Positions 1 through 64,000 are shown, counted from the stretch's first letter. The stretch: 64,000 bases of DNA from Marsupella aquatica (GCA_973895155.1 OZ316897.1:10191832-10255831); one strand, 5' to 3'. The notes: generated from the letters alone by a model not told the origin. Translations and numbers: made by a program.

Positions 1-40
1 TTGGTACAAGTCATGGAAGAAGTCGCGAGAGGACTCCTCC

Positions 41-3000
41 TTGCCGTTAACTTGGGAAAACCTGGTTGAGGGTCTCCATGCTCATGTCACCACTAAGTAC
101 CCAAAGTGGCACGCTCAGATATGTGTAATGGAGATGAGCTTCAGGGGTGATATCCAAAAGTTCATCACTTATTACCAGAATCAGTTGGCGTGTATCCCGG
201 CGGGACAAGAGACCCTACATACACAGCTTCACAACTTTATCGTGAAGCTCCCGCTGTTGCTCAGGGAAAAGTTGCAAGAAAAGTGTCATGAGTTCAAAAC
301 GCTTTCTGACGCCTTTGACAAGGCCACTACGTTGGTGAATAACCGACCGGACTTGGCGAAGGTGGGTGGCAAGGGATCCGAGGGGGAAGCTGGGAAAGCG
401 AAAGGTCCCGGGAATAAGCGTAAGCAACCTGAGGGGGCGGGGGCCGGTGGTTCGGATCCCCAGCCCCAGAATGGAGAAGCTAAGCAAAACCGGAAGGCCG
501 GCAACTTCAAGAAAGGAGCTCATCAGCACAGAAAGCAAATAAGCAGGAAACCATGGAGCAAAGGCGGGCTGAAGGTTTGTGCTTCACATGTGGTGCCATG
601 GGCCATCAAAGTAAGGATTGTTCCACAAAAGGTGGCAAGCCAAACGGAGATGGTGGAGGGCAGAAGAGCATTAAGGTAAGTATCGCTCTAACCAAACCCT
701 TCGTAGCTGACAAGGTCCCTGTAGGGGATGTCCCTGACGGAGAGAGGGTGTTGTTGCGAGAGAAGATACCTAAAGTTAAGACAATGGATCCTGAAAAACT
801 GATTTTTGTGAATGTCACTTCTAACGGTAATCCGGGTGTTGCTTTGGTGGATACAGGCGCGACCACCTGCTTCATAAGTGGGCAGGCGGCAGCTCGTCTT
901 GGGGTGGACGTGCAAGAGTTGCTACAACCGTTAGTGTGCAAGTTTGCCAACGACACAAAGGGGATAGTGTCCAGAGTAGTGCACTTTTGTTGTTGTCATA
1001 GGCGAACAACAATAGTCATAGTCAACAACAAATTTTTGTTAGTCAGGAGATGTTTTACGTTCTAGACGGTCTAGCCATAGACTTCATTTTGTCGATAGGT
1101 TATCTCAGAAAGCACAATGTTACCTTGAAACCGGAGGGTGAGGTGCTCCATTTTCCCAATAAGGGCGGTGAGCACATCGTTGTACATGAAATTACCGAAA
1201 ATAAAGAAAGATTTCTTAAAGTAAGTAAAGTGTCGTGGATGTCTCCGTGTGTATCGGCGAAGCAATGGTGGAAAGACTTCAAGGGTGGACATGAATGTTT
1301 CTTCTTTCATCTCCACCCAACTAAGGAGGCTGCGTCGTAAACCAAAGGTCAAGTCAGCTAAGGTCAGGCCCGATTGCGGTCAAATTCCTGAAATTTTAGA
1401 GAAATTCAACAACGTGCTCTTGCAGAAGCTACCTAAAGGTTTACCCCCGCGGAGAGAAGTGGATCACCAAGTTGAGTTGGAGCCGGGATTGGCTCCTCAG
1501 GCTAAAGCTCCTTATCGTTTGAACCTGAACGAATGATGTTGAAAAATGCCTTGGAAGAGTTGATCAACCAGGGGTTCATTCGCCCTAGTAAGAGTCCTTA
1601 TGGGGCGCCCATGCTATTTGTGTCCAAAAAGGATGGTACTTTGAGATTGTGCGCAGATTACCGGGCCCTCAATAAGCAAACGGTAAAGAACAAGTACCCG
1701 TTACCTCATATGGATGACCTCTTCGATTGCCTCTCTGGGGCTAAGAAGTTTTCAAAGGTGGACTTGCGGTCTGGGTATTACCAGATCCGCATGGCTACGG
1801 GAGATGAGTCTAAGACCGCGATGTGCACAAGGTTCGGATCCTATGAGTTTTTGGTTATGCCGTTCGGGTTGTGTAATGCAACCACAACGTTCATGAAGAT
1901 GATGAATACCATCTTTCATGACTTGTTGGACCAAGGAGTGGTTGTCTTTATTGACGACATCCTAATCTACTCGAAAACGTTGGAGGAACATGAGCAGTTG
2001 CTCAAAGAAGTGTTCTCTCACCTTCGTAAGGCTCGTCTCTTTGCTAAACGTAGCAAGTGCGAGTTTGCAATGAACGAGATTCAGTTCCTCGGGCATACCT
2101 TTACCCCGGAAGGGATTACGCCTAGTCAGGACAAGCTTAAGGAGATCAAAGAATGGGAGCGCCCGTCCAATGTAAGGCAAGTTAGAGCCTTCTTAGGATT
2201 TACGGGGTTCTATCGGAGATACATGAAAGACTATGCGAGGATCATGAGGCCCCTAAACGCGCTAACGATGAAAAACAAAATGTTTGTGTGGACACAGGAT
2301 TGTGAGTTAGCATTCCTAGAACTTAAGAGGTTAATGATAACGCCGCCGGTTCTAAAATTACCTGAGATGGGGAAGCCATTCGAGATTTGGACAGACGCAA
2401 GTGATTATGCCATTGGCGCCTGTCTTCACCAAGATGGGCGTCCTGTGGCCTTTGAGTCATGTAAGTTGGAAAATCATTGGATCACGCCGAAAAGGGAAAT
2501 GTATGTTGTGATCAATGCATTGAAGAAGTGGGAGATTTACCTTAAGAACGGTCCCAAAATGGTAATCCACACAGATAGCTTGCCGGCCGGGTACTTCAGT
2601 TCTAAGCCAAGGCTGAACCCCAAGGAAATGCGGTGGCAAATGTTCTTGGCCGCCACGTTCCAGGGAAGACAAATACGGCAACGGACGCGTTATTGCGTAA
2701 GGACCAACATCGTGTCAATGGGATCACGATGCTCGAATCCGAGTGGCCAAAGGTTCCAGCTGCGGCGTATGGGGATGACAGGTTAGCTAAGGAATGGCAA
2801 AGCAATGGGGGTAGCCAAGAAAAGGTAAGGCACGTATCGTTGGGGTTGGATAAGACGCATAATGTCCAGTTATGGCAATACAAGCAGAGGCATGTGTACA
2901 TACCGGAGTCTCTAAGGTTAGAGGTTCTGCAAAAGTACCACGACTTGCCCTAGGGAGGGCATGGAGGACAAGCCGCTACGTATCGCAGCATGTCGCGAGA

Positions 3001-4300
3001 TGTGTATTGGTCGGACATGAAGCAATTGGTCCTTCAACACGTGCAAAGTTGTTACTCGTGCCAAAAGAACCAAACGGTCTATAGGGCAAAAGGAGGACTA
3101 CTGTAACCCTTACCAGTAGCTGCGGCTCCATGGGAGTCTATCTCCATGGACTTCATTGTTGGGTTACCTGAGTCCCACGGCAGTAACTCCATCTTAACAA
3201 TCATGGATCGTTTTTCCAAGATGGCGTATTTCTTGCCTACTACGAAGATGGTTTCGGCCTGAGAGGTTGTCGGTCTAGTATTTGACAATGTCTTCCGACA
3301 ATGGGGATTGCCGTTGCATATCCTGTCCGATCGCGATACCAAGTTCACGGGCCATTTCTAGAAGGCGTTGTTCCGGTTATCCGGAACAGACCTGACTAGG
3401 GGATTAGTGTATCATCATGAGACAGATGGCCAAACGGAACGGGTTAATGATATCGTGGAAGACTACTTGCGTCACTTTGTGACGGCCAATCAAAAGGATT
3501 GGGCGAAGCATTTAACAATGGCCGAGTTTAGGTATAACTCGACCAAGCATTCGGCGACGGGGTTTGCACCGTTTGTGTTGGCCACAGGGAGGATGCCAAG
3601 GGCGCCCTCCTGGTTTATAAATCCGGAAGCTTGGCGGACAAAAATCAAGGTTCCTTCTGCAGACGATTTTATTCGAGAGTGGCGCCTAGTTGTGGAAGCG
3701 GCTACCAAGGGTATGACCCTTGCCCAAAGTCGGTACAAGGAGCAAGGGGATAAACATCGACGCCAAGTAAGCTTTGAAATTGGGGAGAGCGTCTGGTTGC
3801 AGTTGAGACCTGAGCAATACCATGGGAACATAAGTAGGAAGCTGGCTCCCAAATATGTGGGGCCCTATCGCATTATACGATGGGCCCACAAGGATAATCC
3901 GGTTTCGGTGGTGTTGGAGACACCCAAGGAAATGGGTGTGGGCAAAAGCTACCATGTTAGCCGGCTCAAGAAATTTGTCAAGGACGACGATCCCAACCGA
4001 GATCAAGTCTTGCGTCCGGACGCCATGCTGGTAGAGGACGCTGAGGATTTTGAGGTGGAGGCAATTCTGGACCACCGTTACAAACGCAAATTGGGAAGGC
4101 AAATCTTGGAGTATTTGGTGAAGTGGGCTGGCTATGACCAGGCCAAAAGTACTTGGGAGCCGGAAGAAAATTTGGGTAATGCCTCAGAGATCCTTGGACG
4201 CTATTGTAAGCAAGCGGCCTACCGCCGTTGTGAACTGGCACAGGCAACTGTAGCTACCTTTGTGAGTTGTATCCTAGTTTCACTCCTCTCGGCCTCTTAA
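41..4300 (+). pseudogene. gag-pol polyprotein pseudogene of the Gypsy element
   Basis: Polyprotein split over ORFs 41-679, 553-1065, 1050-1340, 1533-2786, 2633-2953 and 3368-4300 by frameshifts. In-frame stops at 2951, 3104, 3260 and 3359. Confidence 0.92.
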
Positions 4301-4658
4301 GGATAAAGTCGGATTGCGTTGGTGCTAGAGGTTGTTGGGCGGCCAATTTGCTTTTTGCAAGTGGAAGTTGATGGTGCCCGCCCTACATCTATGGGCGGGC
4401 TAGTTCGAACCAAAGGGGAGCGCCCCAAGGGGAGGACAATGGGTCCGACGAGTTTGGAGTTAGCTTACCCGTTGGGACTGGCATCCTACTTGGATAAGTG
4501 GGATAGGTTGGAATTTCCTAAGTTTGGAATGCGCATACCAACCTGGTTTGCATCAGCCTTATGGGCAAACCATTTGTTACCTCATAATATTTTTAAGGCC
4601 CAAAGTGGTCTAGGCGTGTTGGAACGTTGACCGAGGTCATGCGGACGTGACCATTTTT

Positions 4659-6130
4659 AAGGGGGGTGCAAGTCACGGAACTCGACTACCTTAACACTTA
4701 GCTGCGGCGTCGCTGACTCCGACGCCGAGCTCCCTTATGGTCCAGGCCCGGATAGGCCATCCGGGGAGGACTTAGCATGGGGAGACTTGAGGGCAATGAG
4801 ACGTGGCACTAGCGAGGCAAGGGGCCAAGCTGGGGACACACACTCAGGACTTGGACTAGCCTATGGCTGGTCGGGTCAAGGGGAAATGGGTCGGGCTCAA
4901 GCATGGCAGTCCGGACCTTCAGATGGACTTTGAGTTCTGAGGGCTTGGGAGTGAGCTCCTCTTGGGCCCAAGGCCAATGGAGTTGACGCCATTGGCAACG
5001 GACGCTTGGGGCGCAAGTTGTGGCCCGATCCGGGTTGGGCCGGTCGGGGGCCCCAAGCGGCGATCAGACCTGAGGGCCTAGGCATGAGCATTGGGTCGGC
5101 CCGGTCACAATGGGCTAAGGCACTCCGCTTGCGGATGCCTATCAAGAAAGTTATGGGCGTTGCCAGTTGGTGGCGCGCCCATTATGCGCGATGGGATCCG
5201 GGTTGGGGGCCAAATGTTTAAGGACCAAAGCTGGTCCGGGGGTGGCAAGTCTCCAGAAGCATATATGAGGGGAGTGGTGTCTCCCTGGGGGCTAAGGGCG
5301 AGCCGAAGTCGTGAGCCACGGCGGTCGCGACACTAAGGGAAACCGCCAAATGGAAATGGCGATATCTTCCCAACGGGAAGTCCGTTGGAGGACTTCCTGG
5401 GTTTGTTAGAAAGCTCAAGCTCAGATAGGCCCGGGGGTGCCGTGATTTCTCGTGGTTTGCAGGTGTTAGCTCGCCCGCTTGCCAAATCCTGCCGAACAGC
5501 AGCCAGACCGCGTTCAATCTCCCAAGGGAGCTTGCGTTGGGGAGGCAAGGCCAAGTAGGTGCGGAGGCTGAGTTCCAAGGGTGCTCGGCCCCTAGACCAC
5601 CAGTGGGCAAACCGGGAGCGGTTGCTAGAGTCGGGACCGTTCTGGTCCCGGCGTCTTGGGACAAGCTTTAGGACAAGGTACGCTATTTGGGCCATGAGCA
5701 TGTCCTGAGGTCAAGGCGGTCAGTTGGTGATGGATAGGTACGAGGGGGAACCTGGGCCGCGCCCATGGAAGGAGCTGTTCTGGACGAACAGTGGGCGTGG
5801 GTTCTGGTTCCGGCTTATGGCATCGGGAGGACCTATCGCTGACCTATTTACCAACGTCTGTTGAGCTTGAGTTAGGATGCAAGACTTGACGAGTTCTAGA
5901 TCCTGAAGGGTTACTTACCGAGGTGCTTGGTTGCTTGTGCAGATAGGGAGGACCGTTGAGTAGCGGTCGTGTTAGAGAGCAAGTGCGGCTTCGTATGGGC
6001 GGGGCCGCTGGCGGTGCAAAGGGGCACTAGGTTGCTTGCTTGAGGTATTCCGCGGAGGCGTTCGGGCACCAAGGGCACTTAGGCGTGAGTGCTGGGATTG
6101 GTGAGGGCGCTGGGTGGCGAAGTCCACCAC
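4659..6130 (+). repeat. Polypurine tract and probable 3' LTR
   Basis: AAGGGGGG at 4659-4666 is followed by ...AGTCACGG, resembling a degenerate TGTCACG LTR start. The 5' LTR is not in the window, so the end cannot be verified. Confidence 0.5.
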
Positions 6131-7444
6131 TCTAGGAAAAAGAGATCCAAAGTGCCTCAGGATGCCAGGACCAGCAGGAACAACAGGAAGTAATTTTTAA
6201 ACTAGTCATCGGAAGCAAATCATTGTTGGAGATTATTTTGCCCTCACTATTAGCAGCAGTATTTGCCCCTGGATTTACTTCTTATCCATTGAGACAGTTG
6301 ACCAAGACCCATTTCCAGTCCAATGGGGTCTCTTTGGGTGGCATAAATGCATTTGGCTGGTTACTATTCTGGCCCATTGGCTTTTGTTTTCTCTCCCTCT
6401 GCTATTTTTGCCGAACCTGGTTCATTTGGTGCACCGTCACCTTTCTCTACAAATAAATATTAAAAAGGGTAGGAAAAATAATGTGGAAGATATTTACATG
6501 AGTGGAAAATGCTGAGAGGGGGCGGCAAGTGAAAAACTAAGGTGGAGAGCTTGAGGGTAGGAAACCCTGCTGATTTTTTACCCCTCAGAGATTAACTCTG
6601 GACCTAATTATGAGTGTAAACAGCTGCAGTTGGTTTAATAAGAATTTCAAGTTACTGCCAATTCAGATATGCTGTCTACCAAATCCTACATGGCAAGCAG
6701 TGGGGCCAAAGAAATGCTAATGTAAATAGTCTAAAATTTCAGGTATTTGCAGTCAATCTGAGTAGATTTTTGGTTTGGAGTCCATTTTTAGAACAAGTTT
6801 ATTGAACTTCACTTCAAAAGTTTTTCTATTTGGAGTAACAACTGTTCCTCAAGTTGAATTTTTATTTGAAGGCTATTGTTATAACAAGAAGTGTCCCTCT
6901 AGATTATCTCTCACAACAAGAGGTGACTCTCCTGGCCAACTGACCTAAGGTTCTAGGCTAATCCCCTGACCAATGTAAATTTGGTCAGGAACAAAGGTTA
7001 CGGCATTGTGTAATCATTTCTGGAGGTCCTTGTTATTTCCACATCTATGACACGGAAATTTGTCAATGTAAACGTTGTTTCATACTGAATTCACATACTA
7101 TGATGAGGGTCCAGGCTGGGGTTCTAGTTTGAACCCTGCTCCTAGAATGCTCAGAAAAACTTAAGGGTATCACCCATAAGCTTTTCTTCACTTTCTGGTC
7201 ACACAATTACAAGCTAGTACTCCTATACTCAAACCATGATTGTTGTGTATTTTTCCTAAGCCAGTTGCTATGGAGTCCATCTTTTACAAATGTGCCTCCA
7301 GTTTCCTTTGGAGCACTTTACTCAAAGAACAATTGTCCTATATTTTTCCTAAGCCAGTTGCTATGCTATGGAGTCCATCTTTTGGGTGCCTCCAGTTTGC
7401 TTTGGAGACAAAAAGTCACAAGTGACCCACACTTCTTTTAATTA

Positions 7445-7897
7445 GGGCGTCTCAAAGCTGGGTTATTAGTGAAACTTACAAATTTGTGGTATATCCCATA
7501 ACTTCAGTTATGGGCCTACTTATGGAACTTTTAAAATTGGGGGAGGTAGCATTGACCCGCCCCATAAGGCAGGAGTTACGGCCTCACCTGTTTCCTAGCC
7601 AATATTTTGTTTACTCCATTCTTGATCAACCACCACCTCAAATACAGTAACCATCACCATGTCAGGCGCGAAGCCCACATGCCTTTAGTTGTGGCTCTCC
7701 GGAATTCTAGACTCCGGGATTTTCAAATTTGTGTCTAAAGTTGTGGGAAACTTACTGATTAAGTGTTGAACCAGTGGGTTCCGGTGAACTTCCTTATTGT
7801 AGCTGCAGATTGACTCCCATAACTTTTAGAACACTTCCATTAATAATAACTTATGGGAAGGTCTTATCTTGTCAAGGCCAATGTTTGAGACTCCCCC
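7445..7897. mobile_element. Tourist/PIF-Harbinger-like MITE
   Basis: Left end TTA|GGGCGTCTCAAA and right end TTTGAGACTCCCCC|TTA form an imperfect TIR with a TTA target-site-like flank. Internal CCATAACTT / AAGTTATGG-type motifs. Confidence 0.55.
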
Positions 7898-7915
7898 TTA
7901 AGTGACCGGATACAA

Positions 7916-8020
7916 TCACCGGTGACTCACGAATAACAGAGCTCTTCCTCACTGGAAAGCACATCGAAGTCACCGGGGACTCACGAATAACAGAGCTCTT
8001 CCTCACTGGAAAGCACGTCG
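7916..8020 (+). repeat. 54-bp tandem duplication upstream of the peroxiredoxin
   Basis: TCACCGG(T/G)GACTCACGAATAACAGAGCTCTTCCTCACTGGAAAGCAC starts at 7916 and again at 7970. Confidence 0.9.
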
Positions 8021-8143
8021 GACCCGGAGATTGACTTGCCTCGAGGTTCTCAGTGCTCCCCCCCTAAAGACAAGCTTCGGAGGCCGAGCAAATTATAAGA
8101 GCCAAAGCGGAGAACTGATTGTGCGAGAGATCGAGAGAAAGAG

Positions 8144-8199
8144 GAGCAGAGCAGAACAGAGCAGAGCAGAACAGCAGAGCAGAGCAGAACAGAGCAGAA
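8144..8199 (+). repeat. (AGAGC)n-type microsatellite in the putative 5' UTR
   Basis: Repeated GCAGA/ACAGA units. TATA-like TTATAAG at ~8093. Confidence 0.8.
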
Positions 8200-8279
8200 A
8201 AGAGCGAGCAGTTGACTGTGAGCTGATCAGTGCGAGAGAGTGAGGAGGCGGTGAACGAGAGATTAACAGCGTAGGCAAG

Positions 8280-8948
8280 ATGTCGTTGAAGCTCGGAGAT
8301 GTGGCGCCAGAGTTTGTGGCGGAGTCGACTATAGGGAAAATCGATTTCCACAAGTACATTGAAGGATCGTGGTCGATTCTGTTCTCGCACCCGAATGATT
8401 TCACTCCCGTCTGCACGACGGAGCTGGGAGCGGTGGCGAAGAACCTGCCCGAGTTCGAGAAGCTGGGAGTGAAGGTTTTGGCGTTGAGCTGCAATGGTGT
8501 GGAATCGCACAAGGCGTGGATCAAGGATATCGAGAGCTACACTCCGGGAGCTACTGTCGCGTATCCGATCATCTCAGACCCGGACCGGGAGCTGGCTGTG
8601 AAGTTCGGCATGCTGGACCCCGATGAGAAGGATGCGTCTGGAATCCCTCTCACTGCTCGTGCAGTCTTCATCTTCGGCCCCGACAAGAAGCTGAAGCTGT
8701 CGTTCCTCTACCCTGCCACGACTGGCCGTAATTTCGCGGAGGTTCTGCGCGTGATCGCCTCGTTGCAGCTCACTGCTAAGCACAGCGTGGCTACTCCGGT
8801 GAATTGGAATCACGGCGACAAGTGCATGGTAGTGCCAGGGCTTTCGAACGACCAGGCTACGGCCAAGTTTCCCAAGGGCTTCGAACAAGTGAACGTACCC
8901 TCCGGGAAGGGATACATTCGTCTCACTCCCCAGCCCGACCTCGCGTAA
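8280..8948 (+). CDS. 1-Cys peroxiredoxin (Prx6 family), intronless, 222 aa
   Basis: FSHPxDFTPVCTTELG active site; LYPATTGRNF and VATPVNW motifs; full-length ORF. Confidence 0.97.
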   Translation: MSLKLGDVAPEFVAESTIGKIDFHKYIEGSWSILFSHPNDFTPVCTTELGAVAKNLPEFEKLGVKVLALSCNGVESHKAWIKDIESYTPGATVAYPIISDPDRELAVKFGMLDPDEKDASGIPLTARAVFIFGPDKKLKLSFLYPATTGRNFAEVLRVIASLQLTAKHSVATPVNWNHGDKCMVVPGLSNDQATAKFPKGFEQVNVPSGKGYIRLTPQPDLA

Positions 8949-10825
8949 GCGATTTTCGCAGGAATGATTTCTGGTTCGCGCTTCTTGGCCGATACTGGCT
9001 CGGCTGAATCGGGTGACGCCCTTGGTCTTGTCAAGATAGGTTTCATAGACGTGAGAGGAATGATTTCCAATTTATCGTTTCTTGGGTACGCGGCTCGGCT
9101 TTGTTGGTGTGGTCCAGGATTTTGAGCTCTTAGCTGCTGCCGGCTTGATTAACGGAATAAAACACACATATGCAAGTAGGTCGATGATGGTTCTGGAGAG
9201 GAGGAGCAGCAGCATCGATTCCAGGGGTTTAATAAGCAGTAGAACTAGAAGAAGAGGATGACGGTGTTCGTTTAGTATTTGACATTCTCTCATACTCCTG
9301 GTTTGGTCTCGTCTCCTTCCCTGCGGCACGGGCTAGAACTTGTCGCGGTCGTCTCACGATGTATGCCTGCCAAGATGCTATCCTGAATTTTGTATAGATT
9401 TTGCCATTCGCCAGTGTCTAGGAACCTCCCAACGAGCCCTCGACATCACTAATAGTGTGGGCCCTTAGATGACTTCTTTGAGAACTTTCCTGTTTTCGAA
9501 CTGTCAAATCTATGAAATGGACTCAGTGGTCTGATCTGTGTCATACTTTTGCATGCGGCTCAGCTTTTCACAAGGATAGTGTTGCCCATGGGCACGTGCT
9601 TGATTGTATTCTTTGCAAGTGTTGATTACAAGTCGTAGAAGCTGAGAAGTACTGGTTCTCGTTTGATCGGCGCAACCTTCAGCATAATTTGTTAATGCAG
9701 AAGAAACAGGCATGTTTTGGTTGTTACGAGCACTGTCTCTTCCCCGAAACTTGCAGGCGTCGTCTAGTGCTCTGTCTCGTTGTTGACGTCCGTAAAGCTT
9801 CGACATATCTTTGAGTTTTGGTACTGGATGGCAGTGTCTAACTTATGCACGACTTACATGGTCTGTTTCCCTCAATTTCCCGCGTCACCGGAGCTCATGA
9901 TGAGGAAACTGCGAGGTGGTTAAGTTGCTACGAGGATTTAATGGAGGGAAAATTGCGGATGCTCTCACACATGAGAAATGTGACTAGGATAGAAAGCTTC
10001 TCGCAGGTTTCGCGTACGATCATATTTTTGCCCGAAATTGAGGATCATTTACATGCCACTCGTGATACTGTGCCGTACGGACAGGTGAACTTTCTTGCTG
10101 CTGACGTGGCATACAAAGGTATGATAGGTTGAATCGGTAATTAGTGACACAATCATTGCTAAGCTATATCAGATTGGTCCAACTCATATCGTAAGAACAT
10201 GGTTTGGTGGGATATTACCGGGTTATTCGGCGAGCATCATCGACGGTGGACATTCGATTGTTTCGTCGCGTGAAATGTCATGCTGATGGAATTTTCAGCT
10301 TTTCCCTGCGGTTCCTGCAAGAGCAACATTCCAGTCGAATTCTGCCCAGAAATCGGCACAAATTAGCATATCTAGAGTGCAGTCATTCGGATAACGAGAA
10401 TGGGGCAACGGAATTGTCAAAAAAGTATCAAATGATGGCACTAAGGGATGGGAATTGCCAGAAGTTGATGCGTAAGTTCGGTGCACCCCAATTATCGAGA
10501 TTTCGGGATCAAGGATCTGGTTTCTCGCATCGTTGCAAAACTTGCAACTCTACCTAAGGTATGGTCGTGTTCAGGTTTTGAGAATACTAGATAGGGCATA
10601 GGAGTTGTCAAACGTTGGCTATGAGACCCGTCAACTCTGGATATCCTTCGTGGTATCATAGCTGGCCAGTGCGTTCGTTGATTCTACCTCGGTGACTGCT
10701 TCCTTAGCCACATCCGTTTGTTTCTGTTGGCCTTTCTTCTGGTTGGCTTGTAGGGGAATTGTCAAAGACTTGTGACTGGTGCACCCCAATTCCGAGTTTT
10801 CGGGTACATTGCACCTAGTCTGCTG

Positions 10826-10980
10826 GATTCAGAACTTTCGGAGGAATCATGTCCGGTTTTGAGGGAAAAGGGATGTGTCGAGAATCGTCTCTGATTCAAC
10901 ACTTTCGCAAGAGTCATGTCTGCTTTTGAAGGAAAAGCGATGTGTCGAGCACCTTCTCCGATTCAGAACTTTCGCAAGAT
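10826..10980 (+). repeat. Degenerate ~66-bp tandem repeat
   Basis: GATTCA..ACTTTCG appears three times and TCATGTC...GGAAAAG.GATGTGTCGAG twice. Confidence 0.7.
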
Positions 10981-11585
10981 TTCCAGATGTGCTTTCTCGA
11001 AAATTTTCAATCACGACAGACTAGATGCATTGTACTCGAAGAGCGATCCCCTTCGATCACGTTTCAGCATATTCTCTCCCTTGAAGTTATCCACTTGCGA
11101 AAGTCATGAACAACAGCTAGTGCAGGCTCTTTTGGCGGGTGCAAATCCCGACACTATTGCGGGTGCGAAATCCGGAGACTGTACTCTGCAAAGATGAAGC
11201 GTACCAGGATAAGTTAGTGTTGCGCGGCACCGTGGACCCCAGCGGTCAGTGTGCATAAATTAGAGCGTCATATTGCGTAGGCTTCAGCCTATATTAGTAT
11301 GAACTAGAAATCAACACGTTACGTTTCCCGCCATTTAAGGTGCAGTGACTGTAGTCCACTTGCGAACCTCTCACGACGTTTCTACATTCTCGTTCTTCCT
11401 TGATTGCTACTGTAGTTCAAATCGTTTTTCTGGCAATTTGTACAATAAACGGAGATTTGTTGAAAAGGTCTTTTTTCTTGATGAACTAGGACAAGAATGG
11501 GCACTTCCGCGGGCTACTTCGGGGAACTAACGGTCGTCAGCTGTCTGTGCTCAAAATTCTGAAGGCAGCCAATTCGGGCAGGTAT

Positions 11586-14500
11586 TTACAACGTGGGCAA
11601 TCTGTGGGGAATTGGCACCCTTGATGGGGCTCTATCCACGGCTGGAAGGCCAACCAGTCTAAGTTCATCCTGATCCCTACAAACGCCCTTGGGGAAGAAC
11701 TTAGCCAGTTCTTCTGCACATTCCTCGAGTATTCGGTGGCGCTCATCTTCTAGCATCTTCTCTTGCCTGGCGTATTCTTCCTTTTCTTTCCTCCTTTTTG
11801 CTTTCTCCGCGGCAGCCTGGAAATATGAAGACGGGGAATATTACGAAAGCATACAATATACCCATTATGAAGATCTTGCGATATACAGATTGGCCAGGAA
11901 GCTCGAATGAAACAAATCACCGCGGTTGCCATGGATTGAATTATTACCTCTTGCTCTAGGAGGTAAATCATCTCTTCCCACTGGGCATCAAGTTGCCGCC
12001 TGTATTCAACCTTCTTCATTCTTTGCTTGTATGCACTCATCTGTTCGAACTTTTGTTCCTGCACGGGTCAAATGCTCTCCAATCATTGCTATGTCACGCT
12101 GAGAGTACTCTTCGACAGATATATTCCCAACAAAGGGTAACATCGCGAATAACACAGAGACGTAGATGGTATTGTCGCAGCTCCATCATTGCTATGGGTC
12201 TTACTGCTGAGATTACTCTTGGATAGATGCATTCAGAACGAAAGAAACGTCGCAAATAATAAAAGATATTCGGGCAGACAGATGGTATTGTCACAGGTCA
12301 GGACATTACTCTCAGCAAGGACATGTTTCGATTGTGGAAGTTCGCCTGCAGCGTTTTATTTTGACTTATAACAAAAGAAAACTATGTCGAAAGGAACGTT
12401 ACTTCACATCGATAAATCCACAAATCTTAGGAACATAGAATTAAGACAAGAAAAGGCATGGAGGTATGGGCATCTTATTCACAACAACGCGTCAACGATA
12501 ATCTATGTTCTATCCTGCAAAGATAGTCCGCAGCATCAATAGAGGGTTACGGTTAATCCGATGTGTGGTGCCGACGAATATAGAAGGTGGATGCAACTTT
12601 TGACTGTCATAAGAGAATACGACTTGAGTCTGGAACATGGGCTTAGAAAACAGTAAACAGAAAACGACACAAACAGGCAGATGGCGATGTGAGTTCCTTC
12701 GCCTGCCAGTTAAAACAGAGTTGTATTTCGTTGTTCCTCCAAAGAGACTCGAAATCCAGAATTGAAAGGGTAATTCCATAATTAAATCACTCTCTCAGCT
12801 TGAATTTTAGATTCGTTTTAACTAATCAAGCTAATCTTCCTTTGATTCGTGAAAATTGTTGGCAAGAAAGGGGGAAGTGACCTATCTGCGCTGTCGCAGA
12901 TATATTAAGTTGTTGCTTAATCTTAAGACGAAAGAGGTGACACAAAAAAGCCTACAGATTTGTCGATTCTCAGGTGAGTTTTAGATCGCTTACCGCCATC
13001 ATCTGCTTTTCCATTTGGTCGGCCCAAACTGCTTGTTGGATCTTCCCTTGTTCATAGCGATGTTTCTTCAGTGCCCAATAAGCTTCACTTGAGGCTCTCA
13101 TGTTAGCCTTCATTTGCTCCCTCTGTAGATGCGTACAACACAAACAGCGATACAATCAAAATTCATCTGCTACGGTAACAATTGACACTAGCCTGAATAC
13201 CTGTAAGTATGCACAAGGACTCCTTGTATTCATGCTCCCCATGTCCGTGTCTACTCACAAGCACAGTCTAAGCATCAAAAACATTTGCTACCAAAGAAAT
13301 TACAGCCTATGATTTCACTCTCTGGAATAGGTCCTGTGTCGAATAGATAATAAATGGTAGACTTGGATTGTGAATTTTAGTATAGATAGGATGTTCTAAT
13401 CACAGATCACACCAGCAGAAATAGAACTATATATGTCTAAAGGAAGACAAAATGTATTTGAACTTGAAGATGAATTAGAACCACTTGCATGAATACGCAA
13501 TGCTTCTGCTTTTTGATGGTACGCCTCTTCGGCTTGTTGGAAGTAGAGTTCATTGAGGGCATGTTCCAATTCCTCTTTCTCCCTTTGGGCTTCTTCTTGT
13601 CCCTCAGAGAGCATTCCATATATTCTGTGAATGATGCAGACAAATATATTTTTTCATTATTAGCTCTCTTGTTGAGAAGCTAGTGCAAGAGATGTAATTG
13701 TGACAAATCTCTCCAATCCCATTCCCAGACACACCTTGCACAAACATTGACTAATCAATGCTATCGATGAAAACATCAGGCCCTATATTTTGTTCCAGAG
13801 AAATATGAAATAAACAATACATTGAGTATAAACAAAATATTGTAAATTAAAGACAGCTTTAAGAGTTAACACATACTTGTCTTTAAGTTCCCTCTCGATC
13901 CTTTTCTTCTCATCGATTTCTTTTTGGCGTGCCTCCATTTTTGCTTGGTAATCAAGCAAGTCCTTTTCGTCTTGAATTTTTTGAGCTTTCTGCACGAACT
14001 CAAAAGATGTTCCAGTCACGACCTTGTATGAATAGCCGATTTTCGATTGCAAGCTCTACACATGCAGTTCTAGGCAGGAAACTTGCAAAATCAAGAACAT
14101 TAACGTGCAAGGCAGGTACTGTAGGTTCCTTTCGTGGAGGCACAATTTGGCCTAGCTCTCAGAGGCTGCATAGATTTTAAAGCACGGGGGAAAATATTGG
14201 ATGGAACATGTGAGGCCTTATATCATAATTTCGTAAACCGTGAGATGTAGAAATTCATAGAAGTTCAAGCTGTAGGTTCAGGCACACATAGCATGTAAAT
14301 AGTTAGTACATACAGCAGCTCTGTCGTATTCCTCCTTTTGCACCAAATATTCCTTGATGAACTTTTGTAGAAGCACCACAGTATCCCTGTTTCAATACAA
14401 CCAAGAGTTGTGCAAAATTACTTTCTGATGCATATGTTGGGTACAGGTCCCTGAAAGATCCGCGAGTTATTTCAAAATGAAATCAAGACAGTGATTCCAA

Positions 14501-16880
14501 CTTCAGGTTGGTTTGCGCACATGATGTGCAATCATGACTGACAGCAATGGTTTGTCCATGGGTTCCTTGGACGATTGAGAATCAATATGCTTAAGGTGGA
14601 CTCACTTTCTCTTCTGCGCTTCCAGCCTGTCAAGCTCAGCTTCTTTAGCTACGACCTGTGGTCCAACCAGAAGTCCCGTTAAATACTGGCTGAGGGACGT
14701 TTAATGCTGATCAGCGGGCCATCTTCAAATAGGATTCACTACCAACCTCTTGATCAGTTCAAAGGAAAACAGGAAGGAAGTAAATCTGTGATAGAAGACT
14801 CACAGATTCAACCAACTCCTTATCATGCGCCTTTTCTCGCAACAGCTTTGCTGCTTCCCATTCCTTCTCCTTCATCTGTTCGTCTAGTTTTAGCCTTACT
14901 GCAATCTGCCAAAACGGTTTTCGCATGGACATCGTCAAACTCTAACTTTCGTTCTCCACCTTTATTGGGTCTCTTGTCCTTTGGGACCTTGTCTCCTGGG
15001 TTTGGTGTCCTTTGTGACTCTTTCCGTGAAACATATATGGTAACTAGGTTTTGTGATTAGATAGCAAGCAGGAATTACAATCTCTATAGGTAACTGTGCT
15101 CAAGATCAACTTGGGGCCTTTTGTTATAATCATTTCCAATATTAGAACGGAACGCTGCTTACCTTTTCATCTGCAACTTTCTGCAATCGATCTTGCTCAA
15201 TCTTTGTAAGTTTGTTGTAGTTCTCCATCAACATCTCATGAAAAGCAGCGTTTCGGTCGGCGTCCTCCATCTCATACAGTGCCTTGTCTTGTCTCTACAG
15301 GTTTTGGCAAAGGCTGTTGTTAGCACTCTGAATGCACAAAGTCAGTTTCCACTTTAGGATGCACCCGACGCCCTTCATTGAAATAGTCAAAGAATTGTTT
15401 AAAAACGATCAAGGTGCGCCAAAGTGCAGCTGGGCACCTACGTTTTGTATCTTCTTGATTTTTACTTTTTAGTGGACACTTTCAAATTGGTGGAGAACGC
15501 TAAGATCCATAATACTGTCCTGAGTGCCTCCATTGTAGACTGGTGATGTGTGGGATGAGGAGCATGGGTTTTTGGGTGCTCCAACATATGAAGGCTCGAA
15601 GAAAACAACGGAAGAGAACCTGCCCATAGCGCTCCTTGTTCATTTGAGCAACCTGTAACATTCTCTTCAACAGCCGGATCTCTGGTGATTTGTCTTTCAT
15701 TGCCTCAAGAATAAGCTCATCTCGTTGACGTTGTCTTAGTTCTTCAGTCTTGAAGTTTTCCAGTCTTTCTTTATCTTCTCTTTGCTGTCACGAACAGTCG
15801 ATAAAATTATGACACCCGTGTGAGGAGGCCAATAACAATTGATATAGTAGCGATAAATTTCCATTTTCATTAAGCGGCTGTATTGCTTTCCAATAGATAT
15901 ATCTCGTATGGATTTACTAGCTAAATCCTTGTTTATTATGCGCATGGATTACAACGAAACTGTAGCCACTCAATCATCATAGTATCCCAGGTTGCCTGTC
16001 TAACCAGTTTAGCAAATTTCCGGTCATTCGCACGCTTTTCCCGAGCCTCCATCTGCGCTGTTTGGAACCTATCCTCCGCCATCTTCAAATTTCATCATCG
16101 AACATGCTCAGATGCATCAGCCAGGTGGTCAGAAGATAAGCTGCACTCAATAGGCTTATCAAAGACGAGTTTAAAGGAGAAGGGCACTCAAATGCTCACC
16201 CTTTTAACGATACCCTTATTGTCAGCTTGATGAATAGTCTCGGTGTGTACTTTTGCAAGGCCGTCATCTTTCAAATATCTGCATATTATTCAATGAGAAC
16301 GAGAGAGGCCAAGAATGAGTGGTTGTTGGCATCTTAGAGTTCTCGATTCTGAAACATTTTAGGCTGTCTTCATTGTCATGTAAGGTGTACTTGAAATGAA
16401 TTAGGTGGGACCTGAGCTACGAATGAATGTGACTTACTTTTGCATGCTTTCTCTATTATTTTCATTGATTCTACGATTCACCATCCGCGCATCCCTAAAA
16501 GAAAGGCCTGCAGGCAGATGAACAGTTGCAAAGTTGAACGCTTGTGTTAAACCAGGGTGGAGATCAACATATGCTAGTTACAAATCGTGCGCTGTTTATG
16601 ACCTTGCTATTCTGAACAATTAATACTCAGCTGACGCATATAGTAGCAAGGAGCTGTTTAAAATACTATGTCGATATTCAATAGCAGAATGAAAAAGGCA
16701 GTAGAACTATTATTGATCAACACGGTCTCCTCGAAAACGTCCCTCGGTCATTTGGGATGATGAACTTACATATCGTTCTTTTGTTCTTTTTAATGCTCAA
16801 TGCTTTAAATACACAACACGGTGCCGAGAAGAGTACATCTAGGGTCAGTAAAAGTAGAGATGTATCAACTTACCTACTAA
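11586..16880 (-). CDS. MNS1: MNS1-like (meiosis-specific nuclear structural 1 / flagellar microtubule inner protein), multi-exon; 5' end approximate
   Basis: Exons read by eye include 11586-11816 (EDERHRILEECAEELAKFFPKGVCRDQDEL, stop TAA), 11948-12058 (EQMSAYKQRMKKVEYRR), 12994-13122, ~13489-13624, ~13876-13989 and ~15620-15787 (MKDKSPEIRLLKRMLQVAQMNKERYGQ). These match recalled MNS1 motifs MNKER, MNAQKQRMK and LPKGV. The ORF track missed most of this gene. Confidence 0.78.
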
Positions 16881-18683
16881 TGACGGGGTGGTATGTAGAT
16901 AGGCCTGCACAAACGACAAACGGACATTTAGAAGAAAGCTTTCAAAGAACAATAGGGGACTATGGAGGGATGTGTAATGACATCGTCGACATTGCGGCAG
17001 TTATATAGGGGGAAAGCATTTCTCTACAGTCCTGCTGTGGAGGTCCTTTCGGAGATCGAGAACTGGAGATTGACGCAGTGCCGAAGAATACGATCGATGT
17101 AGGATAAAGAAAGCAATTTCATCGCTGCAAAATCACCCGCCATTGCGTTCGCGGAGTGCAAATGAAACAAGGATAGCAGGCGAAAATTGGTGGATTGGTA
17201 ACAGTGGCCGAGCATTTCGTGAAATTGCTAATCCAATCGGTTAGTCATCGTTTGAGTTCACCGCCGAGCTCGGCTGGTATCGATGTTATCTTCTTTTAAA
17301 ACACAAGATCCTCGAAACGATTTCGATACAGTAGCTATATCGGTAGTAATCTGGAAGCGGAAAAGCACTAAAGGATTTTTGGAGCCTCACCATTTCTTTT
17401 CTAGTTGAGTAAGATCACTGGTTCGTCCGAACGGTCTGCAATTCTTGCATGTGCGTGTGCACTCTCCTCAAATCTAATATGTGGACAAGAAGAAGTCCTT
17501 GGTCTCTTTGACACTAGATTCCTCTGTTGCAGGTAAAGTGGCGGTGTCCTCCAATTCACATAGACTTCGCGAGTTTTACAGGATGCACGGAAGATCCAAA
17601 AATCCCGGGTAGACGGTCAGGAATTATGAAACAGAAATGCTTCTCTGGAACCGTGAAATATTGTAGATGCGTGTGGACCAAATTTCTCAAGTCAGAAAAA
17701 AATGTACGATAGAGGACGGGAAGGCCAGGACAGGGAATGAAACCATGAACCTTAGGTCATCGCACATGTAACATTAAAATGATTTCACAGATGCGAAATT
17801 ACTTGCGACAGAAGAAGATTCTTAAACTGCAAATAGGTAAAACCAGTTCCCATCAATAACGGGATAAAGCATCAGAAGAAGCCCTCAACTTCTGACTTGC
17901 ATGGTCTCCTTGTTCGACGATAACACAGATTGAAAGCTACAGCATACAATCTACCGCAAATCTACAACGCACAATCTACCGCGAAAAACGGAAAATTCTA
18001 GTGACATTGTGAAAACATGAACATGGGAAGGAATGCATCTCTCTCCACATAAACCTGTACAAAAGATTTAATCACGAAAGAGACGGTCGAGCGGTGAATC
18101 GCAACTCAACACCGTTCGTAGCTAACTTGAAATGAATCCCTTTCAGCAAGATTCGAGACACTCTTGCGGAATGCAAGGCGATTCCAAGACGAAGAGGCCA
18201 TGCATTCCCCTCCAAACCCAAACGCAAATCCGAATCAACTCACACAGATGATTCAACTAACCATCCCCCCCGCACAGAAGGCAGAAATCACGAGAACGAT
18301 CTTTCTCTTCCTACTGAATTGATCTGGACATGTGAACAACTCATCATTCTTCCCGTCTATCCGGAATCGTGCATCAGATTAAATCGTGGAAATGTGGTCA
18401 AGCTTCTCCATCCATGCGAATTCCCGGACGTGTTCTCAAAGGCGTCCGAATTATTCCGCAAGCAAAACAAATCAGAAGACAGAGCGAGAATGAATGCTCT
18501 AAAAACGCAATCATCATCTGCTCAGCAGAGTCCGTCGAATCCTCCGAACTCCGAAGTCGTTCTCAACAGTTTCACGTGAACGCTTTAAAGTATAGTACAC
18601 TACAGTATGGTACTGTGTGGAAGCGATGTTGGCGGAACTCAAGAAACCCGCCAAATTCCCCGCCAATTCAGCGGTTCAAGCAT

Positions 18684-18765
18684 TTATAACTCCAATGGCG
18701 GGGTTCAAGAATTCATAAATCCAATGGCGGGGTTCAGGCATTCATAAATCCAATGGCGGGGTTCG
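18684..18765 (+). repeat. 29-bp tandem repeat x3
   Basis: ATAA(A/C)TCCAATGGCGGGGTTC three times. Confidence 0.9.
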
Positions 18766-19799
18766 AAGTGGTTCATGATTTTGCATACTATACTCTACAG
18801 TCTTCTCTCTATAATTGCACAATCCATAAGTGCAAACCCCGGCATAATTGCAAGGCATCCCGTTCCTGTTCTGGCTAACTGCACTTCTTGTAAGTGCAAA
18901 GAGCCTGAAGTTTCCACTGGATGACGAATGTATAAGTACAAGCCCTCTATAAGTGTATATGAACAGGTGTAGGTAAGCGCAAAATTCCATCAAGTTACAA
19001 ATATTTATACTTTCATGAAATTTTGATGTAGAGTAAAAAATTGCAATTATGGGGTAAGAGAGTGCATAATTTGGGCCGGGACTCAAGTGGTTGGAGTTTG
19101 GTAATCAATTTTGTTTGAAATTTTTCTTTGTGTTATGGGTACTCTATAGCATTTATGTTGTGTATGTGACATGATTGAGTCACTATTGCTGTCCATTGAC
19201 CGCCAATCTTTCCTTCTCAATCCACGGCAATGGAGGGATGGACAACCAATAGACAACACTATAATTTTCTGTCTAGAGGACAGACAACCCCTCATACCTA
19301 CCAACTCTTTATTGTTTAACTAGCCCAAAAAGTCCATATGTTGCATAGTACGTGATCATTTGTTAAGCAAACTATCGTCATTGAGGTATAGCATGCACAT
19401 ATGCAACATCGGACAAACACACAAGTAATTGACACATGAGATACAACCAAAGGATTGTGAAAGCCTGAGCCTGTTGTAGAGCGACGGACGCCCGCTACCA
19501 AAGAAGCTAGTGAGGAATGAAATATGGGGGTGGGGCCGTTGCTCAACACAAAATGTTGAGTATTGCTCTTAGTCTTGTGATTCTAGAGCTAACCGTAGTT
19601 AGGCTAACTCAGGTTATGACTTAGCTTAGGTTAGCAGTGATGCATGTTGTATATAACCAGGGCTGATACCGGCCCCTGGTGGATCTTCAGTTCATTGTTG
19701 GAGTGGAGCAAGAGAGAAGTAAAGGTCTCGATCTTGCTTTCCCGTGGACGTAGCCTCAGTCGGGAGGTGAACCACGTATTTGCTGTGTCGACTACTTTG

Positions 19800-20640
19800 T
19801 ATGATGTTCACATGTACATGGTGTCTCGGGATAAGGATTATCCCCAACACAAAAGACAGTAAATTTTTAAAGGAAAAGGTAAAAGATGGGGTGTAGAGAC
19901 CCAAAGTCCTCCAAAGCCAATGGGTAGAAAAGATCCCTCGGGTACCTAGCTACATACACCTCCTTCATCTGTATGCCATGGCCATAGCATGGCCCTGGAC
20001 ATGGGCAGCATCAAAACATGAGTCCCACCTGTAGGATCAACAATGACCACGTCGCCAAGGGCCGGATGCCGGCCTGAGAAAGGACCAGGTCAGCTCGTTA
20101 TTGATCAGGAACACCATCCCAAGGAGGAAGCACATGGAGCTACTCCATAGTGACAGGGTATCTGGAGTCTCAAACAATGGCAGCCACCACATCATGGATG
20201 TCATCATGAGTTGTAGTCCTCTCACTACAGTGAGTGCACCGAAGAATATAGACTCCCTTGGGGGCCAGGGACACCCCACAGACACAAGTGGGTTGGCCAA
20301 GCTAGAGGCACAGGTGAGGGAGGCCAAGCCAAAGGCGTAGGGATGTGGTGAAAATGAAAGAGCTCATCCAGAAGGGGGCCCAAAGAGGACTAGCCGGGCG
20401 CCACACACCCAAACCTGAACAGTGCCGATGGTGAATCAGAGAGCATGCTAGAAGCTAGAAAGGGGGTAAGAGTGCATGCAATAATAATGTCCATAATAGT
20501 ATCACAAGGGAGAGGTTGGAGGTCCACAAAGAAACTAGATGCTAACATGGGAGCCATCTATCAATGCTAAACAACCCAGGCAAGACAGAGGAGGAGAAGA
20601 AGCAGCCATGGTGGCAACTACAAGGCTACAAGGCTAGTCT
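19800..20640 (-). mobile_element. Degenerate remnant of an RLE-type non-LTR retrotransposon (3' region); boundaries approximate
   Basis: The reverse strand shares blocks (TGTCTGTGG / TAGTGAGAGGACT / ATGACATCC / GCCATTG) with 49010-49140, which encodes a CCHC knuckle and restriction-like endonuclease. Confidence 0.55.
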
Positions 20641-22040
20641 CTGTAGAGAAAAGCCACATCTACAAAAGGGTGTTAGCTTGTGTGTGAAAATTTAAGGGAT
20701 AAAACCTTTCCCCTCTTTTTCTCCCCTTCATTGGATATTTCTTTGCCTTCGGGATCTGTCTTCCGGATCTTGTCTCCACATTTGGCATTTTGCATTTTTT
20801 GCCCTCGGGCACTGTGAAAAGCAGTCGTTCTATCCCTGACTAGTAAATAATGGGGCGTTTCAAAGCTACCCCGGTCAGGTCTCGATGGGAAACCCGTCGA
20901 CCGAGGTGACGGAACTCGAAATCCGAAGTTCCTTCGTCAGTGAATCGTCAGAGTCGCCACGGAATTCGAAATCTGAGTTGCTCCGTCAGTGAGAACCCGC
21001 CAGACTAACATTCCGTCCAGGTTTCCGTGAGCACCTTTCCATGGAAATATGTCTGTGAATACTAAACCTCTGGAGTCCCGCTATGGCTCAATAGAAGCGC
21101 AATTCAATCAGCTTTCACAAGAGCAAAGAATCGATTGATTCCGATCAAAGATGACGAAGCTAGAGCTCAACAAACCCCTCGGCTGTCGATGTCTCAGTGA
21201 CTCTGGACTTGCGGGAGCTGTTTCCTATGCAAATGATTTTCACATCGATTTCAGGTTTGACACACGCTAATAATGGAACGGTGGACGGCAAAGCCCGAGA
21301 TGGATGGATAAACGCACGAGCGACGACAGGGACGGAGAAATGGACGGAAAATTCAAAACTCTTCCCGCCTGTCTGATGACGTAATACAGTATGGCGGAGG
21401 ACGAGCGGAAATGCAAACGCTCTCGTCGAGAGAGCGGAAATAGGACACAATCGTAGTCGTCGCAACGTAGTGTTGTCGATCGGTGCGGTGAGTGCGTCAA
21501 CAAGGAGGCACACCTGAAATCTGATGATTGTCTTCAATCTGCTTGATTCCGGACAGAGGAGGAGGTCGAGGTCGAGGTCTAGGTCGGGATTGATGCGACC
21601 GCGGAGAGTACGCAGCGCTCCAGAATATGTTTGATAGGTCTTCTCAAGTTTCTGGAACGGAGAGCATAGCTTGTTCGACGCGACAGTGGACGACGACGGC
21701 TCCTGCGTATGTTTGATTCTCGAGTCTGTGGAACGGAGAGCACGATTTGTTTCATGCGACGGTGGACGACGGGCTCTTCGATTTGTTTGATATTCTGGAT
21801 CGAAGCGGAGGAAGGGAACGAGAGCCTGGCATTGTGCATTTGCAGATTGGTGTTGTGGAGCTGCGAAGAAGGTCGGTCTGGCGAGTCGATTGAGTTGTCG
21901 CTCCACGGAAGGTTGGGAGTGGCGGTGTGTAGAAGACGAGGCATCTGAGTTTTACGGAAAAGCTGAGGCTGATTGATTTCGAGAGGAGGATTGAATTAGA
22001 GTAGAGGACGAGAGGGGAGCAGGAGGAAGAGGGAGGAAAC

Positions 22041-24463
22041 ATGCGTCGATCAACTTTAGGATGTGTGAGCCCGGCGCAGCTGAACAGCCGGAGCGGTGCT
22101 GGCAATGGTGCCCCGCGGAATGGGACGAAGCTGTCTCGTACTCAGTCTGCTCATAAGCAACAGCCAGCCGGCGGGGCGCCTCCGCGCGCGTCGGGCCGAC
22201 CCTCACTGTCTCGCCGCTCTAGTAGCATGTATGGGAAGTCCGGCCAGACGCAGATTGAAACGCGGCCCATTAGTGACAGAGCATTTCAGCAAGTAAGTAA
22301 TGAACTTTTCAAATCAAATCCAATTATTTCTGCAAATGTCGAATTCGTACGCAACACCTTCTCGAAACGAAGCTTTAATTCAGGATTAGCATCGATTGCG
22401 TAGCTACTTGAGGAAGTTGCCTCATCACTCCACTATGTGTGTCTGAAACAAATGTGCTCTGTGTATGATCCAGGATTGTATTCGCAATATAGTCGGCTAT
22501 CTTTCCAGTCACGGCTACAGCAATGTAGTCTCTCAGAAGGTCCTCCAGGCGCCTTCCAGTAAGGATGTCGTTAGCATTGTTCAATTCCTCATCTTTCAGG
22601 TTGACCGCACTTGGGAGTTTAAGAAGATTGAAGAAGATGTGCCGTTAATCTTCAAGCGGCTGGGCTACCCTGTCCAGATCAGTAGAAGCGCGTTGTATGC
22701 TGCTGGGAGTCCGGTATCCTGGCCCTCACTTCTTGCCGCTCTGTCATGGCTGACGAATCTGTTGGTGACTATGGAGCCGTCTGAGGACGGGAAGGGCGAT
22801 TCACCATTTGCTGACCAAAAAAGTAATCTATTCACGGAGTACATCAATACTTGCTATTATCATTTCTTAAAGTTCGAAGATGATCAGTGTGTCGCACTGG
22901 ACGAGGAATATACGAACAAAGTTAAGGAAGAGCATGAGAAATATGTGGCTGAGCTGGAGAAATTTCAGGCAGAATCGAATGACTTGCAGGAGCAGGTGCG
23001 AAAGTTGAGGAGTGAGCCATCACCATTGGCCGCTCTGGAAGCACAACAGGGTGACTACAAGGATGATATCTTCAAGTTCAACATGGTAATCAGCAACTTC
23101 TTCTCTTATAAGGAAGCCGTGGAGAAGAAGCGCGACGAGAAGAGACAAGAGCTGGCGACTAAAAAAGAAGAGGTGGTCAACCTAATGAAGGAAAACGAAG
23201 AGCTTCGCGAACAAGTTGCCGCGCAGCAGATCAATGCGGCGGATATTGAGAAGATGCTGAAGGAGAAAGAGATTTTGCAGGTTAATTTGCTATCGGTATC
23301 AGGCAGGAAGCAGGAGCTCGAAAAGACCGCCTGGGATTACGAAATCAATTCTTCGAAGAAGCTCAGAGACCTCGAGACTGTTGTGAGTCAGTTTAACGAC
23401 AGTTGCGAAAGGTTCGTTGTTGCAACGTTCCATTTTCTTGGTGTTCTAAATCCTCGAATTTGATTGAGATGAGGCCATTGAAGCCGGGCAAAGTCATGGT
23501 ATGCTCTTTTCAAAATCTGGTGTTGAGATTTCCAAGTTTCTAACAATTACGTTGAACAGGCCACGTCGTAAGCTAAAATACCTTTCGTGTTCCCTCTACT
23601 GTTCCAGGTTGGGCCTTAGCTCAAGAGAAGAGTCGAATGGGCAATCGCCATTTGAACTTAAGTTGCAACCAAGGGCCGACACACCAGCAGACATACTCGG
23701 GGGGAATGTAAAAACTGTCATAGTACCTGCCTTGAAGGAGATCATGGAGACAAGTAAAAAGGTCCTAGCTGAAGAAATTAAGCCTGAGGCACTAAGTCTG
23801 CAAGAACAGCTATTCAAGAGAGAGATTAGTGCCCGAGAGAAGCTGTCCCAAATTTCAAATGCGGTTGTACTCAACAAGAAGGTAGGTTTCTGCTCCTACT
23901 CTTGCACACTTTTTCATTTTCCTGGTGGAGGTAAAGCGTTAGTACTTCTACAAATCCTAATGTGGGAGTTGATGGAACAGCTGGAAGGACAGTGTAAAGC
24001 AAGGGAGGAAAATAAATTGGACGCCGTGGCAATAGCAGCAGAGCGCAAAGAGGTCGACGCCAAGCTGGTGGAAGAGGAACGCTCTCTCAAGAGTGAAGAA
24101 GCAGAAATTGAGCAAGAGCTCCGGGTAAGCATTCCTCCATTGCTCTTTTGACTCAGTTTGCCCTGTGACTTCGTGAGTGCCTAGAAGGAGAAGAGTAGAA
24201 AAACTGTTTTTCATCACACCTGGCTTGGAATTTGATGACTGAGTATCTTCTCTCGGTGCAAAAACATCCAGGAAATAGAATCGAAGTTTGAGGCAACAGT
24301 GAGAATGTGCAATGAGGAGATCAAGAACGAAAGACAGACAGGAGAACAGATCCTCGACGTCATTCTGAGTACAAAAGAAAGGACACAAGCGACTCTCAAG
24401 AGAGTTGAGGACGCTGCTGCCCAATCGATTGAGGTTTTCCATGATCTTCTTGCATCTGCTTAG
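22041..24463 (+). CDS. NDC80: Kinetochore protein NDC80 (5 exons: ~22041-22292, 22474-23411, 23608-23880, 23980-24124, 24271-24463)
   Basis: Basic N-terminal tail, ETRPISDRAFQQ, calponin-homology segment LGYPVQISRSALYAAGSPVSWP..LAALSWL, long coiled coil, GT-AG junctions, stop TAG at 24461. Confidence 0.9.
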
Positions 24464-25550
24464 CGTCTCTCAGACTAGCTCAAATTAAGATTACATTTGG
24501 TTTCAAATACCAAAAGTCATTTTTCGAATGCCCCAGAAGGAAGATCTCCGGCTGACGTGACATTTGACCACGTCGACTGCGGTCTAAAATTCACTAGACG
24601 AGCAGACATTTGCTCCAAATAGTGAAAGCTTAGATTCGCCGAAATTTTTCCTGTACACTAGCACGAGGACTTTAGAAACTGTAATTACAAGTGTAACTAT
24701 TTATTTTATATGAAGGATCTGGAGATTCATGCGCTCAGGTTCCCTCAGTAAAGTCTCTAACTGTACACTAGCATTCACTGAAAAAACTGTGGCGTTGCTT
24801 TTGCCGAGTTCCATCGATCTTACTGATCGCTTACAGGTTTTAGACACGAAAAGTAAGTTAAATGTCATTCTTTCACATCGGACATTTGCCGAGTTCCATC
24901 GATCTTTCCAATCGTTTCAGCGAAATTCAGTCATTTAGCAATGTTTACTTCATGTTCGCGGGGAGATTTTGGGTACCATATCGGTCGGCATGGACATGGA
25001 TGCAAGGATTCATGTCGGTCGAAAGTTTATGACTTCGACTGTCCTCTTCGACGTGCCATGTTCGAATATTCCCAAACCTCACCAGTTTCTCGAGGGTTGA
25101 AGTGCTTGACGATAAGACCTTCGTTTCATTTCATTGTACTGAGAAACTCGCCAGAGGTCACTTCCTTGACCCTAGTTACATGTAGACGGGTCATTTTCGA
25201 ACTCAACAATTAAAGAGGCTCAACCGGCATTTGGTACCAGGTCCCTTTTCCCACATCAAATTAAGTTGCCTAGGCGCTCGAGGACGTTTGCATTCTAATT
25301 TCCAGATTAAATTCAGCTGGCAATGGTCGAAGTCTGCCAAGAGGTTTGGTACATCTTGAGTGCCAATTTCGGACGATCAACCAACGGGAACATCGCATTT
25401 CACATCCTTCAAATGAAGGGCAGTCAATTGTCGGAAGCCACTTCAATTCAGGTTCCCGAGGATTTCCCTACCAATGAACAGATCCAGATCTCTCTTGTGC
25501 TTATGGATCCTGCTCAGATTCAGACGGGCATACGGATTTAGCCCAATGAA

Positions 25551-25633
25551 CGCTACATTTCACGAGCAAAGCCGAAATAACATGAAGTCGTTCATCATGT
25601 AAGTTATTTTAGCTTTGCTCGTGAAATGTAGCG
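25551..25633. repeat. 83-nt near-perfect inverted repeat (hairpin)
   Basis: CGCTACATTTCACGAGCAAAGCCGAAATAAC pairs with GTTATTTTAGCTTTGCTCGTGAAATGTAGCG (29 of 31 Watson-Crick). Confidence 0.9.
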
Positions 25634-25757
25634 AAGCCTTTCTTCGCAAATCTCCCCGTGGTTAAAGAAGCGCGACATCAGAGAGCATCCTGGTGTTGTG
25701 TCATTCACATCACGAAGCTAGACTGAATTTGCTTTCGATGTTTCTCAGCCTTTCCTT

Positions 25758-25853
25758 GCATTCTATGGCATTTATGAAGCTCGTCACAACTGCTGCACCC
25801 CCAATTACATGCATTCTATGGCATTTATGAAGCTCGTCACAACCCCCAATTAC
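25758..25853 (+). repeat. ~53-bp tandem duplication
   Basis: GCATTCTATGGCATTTATGAAGCTCGTCACAAC...CCCCAATTACA twice. Confidence 0.85.
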
Positions 25854-26513
25854 AGCAACGGCGCGAGTACGGGGAATCCATGCTTACACATACAACGCAT
25901 AGTTCATTTCCAACAGTAGCTACACAATAACCGTGTCGGCGATGCCACACTTTGAAGGGTCCTTAGCCTTGAGCGTGGGTGGCCAATTTGGAGAAGGCAA
26001 TTCCGATGTCAAAGGAGAGATATCAACAGGACAATTTTCTGCGTCATCACCTCGCTTACGGGACAGAAGGTACACCGCATTTGCTCCCCATAAGGCAAGC
26101 ACCTCGGTAACAGTATAAAGCACAATGGCCAGGCTACCTCTCAGAACGGTAACGACGACAAACACTAGTCCACTTTATATTGACAAATATAAGTGAGATA
26201 CAATCATACCCCAATGGCCCTGGGAAAATTGCCAAGCCTATGAAGAGATTGCCCTGCACTGGCTCCTAAAGGCCACACAGATGAGGCCAGAAATGATTCT
26301 TTAGAATGGGTTTCAATATGATGCCTCTCTAACCATACCTCTCCCTGATGTGATGACCTGACAACCGTATATAGTCTTTGGCTACTACGGCTGGTAATGT
26401 CGACCGATCTCGAGAGGCCTAAGGGAGCGTATAGTCCTGGACGGACATTTCACGTCTCGAGCATGTTGTTAGTAAGAAATTTTCGTTTACCTATGCGGCA
26501 CCTATTCACGAGA

Positions 26514-29500
26514 TCAAGCGCAAATGCCGAGCTCCTGCTTTACAACGTCAGAAGATTTGGTATTGTCTCCACAGGTCCCCAAAATTCGTTTGGCTTCTTG
26601 CCAAAGCAGCAGCAATGCACTGTGACCAACATCAGTACTTACGTTGTCGGGGATCTTCTTCACCAAGCCAACAACGTCTTTTACCACCGTGATTTCACTT
26701 CCACTACCACCATCAGTATCGTCAGAACTATCCGCAGCTGCAGACTCCTTCGATTCTGAGTGCGAGCTTGGATCAGTAATCTTTTTCCAAAGTAATTCAA
26801 GCTCCTCTGCTCGTTCAGTAGCTCGCCGAAGAACAGATTCTGGCATTCCTGCACAAGGTCACAAAAAGCTTCCTATCAAATTTCAAGCATAACAACCGCA
26901 ATTCCTTTCGGAGAAAACCAAGGATACGCAGCTGCAAGTCCAGGAACGAGTCTCAAATGAGAACTTGCCTGCGAGCCGAGCAACATTAACTCCATAGCTC
27001 TTTGGGCAAGCTCCAGCAGCCAATTTGTACAAAAATACGACCTCCTCCAGACCATCATCTCCGATGCCAACCTTGCAGGACATATGATGAAGTCCTACCT
27101 GCAAACAAGCAAGTCTTGAGTATGAACATTCACTGCTGAGATGAAAGTCTCGTCTGAAACGTAAATGAGTTATAAAACAAGGTGCCCCATGCATTTAAAA
27201 CGGCAGTAGATAACGGATTGAAAGTGAAACTTACTTTGGAGTCTGAAGCAAAATGAGTGGCAAGGCGATGGTAATGTGTGGAAAACATGCCCCGACACCC
27301 CACATTGTGAGCTAGGTGTTCTAATACTGCGTGCCTGCGAAAATGAAGTCCATGTAGAACACTATCAGCATACCCAGATTTAAGGTCTGTAAAGGTAGTG
27401 CGGAATCATCGCACTTCATTAAACACATTACTTCTTGTAAGCAACATCCTAGGTCGATGTTAAGAGTGCATTGACAACTTCAGGTCACTGATTAAATGCT
27501 CCCAAGACAAATAGACATGACCCAAGTTTACAGGTTTCAAGGTAAGTTGGAAGACATACGCAATGGCCTGTCCATCTGAAGTGGAAGTTCCACGGCCTAG
27601 TTCATCCAGGGCTACAAGTGAATTGCGAGTAGCAGAGCGCTGTCATCGAGAAAGTAGAGAGGATTAGGTGATGGTCTCCTCCAAGTCCCACAGATGCTGG
27701 CATCTTCCTCACAAACATGAATGGCAACGGAAGGATCTCAAATTACAACATAAGACTAGGCAACAATCTCTACGAACAAGCAGAAGTGTCCTTTGAATCA
27801 CAAGAGCTTTGCGCAGGTTAAAGCCATGTTCATTCAAGCTCAATGGGCGTAAGGTAATTCCTAAACCCTACCAGCATGGTGGCAGTCTCAGAAAGCTCCA
27901 CAAGAAAGGTGCTTTGGCCAGCCATTATGTGATCTTTGGCTCCCATCCGAACAAACACCCGGTCTGCTGGGGACAGCTCGAAGTTATCTGCCGACACATT
28001 TGCACCAATCTGTGTTCCAAAAACCTTAAGGTGAGAATTGGCAAGGAAGTTATGTTGACGCAATTGTTCCATAACACTCCCTATGGAATTGCAGGAGAGC
28101 TCGAAGCTGCGAGAAAGGAATGAGAGTCTAAGAAGAAGGTTCCCACATACTACACATGCTGGTCAGAATAGAACATTGTGAAGAGACGTACCTGGGCTGA
28201 CACGACTGCCAAACAGACTTGACGGATAAGAGTGGATTTGCCGCCCATATTAGGCCCAGTCAACAGCATAAAAGGTGGGCCGTCCCCACCAACAGCTACA
28301 TCATTTGGCACAAATGAACCACCTCCAGCAAGACTGAGACATACTATGGGGTGTCGAATTCCTTCTGCGACGATCTTCCGTGAGTCTCTCACAAACGTTG
28401 GCCGACACGTTGGAGCTGAGTGCATAGCGGCTTCTGATAAGCTTATCAAAACATCCACCTCTGCAGAAGAGGATAGCCCGTTAGTAAGACGCGATCCAAG
28501 TAGACTCCTGTCTAGGGAAGTCTCTCTGATCAAACCGGAAATCAAGATGCAGCTGTGGAACATCCAGGAATTATTGGGACAACGAAATGCCAATTCTCTG
28601 GATAGGTGGTTGGAGGAATATAAATTTGTGAAGAGGGACGCATATCAAGTGAACATGACCCGGAGAGTGGTGAGATGCAAACTGGACATTGACGCGACTT
28701 ATCACCTGCGACTGATTTCACAAGAGCCAGCCACTTAGGACAGTCTTCACAAAAGCGCTTCACTAAACCTTGCAGAATCCCTCTCAAAGCAAGTTCCCGC
28801 TGCTGCTCCCCTGATGCCAGATCTTGCAAGAGCTCCTTGATCTCTGGGGTCCAATACCGCCGAAAACCCTGTAAAAGGAAATATTACAACGTGTTACAAC
28901 AACAAAGTGCGCCAGTCAAGACTACGCGAGATAATCAATACATGGTGAGTCATGAAGATGTAGGAGACAAACCTTGCGAGATGATTTTACTTCATAGCTC
29001 GATGGCACCTTGGCATGGAACTGCTCGGGAATTTCCATTTGATATTGCTCTTTCCCTACCGTCACATAATTGATCTGCAGTTCGCACCAATCACAAACTT
29101 AGAGATGACATTTTCAAGGGCACTATCGCACACTGATTTCCTAGAAAGCAAGTTGGAAGGCGCCTTTCAAAGCCTGCTACAGTTTCTAAAATTCGCGAAA
29201 ATTGTGAGGCACATCCAACTCACCAAACTTGCATACTGGACCTACCTCGGATGAGTTGCTAAACTTCTTGCGCTGTTTGACAAGATAGTCAGCCAGCTCT
29301 TTGGTAGCAGTTTTTACTGCAGAATCAGCATCGTCAAAGGAGGAATCCACTCCTTCGTGTGGAACTATGCGGCCAGTCCTTTCTGCTTCCTCACGGTCAA
29401 ATGCTGTTTCAAAATGCTCTATGATTGGGGCCATATCAGGCACTCCAAGCCCTGGGTAATCATGGAACAAGATTAGTATTCCAAAATTGATCCGACACAG

Positions 29501-32500
29501 TTAATTTTCGATAAGTTGAAACACTGTAGGATCCCAACTGGGAAAAGGAACAGGTAAACGTGGCAAGGGGACCACTTTGCGGATGAAGGGTACAAGAGGG
29601 TCAGAAGGTCTTTCAAGTACACGAAGTCTCAAAATCCAAGCAGGGTACCTGGTGTGACCAATTTCCTTAATCTATTGGACGTGAGTTCAGACAAGCAGCT
29701 CTCAAAACTCTTCATAGCACGCAGCAATGCTCGACATCCACGCAGAGCACCCATGAACTCTTGCAGCTGCTTCTTGGCAGCATCCTCATAAAGCACTACA
29801 TTATCCGCATTCCTTCCACATGCACCACTAACAATTTCCAGGAAGTACAAGTCAATACAACCAAAATGAAGTACACCGGATGCGTAGAAAACATGTTCAG
29901 TAGAGTCGTAATTTACACATGAGAAACACAAAAAAAAATGTTCCTTGCTTTCAAATGATGAGGCTCACCTGCTTGCATGCAGTCTGGCTAACAGACGTTC
30001 CATATCCGATTGACTTTTCAGCTCCTTCCTGAAGTTGATAGCGGCATCTGCAGCTACATCCTGAGCAGATCATCCAACAGAGACTGAGAACATTGTATAG
30101 ACCGCGGGAAGGGAACAGGAACTTCCACTTGATCTGAAGATTGTACAACGAATAGTAGAACGAGCCCCGTTCTACAGAAACCATGGGACAAGGGAAAGCA
30201 ATACATTGCAAGGCGCCTTCAGGAGTATATACAAGATTAAGTGCTCCTTGAGTGCCAACAGCAGAAAGGATTGTGAGACATTTGACCACAATAAACGAAA
30301 ATGGAAGTACTACCATTAGATCTACGAGGGCCTGCTGTCGTTGCAGAATCGGTTCCACCCGCATGAGGGGCCGGACAAGCCATTGTTTAAGCAGGCGTCG
30401 ACCGTAAGGAGTAACGCAAGTATCAAAGTGCGCCAAAAGAGTCCTGCATGAAACCAAACCTGACATGAAACCCGATAGTCTTGCAAACCCAGGAATTGAA
30501 AAAATAGATTCTTCGTTTTCATTGTATAGTATCCTAACCGTTAGAACACTCTTCTTAACATTTGTTTTCAGGGAGTGGCAAAGAATCTGAAAAAAAACGT
30601 TTAAAAGAGGACACAGCACATATTACTAGTTGATCCAACGTGCTCACCCAGAAGTTCCACCATCTCTGTTGTTTTCGATTATTTCCAAATTCTCCAGTGC
30701 AGCCGAATCCAGTATCATGTAAGGCTCGTACAGCTCAGCCAGCACTTCGTTTTTACCAGAAGACCGTCCCTGTCTAGCCTCAAATCCCTCTTCCAGGCCT
30801 TCCTCATTCGACCTCTCAACAGAACAATCTGCTACGGAAAATCCATACGATCCTGGGAGCAGCTCAATCCGTCCTAACCTTAAAACTGTGTTGTCCAACA
30901 ATGCCTCTCGTAGATAGAACATGCAGCCACCAAGTGCTGAAAGAGCAGCTTCACCACGAATTCCCTCTTCTACAAGAACGCGGAGTGCCTTCGGTAACAG
31001 CTGAAGCTGCTCTGCATCATTTACTGCCATTTTTTTCTTACGTCCCTTGCCAGAAGAAGGTTTTGTGCTAGTACTGAAGCTGCTGTAAGCTTCAAAGAAT
31101 TCTTCTCGAGATCGTTGGGCATCCCAGAACTCTTGTCCAGGAGCCAATAAATTAATAAGAGGCTGCCTTGTATGATCCTTTAGGGCTCGTTCTGTGGCCT
31201 CCGTTAGAACACCACGCGGTTTGATCAGCTCAACTGGTCTTAGCTCTGAAAGAACTGAACGAAGACACGACCTTGCTGCATCATCATCGAACTGCAATTC
31301 CAACACTACTATCAGTGAGGCTCGCAACATTCAATATGAAACTTCAGCTTTTCACAGATATGGCTGCCAAATGTTCGAAGTGTGAAAACTTGATCTCGGA
31401 ACTTTTACCTGACTCAGCATGATATGACTAGTTGAAGTGTCCACAAAACAGACCCCAATCGTTGCAGAATTCTCAGGGGCAACAGAATCTTCTTTAAGAA
31501 TCGGTGCCACTTCAGTGATGGACATGAGATATGCGGCATCAGGGGAACTTTCCAGCATCTCCCCATCGACGATAGTTCCTTTGGTGAGAACAGCACATAC
31601 TTCCCGCCTCACTACCTGCTTAGGAAAAGAGTCCTGTCAAGGCTCGAACTGCTGATCTTACCCATATATCTCAAAAAGGATTCAACACGAGTGGACTTCT
31701 AAATTACATTGAGCTGTAAATAATTGAAAGATGACCTTATCCTTAGAGCCTGTTTCTCGTCTGCGCAGGTCAAGTTGGTCCGGCGTTTCTGTTTGCTCCA
31801 CTACAAGCACACGATATCCCTGAACGCAAGCTTACGAGTGTCAAATCCTGAAAGAGCTAATACTGTGCTCCAACTACTGCTGCGTTAAGAACAGAACAGA
31901 TGAGAAATTCAAGCTATCGTCAATAGCCAAATAAATAGTCATCCTTCACTAGCTGGATCGGAATACATAGCTGGATCATGAACATAATGCCTTAGAAGCG
32001 CAGAAGAGGATATCTGGCTTACATTACGAGCTAGTTTCTCAGCGTTTTCAAAATACAACTTTTCGGGAAAGCCACAATGCGGTTGGTCACCCTGCATTCT
32101 CCACAAAAATGGACGTCAGTCAGACTGGTACAAACAGAAATTTGTGTCAGATCCAACCACCACAGGACAGATAATGGTATGGAGAAAATTATTCAGAACT
32201 CAGCCGAGCTAAACCTGCAAAGCATGAAAAGCATATCCAACCTTCATGTACTGGAGATCAAGCTCCTGCGCTCCAACATGAGCATCCATCTCAAACATCT
32301 CGTAAAACTTCCCCATCTGCAGAGTATCGGAGTTATAGAATGAAAACTTGGACAGCATCTGGTTAGCAAAGTCTAAGGTCATGTCTCTAGGTACTATCAC
32401 GGTATAAGGAAGGGTTTCAGCTATGGTATACTAGGAATCCAGGCGCCACGAGTCATCTCAAGTCTTCAGGACTCACCTTAAAAAGGAGAACCTTATCCAT

Positions 32501-34949
32501 GTGCTTGGATTTGAATTCCCACCATTGCCTCTGCATCAACGCAAAGGTCAATTTAGTTTAATATCGACAGATTCAGAGTAAAGGAGAAACATCCAGGCTC
32601 ACCAATTTCACATCCCATGTCATCTAGGACCAAGTTAAGAAATCGAGCTACACAAGCTTTGGCGGTGTACAAGGCTCAGGACAGCAGAAAGGAGAACGCA
32701 CCTGACCACCAGACAACCCTTTCAGAAAGTCGTGAGGCAGTTGGACGGTCCCGGGATCATAATCTGGATCCGAAGGTCGATTGCCAGAGCCGTCCCTTCG
32801 CCCCCTGCGTTTACAGTGATGTCAGGATGAGAACATGTACTAATAAAACAGTCCAGAAATCCATCTCTGGGACCAGAGAATCGGACCACCCATATCCAAG
32901 ATTTAGATGCCAAACCACGTAATTCCAATCCCTCCCCAAAAGTGATCACCAAAGATCGGATCACTAAAAGAAGGTATTTCCACATTTGACAGTAGCTCTG
33001 GGTTAGAAGAGGATCTTCACCTGCACGTGATTCATATGTAGACATTTACTGTCCACAGGCTGAAACAAAAAACAACGCAACCAGAGAGAGCTTAAAACAA
33101 TTCTCCAAATAGCAGCATACTCAGGAACATACTTGCCCAAAAACCTGAACTTCTCTTCCAGTCGACCACCAAAACGTTGAGCTGCTTCTCCCACTAAGGT
33201 AGAATGCAGTTCACCCTTAGTGAGCTTGTCTACAACACAGGCAAACAACAACGAATAAGATATCCCACACTAGAATAAATTACGCCCGTTGTGAGCATTT
33301 CGCATCAAACTGGACAAGGAGGAAATCCGCTCACACGTCTACCGGAATCCAAAGGTACTATGAAATTCCCGAAAAGCAATTCCTGTTTGGAACCACCTCA
33401 TGTCACTGACTCTGTGACTGAATGCATTTGCTACATTGCACCGTTAGATTCAAAGAGGTTGCTTACCGGCTTCGACGATCTTGGGATCTTCATTGCTGAC
33501 ATCTTTCGCAGGAGAGGTGGACTTCACAGCCGGGATAGGTAATGGCCCAGCTGCAGATTTTGTCGGCTTGGCTCCCAATTTAGAGAAAAACTCTCTTGCC
33601 TTCAACTTAGAGACAATGGCGGGTTTTGGAGCACCAGCTTTGGTTGAGACAGTCTTTTTTCCCTTCTTAGCAGACGTCTGCTCACTGTCCGAGTCCATTT
33701 CCGGTGAGGAAGGATTAAAACTCTCATCAAGAGAATCATCGTCAAGTTTCGTGCCCTTCTGAATGGGAGGTGATTCTTCATCTGCAGCATCCTCAAGCTG
33801 GAGCCGCCGAGCAGAAGTACGAGACCTTCTGAGAGTCCGATTCCCTGCCTCCTCGTCTGCTGCCTCCACATCACGGTTTTTCTCCGGAGCACTTCCAACT
33901 GCCTTTCTCAGTCTTTTACGCACCTTCACCTCCTCCTGCTCAGGCAACGTTATTTCAACTTCGTCGTAGACATCTGTACTAACAATGAGTACTTTGGCCG
34001 GACTATCTTGCTCAAGGGGATCCACTCGGGGCCGCTTCCGACCTTTGGAAACGTCTGACTGGACCTCACCACTGTCATCGTTCTTGATCTCGTCTAAAAG
34101 GCTATCTTCAAGGTCATCATCATCAAGCTCATCCAAGACATCACTCTCATCATCTTCATCGACCACTTTCTTCCTTTTCAGGTTTGGAGAGTTCCTTCGG
34201 CATGAAGACTCTCGTGTACGCTTTACTGTGACCTGCTTTGCAACGGACTTCTGCACTCCCTTAGATATCTCTTCACCTAACCATTGAATTTTCTCGTTTC
34301 CTAGAACGATAGACTCGTCTTCTCCATCGTCATACCTAATTGTGTGAGAGCCGTTAGCCTCGTCGTATGCCCTCACTTTGCCAGCGTACCAAACCTTGTC
34401 TAGAGGCCAGAACACCTTCAGCCTTCTTCCTATTAGGGACTCCTTACTAGCACCCTTCTCAGTGGTCCCTCCTGACTTAGTGAAGTGCTCGGTTGGATGA
34501 TCAGTGGTGGAGTTCAGCACAGGTGCTACGACTCCTGACTTCAAAGCTTTCCTATCTCTGCGTCCGAACGTTTTAGGCCCTGACTTGGCTGGCTCGGATG
34601 GCGACGGAGTCGCAATCCAGTGCTTACTCTTCGTGGCTTCATCGTTCTTTATTGTAGTGGAATCAGGGGAGATCGGAGAGCTTGTCGGCACACTCTTCTC
34701 ATCACCGCCCCCTGACAGATTCTTCTTAAGGCTGTCTACCCCTGCTCGTTTTGAAGGTGGGGACTGAAGCTGCGTTTCACCGCCTTCGGAAGGGATACTC
34801 AAAGTTTCTTTCGCCTTCTTTTGAGGAATCTTCTTTGGGCTCTTCTTCGTAGCAGCCGCGCCAGAAGCAGGCTTGACTCCAAAGAAAGAAGCAATGCTAC
34901 GCTGGGAGGATGCTCCTTTAGTTGCAGCAGAGACCTTCGCCGGAGCCAT
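26514..34949 (-). CDS. MSH6: DNA mismatch repair protein MSH6, multi-exon
   Basis: PIP box QRSIASFF, Tudor-like domain (IGRRLKVFWPLDKVWYAGKV), GKFYE mismatch-binding motif, Walker A TGPNMGGKST, RMGAKD and SYGVNVARLAG motifs. Confidence 0.96.
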
Positions 34950-37900
34950 AGCGAGGTAGCCTAAGTAAATATTTCACAATCTGCGAATCCCCCTAGGAAC
35001 TCTGTTGTGATGGGTCCGCCTCCATCAAAATTCAACTTCTCGCTCGGCTCGACAAGTTCGAGATACCCTATGTCCAAGCAAGGCAAACTTATCATTCCTC
35101 CCCTGTGGGATACTAAAAAGAGATTGGTGAAAACCTAGAGGACTACGAAACAAATACTGCACCATATTTGTAATGCATAGGCCTTTCATTACAATCACTG
35201 CCATACGACCCCCAAAGCAGAGGCTCGCTATCAACGACACCCTTATTACAATACGCGCATACATATGTTAGAGACGACCAGAAGTTGGCGAGAATTCTCA
35301 AGGAAATCTTCAAATTAGACAAATGCAAGTCCAAAATCCGAAGTTAATACGAGCTGATACACTTCCATTACTGTCATACTACACAGGGACTACGACGCAA
35401 AATGCTGAAACTGCCTCATAAAAAATACGATTACAAAAGCTCATTTTTTTCACAAGCGAGTTTTCCCTGGACTCATCGAGATCCAGCAAAAAAACAAAAC
35501 GTGCTGTCTGCGGAGAGGAAAAATGCACCACATACAACGAACAGGCAAACATCACGCCCAGAATTGCAAGAGCTGCTCTCAAGACTGCAAGAGACTGTAC
35601 CGAAAATGGAGAAAGCTGTCGCCAAATAATCCCAAAGCACATTCCACTCTCTAGGAATGTATCTCGTGGAGCTCATGTACCAGTCTGTCCACGATTTCCA
35701 TCAAATTTGGTCGTCAATGTGAAGACCACACCTCTGCCACGGGTTAGAAGATATATTGTGACTATGTATGAATCGAAATTGGTCGATTGACAACATTTTG
35801 AAAGCTCCCTCCACTCCCGGCAATGCGATTGTTCCCGCCGAAATTTCCTCTCTCGCTCGCCTCTGCAAATTTTCCCCGCTGAATTCTGAGAATGTCAGCT
35901 GCGAGCAAAGTGGACAAAGGAAGACAGAGAGAGAGCGCGGATTCGAAGGTCTCTGGCCATCTTCGGACGAATATTCTATCTCTCTATGCTCTCAGCCGTT
36001 AGTTTCCTACTTTGACGGTGAAGATGGGCATAGGAATCTCGTCGGGCGTTTTGGCGGGGGCGGGAGCGCACTTTTGTGTTACCGTTCATTTACTTTTGCA
36101 TTTATTGCGACGGTCGGGGACGGCAGCCGACTGTGGGCATCGCAAACATCCGTTACGCCTCGTCAGGGTTCAATCCTGGTTATTGGCAAGTCTAACCCTG
36201 GCCGATCAAGTGAAATTACTCCGGGTGTCCTTCACAAAACTGAAGCTTCCTTCTAGAAAATGATAACTCATCATTTGTGCTAAAATTACTCAGAGCATCA
36301 TTCACAAACGTGCAACGTCCATTGATAGTTGGTTAATAGTATTTGACCATTTTCACACTAGTCATAAACAAGCCAATCGTCCCAGAAAAATCTCAAACTT
36401 TGTAACATAATAGATTTAGATCAAAGAACATGCTAGAAAAATTTGGAAATACACAACTATCTAAAAGTTGTCCAAATGCACAAGTTTGCCGCAAACAAAT
36501 AATTAAAGTTAGCCTGAGTGTCTGGAAAAACTATTTCATGACTTCGCCAGCTAGGAGATTCCAGGCACCATCAAGATGACTGGAAGGATTCAATGACGTC
36601 CATAGTGTGACCTAGCTTTGGCTGATAATTAGCATCGCTCACTGTTTGCCAGCTAGAAGCAATTTATCATGCTACTTCATCGCATTTTTTTCTGAGCTTT
36701 CCATATCAGTAGGGTAAAAACCTTCTTATAAAAGTTAGCCCAGTTTGTATGTGTGAGTTTGTTGTCCCCACCCACAATTCCTACTTTGTTATGTTATATC
36801 CTGTCCCTTGACACATTTGGACATTTGGGGACATTCATACTCTGTCAGTCAATTCATCCGTTTACTTTGGTCAAAGGTCCTTGTTTTAAGAGAATGATAG
36901 GTATCAAAGGTGAATGTATAATGTGTTTGGACAGTAGCAGCCACCACCCTTGTAAATGATTGAGTACAAACACATTTGATCAAAATCTACCAGCAATCCA
37001 ATCCTTACCATTCGAGATGAAAAATAGGTGACACAATTATCCTTTATGACAAAAAAAAGTAAAGTTGGAGTATTGCTGGAAGAACAATATTACTCACAAG
37101 TGAACTTTTTATATGCACAACCCCTGAATCGTCAAGCAAAACATGCATGCGTGTTATAGGAATGGCAATTGTCTGGCCCTTCTCTTCGAAGCCGCCAAGT
37201 GCCAGCCATAACCTTGCCTTCTTATGATGTTCATCTATGTACATTGCAGCATAAGTGTGGACAAAATATTTCCAACTAGTTATGCATCGATAAATTTGAC
37301 ATGATTCACATTTTTCAGCTGAAATATGGTTTTGGGTGTCAATGGCTCGAATATACATAACAACACAAACAACAAGCCTTGCCTTGCAATAGCTTAGTAG
37401 CGTGCCATGATTGGGTCATCAAGGCATTCAGCAATAGCCAATGCTTCTCCTTGCTTGGAACTGGTGAAGGGGAAACACTCCAGTAGACTCATACAACAGT
37501 TTTGCTCCTGTCAGTCACTTCCTCCCATACAGTGGGATCTTGTAGGAGTTAAATCAAGTGGAATTGTCCCATTACAATTTCTGTTTCTCCTTCTCCTCTT
37601 TTGCTCTCCATATATTTTCTTCTCCAGCATTTGCCACATCTTGTCATACCTGCCTGAACACTCCTTGAATATATTGTTAAAACTTGGCATTGTCGAATTG
37701 CCCAAGTTGTCCAATTCAACAATCGGGTTTCTGACAACATCAGACTTTGATTCAACTCCTGAACTCACCCCATTTGGCTGGGTGAAAATTTGTGAGCTTT
37801 AAAGTTAAATTCAACTTGATACAATTCCACTGCATCCACTCGGCTTGACTCAATACATGAGGGCACAATTTTGAGGAAAGGCAAGGATCTCAAGGCAAGG

Positions 37901-38363
37901 GAAAAGATGTCAAGGCAATGGAAAGATGTCAAGAAGAGGCAATAATAACTTGGGAAGGGCAAGATGTTGAGGCAAGGGAATAATGTTGAGACAAGAGCAA
38001 GATGTGAAAGGCACACACATATGTCTAGGCAAGGCAAAGATGTCAAAGTGAGGCAAACATGCATTGCAAAAAAATAATTGAGGCAATAAACCTATCCGTA
38101 AACTACATTAACTAGGGATGACCCATACAACTTCGCGTTCAAAAGAATGCACCAGACAAGATTGGGCTCTAAAGTTTTTCGAGTGATCAAAGCTGCATGA
38201 AAATTAAGCGAAAGTTTCTGACGACCTGAATCGGTCCTTTCAAAGTTTCGATAGTTTTTCTAAATTGGATCTCAGTTAACTGACTGAAGTCAAATCATGA
38301 GTTAAGCTGTGTGGCTGTGTGCTAGGTCTCTCTTCGCCCTAGCTCTCACTCAAGCCCTGTGCA

Positions 38364-38456
38364 GCAGTGAATTGATTTTCGACATTCAGCAAGTCGTCTG
38401 GGGCAGTGAATTGATTTCAGAAATTCAGCAAGTTGTCTGCGGCAGTGAACTGATTG
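38364..38456 (+). repeat. 39-bp tandem repeat (~2.4 copies)
   Basis: GCAGTGAA(T/C)TGATT...ATTCAGCAAGT repeated. Confidence 0.75.
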
Positions 38457-41400
38457 AACATATTTTGCCTCCCTCACTACAAATGACGACGCTCTTGAGT
38501 CAGGATTCCTTCAGTCCCCTGCATTCACATTTTGTCTTTGTTCTGCTGGGCAACGCAATTCACCGGAGAATATAGCCTAGAAAACCTGAATTTCTCATTT
38601 CAAACAGAAGCTGCAAACATGTCTCTCATGTCAAACAGAAGCTGCAAACAACGAGATCTTGAATGGAGCTCTCCTAAGATTAGAGTAAGTCAGTGGAGCT
38701 CAGAAAATCAAGAGAGCAGTGAGCATTCTTTCAAGCTCACATGTGGTTGGCACTCCAACATGTGCTGCGAGCTAGTCACTGCACTTCTGACTGAATTGCC
38801 GACATCATCACATTTGCCATTCACACTCTTCATCAGTCAACAAACTATCCTCCGAACCCATCCTGTTGCAACGAGAGTCTCTCCTGCTTGCGGAGATTGA
38901 TTTGAAGGTCAATTTCTGTCAAAAGAACGATGAGCAAAAGATTCTATAACTTGGAGCTTCTGTGCACACTGTTTCGACAAGTGCCCTTCAATAGTGATTA
39001 CATGGTTACCGTATGTGGTTGGAAATTATAACTATGGTTGAAAATTTGCCCTATGGTTCGAACACATATGTAAAGAGGTCATGCATTTAAGGCTAGTGCA
39101 CCTCACAAAGTTTCGTGTAAGTTTTGGTTCGAAGTTGCACGAAACTACGCATCAAAGGCAAGCTTAGTATACAGATAGGTTTAATATGTCAAAGAGATTA
39201 ATAAAAAAGTGATGCAATTTTTATTAAGTCATTCAATAAAGAACTTAATCATATACAACATTTTTGTCAACCTTGCTTGAGAGAGGGCATGAGACTCCTC
39301 ACAATCTGGAAATAAAACCTTAATAGTTTTAGGAGATGTTGCCCTTGAGAGCCCTTGAGAGCCCTTGAGAATGCTACATACAACTGGCCATGACTCATGC
39401 AGGCTTTAAGGTGTGACCATTTTCACACCTTAAGGTAGAGCCTGAGGGCCCTTTTGTCATCTTCTAACTTAGCAACTATAGGAGGGAAAAATGAGTAGCA
39501 ATGTGTAATTGCTGCCTCGATACTTGATCAAAGCCCTAAAAGTAACTCACCCTTTACGACAAGCCTGGTACCTTATGAGTTGCTCATTATTCGGCCACTT
39601 GTGGGAAACATTAATTCCAAATTTCTCACTTATTTCCTTTCTATCCATCACGCAAAAGTAAATATAGGGTTTGTTTATAGGGTTGAGAAGGATACTTTTA
39701 AATTTTTGTGGAAGAACATTAGGGGTTTTCTTAAAATCCAATTTTGAGAATTAAAAGAGAAGATAGAGTTTTAGAAATGATTTTTGGGAATATTTTTTAG
39801 AATAATCCAAAAATATAGGGGTAGAAAATGGTTAATTTTTTCTTCTTCTTATTTTTAGGGTATTTAATAGCTAAAAATGCCGAGCATGTTATGAGACCCC
39901 TTTTAGAGTGAGGCCCCCGAGACATTAATGTCTTCAAGAAATGGGCCCAAGCAAATCATGCACAAAATCTCAGTACGTGCAGCATTATTGTAGGTCTCAC
40001 AAAAGTAAGCTACAACACTACTTGAAATGCAATCCACTAACTTGTAAGAGGGGAATAAAGGCACTTATTTTCAATATTTGAATAGTCCACTTGGATGGGT
40101 TACTCTGGGTCAAACAAAACACATGATGATAGAACTATGTTTGACACTTGCCACTGTAAAAAAGGAGCAAACAGCTCAAGCATGACATTGGTCAACTCCA
40201 AATTGTTCTAAAGTCATGGGAGATGAATGGAAGTCCACTGGCAGTCTACCCCAAATTAAGATACAAAAAGTTCTTGGATGGGATAACAAAAAGAATGGGA
40301 TTTATGACCAAGGTCAGCAGAGATGTACAATTCATCCCACCAATGCCACACCATGTTTGAACAACAATGGAGTTTTGGATGATCTTAAGATGAAGTTTTC
40401 AGTCAACTCTAGCTTTCACTTGTACTTCTTAAGACTTTTGTTTCCTGGAAGCATTCGGCCTAGCATGATAAAGACCTTTTGAGAATTCCATGGCCAGGCA
40501 AGATGGGTGTGCTCTGGCTAAGTGTAGGCATCCAAAACTTTCCCTTATCCACGGTCTGCACTCTGTCATAAGTCCATGGTGTTGTGCTAGAGTATATCAA
40601 CGTACTAGTTGTGTTGTAGCTACAAACTTGTTTGGTGAAGACATGTGTTATCCTATCTATATATACTTGCATACAAAAATAGAAAAAAATCCTATTTACA
40701 CAATAAAATTAGACAAAACAAATCCCGGATCAGAGAATTTGTAATGCGTTTTACTGAAATGGACTGAAAATTGTATGACAACTATGTAAGTACTACTTAA
40801 TGATGAAAAATCAACCACCGTTTATGCAATCGACAGATTCGCGATGTAGAGATCATCTCCATGTAATCAACACTAAATAAGAATTTTAGAATTATAACCA
40901 AATTCACTTCAAAACTGAAGTGAATGAAGCTGACCCACAAGGTCTAGCCTTGGATCCCAAGGGATGGGGATACCTATTTGGTTAAATCCACGAGGGGTCC
41001 TTCTAGCCAATGGATGAATCCCATTAAAGGCAAAATAATGAGGTACAAGATTAGTATGACCACAAATTGAACTAATCTACCATTTATCTTGTCTAAATGG
41101 TACCTTTAACTTATCTAGTGCCCTTGTCTCCTAGATGGCGGCGAGATGAGTTGAGTCCCAAACCGCAAACCTAGCACTGAACGTTCACTAGCTGCTACAT
41201 CTACTCGCACTGCCGTAAAATGATCATGATCATTGTTAACTAAGATAGTCGTGCAAACCCAAGTATGTGATTAAGCACAGACAAGAGTTTACATGTCAAT
41301 GAGTATGATCCATATAGCATGACACACTTTCTAATAAGTGCATGTAAAATTGCGTATGCACTACCGAGAGAGACATGGTTGTGTGATAGCTCACTTGAGT

Positions 41401-42363
41401 TGAGACTCATAAGTCTAGAGTTCAAATGTTATAATTGACTATTCACTTTTTATGGGGTTTCACATATTTCCCCTTAAACATATTCTAGAAAATAAAAATA
41501 AATAAAGTTTTGTATGGACTTCCACAAGTAGCTTGTTGGGTCGAACACATTGGATTACTCATACCCAGAATATTCATAGTGCACTATTCAACTGGAAAGT
41601 GCATGAAAGTACCATGTGTAATTGTACCTTGCATTTATCAATAAATACTTCTAACATAAGTGTTGCAGCAATTGAGCAAATGGATGTGCATTGTTACCTG
41701 CACTTATCGAGGATGAATATTTTTGTGCATGAAAAATGCTATAGTATCAGGGGACTACATTACCGATCTGTGAATCTGTCGTTACCCACGTTACCCACTG
41801 AAGGCAATGTAGACTGTAAAATTAATTACGAGAGTTGAGGACAAACAGAAAGGAGAACCGTTTTGTTTTCCTTGAGATTTTGCCCGCGGTTTTGAATCGA
41901 AAAGCGCCGGCCGCTGCGAGAGGGACGCGACCCGCCTCTGCCCTCGCCCCATCGAGGGGCCCCACTTGCCAGTACATCGCACGGCCGTCCACCAACTGCA
42001 GTGTATCGTTTAAAAGATCGACGGCCCCAGATGTCCATGTTTTAGATGATCTACATCCTCACCGTCAATGCCAGCCCTGGAAACCGGTAACCTGAGTCCA
42101 GTTACGGTACCGTCCGCCGAGCGTGGAGGTCCTGGAGGAGGTAGCACCAAGAGGATGGGGTATAAACGTGAGCTTTGCCCGACCTCGCTCCACATTGTTG
42201 AGACTTCTTGGTGGCGTCTTTGCAAACGCCCTCCTCGAAGATCTATCTCTCCATTTCGTCTCACGATCTCTGTCCTTCTACTCTCAGTTTTTTGTGATCG
42301 TTCCGGTTGTTGATTGGACCAGTCTCGACCAGTTTTGAGCAGGTTCCCGCCGGATAAGCGAAA

Positions 42364-44164
<1,801 letters not shown>

Positions 44165-44924
44165 TCTAGTCTACTTACCGTAGATCAGTTCCAACATGGT
44201 CTGAGGAATAATGAATTGGTCTATCCAGAGTAGATGAGTTTCAATTTCTTAAGTTGCGGGATTGATCCCCGATGTAATTGTGACCCCGGATATAATTGAA
44301 GATCATTAGCTGGTCCATCTCGACAAGCTTTTCTATGAATCTGGGATGCCATGGCGTGAACCTTCTTTTGTCACCTGTTGGGATTGTTCTCTTTTTGTCC
44401 GCAGTTGGTGATAAGTCATTGCCTCCCCTGTGCGGGGATGTATCCAACAGTGTTGGTTGTAGAGGAACCTTTTCTGTTGGTTATAATTATGTGCATTGTT
44501 CGTTGATACTTGCAGCAGTACTAACGGTTATCACAACCTCCCTGAATATCTCACACAGTACATATGCGCCGTGAGTGGGTTCAACTGTGCTTCTGTTTGT
44601 CATCAATGACGGGTAAATTCAAGTAGAAACATGTTGTAACCTCCTCAATTGACCCAGGTTGTTGGAACCTGTAAACCTGAAACTTTGTCAGCTTGGAGGG
44701 TCGGTAAGTAAAACTTCGCCACTCAAACTCCAGTTCACACTCTTAAATCTGCGCCTTCTGGTTACCAGCACCCGTGGTCTTATCGGCAGTCCCACACCAT
44801 GTCCTAGTGCGGACGTTCATCGTATGACCTCAATCCTATACATATTCGTCTGTCCTGTCCACAGCCGCAGAATCTGCCGGCGCAGTTCATCTTCGAGAGC
44901 AGATCTAAACGTAAGATTATGCAG

Positions 44925-45138
44925 CGTCCCCGAACCGATCAATTTGTCTCACCATTCCCATGTTCAATCTCATATCTGCACCCTCTGGCTGGTTATTGTT
45001 GAGGCTCGTTTATGCTCAAAGACGCACCCGCCGTCCCCGAACCGATCAATTTGTCTCACCATTCCCATGTTCAATCTCATATCTGCACCCTCTGGCTGGT
45101 TATTGTTGAGGCTCGTTTTTGCTCAAAGACGCACCCGC
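44925..45138 (+). repeat. 107-bp near-perfect tandem duplication
   Basis: Unit CGTCCCCGAACCGATC...GACGCACCCGC starts at 44925 and at 45032. Confidence 0.92.
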
Positions 45139-45233
45139 TGGTCATTTCGTCCGCCAGTACATTGGGGAGCTAGACATCTAAAGCTTGAGTGAACATTACC
45201 GTTCGGATATCCTTTCGAATTAAGGACGAACGA

Positions 45234-45380
45234 CACTCTAAACGTCTGAATTTGCACAGATGCACTCTAAACGTCTGAATTTGCACAGATGCACTCTAAA
45301 CGTCTGAATTTGCACAGATGCACTCTAAACGTCTGAATTTGCACAGATAGCACTCTAAACGTCTGAATTTGCACAGATAG
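45234..45380 (+). repeat. 29-bp minisatellite x5
   Basis: CACTCTAAACGTCTGAATTTGCACAGAT(A)G head to tail, with no spacers. Confidence 0.95.
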
Positions 45381-45610
45381 CTCATTCTGGCATGTTTTTA
45401 ACGCGGTGAGTCGCCTTGACTGCGAGGTGGTCCATAACCCCAGTAACCACGGTTCATGTCAGTCTTCAAAAGGTTTTGAGCCGGACAGGATGAATATAAA
45501 AGCCAGGATGCTAAAAGTGCACCCCACCACGTGAGGTTAATGCCCAGAGCCCCAGCAGGAGCGGACCACGTGAAGTGGACAGTTTGTCAGAGGGCTAAAG
45601 GATTTTATTG

Positions 45611-46709
45611 CAGTGCGCTCTCGCTAAGTGCACGCTCCAGAAGTGCAAACCATGGGTAATTGCAAGGCGTCCCTTTTAGGAAAGTGCAAAGAGAGCTATG
45701 AATGCAAACCGTCTGTAAGGGTCCATGCACACTTATAGTAACGTGCACATTCCCCTAGATTTACTTTTTCAGCTTTTTACTATCCTGTCCCCCAAACTAG
45801 CCTAATTTCATAACCTGTCCCCCAAACAAATTAAATTACCAAGTTGCCCCCCATTCCCTTGATGGGTTAAGGCATACCCAGTACATGGTCCCCAGTGTCA
45901 CATGGCACGTCGCCACTGGTCCGGGTGAACCACTGGTTCAGCCCTGCCCCTCTCCCCCTTCCCCGTCGAGGCGCTCCCGTCGCCGGTCCGAATAGAGCCA
46001 TCGTGCTCCCGTTGCCGGCCCAAACAAAGTCCTCCCGCAAATGACCCATTTTTGGCCCCTCGCCTGTACTCATGGAATGCTGCCCATGCTCCCGAGCCCT
46101 CGTTTCCTTCTGCAAAGACGATGCGAATGTTTACACATTTGCTCTTGTTAGGTTTGACCGAAAACTGTTGTTTGCGGGAGGGCCTACATGGCCGCGAATG
46201 ACCCTGTTTGGGCCGGGTGACGGGGGCGCCTCGACGGGGAAGGGGGAGAGGGGCGGGGCCAAACCAGTGGTTAGCCCGGACCAGTGGCGACGTGCCATGT
46301 GGCACCGGGGACCATGTACTGGGTATGCCTTAACCCATCTACGGAATGGGGGGCACCTTAGCAATTTAATTTGTTTGGGGGGCAGGTTATGAAATTAGGC
46401 TAGTTTGGGGGACAGGATAGTAAAAAGCTGTTTACTTTTATTGATAAGTGCTTGTCATTTTTACATAGATTAAATTTGCATCTTTGAAGTGAGGGTTCAC
46501 ATTTTAGGGCAGGGATATGTCAGTACAGTAGCTGATGAGGAAGTCACTATAATCTGACTAATAGAGGGGGTCATTGCAGTCTAAAACCATAAACTTTTAT
46601 CAGTAAATGTAAATCCCACGTTTGGGCACTTATTCCTAAGTGCAATCCCTAGTTAAGTATGCACCACTTGTTTTCTTCTTCGAAGTTTGCACTTACCCAG
46701 AGCGCACTG
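45611..46709. mobile_element. Outer non-autonomous TIR element with CAGT termini (Tc1/mariner-like)
   Basis: Left end CAGTGCGCTCTCGCTAAGTGCA; reverse complement of right end CAGTGCGCTCTGGGTAAGTGCA (20 of 22). Right flank TA, left flank TG. Confidence 0.65.
45770..46430. mobile_element. Mutator-like MITE with ~230-bp TIRs, nested in the CAGT element
   Basis: CAGCTTTTTACTATCCTGTCCCCCAAAC... is inverted at 46430. Flanks TTTACTTTTT and TTTACTTTTA look like a 9-10 bp target-site duplication. Confidence 0.88.
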
Positions 46710-48879
46710 TACTGTAAATTGAAATTGATTAAGTGCCACTGATTTTAGAAATTTTTACTGTGCTGTTATTTCTAATATTGTTTATTGAATGTCAATATTT
46801 TGACCCAAGACTGACTTGAGAGTTAATTTTCTTTGGATAAAAAACTGGATTAATTTTACTTTGCACCTCCTACAGACCAGGATTTTACTTAACCTCTGAT
46901 GTGTTCACTCCTTGTAAGTACCCTTCTACCTGTAATCATTTTCTGCTCTTTATACATACCCTCACCTCCATGTATGTACTACCTGCTGGCCATATGTTCT
47001 TCCTCACACTCCAAAGACTAACTCCATGTCACTCCCCATTAGTACCTCTCTTTCCATATGAAATGCCCCTCTCTGCTATGTCCATGGTGAAAGACATAGG
47101 GAGAGATGGGAGAAGTATCAATGGAGTAATGGGGAGAGTTTGTTTGTTGAGGGGTATGTACATAGGGGGAAGGAATGGAGTATGTATAGCACAATGGAGG
47201 TCTAGTGGGGATTACTGAAGTGCCCACTTGAATGTAACGGTTTACTGGAATGCCCACTGGAATGTAACGGGGAGACCAGTTTTGACAGGAAGTTGACTGG
47301 TGTTGCCGGGAAACTTTTTGGAGGAACAAGGGAACCCGGCCCTCGTAGATGCTTTCGATTCGGCTTTTGAAACCACTGTTACCATTTGTACATAAACTAG
47401 GGCTAAGGTCGGAGTTACCGGCTATAGTCAGTTCAGCCAATGCAAAGTGTTGTGTAGTCATCAAACAGTGAGATCATTGTCTGAGAAGATAGAGACAACA
47501 GAAACAGGAGAGGATCCATTCATCTTTGAATTCCATTGCTTGTAGTTTTGTTGCCATGCTCTTTAATTGTTGTCTCGGCTCCTGCGTTGTGTTGTTTGAG
47601 GAGACCAATTGCAAGGTTCTGTCTATTTCTTGCAAATCCCTCTCTTTCCTTGTGTTGGTATGTTAGGAGGCCAGTTGCATTGGAAGGGGCTGCCTATTTC
47701 TTGCAAATTTTGGAGTTTGAGATGGTGACATGTTGGATGATGGCCTCGGGAAGATTTGCACGTTGTGATATCTTTTTCACACAACAATTCCAATTAAAAT
47801 GGCATGGAGCAACTCACATCTCTGTAGTTTCTCAGTTATCTTTGATTCAGCTGGTTTGGGGGCATGCCCAGGTAGTTGGAAGATTGCACAGGGAGGTGGA
47901 GATGAGCCAGTGTCCAATGGTGGAGAAGATCGAAGTGAGAATATCACACAACTCATACTTTTAGTTGAACAACAGCTTGCAGAAGCCGATGGAGTCTTTT
48001 GCAGAGTATTCTGGATCTGATGGTTACCTTCAAAACATATAGTGGGGTGTTACTCCTTGCACGTAGATTTGGGAGCGGAGGGCGATTTGGGAACCTCTAT
48101 CCCCTCAATAGATCAAGAAACACAAGGATCATGGAGAGGCAAGAGTATCCAAGTTTTCAGCTAATGTCAATTGTAACCAGATGCTCAAGTGAACACTATC
48201 CATGACATTGACATTAAGTTGTTCCCAATAAAGCTTATTTTTCCTATTCCACCTTGTCCATTGTCAATTTGGTAATTCAATACAAAAACTAGGAGCAAAT
48301 CTTATATACAACGGATTTTTTTTACAAGTTAGCTAAATTCTTGACCTCATGATGCCTTCACAAAGCTCCTTCACCTTCTTGGTTTCCATACATGACACCA
48401 TAGGGTTCCCATTGAGACTTTAAAAGAATTTCTGATTCACACCAAATTTCAACAGTGAATAATCTGGATTTGGTGTGTTAACTAGGACACCTATCAATGA
48501 CAGATACATCACAACAAGCGAAAGAGAAGGTGCAAGAATAGGCTCAAGTCAGATGCACATGCGTTGACAGCAAGGAATGTTTAGACGACAGACCTTGCCA
48601 AGCAGAAAACCCACCCTCGCCTAAACTGTCTAATATTTCCCAATCTCAAGATTGTAAACTTTAGGAAAAATCTGCATTAGCTCAGTTGTCAAGCTACCTG
48701 CACCTGAGGCATGGGGCACTAAGTATGTGTAAGAGATCTTGCCAACCCAAGGAGAAAGACAAACTGCTAAATAAAGTGCAGAGACCTTTGAGCACACTCC
48801 AATCCCCAGTTGTAGATCCTAGTCTGATACTGTGAAAGAAATTGACAGAATATTTTACCTATAGTACATGAGTCTAGTG

Positions 48880-49830
48880 GGCGTTGGTTAGGGGGCCTGG
48901 CTATCGACTAGCCCACTGTGGGATCCCTTTCGTATGAGTTCTTTTATCTTCACCACATCCACGTGCCGTTGGCTGGGTCTCCCTCACCCTTGTCTCTTGG
49001 GTTAGCCTACATGCGTCTGTGGTGCGCCCCTAGATGGGCAGGGCATTCATATTCTCACATGTGGTCATGGTAGTGAGAGGACTGTGACACACAATGACAT
49101 CCGGGATCTGGAGGCAGCCATTGCTCATGACTCTAAGTACCTCTATGGGATGGGGTTTCTGATCATCATTGGGCAGATTTGATCTTCTCTTGTGCTGGAG
49201 TTCGTGCTATTGGGGATGTTGTTGTTTCTTATCCTACCAGTGGGGCCAATGTGGTTTCTGCTAGCTTTGTTCCACGCCACGCGGCTGCAAGGGCAGCTCG
49301 ACTTAAGGAGGAGGCCTATGCTATGCGATACCCTAAGGACCTCTTTTCTCTGTTTCCTATGGAGATCTTTGGGCCACTACACCCATCCTTTGACCATTTC
49401 CTATGTTCTTGCGCAGTTTAGTATGTTGAGCGAAGGCCTTATCCCCCGGTGTCTGTCATCACAACATTTTTTAGACCGAGGGTTCTGTTGTGCTTTAGCA
49501 AGCACATGTGTTCACTATTCTTTGTAGGGGTGAGGTTGTTGGTCTTAGGGCCTATAGTAGGATTCATTTGCTTGACTCTCCTATCAGGTTCACACCATAG
49601 CTCTACCAGGCTCTTCAGTTTGTCCAGTTCACACCAGAGCTCTACCAGGCTCTTCAGTTTGTCCATAGTAGATAGTGGTTTTTGGGTTTGCGGCATTTCT
49701 GTGTTTCTTGATCCTTTGGTTGTGCCCCTTTGATCGGGTCGTGTGCATAAGGGATCATGTGTCAGGTTAGGCACCCTTTGTTTTGCGCTTTGTTTTTGAC
49801 AGATTGATATATACTTTTCTCGTTACCATG
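48880..49830 (+). mobile_element. Degenerate RLE-type (CRE/R2-like) non-LTR retrotransposon 3' remnant
   Basis: Translates as CVCGAPLDGQGIHILTCGHGSERTVTHNDIRD (CCHC plus HN motif), then ADLIFS...IGDVVVSYPT...KEEAY...FPMEIFG (restriction-like endonuclease layout). Frameshifted. Confidence 0.68.
49588..49665 (+). repeat. 39-bp tandem duplication
   Basis: GTTCACACCA(T/G)AGCTCTACCAGGCTCTTCAGTTTGTCCA twice. Confidence 0.9.
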
Positions 49831-51715
49831 GCCTTTCATTTCGGATCGAGACCCACTCGACGTCATGAGAGCTATGTTTTGGTCGGCAGCATTAGCGTAA
49901 TGGCCAAAGCTCTCCTCACAAAATGGGGTAGAGTAGCACAGAGTGGGTCAGGAGAAAAGTCGGTCCAGGAGATAGGACTGGATCCAGTGAATGTGGTCGT
50001 GTTTTGCCTCCTGCCCAAGCTAGAGTGAGTACCTGACACCGATTCAACGAAAAGCTGATTGAGACGGAATTTGAGAACGCATTGAGCGAGTGCATGCCGT
50101 GCGATTCGGATTCAGATGCTGAGTTGATCGTTTCGCTCAAGAACCCAACCTATATAATGAGGAAATGGCTGGATTAATAATATCATAAGAGCGATTCAAA
50201 CTCCGCGTAGGAAACTTTTCTCGAAGCAACTCTCTCTGATTTGGAAGGAAATCGTGATCGAGGTTGCGCTCAGGTTTTGTCAAGAGCAGCGCGTGGTCAC
50301 TTGTTCCTGGTCCATTACAGATTGTGGGAATTTCGATGCGAGAGATTTGATGTCTGTTCGGGAGTAATCAGGTAAGCGCAATGTTTCTTCGAGTGTCATG
50401 TCCCCAACCTTCTTTTGAGGCAGTTCAGTTTGTCATGTCGTTCTCAAATCTAGACCAGACTTGATTCTGCAGTTTGTGGGGCAGTTTGCACAAGCTAGAA
50501 TCCCAATAGTGGACGTAGATTGAGCTGGCGAGCTGGTTAGTTACGACTGTAGCTTTTGGAATCTACAATATCTCTCTTTGTCCAACATACTATCCTGAGT
50601 GAATCTACAAGTGGGCGGAGATCAGTTTACGCTCCAGTAAGGTGACATCGATTTAGTTAGTTTGCTTTTTATGTGGATCACTGTATGACCAGGGAAGTTT
50701 GTCGTTTATTTTTAAGACTGGGTAGCAAATTAAGTTTTGTGCGTAATGTCAAATGAACGTGCTCTAAACTGGGCTATCGATCTGTAGTTTGCATACACTT
50801 GCAATTGAAACTCTAGTGTCTGACTTTGTGCATTAAGAAGTTTGTGTATTCTTCGACAATATGTAACTAATTTATGTAACTAATGATACATGTGCAAGAT
50901 TCCTCTATCCATATAATCTTGAGCACGTCTCGCTTCCTTTATTACACAGCTTTCACCTTTTGCAGACAGAATGCAGTCAGTCGTTCTCTAAACTGCCCCA
51001 CCTGACTGCAGTCTGGAAGAAGTTCTCGACACGGAGGCATACACTGATCTTCTATTGCGGTCCAATTTTGCAGAACTGTTACACTGGACCGAATAGCTGT
51101 GAGCATCGCAAGAACTCATCAGTGACATAATCAAGTTTTCATCATCGGCATACTTGCAGGCTCTGTGGGGGTTCCTGGAAGTTGCAATGCACCTCTAGAC
51201 AGAACAGAATCTTGATCTTGTCATTTGCGAGACACTGCTGTGCATCAATTCTCATCCTGAGAAGTTCGACATTCCACTACCATTTTAAAAGTCTTCTCCA
51301 ATGGCAATCCTTATATAATAGTTTCTCGAGATATTAGATCAATCAAGGTAACTTTAGAATGCCGGCATAGTCAGGATCCAGATACAATAGACTTGCTGTG
51401 ATCAAGCGCGCTGCAGTCTCTGGCGTAGTTGGCATACTCAACTTAGCTGTCAGTTGTGGACTGGGAATTTTCGCGGGGAACCCTTGTAGTAGACTGACAT
51501 ATATATAGTTGAGATCGAGCTGCAAGTGCCAACCTAGTGATCGAAGTGGTAGTCTAGCCATGGCTGAGCTCGAGCTACATCTAAGTTGCAGTTGAGGTCG
51601 AGCGCATTAGTATGGCTAAAGTTGAGCTCGAGCTGCAGCTTGAGATCTAACATATTGGTTGGGCTTAGTTAAGATTGAACGTAAGATCCCCGACAGCTGA
51701 AACAAGTTCATAAAC

Positions 51716-53285
51716 ATGTCCAAATTGACGGTCAGGAAGCTCACACCCGCCATCGGTGCGGTAGTGGAGGGTATTTCGCTAGCAGAGCCGTTGCAGGATG
51801 AGGAGATCGCGGCCATAAAGAATGCCCTCCTCGACAATCAGGTGATTTTCTTCCACAACCAGTCCATCAATCCGATTCAGCAGCAGGCCTTTGCCAAGCG
51901 GTTCGGCGAGCTTCATGTGCATCCTATCTACCCTGGCGTCTCCGATTTGCGGGACATTATGATCCTGGACACGGATGGAGACCATCCCCCGGACAACGAT
52001 AAGTGGCACACGGATGTCACCTTCATCGAGACCCCACCGTTGGGGACTATCCTCTCCGCCAAGCAGTTACCTCCCACGGGAGGGGACACGCTCTGGGCTA
52101 GCTGTAGCGCCGCCTACGAAGCGCTCTCGCCTCCAATTCAGGTGCGTCATGACAGTTTTCAAGTGGTGCTGAATTTAGAGCTTGATTCCTGGTCTCGTCC
52201 CCTTGTGCACTTAAAAATTTTTCGAAGACTCCTCTTGTTGTACAAGGGAAGGTTGTCATCGAGGTTATAAGTCTCCATAAAATGCAAAAAAGCTACCCCG
52301 ACCGAGACCAGCAGATGGGTGTTTTGAACATTATGAAAACTTTGACGAGTACCTTAATCGGTCGTTTGAACTTTCTGTGACATTCTGGTTGTCCTTCTAA
52401 GTTTTTCATGGATTTCCAACCTCTGTCGCTTCAGCAACTGGTCAGCATTGGTAAGGGGTTGCTTTCCTGGTTTGCATGCCTGGGGTCCTCTCGTTAGGTG
52501 GTTACTCCGCAGTATTTGTTAATGATTTCCATCCTTCGTGTTTCTGAAGTCATGTGCATTTTGTGCGAACTATCTCTAGAGTTGGTATCGATTACCAAAT
52601 ACCGGGAGCATCTACAGTAGGTTCCGAGAGCATCTAAGTTGTCCAGCACAACTCATCACTGAGACTTGTTTTCAACCCGGCACGTCATTTATAGAGTGCT
52701 GTGCATTTTCTCTGTTTGGCCTCGCGGAGTTTAGTGTCTTGAGTCCTCTGAGGACGTGTGATGCTCTGAACTCTTCCAAACTTCTCAGGTTTTTCATCTT
52801 TCTTACAGTTTGCATGAGATTTTAGCCGGTCCTTCGATTCATCCCGTGTTTGTCCAATTTCTGTAATCCAGACTCTCCTCCTTGGCCTGAAGGCGGAGCA
52901 TGATTTCCTGAAGTCCTTCCCGGCGCCGCGAGAATGGCGAGACTCATACGATCCGTTGGCACGCTGGGAGGAGGCGAGGAAGAATCATCCACCAGTGACC
53001 CATCCCGTCGTGAGAACGCATCCGGAGAGCGGTCGCAAGGGACTGTTTGTGAGTGCGGGCTTCACGACGCGAATCCTCGGGCTGCAGCAGGCGGAGAGCG
53101 ATGCATTGCTGAATTTCCTGTTCGCGCACCAGATCAAGCCCGAGTTCACTGTCCGCTGGACCTGGACTGTGAACGACCTCGCGTTCTGGGACAACCGCAT
53201 CACTCAGCACTACGCCGTGAACGATTACGTTCCCCATCGCCGGGTCATGCACCGTGCCACAGTCCTCGGAGACAACCCATTTTGA
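51716..53285 (+). CDS. tauD: Alpha-ketoglutarate-dependent taurine/sulfonate dioxygenase (TauD/TfdA family), 279 aa; exons 51716-52141 and 52872-53285
   Basis: [29 protein letters not shown] (HxD), [14 protein letters not shown] and [24 protein letters not shown] motifs. The phase-0 GT-AG intron 52142-52871 joins the two ORFs in frame. Confidence 0.93.
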
Positions 53286-53499
53286 AAGGCCAAAGTTCAA
53301 TCTTACTAATAAATCGCTTCACTCTAGGTACTCTTCGAGATTTATTATCGAATCAAATTTATCTCCATTGAAAGTAGGCCTATGTATTTGAACAAAACTG
53401 AGCACACATGATGACAAAAGTCGTCATTTCAATTCAGATTCAATGAATGGCTAGTAACAATAAGTTACAGCTAGTGCTCAAATCTATCTGATTTGTATT

Positions 53500-53810
53500 T
53501 GCTTTTCACCAGCCTCGATAGTGAGTTATGGGCATCGCATATGATCAATTACACAAGTGGTCAAATATATCTGGTTTGTATTTTTTTTGACTAGCCTCTA
53601 TAGTGACTTATGGTCATGGCATATGACCAATTGGTATGACAAAAAGTTATGGATTACTAGTTTGGTAGTCCATAACTTTCTCTATCCATAACCTTAACTT
53701 AGTAGGTAAGGTCCATCAAGTTCTGAGAATTGAGACCCCTCAAAGCTCTATCCAAAACCTTAACTTAGTAGTTAAGGTCCATCAAGTTTTGAGATTTGAG
53801 ACCCCCCAAA
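53500..53810 (-). mobile_element. Tourist-like MITE fragment with internal tandem duplications
   Basis: Ends in TTTGAGACCCC. Its reverse complement aligns with 57059-57215. Contains a 66-bp duplication at 53680-53820. Confidence 0.5.
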
Positions 53811-53900
53811 GCTCTATCCAAAGCTAGAGTGAAGCCTTAGTTACTGTCTACAGAGTGAAGCCTCTTGACCCCGACCCTCCTGCATAGCAGGAAGCAAATT

Positions 53901-54232
53901 TATCCATCTAATAAAGCTTTCTCAAAAGCTCAAGTAAAGGCTTAGTGTCTAGAGGAGTAAAACCTCTAGACTGCAACTCTTGGGCATAACCAGAAACAAA
54001 TACATCTAATAAGGTTTTATTGAAAGCTCGAGTAAGTACTTACCATCTACAGTGAAGCCTTTAGACTATCCATCTAATAAAGCTTTTTCAAAAGCTCAAG
54101 TAAAGGCTTAGAGTCTAGAGGAGTAAAACCTCTAGACTGCAACTCTTGGGCATAACCGGAAACAAATACATCTAATAAGGTTTTATTGAAAGCTCGAGTA
54201 AGTACTTACCATCTACAGTGAAGCCTTTAGAC
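53901..54232 (+). repeat. 166-bp tandem duplication within a degenerate array extending to ~54345
   Basis: TATCCATCTAATAAAGCTTT...GTGAAGCCTTTAGAC starts at 53901 and at 54067. Confidence 0.9.
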
Positions 54233-55770
54233 CGCAACTCTTGGGCATAGCTGGAACCAAATACATCTAATATTGAAAGCTAGAGTAAGAGTTTGCCGGC
54301 CAGAGTGAAGCCTCTAGACTATGACTCTAGGGCACAGCTGGAAATGGGCACCAAGACTCACCATGTATCTATAGCATTGAGGCCAGTCTGAGAAATAGGT
54401 GGAGGTATACTTTACCAATTTGTAGACCCATTTACGAGGGACATCTTTATTGGGTTGCAAATCTAAGGAGACCTTCCCCAGTGGGGTCTCTTCAGGTGTA
54501 ATTTGCCCAATAAGTATGCTACCACACTTGTGATGAGGATTGACATCATCCTATATATACGCCAAAGGTTGTGGTGGGAATGACCTGAGTTATTAACACC
54601 TGTTTTGGAAACTAAGTTTTTGTTTGTTTTAAAAGGACCACGTCACTCAAATGGGCCAATCAAAGTACAATGGGAGTTTGTTTTGGAGACAACATAAAAA
54701 TGACAGAGGACCAGTTTACTCAAAAGGGCTTGGTCTGACAAAGTACAATGATGTAAAAGCAAAAGAAGCCCAGACAGGCCAAAAACCAAACGAAGAGGGC
54801 AAATGAAAAACACCAAAAACCTAGAAAAAGAAAGAAATCTACCATTGCGAGAGTGCAATGATCTGATATTGCAACTACTGAAACAAAGATGTCCTGAATG
54901 CACTAATACCCATTCTTAGAGATCCCCAAAACCATTCTATCAGGTTACATTGAGGCAAGTCCACACTAGTATCCACTGTTACAGATCCAACAAAATTTTG
55001 TTTTCGATGAGGAATTTACAAGAAGCTGAAGTACAAAAGCATGGGGAGCAAAAATGATTAGATACACGTTGCTGAAAAATACTTCTCTCCTTCCATGGGC
55101 ATAAGGCATAGAAGTTAGAGGCAAGTCGCTCCTGAGGCACCCTAGTGCACACTTCAAGAGATCAAAAGAATATTGTTTCAGATTAGATTTCTCCTTTGCC
55201 TAAAGGACCACTCTCTTCCTTGGGCATAAGTTTATAGGCATTGAGGGTAGCAGGGAAGAAGTACTCAAACATCATTAACTCTTATGAGGGAGAGTTGCCT
55301 ACTAGGTAAATAGTTCCTATCTAGCTAGGTTAGTAGGTAGTAGGAACAATCATGGACCTACCAGAACTTATTGTTTCCTTCTTGGACAGTAGCTTCATTC
55401 AAAGATGAAAAGTACCAGGAAAGTAGGTGACACAGAGAGTCGCTGGTAAACAATACTATTGTTGGGTCAATCAGTCATTTCTTAGTCTCCTGATTTTCAA
55501 TTTACCAACTAAAAGGATCTTTGATATTGGATGCGCTGGGCAGAGCATGTAAGGTGACAAGAAAGACTCACGCGTAGAATGGGAACTACTGTCAATTGTA
55601 CTTCTCACTTGGCTTATATTTTCTAACCTCGCATGTTCAGCCAAGGTACGCGGACCACCATTTGTATCGATTTGAGTGTGACGAGAAACGCTCACTTATC
55701 CTCGTAGTTGGTCATCAGGTAGAAAGCCAATCCAATCCCAATCTTCAGTCTTTCTTGCCTTGAAAACATG

Positions 55771-55935
55771 ACCCATCCAACAGAGATAGGCAATCTTGCC
55801 TTGAAAATCTAAAGCTGACCCATGCAACAGAGATAGACAATCTTGCCTTGAAAATCTAAAGCTGACCCATCCAACAGTGATAGACAATCAACTCTGGAGC
55901 ATGCAAGTGATAGACAATCAACTCTGGAGCATGCA
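55771..55935 (+). repeat. Adjacent 47-bp and 30-bp tandem duplications
   Basis: ACCCAT(C/G)CAACAGAGATAG.CAATCTTGCCTTGAAAATCTAAAGCTG twice, then GTGATAGACAATCAACTCTGGAGCATGCA twice. Confidence 0.88.
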
Positions 55936-57058
55936 CCTCTGTAAGGTAGCCCACAAGGGGGGTCATACCCAGGACAGGAGAGAGAAGGAGGGTTAAACTA
56001 GAGCAAACCAACTAGGGCTAAGACAAAACCAGGACTCCCACCACTACACACCACACACACCCACCCTCCACAACCACCCTCCACAACGATGTGGGATTAA
56101 ATCTAAGGCCTGGGTTCTAGGCTCATCCCCTGGCCTCTTCACTGTTAGTGCACTCTATTTGGATTATTATTAAGGACACCTGACACTATTTTAATTATCA
56201 GTAAGGACACGGCGTCCCTCCAACCGAAGTTATATTTTGCAGACGGATGCCAGTACAATCAGGAGGTCTGTATGTGTTGACATTTGCTCAAGACCTTTAC
56301 TGGTTTAGCAGGTGACAGACTAACGAGACAATTTGGGTGAGACAGCGCTTCAGAGACCACCCAGAGTCCGGCGCTCGTGCTTCTGCCTTCCAATCCGGAA
56401 AACCTTTTCGGTGAACGTCCTTGTTACTGCCTGCCACTACGTCGCCTCTTGTGTCCATGCACTTTCCAGCCCTCTACTACGACACTACTTTTCTAGTTCC
56501 GAGGCTGACTTGATGGTGGAGAATAACACAGCAGCAACGTGAGAAACCTGCTTCCATGGAACTCTTTTCTTGCATTCAACTTTTTCTAATAAACTACTAC
56601 TATATCTGCATTGTGCCACTGTAGGACTGAGTGACCACCCTTCCAGTGGTAATGTGGCAACATCCAAGCTTTGCCTAAGAGGAGTTTGAGCATCACATTA
56701 TGCCGGTGGGACCAATCAGGTGAATGACTAATTTAGCAGAATGGACCCAAAAGTATGTGAAAGTCACGGATTAAAGTTCCATTTCGCACTGATCAGAGTA
56801 CCAAATGTCTACGTTAAAAGGAGTATCGATACCAGACGGGATATAGATAAGTATTTCTGAATCCTGAAAAAACAGATGAGATGTATGCGCTATAGACACT
56901 TCGCTCGCATTCTGGCTTTTCAAAGTGCCTACGGAGTATAAAGAGGAGGCAACTTCTCAGAAAGCCCACGCTCCCGTGTTTTGATGTACTGAAATTTTTC
57001 CTAAAAATTTCCCTAGCTGATAGTTGCACGAGTGGGAAAAGGCAAAATGGAAACATTA

Positions 57059-57230
57059 GGGTGTCTCAAAGCCACAATTTGATGGACCTTAAATGCCTAG
57101 ATAAGGACACACAAAAATGCGGACTACAAAATTGGTAGTCCATAACTTTTGCATTACGGATTGGCCTTATGCTATGCTGCCATTAGTCACTATAAGGGCT
57201 GGTGAAAAACAAAACAAAAACAAAAACAAA
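57059..57230 (+). mobile_element. Tourist-like MITE left portion just upstream of the NUMT
   Basis: TTA|GGGTGTCTCAAAGC start, similar to the terminus at 7445. Homologous in inverted orientation to 53575-53740. Confidence 0.55.
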
Positions 57231-57332
57231 AAAACTTTTACATAATCTTGTGAAAAGCTATGACCATTTCTTTATGGCCAAATGCTATCATCCGTAATTT
57301 CAAGCTTTGAGATAACCTAATTTCAAGCAAGA

Positions 57333-57860
57333 AATCAGGTAATACGTCCAGATTTCTTGCTAAAAATTAATTACGAAAATATAATGGAAGTTCCCAGATT
57401 GTGTAAAACAATAGTAGTTCCAAAGGCACCCTCAAGTTTCATAAAGAATGTTAAATTAGCCATGGAAATTGTTTGTGGTCAAAAATTCATACAGACACGA
57501 AGTAGGGGTTCGACAGGAAAGTCGTTTCGATTCAATAAATTCGTAGTAAATCAGGAGTCCAAGAGAGACACAGGATATGTCACTCACCTAGCACGAAGCA
57601 CTCTACGAGGGCATATCATGTATAATTTTTTGGAAAAACTTGTTACAATAATATCCTTCTACGATTATCCGGTCAAAATACGTAAAAACTCCATTCAATT
57701 ATCAATGGCAACGTCGTTGTTACGATTATTTCCCGAAATACAGGATCATTTCGAGATTTTCGAGCATATTCGAGGGTTTGATGTAACTATTGTCACTTCA
57801 GCTAACACACAAGATGAGACTGTAATTTTGTGGAGTGGCTTTTTGCAAAAAGAGGTTTAG
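57333..57860 (+). pseudogene. rpl5: Mitochondrial rpl5, 5'-truncated at the insertion junction
   Basis: Reads [23 protein letters not shown]...[17 protein letters not shown]. The native start codon is missing upstream. Confidence 0.88.
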
Positions 57861-57864
57861 TCAT

Positions 57865-59059
57865 ATGTCAAATAAAATTATGCGGGATCACAAACGTAGA
57901 TTGCTTGTGGCTAAATATGAATTGAAACGAATGTATTACAAAGCCATTTGTCAAGATAGAAATCTTCCTAATAAGATAGTGCGACCTGTTCACAGGTCAA
58001 GACGTTGAGTCACGCCTGTGCGCTCTATTCCGCATTCATCCACACCCGGATGGCGGAGCAAGTGAACTGAGTTTCCATGAAGGTGAAAGTCCTTCTCCCT
58101 TGAGAACAGGGTAACAGCGTACCCACATGCGTTTGGAGTGGCATCCAAAGGTGTGAAGCTGGGTAGAAAAGGGATGAAGAACCCGGAAATTTTAAAGCAA
58201 GCCTTTTCCGCAGTCTTCGCTCCCCCGCGGGGATAAGCGAGTTTCGCCCCTTAGGAAGTGGGGAACGAATAATCTCTAGCAAGGGCGTGACAAATACCCT
58301 TTGTTGGGTATTGTCCGGGTGAATACTACAGGGTGGTTATTCTACCTACGAAGGCTAATTACTGAACCGTAGCATCTGAAGCGTCGTAATAGGAAAGCGG
58401 GGTGGTATTGCTTCCTACTGACCCCCCGCCGCGTCCGGAATATCAGACAGAGGCCCAGGGAAAGGTATTTTCTGCCCTTTCCCGTTCTTTCAGTGCGCCT
58501 CCGGCGTAGAGCGGGAGCCTTACGGCCCAATCCAAAAGGATGAATGGAATCTCGGAACTGTGTAATCCTGCGCACCTCTGAGCTTGAACTCAGGCGGGCT
58601 AACTTCATGGTGTGTAGGATTGGGATAGGGCAAAAAGCTAAAAAAAACTTTTTTTTGCCCGGTTGTTACGATCGGGATATGCTAAAGTGTCCATGCATCC
58701 CAAGGGATGAAAGAGCAGTCAACATATATGCTTCAAAATCGAGGATGAGAGACACAACGTCTCTTTAAGTCGTAATAATTTATCAATCTGGGTGCAAGGA
58801 GCCGTATGATAGGAGACTATCACGTACGGTTTTGAATCAGGGGCGTCAGAGGAAATTCCACGTCTACTGTAACCGTTATGAATATTTTTCTAAGTTGTCT
58901 AAGTTGCCAAGAAATAGTTCCAAAACACGAGTAAGAAACCGGTGTATTTTCACAGGGCGCCCTCGTTCCGTATATAAGTTATTTCGCATTTCTCGTATAG
59001 TTTTTCGTGAATTAGCTTCTAAAGGTTCTTTGATAGGCATAAACAAATCGTGTTGGTAG
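57865..59059 (+). CDS. rps14: Mitochondrial rps14 (exons 57865-57978 and 58874-59059), NUMT copy
   Basis: MSNKIMRDHKRR...LPNKI | RYEY...LPRNSSKTRVRNRCIFTGRPRSVY. 99 codons after splicing. Confidence 0.93.
57979..58873 (+). ncRNA. Group II intron in rps14 (rps14i114 type), no ORF
   Basis: 5' GTGCG exactly after nt 114. Domain V GAGCCGTATGATAGGAGACTATCACGTACGGTT at ~58799. 3' end ...AAC. Confidence 0.93.
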
Positions 59060-59559
59060 CCAATAAAAGAAAAGGTTAGCTCTTCGAGGAGTACCTATAT
59101 ATAGGTCTTCCTCCACTGCCTCCCAACCTGCCAAGTATACGAGGCGCTCATAAAATGAAATACGTTTTTTCCCTCGCTTATGATTCGAACATTTGGTTAC
59201 TACACGCTGAACTTTCTCCAGGTAGAATCTAATAGCTAAATTGGGAATGTAGCGAAAAACAACAAATATTTTTCCGAACCCTGCGGCCGCCAAAGGCACG
59301 AGACCTAATAGGTGGGAGGAGTGCCCGAAGTCTTCTAAAAATGGCTTAGAAAGAAGGCGAGAGTGCCCGAAGGGCCCGCGACTGACGAAAAACGCTTTTT
59401 TCGGGCACGGGACTATAGGGAGGGTTGAAACCACCAATTTAGATATATGTCTCTTAATAAGGAATAAATCAAATGTCTCTTAATAAGGAATAAATCGAAC
59501 GCCCCGCGAGGCGCGAAGTGCTGTTCGAATCGAAAAAATAGAAAAAAAATATTCTTTTT

Positions 59560-60018
59560 ATGCATACATTAAGTAATCTTTTATCCGGTATAAAAAATGC
59601 GCAAAAAGCTCAAAAGCGTGTTCTTTATTTTTCCTCCTTCAAAAAAATAAGCGAGAGAAAAAAACGCTTTGTCTGCTCCGCTTGTAAAATTACCCCTCGC
59701 GTTTTCGTTTCGCGTCTTTGTTGGGATTTTTGCAGAATTCTGTACGATGAGGGTTATATCCACGGATTCTCTCAGGAAGCAGACGGAAGCTTGAGAATAG
59801 TCTTGAAGTATCATTTTTCTGGAATGGGTGTAATGAAAAAGATGGAAACAATATCTAAACCAGGTTTTCGGATTTATTCATCAAAAAATCGTTTATCAAA
59901 AAAAAGGGAAGGACTTGGTATAACCATCTTATCCACTTCAAGGGGAAATTTGATATGTGATCGTGAAGCACAAAAAACCAATTTTGGTGGCGGTGAGATT
60001 CTCTGCCAAGTTTTTTAA
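59560..60018 (+). CDS. rps8: Mitochondrial ribosomal protein S8 (NUMT copy)
   Basis: IKNAQ, EGYI, ISKPGFRIY, ILSTSRG and GGGEILC motifs. Confidence 0.93.
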   Translation: MHTLSNLLSGIKNAQKAQKRVLYFSSFKKISERKKRFVCSACKITPRVFVSRLCWDFCRILYDEGYIHGFSQEADGSLRIVLKYHFSGMGVMKKMETISKPGFRIYSSKNRLSKKREGLGITILSTSRGNLICDREAQKTNFGGGEILCQVF

Positions 60019-60036
60019 AAAAATAAAGTAAAGTTT

Positions 60037-60342
60037 ATGGAAGCCAAATTCTTTTGTTTTTTGGAAATAATTGGAGTTGGATATAAAGCCAGTACTAACG
60101 CACAAGGCTCTATTTTATATTTGAAATTAGGATTTAGTCATGAGATTCGACTTCAAGTTCCACCTTCAGTTCGCGTTTTTTGCTTAAAGCCTAATCTTAT
60201 TTGTTGTACCGGAATGGATCATCAAAAAGTCACTCAATTTGCTGCCATTGTCAAAAGTTGTAAACCTCCCGAAGTTTATAAAGGGAGGGGTATACAATAT
60301 CGGAACGAAATTATACATAAAAAACAAGGGAAAAATAAATAA
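60037..60342 (+). CDS. rpl6: Mitochondrial ribosomal protein L6 (NUMT copy)
   Basis: GVGYKA, LKLGFSH and KPPEVYKGRGI motifs. Confidence 0.94.
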   Translation: MEAKFFCFLEIIGVGYKASTNAQGSILYLKLGFSHEIRLQVPPSVRVFCLKPNLICCTGMDHQKVTQFAAIVKSCKPPEVYKGRGIQYRNEIIHKKQGKNK

Positions 60343-60345
60343 ATC

Positions 60346-60708
60346 ATGTCATATATTTTAGGAACCAATCTGAATTCCAATAAACAGGTGAAAATTGCCT
60401 TAACCCGAATCTTCGGAATTGGGCCTAAAAAGGCAATTCAAGTTTGTGATCGATTAGGCCTCAGCGATAACATTAAGGTTAATAAGTTAACTAAATATCA
60501 ATTTGACCAAATTATAGAAATAATAAGTCAAAATTATTTAGTCGATTCGGAATTGGAGAGAGTCATTCAGAGGGACATCAAACGATTAATTAGTATTGGT
60601 TGTTATCGCGGGTTTCGCCATAATGCAGGATTGCCCTTACGCGGCCAACGGACTCATACTAATGCTAAGACTTCTCGCAAATTGAGATACATTTCGATCA
60701 GAAGTTGA
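60346..60708 (+). CDS. rps13: Mitochondrial ribosomal protein S13 (NUMT copy)
   Basis: IFGIG and YRGFRH..GLPLRGQRTHTNAKT motifs. Confidence 0.95.
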   Translation: MSYILGTNLNSNKQVKIALTRIFGIGPKKAIQVCDRLGLSDNIKVNKLTKYQFDQIIEIISQNYLVDSELERVIQRDIKRLISIGCYRGFRHNAGLPLRGQRTHTNAKTSRKLRYISIRS

Positions 60709-60826
60709 GAAAAGTTTTTTTCCAGTTCGTACAAAATATCTCTGTAATTGGTGAACGAATTGGATGGATCATAAAAAAACGAAATCGATGATATCGAGCA
60801 ACACCAAAAACATTCAATAAACAATC

Positions 60827-61204
60827 ATGCAGGAAAAGCACGGTATTACTAATATGCAAAAAAAACACTGTATTACTTATATTCAATCAACTTTTGGTAA
60901 TACAATTATTACTTTAACGGATTATGACGGAAATACAAAAACTTGGTCCCCCTCGGGTTCAGTGGGGTTTAAGGGATCTCGTCGCTCAACCAATTATGCT
61001 GCTCAAGCAACCGCAGAAAATGCCGCGCGAGCTGCCATTCAACTTGGATTTAAGTTTGTTGAAGTGAGAATCAAAGGATTGGGTTATGGAAAGGAATCTT
61101 CGCTACGTGGTTTAAAACCAGGAGGTCTTATTATTACCAAAATTCGCGATGTAACCCCAACACCACATAATGGATGCCGACCCCCTAAAAAACGTCGTGT
61201 TTAA
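60827..61204 (+). CDS. rps11: Mitochondrial ribosomal protein S11 (NUMT copy)
   Basis: [12 protein letters not shown] and [18 protein letters not shown] motifs. Confidence 0.95.
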
Positions 61205-61870
61205 ATATCATCATAAAGTGCTATGTCATCATAAAATGGTAAATTGAGGTTCAAGAGCAGAAACAATTTTTTTAGGGTCCGAGGGAGACTTCTTTGGGAT
61301 ACTTCTTTGGCTTCACGGGGCTTAACCCGTCCTTCGTAAAGGCGGAGAAGGAAATCTACAAGCCATGTCTGGCCTTCGGCGGCCCTTCGGACCCACAAAG
61401 TGCGTAGCACTTCTATCTATAGTATCGCGCCCTCGGGCCGATAGGGTTCGGGCTTTAGCCGATACCGGAGTGTCTCCAGCCGGGCCGACGCCGGGAAAGG
61501 GCCGGAAACAAATAAAAATTTATATATATTTTTTTTCTCTCGTTCTATGCCCTATGGGGGTGGCCTGCGGCTTACGGCTGCACGGTTATCTCAGGTTCTC
61601 TAAAATGAGAATGATAGAGCTTGGGTCGTTTTCGTTCCCGGACTGAACGAGTCTCGTCGACTTCAGGCCTATTCAACTGGGATGGTTCCAAGTCGAAATA
61701 CGGGAAGGCTCGGCGCAGCACAAATAAATAATTTTGTTCTCCCCCTAGCAATTAATTACTATGCCCTAAAGGCCTCATGAAACTGATTATGAGGGCACTG
61801 CTTAGTCCGAAGGCCCTTATAAGCAAACGAATTGGGTGACAGAAGTACTGAAAAAGGAAAAGGAATAAAA

Positions 61871-62650
61871 ATGAGCTTTAGTCAATTATTTCCCAAATAT
61901 AATTCTAGTTTTAATCCATTACGTGGGAGTGCTATACAATGTTCAGTGATACAATTACAACAAAACAAGGTCTTGGTGGATACGGGACTGAAAACTCCAA
62001 TAATTTGTTTCCAACATGAACTGGAGAAAGTGCCAATCACCAAGCAAGCAAGGTTTAATTTTGGAATTGAAGATGTAGAAGTGTTTGGTGAACCAAAGAT
62101 GCTTCTGCCGAAACCATTAGAAATAAGATGTAAAGGAAAACTAGTTTGGATTGAACTCACCAAGATTTGGCGAAGTGACCAAAATTTGGTCAAAGGATTT
62201 ATTTTGAATTCAGTGAAAGGAGGTTATGCTGTAGCAATCGCAGGGTATATAGCTTTTCTCCCCAAGAGTCTTCTCAAAAGTAGAAAAGTATTTTATAGTC
62301 AATGGAGAATATTCTCCATTTTGAACATGAAACCAGAAATCAGTAATATCGTGGTAAAAGAGATTGGTGATGGCAAAATAGATTATTTTTCGACGCCAAG
62401 ATCGCATCAGGAACGAACAAAGCATTTAGGCGCGAAGCTAAAACACCGGCGAGACGTGGAGAGGAACACGAACGTCAAGAAAAAAAATATTTTTTCCGAG
62501 AAAGTTCCTACGACCAAAAGGACCAAACAGAGCTTCAAGCATTTAGGCCCAAAGCCTCCTCTCACCCATACCGAGAAAAAACGTGAAACTACTAAACAAC
62601 CCACCAAAAATAACGTATTTCGACTCAAAGACCAAGGCCGGGGCAAATAA
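61871..62650 (+). CDS. rps1: Mitochondrial ribosomal protein S1 (NUMT copy)
   Basis: ATG at 61871 (MSFSQLFPKY); VLVDTGLK and VKGGYAVAIAGYIAFLPKS motifs. Confidence 0.9.
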   Translation: MSFSQLFPKYNSSFNPLRGSAIQCSVIQLQQNKVLVDTGLKTPIICFQHELEKVPITKQARFNFGIEDVEVFGEPKMLLPKPLEIRCKGKLVWIELTKIWRSDQNLVKGFILNSVKGGYAVAIAGYIAFLPKSLLKSRKVFYSQWRIFSILNMKPEISNIVVKEIGDGKIDYFSTPRSHQERTKHLGAKLKHRRDVERNTNVKKKNIFSEKVPTTKRTKQSFKHLGPKPPLTHTEKKRETTKQPTKNNVFRLKDQGRGK

Positions 62651-63147
62651 TTAGTTTTTGTTGGTGCGTTAACGCGGTTAAAAACTAGATGCGAAGAGGG
62701 GATGTCACGCAAATAATCCAGTAGTGCGACTACAAGCGATGTCTCATCGCCCCAAGCCTCAGGTAATGCGGGGGGGTATGCCCACATGTATACTCAGGAC
62801 CTCAGTAATGAAAAGGGGAGGTTGCCTGCGGCCCTTTAGCTAATCACTGAAAAATTATTTTCTTTGCGTTTCCGGCCGGCTTTAAAATTTCCGGCCCATG
62901 GCGGAGTACTAGGTTTCGGGCGGGTCCTTTGCGAAGCGAATAAAAGCTCTGCTTTTTCGTTCTGGCCCGATACAGGCATGATTCCCCCGTGTCCTTCGGA
63001 CCCAGACTACGCGCATGGCCTCGGATGATAAAATAATTATCCCCCACCCAGAACGACTCAGAGCGCAAATAAAGTATATATTTTATTTGGCTGGGCGGAG
63101 CGCGATTCAATAAGTATTGGAATCGGTAAAAAAAAAAGTGGAAAAAA

Positions 63148-63666
63148 ATGCCTCAACTAGATCAATTTACGTATTTGACACAATTCGTTTGGTTATGCGT
63201 GTTTTATATGACTTTTTATGTATTATTATATAATGATGGATTACCCAAAATAAGTCGAATTATCAAACTAAGAAAACGACTGGTATCGCAGGAAAAAGTA
63301 GGCGCGAAGCAGAGCAATGACCGTGTAGAACAGGATGTGGTTTTCAAAGAATGTTTTCAAGCCAGTGCAAACTATCTGTACTCAAGTGTATCCGGAGCAT
63401 CTAAGTGGTGTAAAGGAATGGTCCAACTCGCAAATACTAATAAATTGCAACGAATGAATAAAGATTATGTATCTTCTTTGGGAGAGATTAGTGTATCACA
63501 AGTGATCAAAAAGAACGCACTTTCAACCCTGAGTCCTTCTACTTATCAAACAACTTTTCTAGCTTCACGTCAAACCACCGCTCTTAACAAAATCTATGTT
63601 TTACGCGGGCAAAAGAGAACTCTGGCGAAGATAAAGAACGGACCGAGAAAAAAAAAAAATTCATGA
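63148..63666 (+). CDS. atp8: Mitochondrial ATP synthase subunit 8 (NUMT copy)
   Basis: MPQLDQFTYLTQFVWLC N-terminus; 172 aa. Confidence 0.94.
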   Translation: MPQLDQFTYLTQFVWLCVFYMTFYVLLYNDGLPKISRIIKLRKRLVSQEKVGAKQSNDRVEQDVVFKECFQASANYLYSSVSGASKWCKGMVQLANTNKLQRMNKDYVSSLGEISVSQVIKKNALSTLSPSTYQTTFLASRQTTALNKIYVLRGQKRTLAKIKNGPRKKKNS

Positions 63667-63696
63667 GATGTAACGAAGAAGGGGAAAGGAAAAAAA

Positions 63697-63916
63697 ATGT
63701 TATGTAGAACTAACGCCCTACATCTCCGGCCTCAACTAGATCAATTTACGTATTTGACACAATTCATTCGGTTATGTTTGGTTCATATTACTCCCCATTT
63801 CGTCTTATATTCAGTATTGGTTTTTACCAATACTGAATGGCCGCCCTGTATCCTACTGAGAAAACGACTGGTACCGCAGGAAAAAGTAGGCGCGTAGCAG
63901 AGCAATGACTGTGTAG
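63697..63916 (+). pseudogene. Degenerate partial duplicate of the atp8 5' region
   Basis: CCTCAACTAGATCAATTTACGTATTTGACACAATTC and AGAAAACGACTGGTA.CGCAGGAAAAAGTAGGCGCG are repeated from 63150-63330. Stop at 63895. Confidence 0.85.
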
Positions 63917-64000
63917 GGCGGAATGTTCTCACGAGTGAACCAAGTAGGTCCGGGAGTTGGATAGCTCTAAATTTAGTGTACCCGACTTCCATTCGCTCCT

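Follow-up and report, generated by a model that had tools for sequence, protein, structure and literature searches.

The closest described systems are the taurine dioxygenases (TauD) of Escherichia coli (solved structures 1gqw and 1os7) and Pseudomonas putida (3pvj), proteins of 283 and 277 aa, respectively, with a His-Asp-His triad, a threonine and an arginine for 2-oxoglutarate and a taurine pocket. The roles of the E. coli residues in binding iron, 2-oxoglutarate and, in the case of R270, the sulfonate are taken here to be established structural knowledge. In bacteria, tauD is the last gene of a tauABCD operon, and two bacterial relatives of the gene described below (L002 and L003) have the tau transporter genes beside it; this adjacency is customary among bacterial tauD genes and no requirement for the enzyme family. 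TauD-family enzymes with similar pockets may favour other sulfonates. Much of the sulfur in soil is present as sulfonates, and plants are generally held to depend on microbes for freeing it. In the green lineage, the TAUD1 gene of Chlamydomonas reinhardtii is annotated with the same reaction; one study reports that its transcript increases under nitric-oxide treatment and links this rise to sulfur availability (PMC8374494). For transferred genes, the main text of a bryophyte survey counts 1,809 bacteria-to-plant transfer families and places 90 events on the ancestral embryophyte (PMC12513842).

The gene compared here with these systems lies in a 64-kb stretch of DNA from the liverwort Marsupella aquatica, hereafter the window, with the following features:

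42743-44164: alpha-tubulin gene, upstream of TauD and 7.5 kb away
49817..51715, + strand: upstream region, aligning patchily with the upstream region of the Calypogeia fissa orthologue (blastn, L004 and L005)
51716..52141, + strand: TauD exon 1, 142 codons (sequence and translation, Pfam, structure alignments)
52142..52871, + strand: TauD intron, 730 nt, phase 0, GT...AG, spliceosomal-type
52872..53285, + strand: TauD exon 2, 137 codons plus TGA
53308..53313, + strand: AATAAA hexamer, 23 nt past the stop codon, read from the sequence
57357 to the window end: chromosomal insertion of mitochondrial DNA, downstream of TauD

Translated as two pieces, the exons together give a complete TauD of 279 aa. 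The sequence-only reading, an earlier annotation of this DNA, had described precisely such a two-exon frame with a 730-bp phase-0 GT-AG intron, and the sequence and its translations bear this model out. The intron begins with GTGCGT, ends with CCAG and has a GC content of 44%; the exons have 57-60% GC, and the GC-rich codons claimed in that reading are reflected in a GC3 of 0.73 for TauD versus 0.62 in the tubulin exon. An in-frame TGA is located 18 nt 5' of the ATG, which is the first one after this stop, so that TauD carries no N-terminal extension, again as claimed, and the 279-aa product is probably cytosolic given the lack of a targeting extension. The unspliced reading frame terminates at 52270. 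As this stop would deprive the protein of its third iron ligand and of the arginine for 2-oxoglutarate, TauD can only be functional if spliced. A search for a second copy of the intron within the 64-kb window returned none, and its interpretation as a repeated element was discarded. Downstream of the coding region, the AATAAA hexamer is a possible polyadenylation signal, a motif of weak evidential value.

The two exons were compared separately with family profiles and solved structures. For Pfam PF02668 (TauD), which has a gathering cut-off of 27 bits, exon 1 matches profile positions 2-142 (109.5 bits, 3.7e-31) and exon 2 matches positions 149-267 of 267 (111.4 bits, 9.2e-32), a full-length match above the gathering score that places the protein in the TauD/TfdA family. 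Since these spans follow one another along the profile, the TauD halves abut with no part missing, and the exon junction lies precisely at the abutment. The taurine dioxygenase equivalog NF007104 of NCBIfam gave 207.1 bits for exon 1 (profile 3-143) and 217.2 bits for exon 2 (145-279); its cut-off of 313 bits refers to the whole protein, and the separately scored exons reach 424 as a simple sum. Among solved structures (HMMER), the best matches are E. coli TauD (1gqw; exon 1 7.5e-51, exon 2 1.4e-54) and P. putida TauD (3pvj; exon 1 6.4e-46, exon 2 5.4e-57), with AtsK alkylsulfatase, phenoxypropionate dioxygenases and other family members far weaker. With these two enzymes, each half shares about 60% of its residues, and the end-to-end alignment contains one single-residue length difference.

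All 17 catalytic and pocket residues that were checked through the 1gqw alignments are identical (E. coli numbering: H70, Y73, D94, N95, W98, H99, D101, V102, T126, S158, F159, F206, W240, W248, H255, R266 and R270). In the liverwort protein, exon 1 provides H69/Y72 (E. coli H70/Y73), D93/N94 (D94/N95), H98 (H99), D100 (D101) and T125 (T126), and exon 2, counted from its own first residue, provides S15/F16 (S158/F159), F64 (F206), H113 (H255), R124 (R266) and R128 (R270). The 2-His-1-carboxylate iron triad is hence made up of H98 and D100 from exon 1 and H113 from exon 2, the equivalents of the 2-oxoglutarate-binding Thr126 and Arg266 are T125 and R124, and the taurine pocket is identical at eight of eight positions (H70, Y73, N95, V102, S158, F159, F206 and R270), in all of which the protein resembles the E. 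coli and P. putida enzymes. Each of the iron, 2-oxoglutarate and taurine-pocket residues that the sequence-only reading had listed has its counterpart, and the motifs it named are all real. By sequence, the gene would accordingly encode a taurine dioxygenase proper and more than a mere family member. The fold was judged by proxy, using the C. fissa protein P0174, which is 92% identical over exon 1 (142 aa) and 90% identical over exon 2. The Atlas model of P0174 (pTM 0.92) superposes on a cluster of bacterial taurine dioxygenases with a TM score of 0.97, and the window's protein is therefore predicted through this proxy to adopt the double-stranded beta-helix fold of TauD.

Relatives were collected in three homology searches of annotated genomes, each examined by its best 120 of several thousand matches, and in a further exhaustive representative search with exon 2, which agreed with them. 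In the word-based search, the exon 1 query was the uninterrupted 184-codon frame at 51716-52267, of which only residues 1-142 were scored. The closest protein among the matches listed is P0174 from the leafy liverwort C. fissa, an unnamed product of 279 aa whose gene model, to which this comparison refers, has the same exon junction as the window's TauD. Three TauD copies are present in C. fissa, and copies from this species are 86-92% identical to the window's exon 1. After Calypogeia, the matches listed continue with the lycophyte Diphasiastrum complanatum (two genes, O6H91_11G000700/001000, on a 63-Mb chromosome) and the moss Ceratodon purpureus (two genes whose locus tags lie close together, on a chromosome of 18 Mb; records M758_6G134800/135000 and KC19_6G140200), whose proteins of about 280 aa are 64-69% identical to exon 1. 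These are followed by hundreds of proteobacterial taurine dioxygenases, led by the Chitinibacteraceae Chitinimonas, Silvimonas, Jeongeupia and Andreprevotia (Betaproteobacteria, Neisseriales; 58-68% identical to exon 1). Additional relatives were found on eukaryote-like contigs. The gene structures of the plant copies are as follows:

Ceratodon (L001): intronless, flanked by an amino-acid transporter gene on one side and a DUF3067 gene on the other
Diphasiastrum (L006), lycophyte-like contigs (L008, L009) and a moss-like contig of 235 kb (L011): all intronless
C. fissa copy A (L004): 1072-nt intron, positioned as in the window, with GTG as donor and CAG as acceptor
C. fissa copy B (L005): 1073-nt intron with this position, donor and acceptor; the frame is broken in exon 2
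Liverwort-like ENA contig (L010): 885-nt intron, also with this position, donor and acceptor; 77-80% identical
C. fissa paralogue P0293 (L007): two introns, neither of them at the position used in the window

The amino-acid transporter gene beside the Ceratodon TauD is no evidence on uptake.

The window's TauD gene is nuclear and part of the plant chromosome. The sequence-only reading had placed plant-type genes and MITEs on both sides of it. The first part of this description stands upstream, where the alpha-tubulin gene is located, and fails downstream, where the neighbouring DNA is inserted mitochondrial sequence in which tRNA genes were looked for and none were found. The MITEs were not borne out, as the flanks were found to hold short arrays of tandem repeats, at 51504-51640 and 53465-54343, and no terminal inverted repeats that convince; a motif of approximately 21 nt (repeat family D6) occurs in three copies at 51504-51637, inside the upstream region. 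Compared with the window, the DNA of the C. fissa locus aligns over both exons, over part of the intron and in patches across about 2 kb upstream, and 49817-51715 is likely to contain the promoter and 5' UTR. The C. fissa contigs with alignable upstream DNA and intron measure 11.3 Mb and 8.0 Mb, the P0174 orthologue being located on the larger one. Synteny downstream of TauD was sought with C. fissa and L010, and none was detected. A host gene next to the candidate and an orthologous locus in a related host, the chromosomal evidence looked for in a horizontally transferred gene, were thus both found. Because the gene belongs to a real plant chromosome, contamination is ruled out, in agreement with the earlier argument from the intron; the introns, the chromosomal flanks and the orthologous locus in C. 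fissa all speak against it. ABC transporter genes (tauABC) are absent from the vicinity of TauD in the window. Unlike bacterial tauD, the liverwort gene is a stand-alone nuclear gene with a spliceosomal-type intron, and since it lies outside a tauABCD operon, its regulation and the entry of its substrate must differ from those in bacteria.

The spliced frame is under strong purifying selection, with a dN/dS of about 0.1. With the counts made for each exon and added up, dN/dS comes to 0.096 for the comparison with copy A of C. fissa (dS 0.53, dN 0.051) and to 0.077 for that with L010, a comparison in which dS is saturated, and the splice signals are preserved in every liverwort copy. The earlier claim that the gene was kept intact is consistent with these values, and the selection indirectly suggests that TauD is expressed and used. 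The same evidence bears on whether TauD might be a relic that is not transcribed, or an artefact of assembly or contamination. Copies can decay, as illustrated by the frame break in exon 2 of C. fissa copy B, but the window's frame is intact and constrained over a dS of 0.53, its GT-AG intron has been conserved across three sources or more, its upstream DNA is orthologous with that of C. fissa, and the gene lies between the tubulin gene and other chromosomal DNA within one window. A relic or artefact is consequently regarded as very improbable.

The origin of the gene was addressed with two IQ-TREE trees (LG+C20+F+G4) of 69 and 73 rows, in which the window's exons were entered as separate rows. 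In both, the plant sequences form one clade, with support of 100/99 for 16 plant rows and 100/95 for the 18 plant rows that include P0293. This clade is nested within proteobacterial clades (95/86 and 87/96), so that supported nesting in the tree of a donor group was recovered and the bacterial type of the captured gene, proposed from the sequence, is upheld by two trees. The enclosing clade holds Chitinimonas, Silvimonas, Jeongeupia, Uliginosibacterium and Enterobacterales, that is, beta- and gammaproteobacteria, and the plant clade shares a polytomy with Chitinibacteraceae, Enterobacterales, Uliginosibacterium and a Steroidobacteraceae sequence. With the Chitinibacteraceae as the nearest named bacteria in the same supported clade, a Chitinibacteraceae-like donor may be considered a lead rather than an established result.

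Within the plant clade, P0293 branches basally, followed by the intron-bearing liverwort group (100/100) and then by lycophytes plus mosses (97/93). The sequence-only reading had proposed that the liverwort itself acquired the gene. A recent capture specific to liverworts would fit the strong likeness to bacterial TauD and the GC-rich codons. It is at odds with the moss and lycophyte nuclear genes that fall in the same clade in both trees, with the divergence of the liverwort copies, which are separated by dS values from 0.5 to more than 1.6 and have an old intron in common, and with the second, deeply diverged liverwort paralogue P0293. Both trees reject a liverwort-specific transfer, whose probability is accordingly set very low. 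As all plant copies form one clade with the nuclear genes of Ceratodon and Diphasiastrum, the nearest relatives outside liverworts, the transfer most likely took place before the bryophyte/vascular plant split and the gene would be of vertical descent in this liverwort. TauD is hence not a liverwort novelty, given that the gene in mosses and clubmosses most likely goes back to the same old gain from bacteria.

The reading that we consider probable is that the window contains a functional nuclear TauD gene derived from a proteobacterial tauD by one early land-plant transfer, followed by vertical descent, losses and an intron gain in liverworts. In this scenario, the tauD gene of a proteobacterium would have entered an early land-plant ancestor once, at or before the bryophyte/vascular plant split, a timing that we infer as the most likely one. 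Vertical descent would have kept it in part of the liverworts (this genome and others of the Calypogeia group), in mosses that include Ceratodon and in lycophytes that include Diphasiastrum, with apparent loss from most other plants; an old duplication within liverworts would have been followed there by intron gains.

One old transfer demands many losses, given the very patchy distribution, and this patchiness is also an argument for several transfers, in which liverworts, mosses and lycophytes, and perhaps P0293 separately, would have gained tauD from closely related, sparsely sampled bacteria, or in which a single plant lineage would have gained it and handed it on to the others from plant to plant. 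Identities between plant lineages (65-72%) are no higher than those to Chitinimonas (65-68%), and P0293 finds its best match, at 67%, in Chitinimonas naiadis, the plant copies all being less similar to it (60-64%). The gene tree moreover pairs lycophytes with mosses instead of liverworts with mosses, in conflict with the species tree, the liverwort branch is long (0.35), and the main text of the bryophyte survey reports frequent, ongoing transfers (PMC12513842). Against this stand the single plant clade, which contains no bacteria despite hundreds of close bacterial matches, and the length differences in the loop after the S158/F159 equivalents, which the plant copies have in common when compared with the nearest bacteria. 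The conflict with the species tree also carries less weight in view of the AU test, which does not reject a tree keeping liverworts and mosses together (p-AU 0.142). Several transfers are therefore judged unlikely, and a single early transfer is preferred.

An origin older than land plants was also considered, in which a green-algal or streptophyte-algal ancestor already had the gene, as a native or an acquired one, and passed it on vertically. It draws on the Chlamydomonas genes annotated as taurine dioxygenase, for example TAUD1 (PMC8374494), and on the composition of the trees, which were built without algal sequences from searches seen through the best 120 of thousands of matches each. Among these best 120 matches of each search, no algal protein occurs, TAUD1 included, yet hundreds of proteobacterial ones do. 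Similarly, proteins of Marchantia, Physcomitrium, hornworts, ferns and seed plants are not found among the best 120 matches of each search, and neither are those of any eukaryotes besides liverworts, mosses and lycophytes; an absence of the gene from other plants and from algae is weakly supported. The plant clade is furthermore placed deep within beta- and gammaproteobacterial TauD at short distances to the Chitinibacteraceae, and the moss and lycophyte copies are intronless, all of which makes an algal origin improbable. Of the vertically inherited green-algal and plant clade that the sequence-only reading had set against its own proposal, the plant part was recovered, while no algal member was seen. 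The evidence continues to favour a bacterial gene that entered an early land plant.

The history of the intron can be followed more closely. Bacterial, moss and lycophyte proteins align without gaps across the TauD junction, and the ancestral gene was certainly intronless. An intron at the window's site is present in four liverwort copies (the window, L004, L005 and L010), and the window's intron can be partly aligned with those of C. fissa at 68-69% identity. The intronless relatives have CAG at the position equivalent to the insertion site, CAG being a typical site of intron insertion. Since the moss and lycophyte genes lack the intron and the intronless relatives retain this CAG, a later gain, after the transfer and within liverworts, is the supported interpretation, and the corresponding claim of the earlier reading appears to hold. 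The phase-0 intron would have been inserted at a CAG, with codon 142 on one side and codon 143 on the other, at a time when this genome had not yet split from C. fissa and from the more distant liverwort source represented by L010. The Ceratodon and Diphasiastrum genes thus differ from the window's gene by the lack of any intron, and one C. fissa paralogue differs by two introns at other sites.

Expression, splicing, substrate and a role in sulfur nutrition are predictions, the scavenging role being derived from the conserved residues. In the proposed reaction, H98, D100 and the H255 equivalent would bind Fe(II), and T125 and the R266 equivalent would bind 2-oxoglutarate. The enzyme would then hydroxylate C1 of taurine, or of a close aliphatic sulfonate, as its predicted substrate, and the hydroxylated product would break into sulfite and aminoacetaldehyde, with succinate and CO2 also formed. 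The sulfite could enter the plant's ordinary sulfite reductase pathway and be assimilated. Without an attached transporter gene, uptake of the substrate would require a host carrier.

With regard to the literature, the public records of the plant TauD proteins are deposited as hypothetical or unnamed proteins, and no published discussion of them was found. The searchable main texts do not name TauD as a transferred gene in land plants or bryophytes, although a listing in supplementary tables is possible (PMC12513842), and Yue et al. (2012) do not mention it. In the survey, the catalogued bryophyte transfers are likewise genes with few or no introns, surrounded by host genes on large scaffolds, accessory and patchy in distribution (PMC12513842). 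TauD would accordingly represent a new, or at least undiscussed, case among the catalogued bacterial genes of bryophyte genomes. As bacteria-to-bryophyte transfers have been catalogued by the hundreds, it adds a clear biochemical prediction and no new principle.

It may be tentatively proposed that early land plants obtained an organosulfonate-desulfonating enzyme of their own from a soil or freshwater betaproteobacterium, and that scattered lineages, represented by a leafy liverwort, Ceratodon and a clubmoss, continue to take sulfur directly from taurine-like sulfonates. If true, a plant-encoded TauD whose taurine pocket is fully conserved, and which strong purifying selection has retained in three deep lineages of land plants, would let plants convert sulfonate to sulfite directly. 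Axenic culture is possible for Ceratodon and liverworts, and tauD mutants are available in E. coli. The liverwort copies would, if this history is correct, preserve an event of intron gain that can be dated, in a gene that began intronless, and the family offers a clean, small case of such gains: one liverwort paralogue has gained one intron and another has gained two elsewhere.

Besides the two copies that carry an intron at the window's site (copy A, locus L004, and copy B, locus L005), Calypogeia fissa has a third, deeply diverged TauD copy, the paralogue P0293. The TauD loci of C. fissa and of the moss Ceratodon purpureus contain the following features:

L007:10001-12742, C. fissa 20.2-Mb contig, TauD paralogue P0293 (327-aa model)
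L005:11509-11894, C. fissa 8.0-Mb contig, frame break in exon 2 of the second TauD copy
L001:993-6843, C. purpureus chromosome, TauD gene and adjoining amino-acid transporter gene (Aa_trans)

Two introns interrupt P0293, neither of them at a position matching that of the window's TauD intron, and the window's site is without an intron in this paralogue. Among the matches listed for P0293, Chitinimonas naiadis (67%) ranks first, ahead of every plant copy. The second C. fissa copy is probably decaying: residues ~20-33 of its exon 2 are missing between frames, and its annotation is a shortened product of 234 aa.

C. purpureus carries two TauD genes on one chromosome, with closely numbered locus tags (M758_6G134800 and M758_6G135000), and at L001 the amino-acid transporter gene lies immediately upstream of TauD. 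The lycophyte Diphasiastrum likewise has two copies with closely numbered locus tags (O6H91_11G000700 and O6H91_11G001000), ~0.23 Mb from a chromosome end.

In the window itself, the TauD gene is accompanied by the following features:

19828-20418 and 48868-49500, coding-like repeated element, two copies in opposite orientations
42743-44164, + strand, alpha-tubulin gene (N-terminal exon ORF 42743-43015; large exon 43151-44164)
51504-51640, 21-nt motif, three copies at 55-58 nt spacing, just 5' of the TauD start codon
53465-54343, tandemly repeated arrays (periods 82, 66, 166 and 87 nt), just 3' of the TauD gene
57357-64000 (window end), mitochondrial-type DNA

The sequence-only reading had placed MITEs on both sides of the TauD gene; the repeats found there are motif copies on the 5' side and tandem arrays on the 3' side, and are not demonstrable as MITEs. 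The coding-like element is probably a transposon fragment; a further copy lies upstream of C. fissa copy B (L005:1921-2584), matching at 45-71% identity in translated comparison.

Within the mitochondrial-type stretch, open frames for rpl5, a piece of rps14, rps8, rpl6, rps13, rps11, an rps1-like ORF and YMF19/atp8 follow one another in the gene order of liverwort mitochondrial DNA, and no tRNA genes were found. This stretch looks like mitochondrial DNA that was recently inserted into the nuclear genome, or else like a join made during assembly. The alpha-tubulin gene, with at least one intron, is a plant-type neighbour of TauD.
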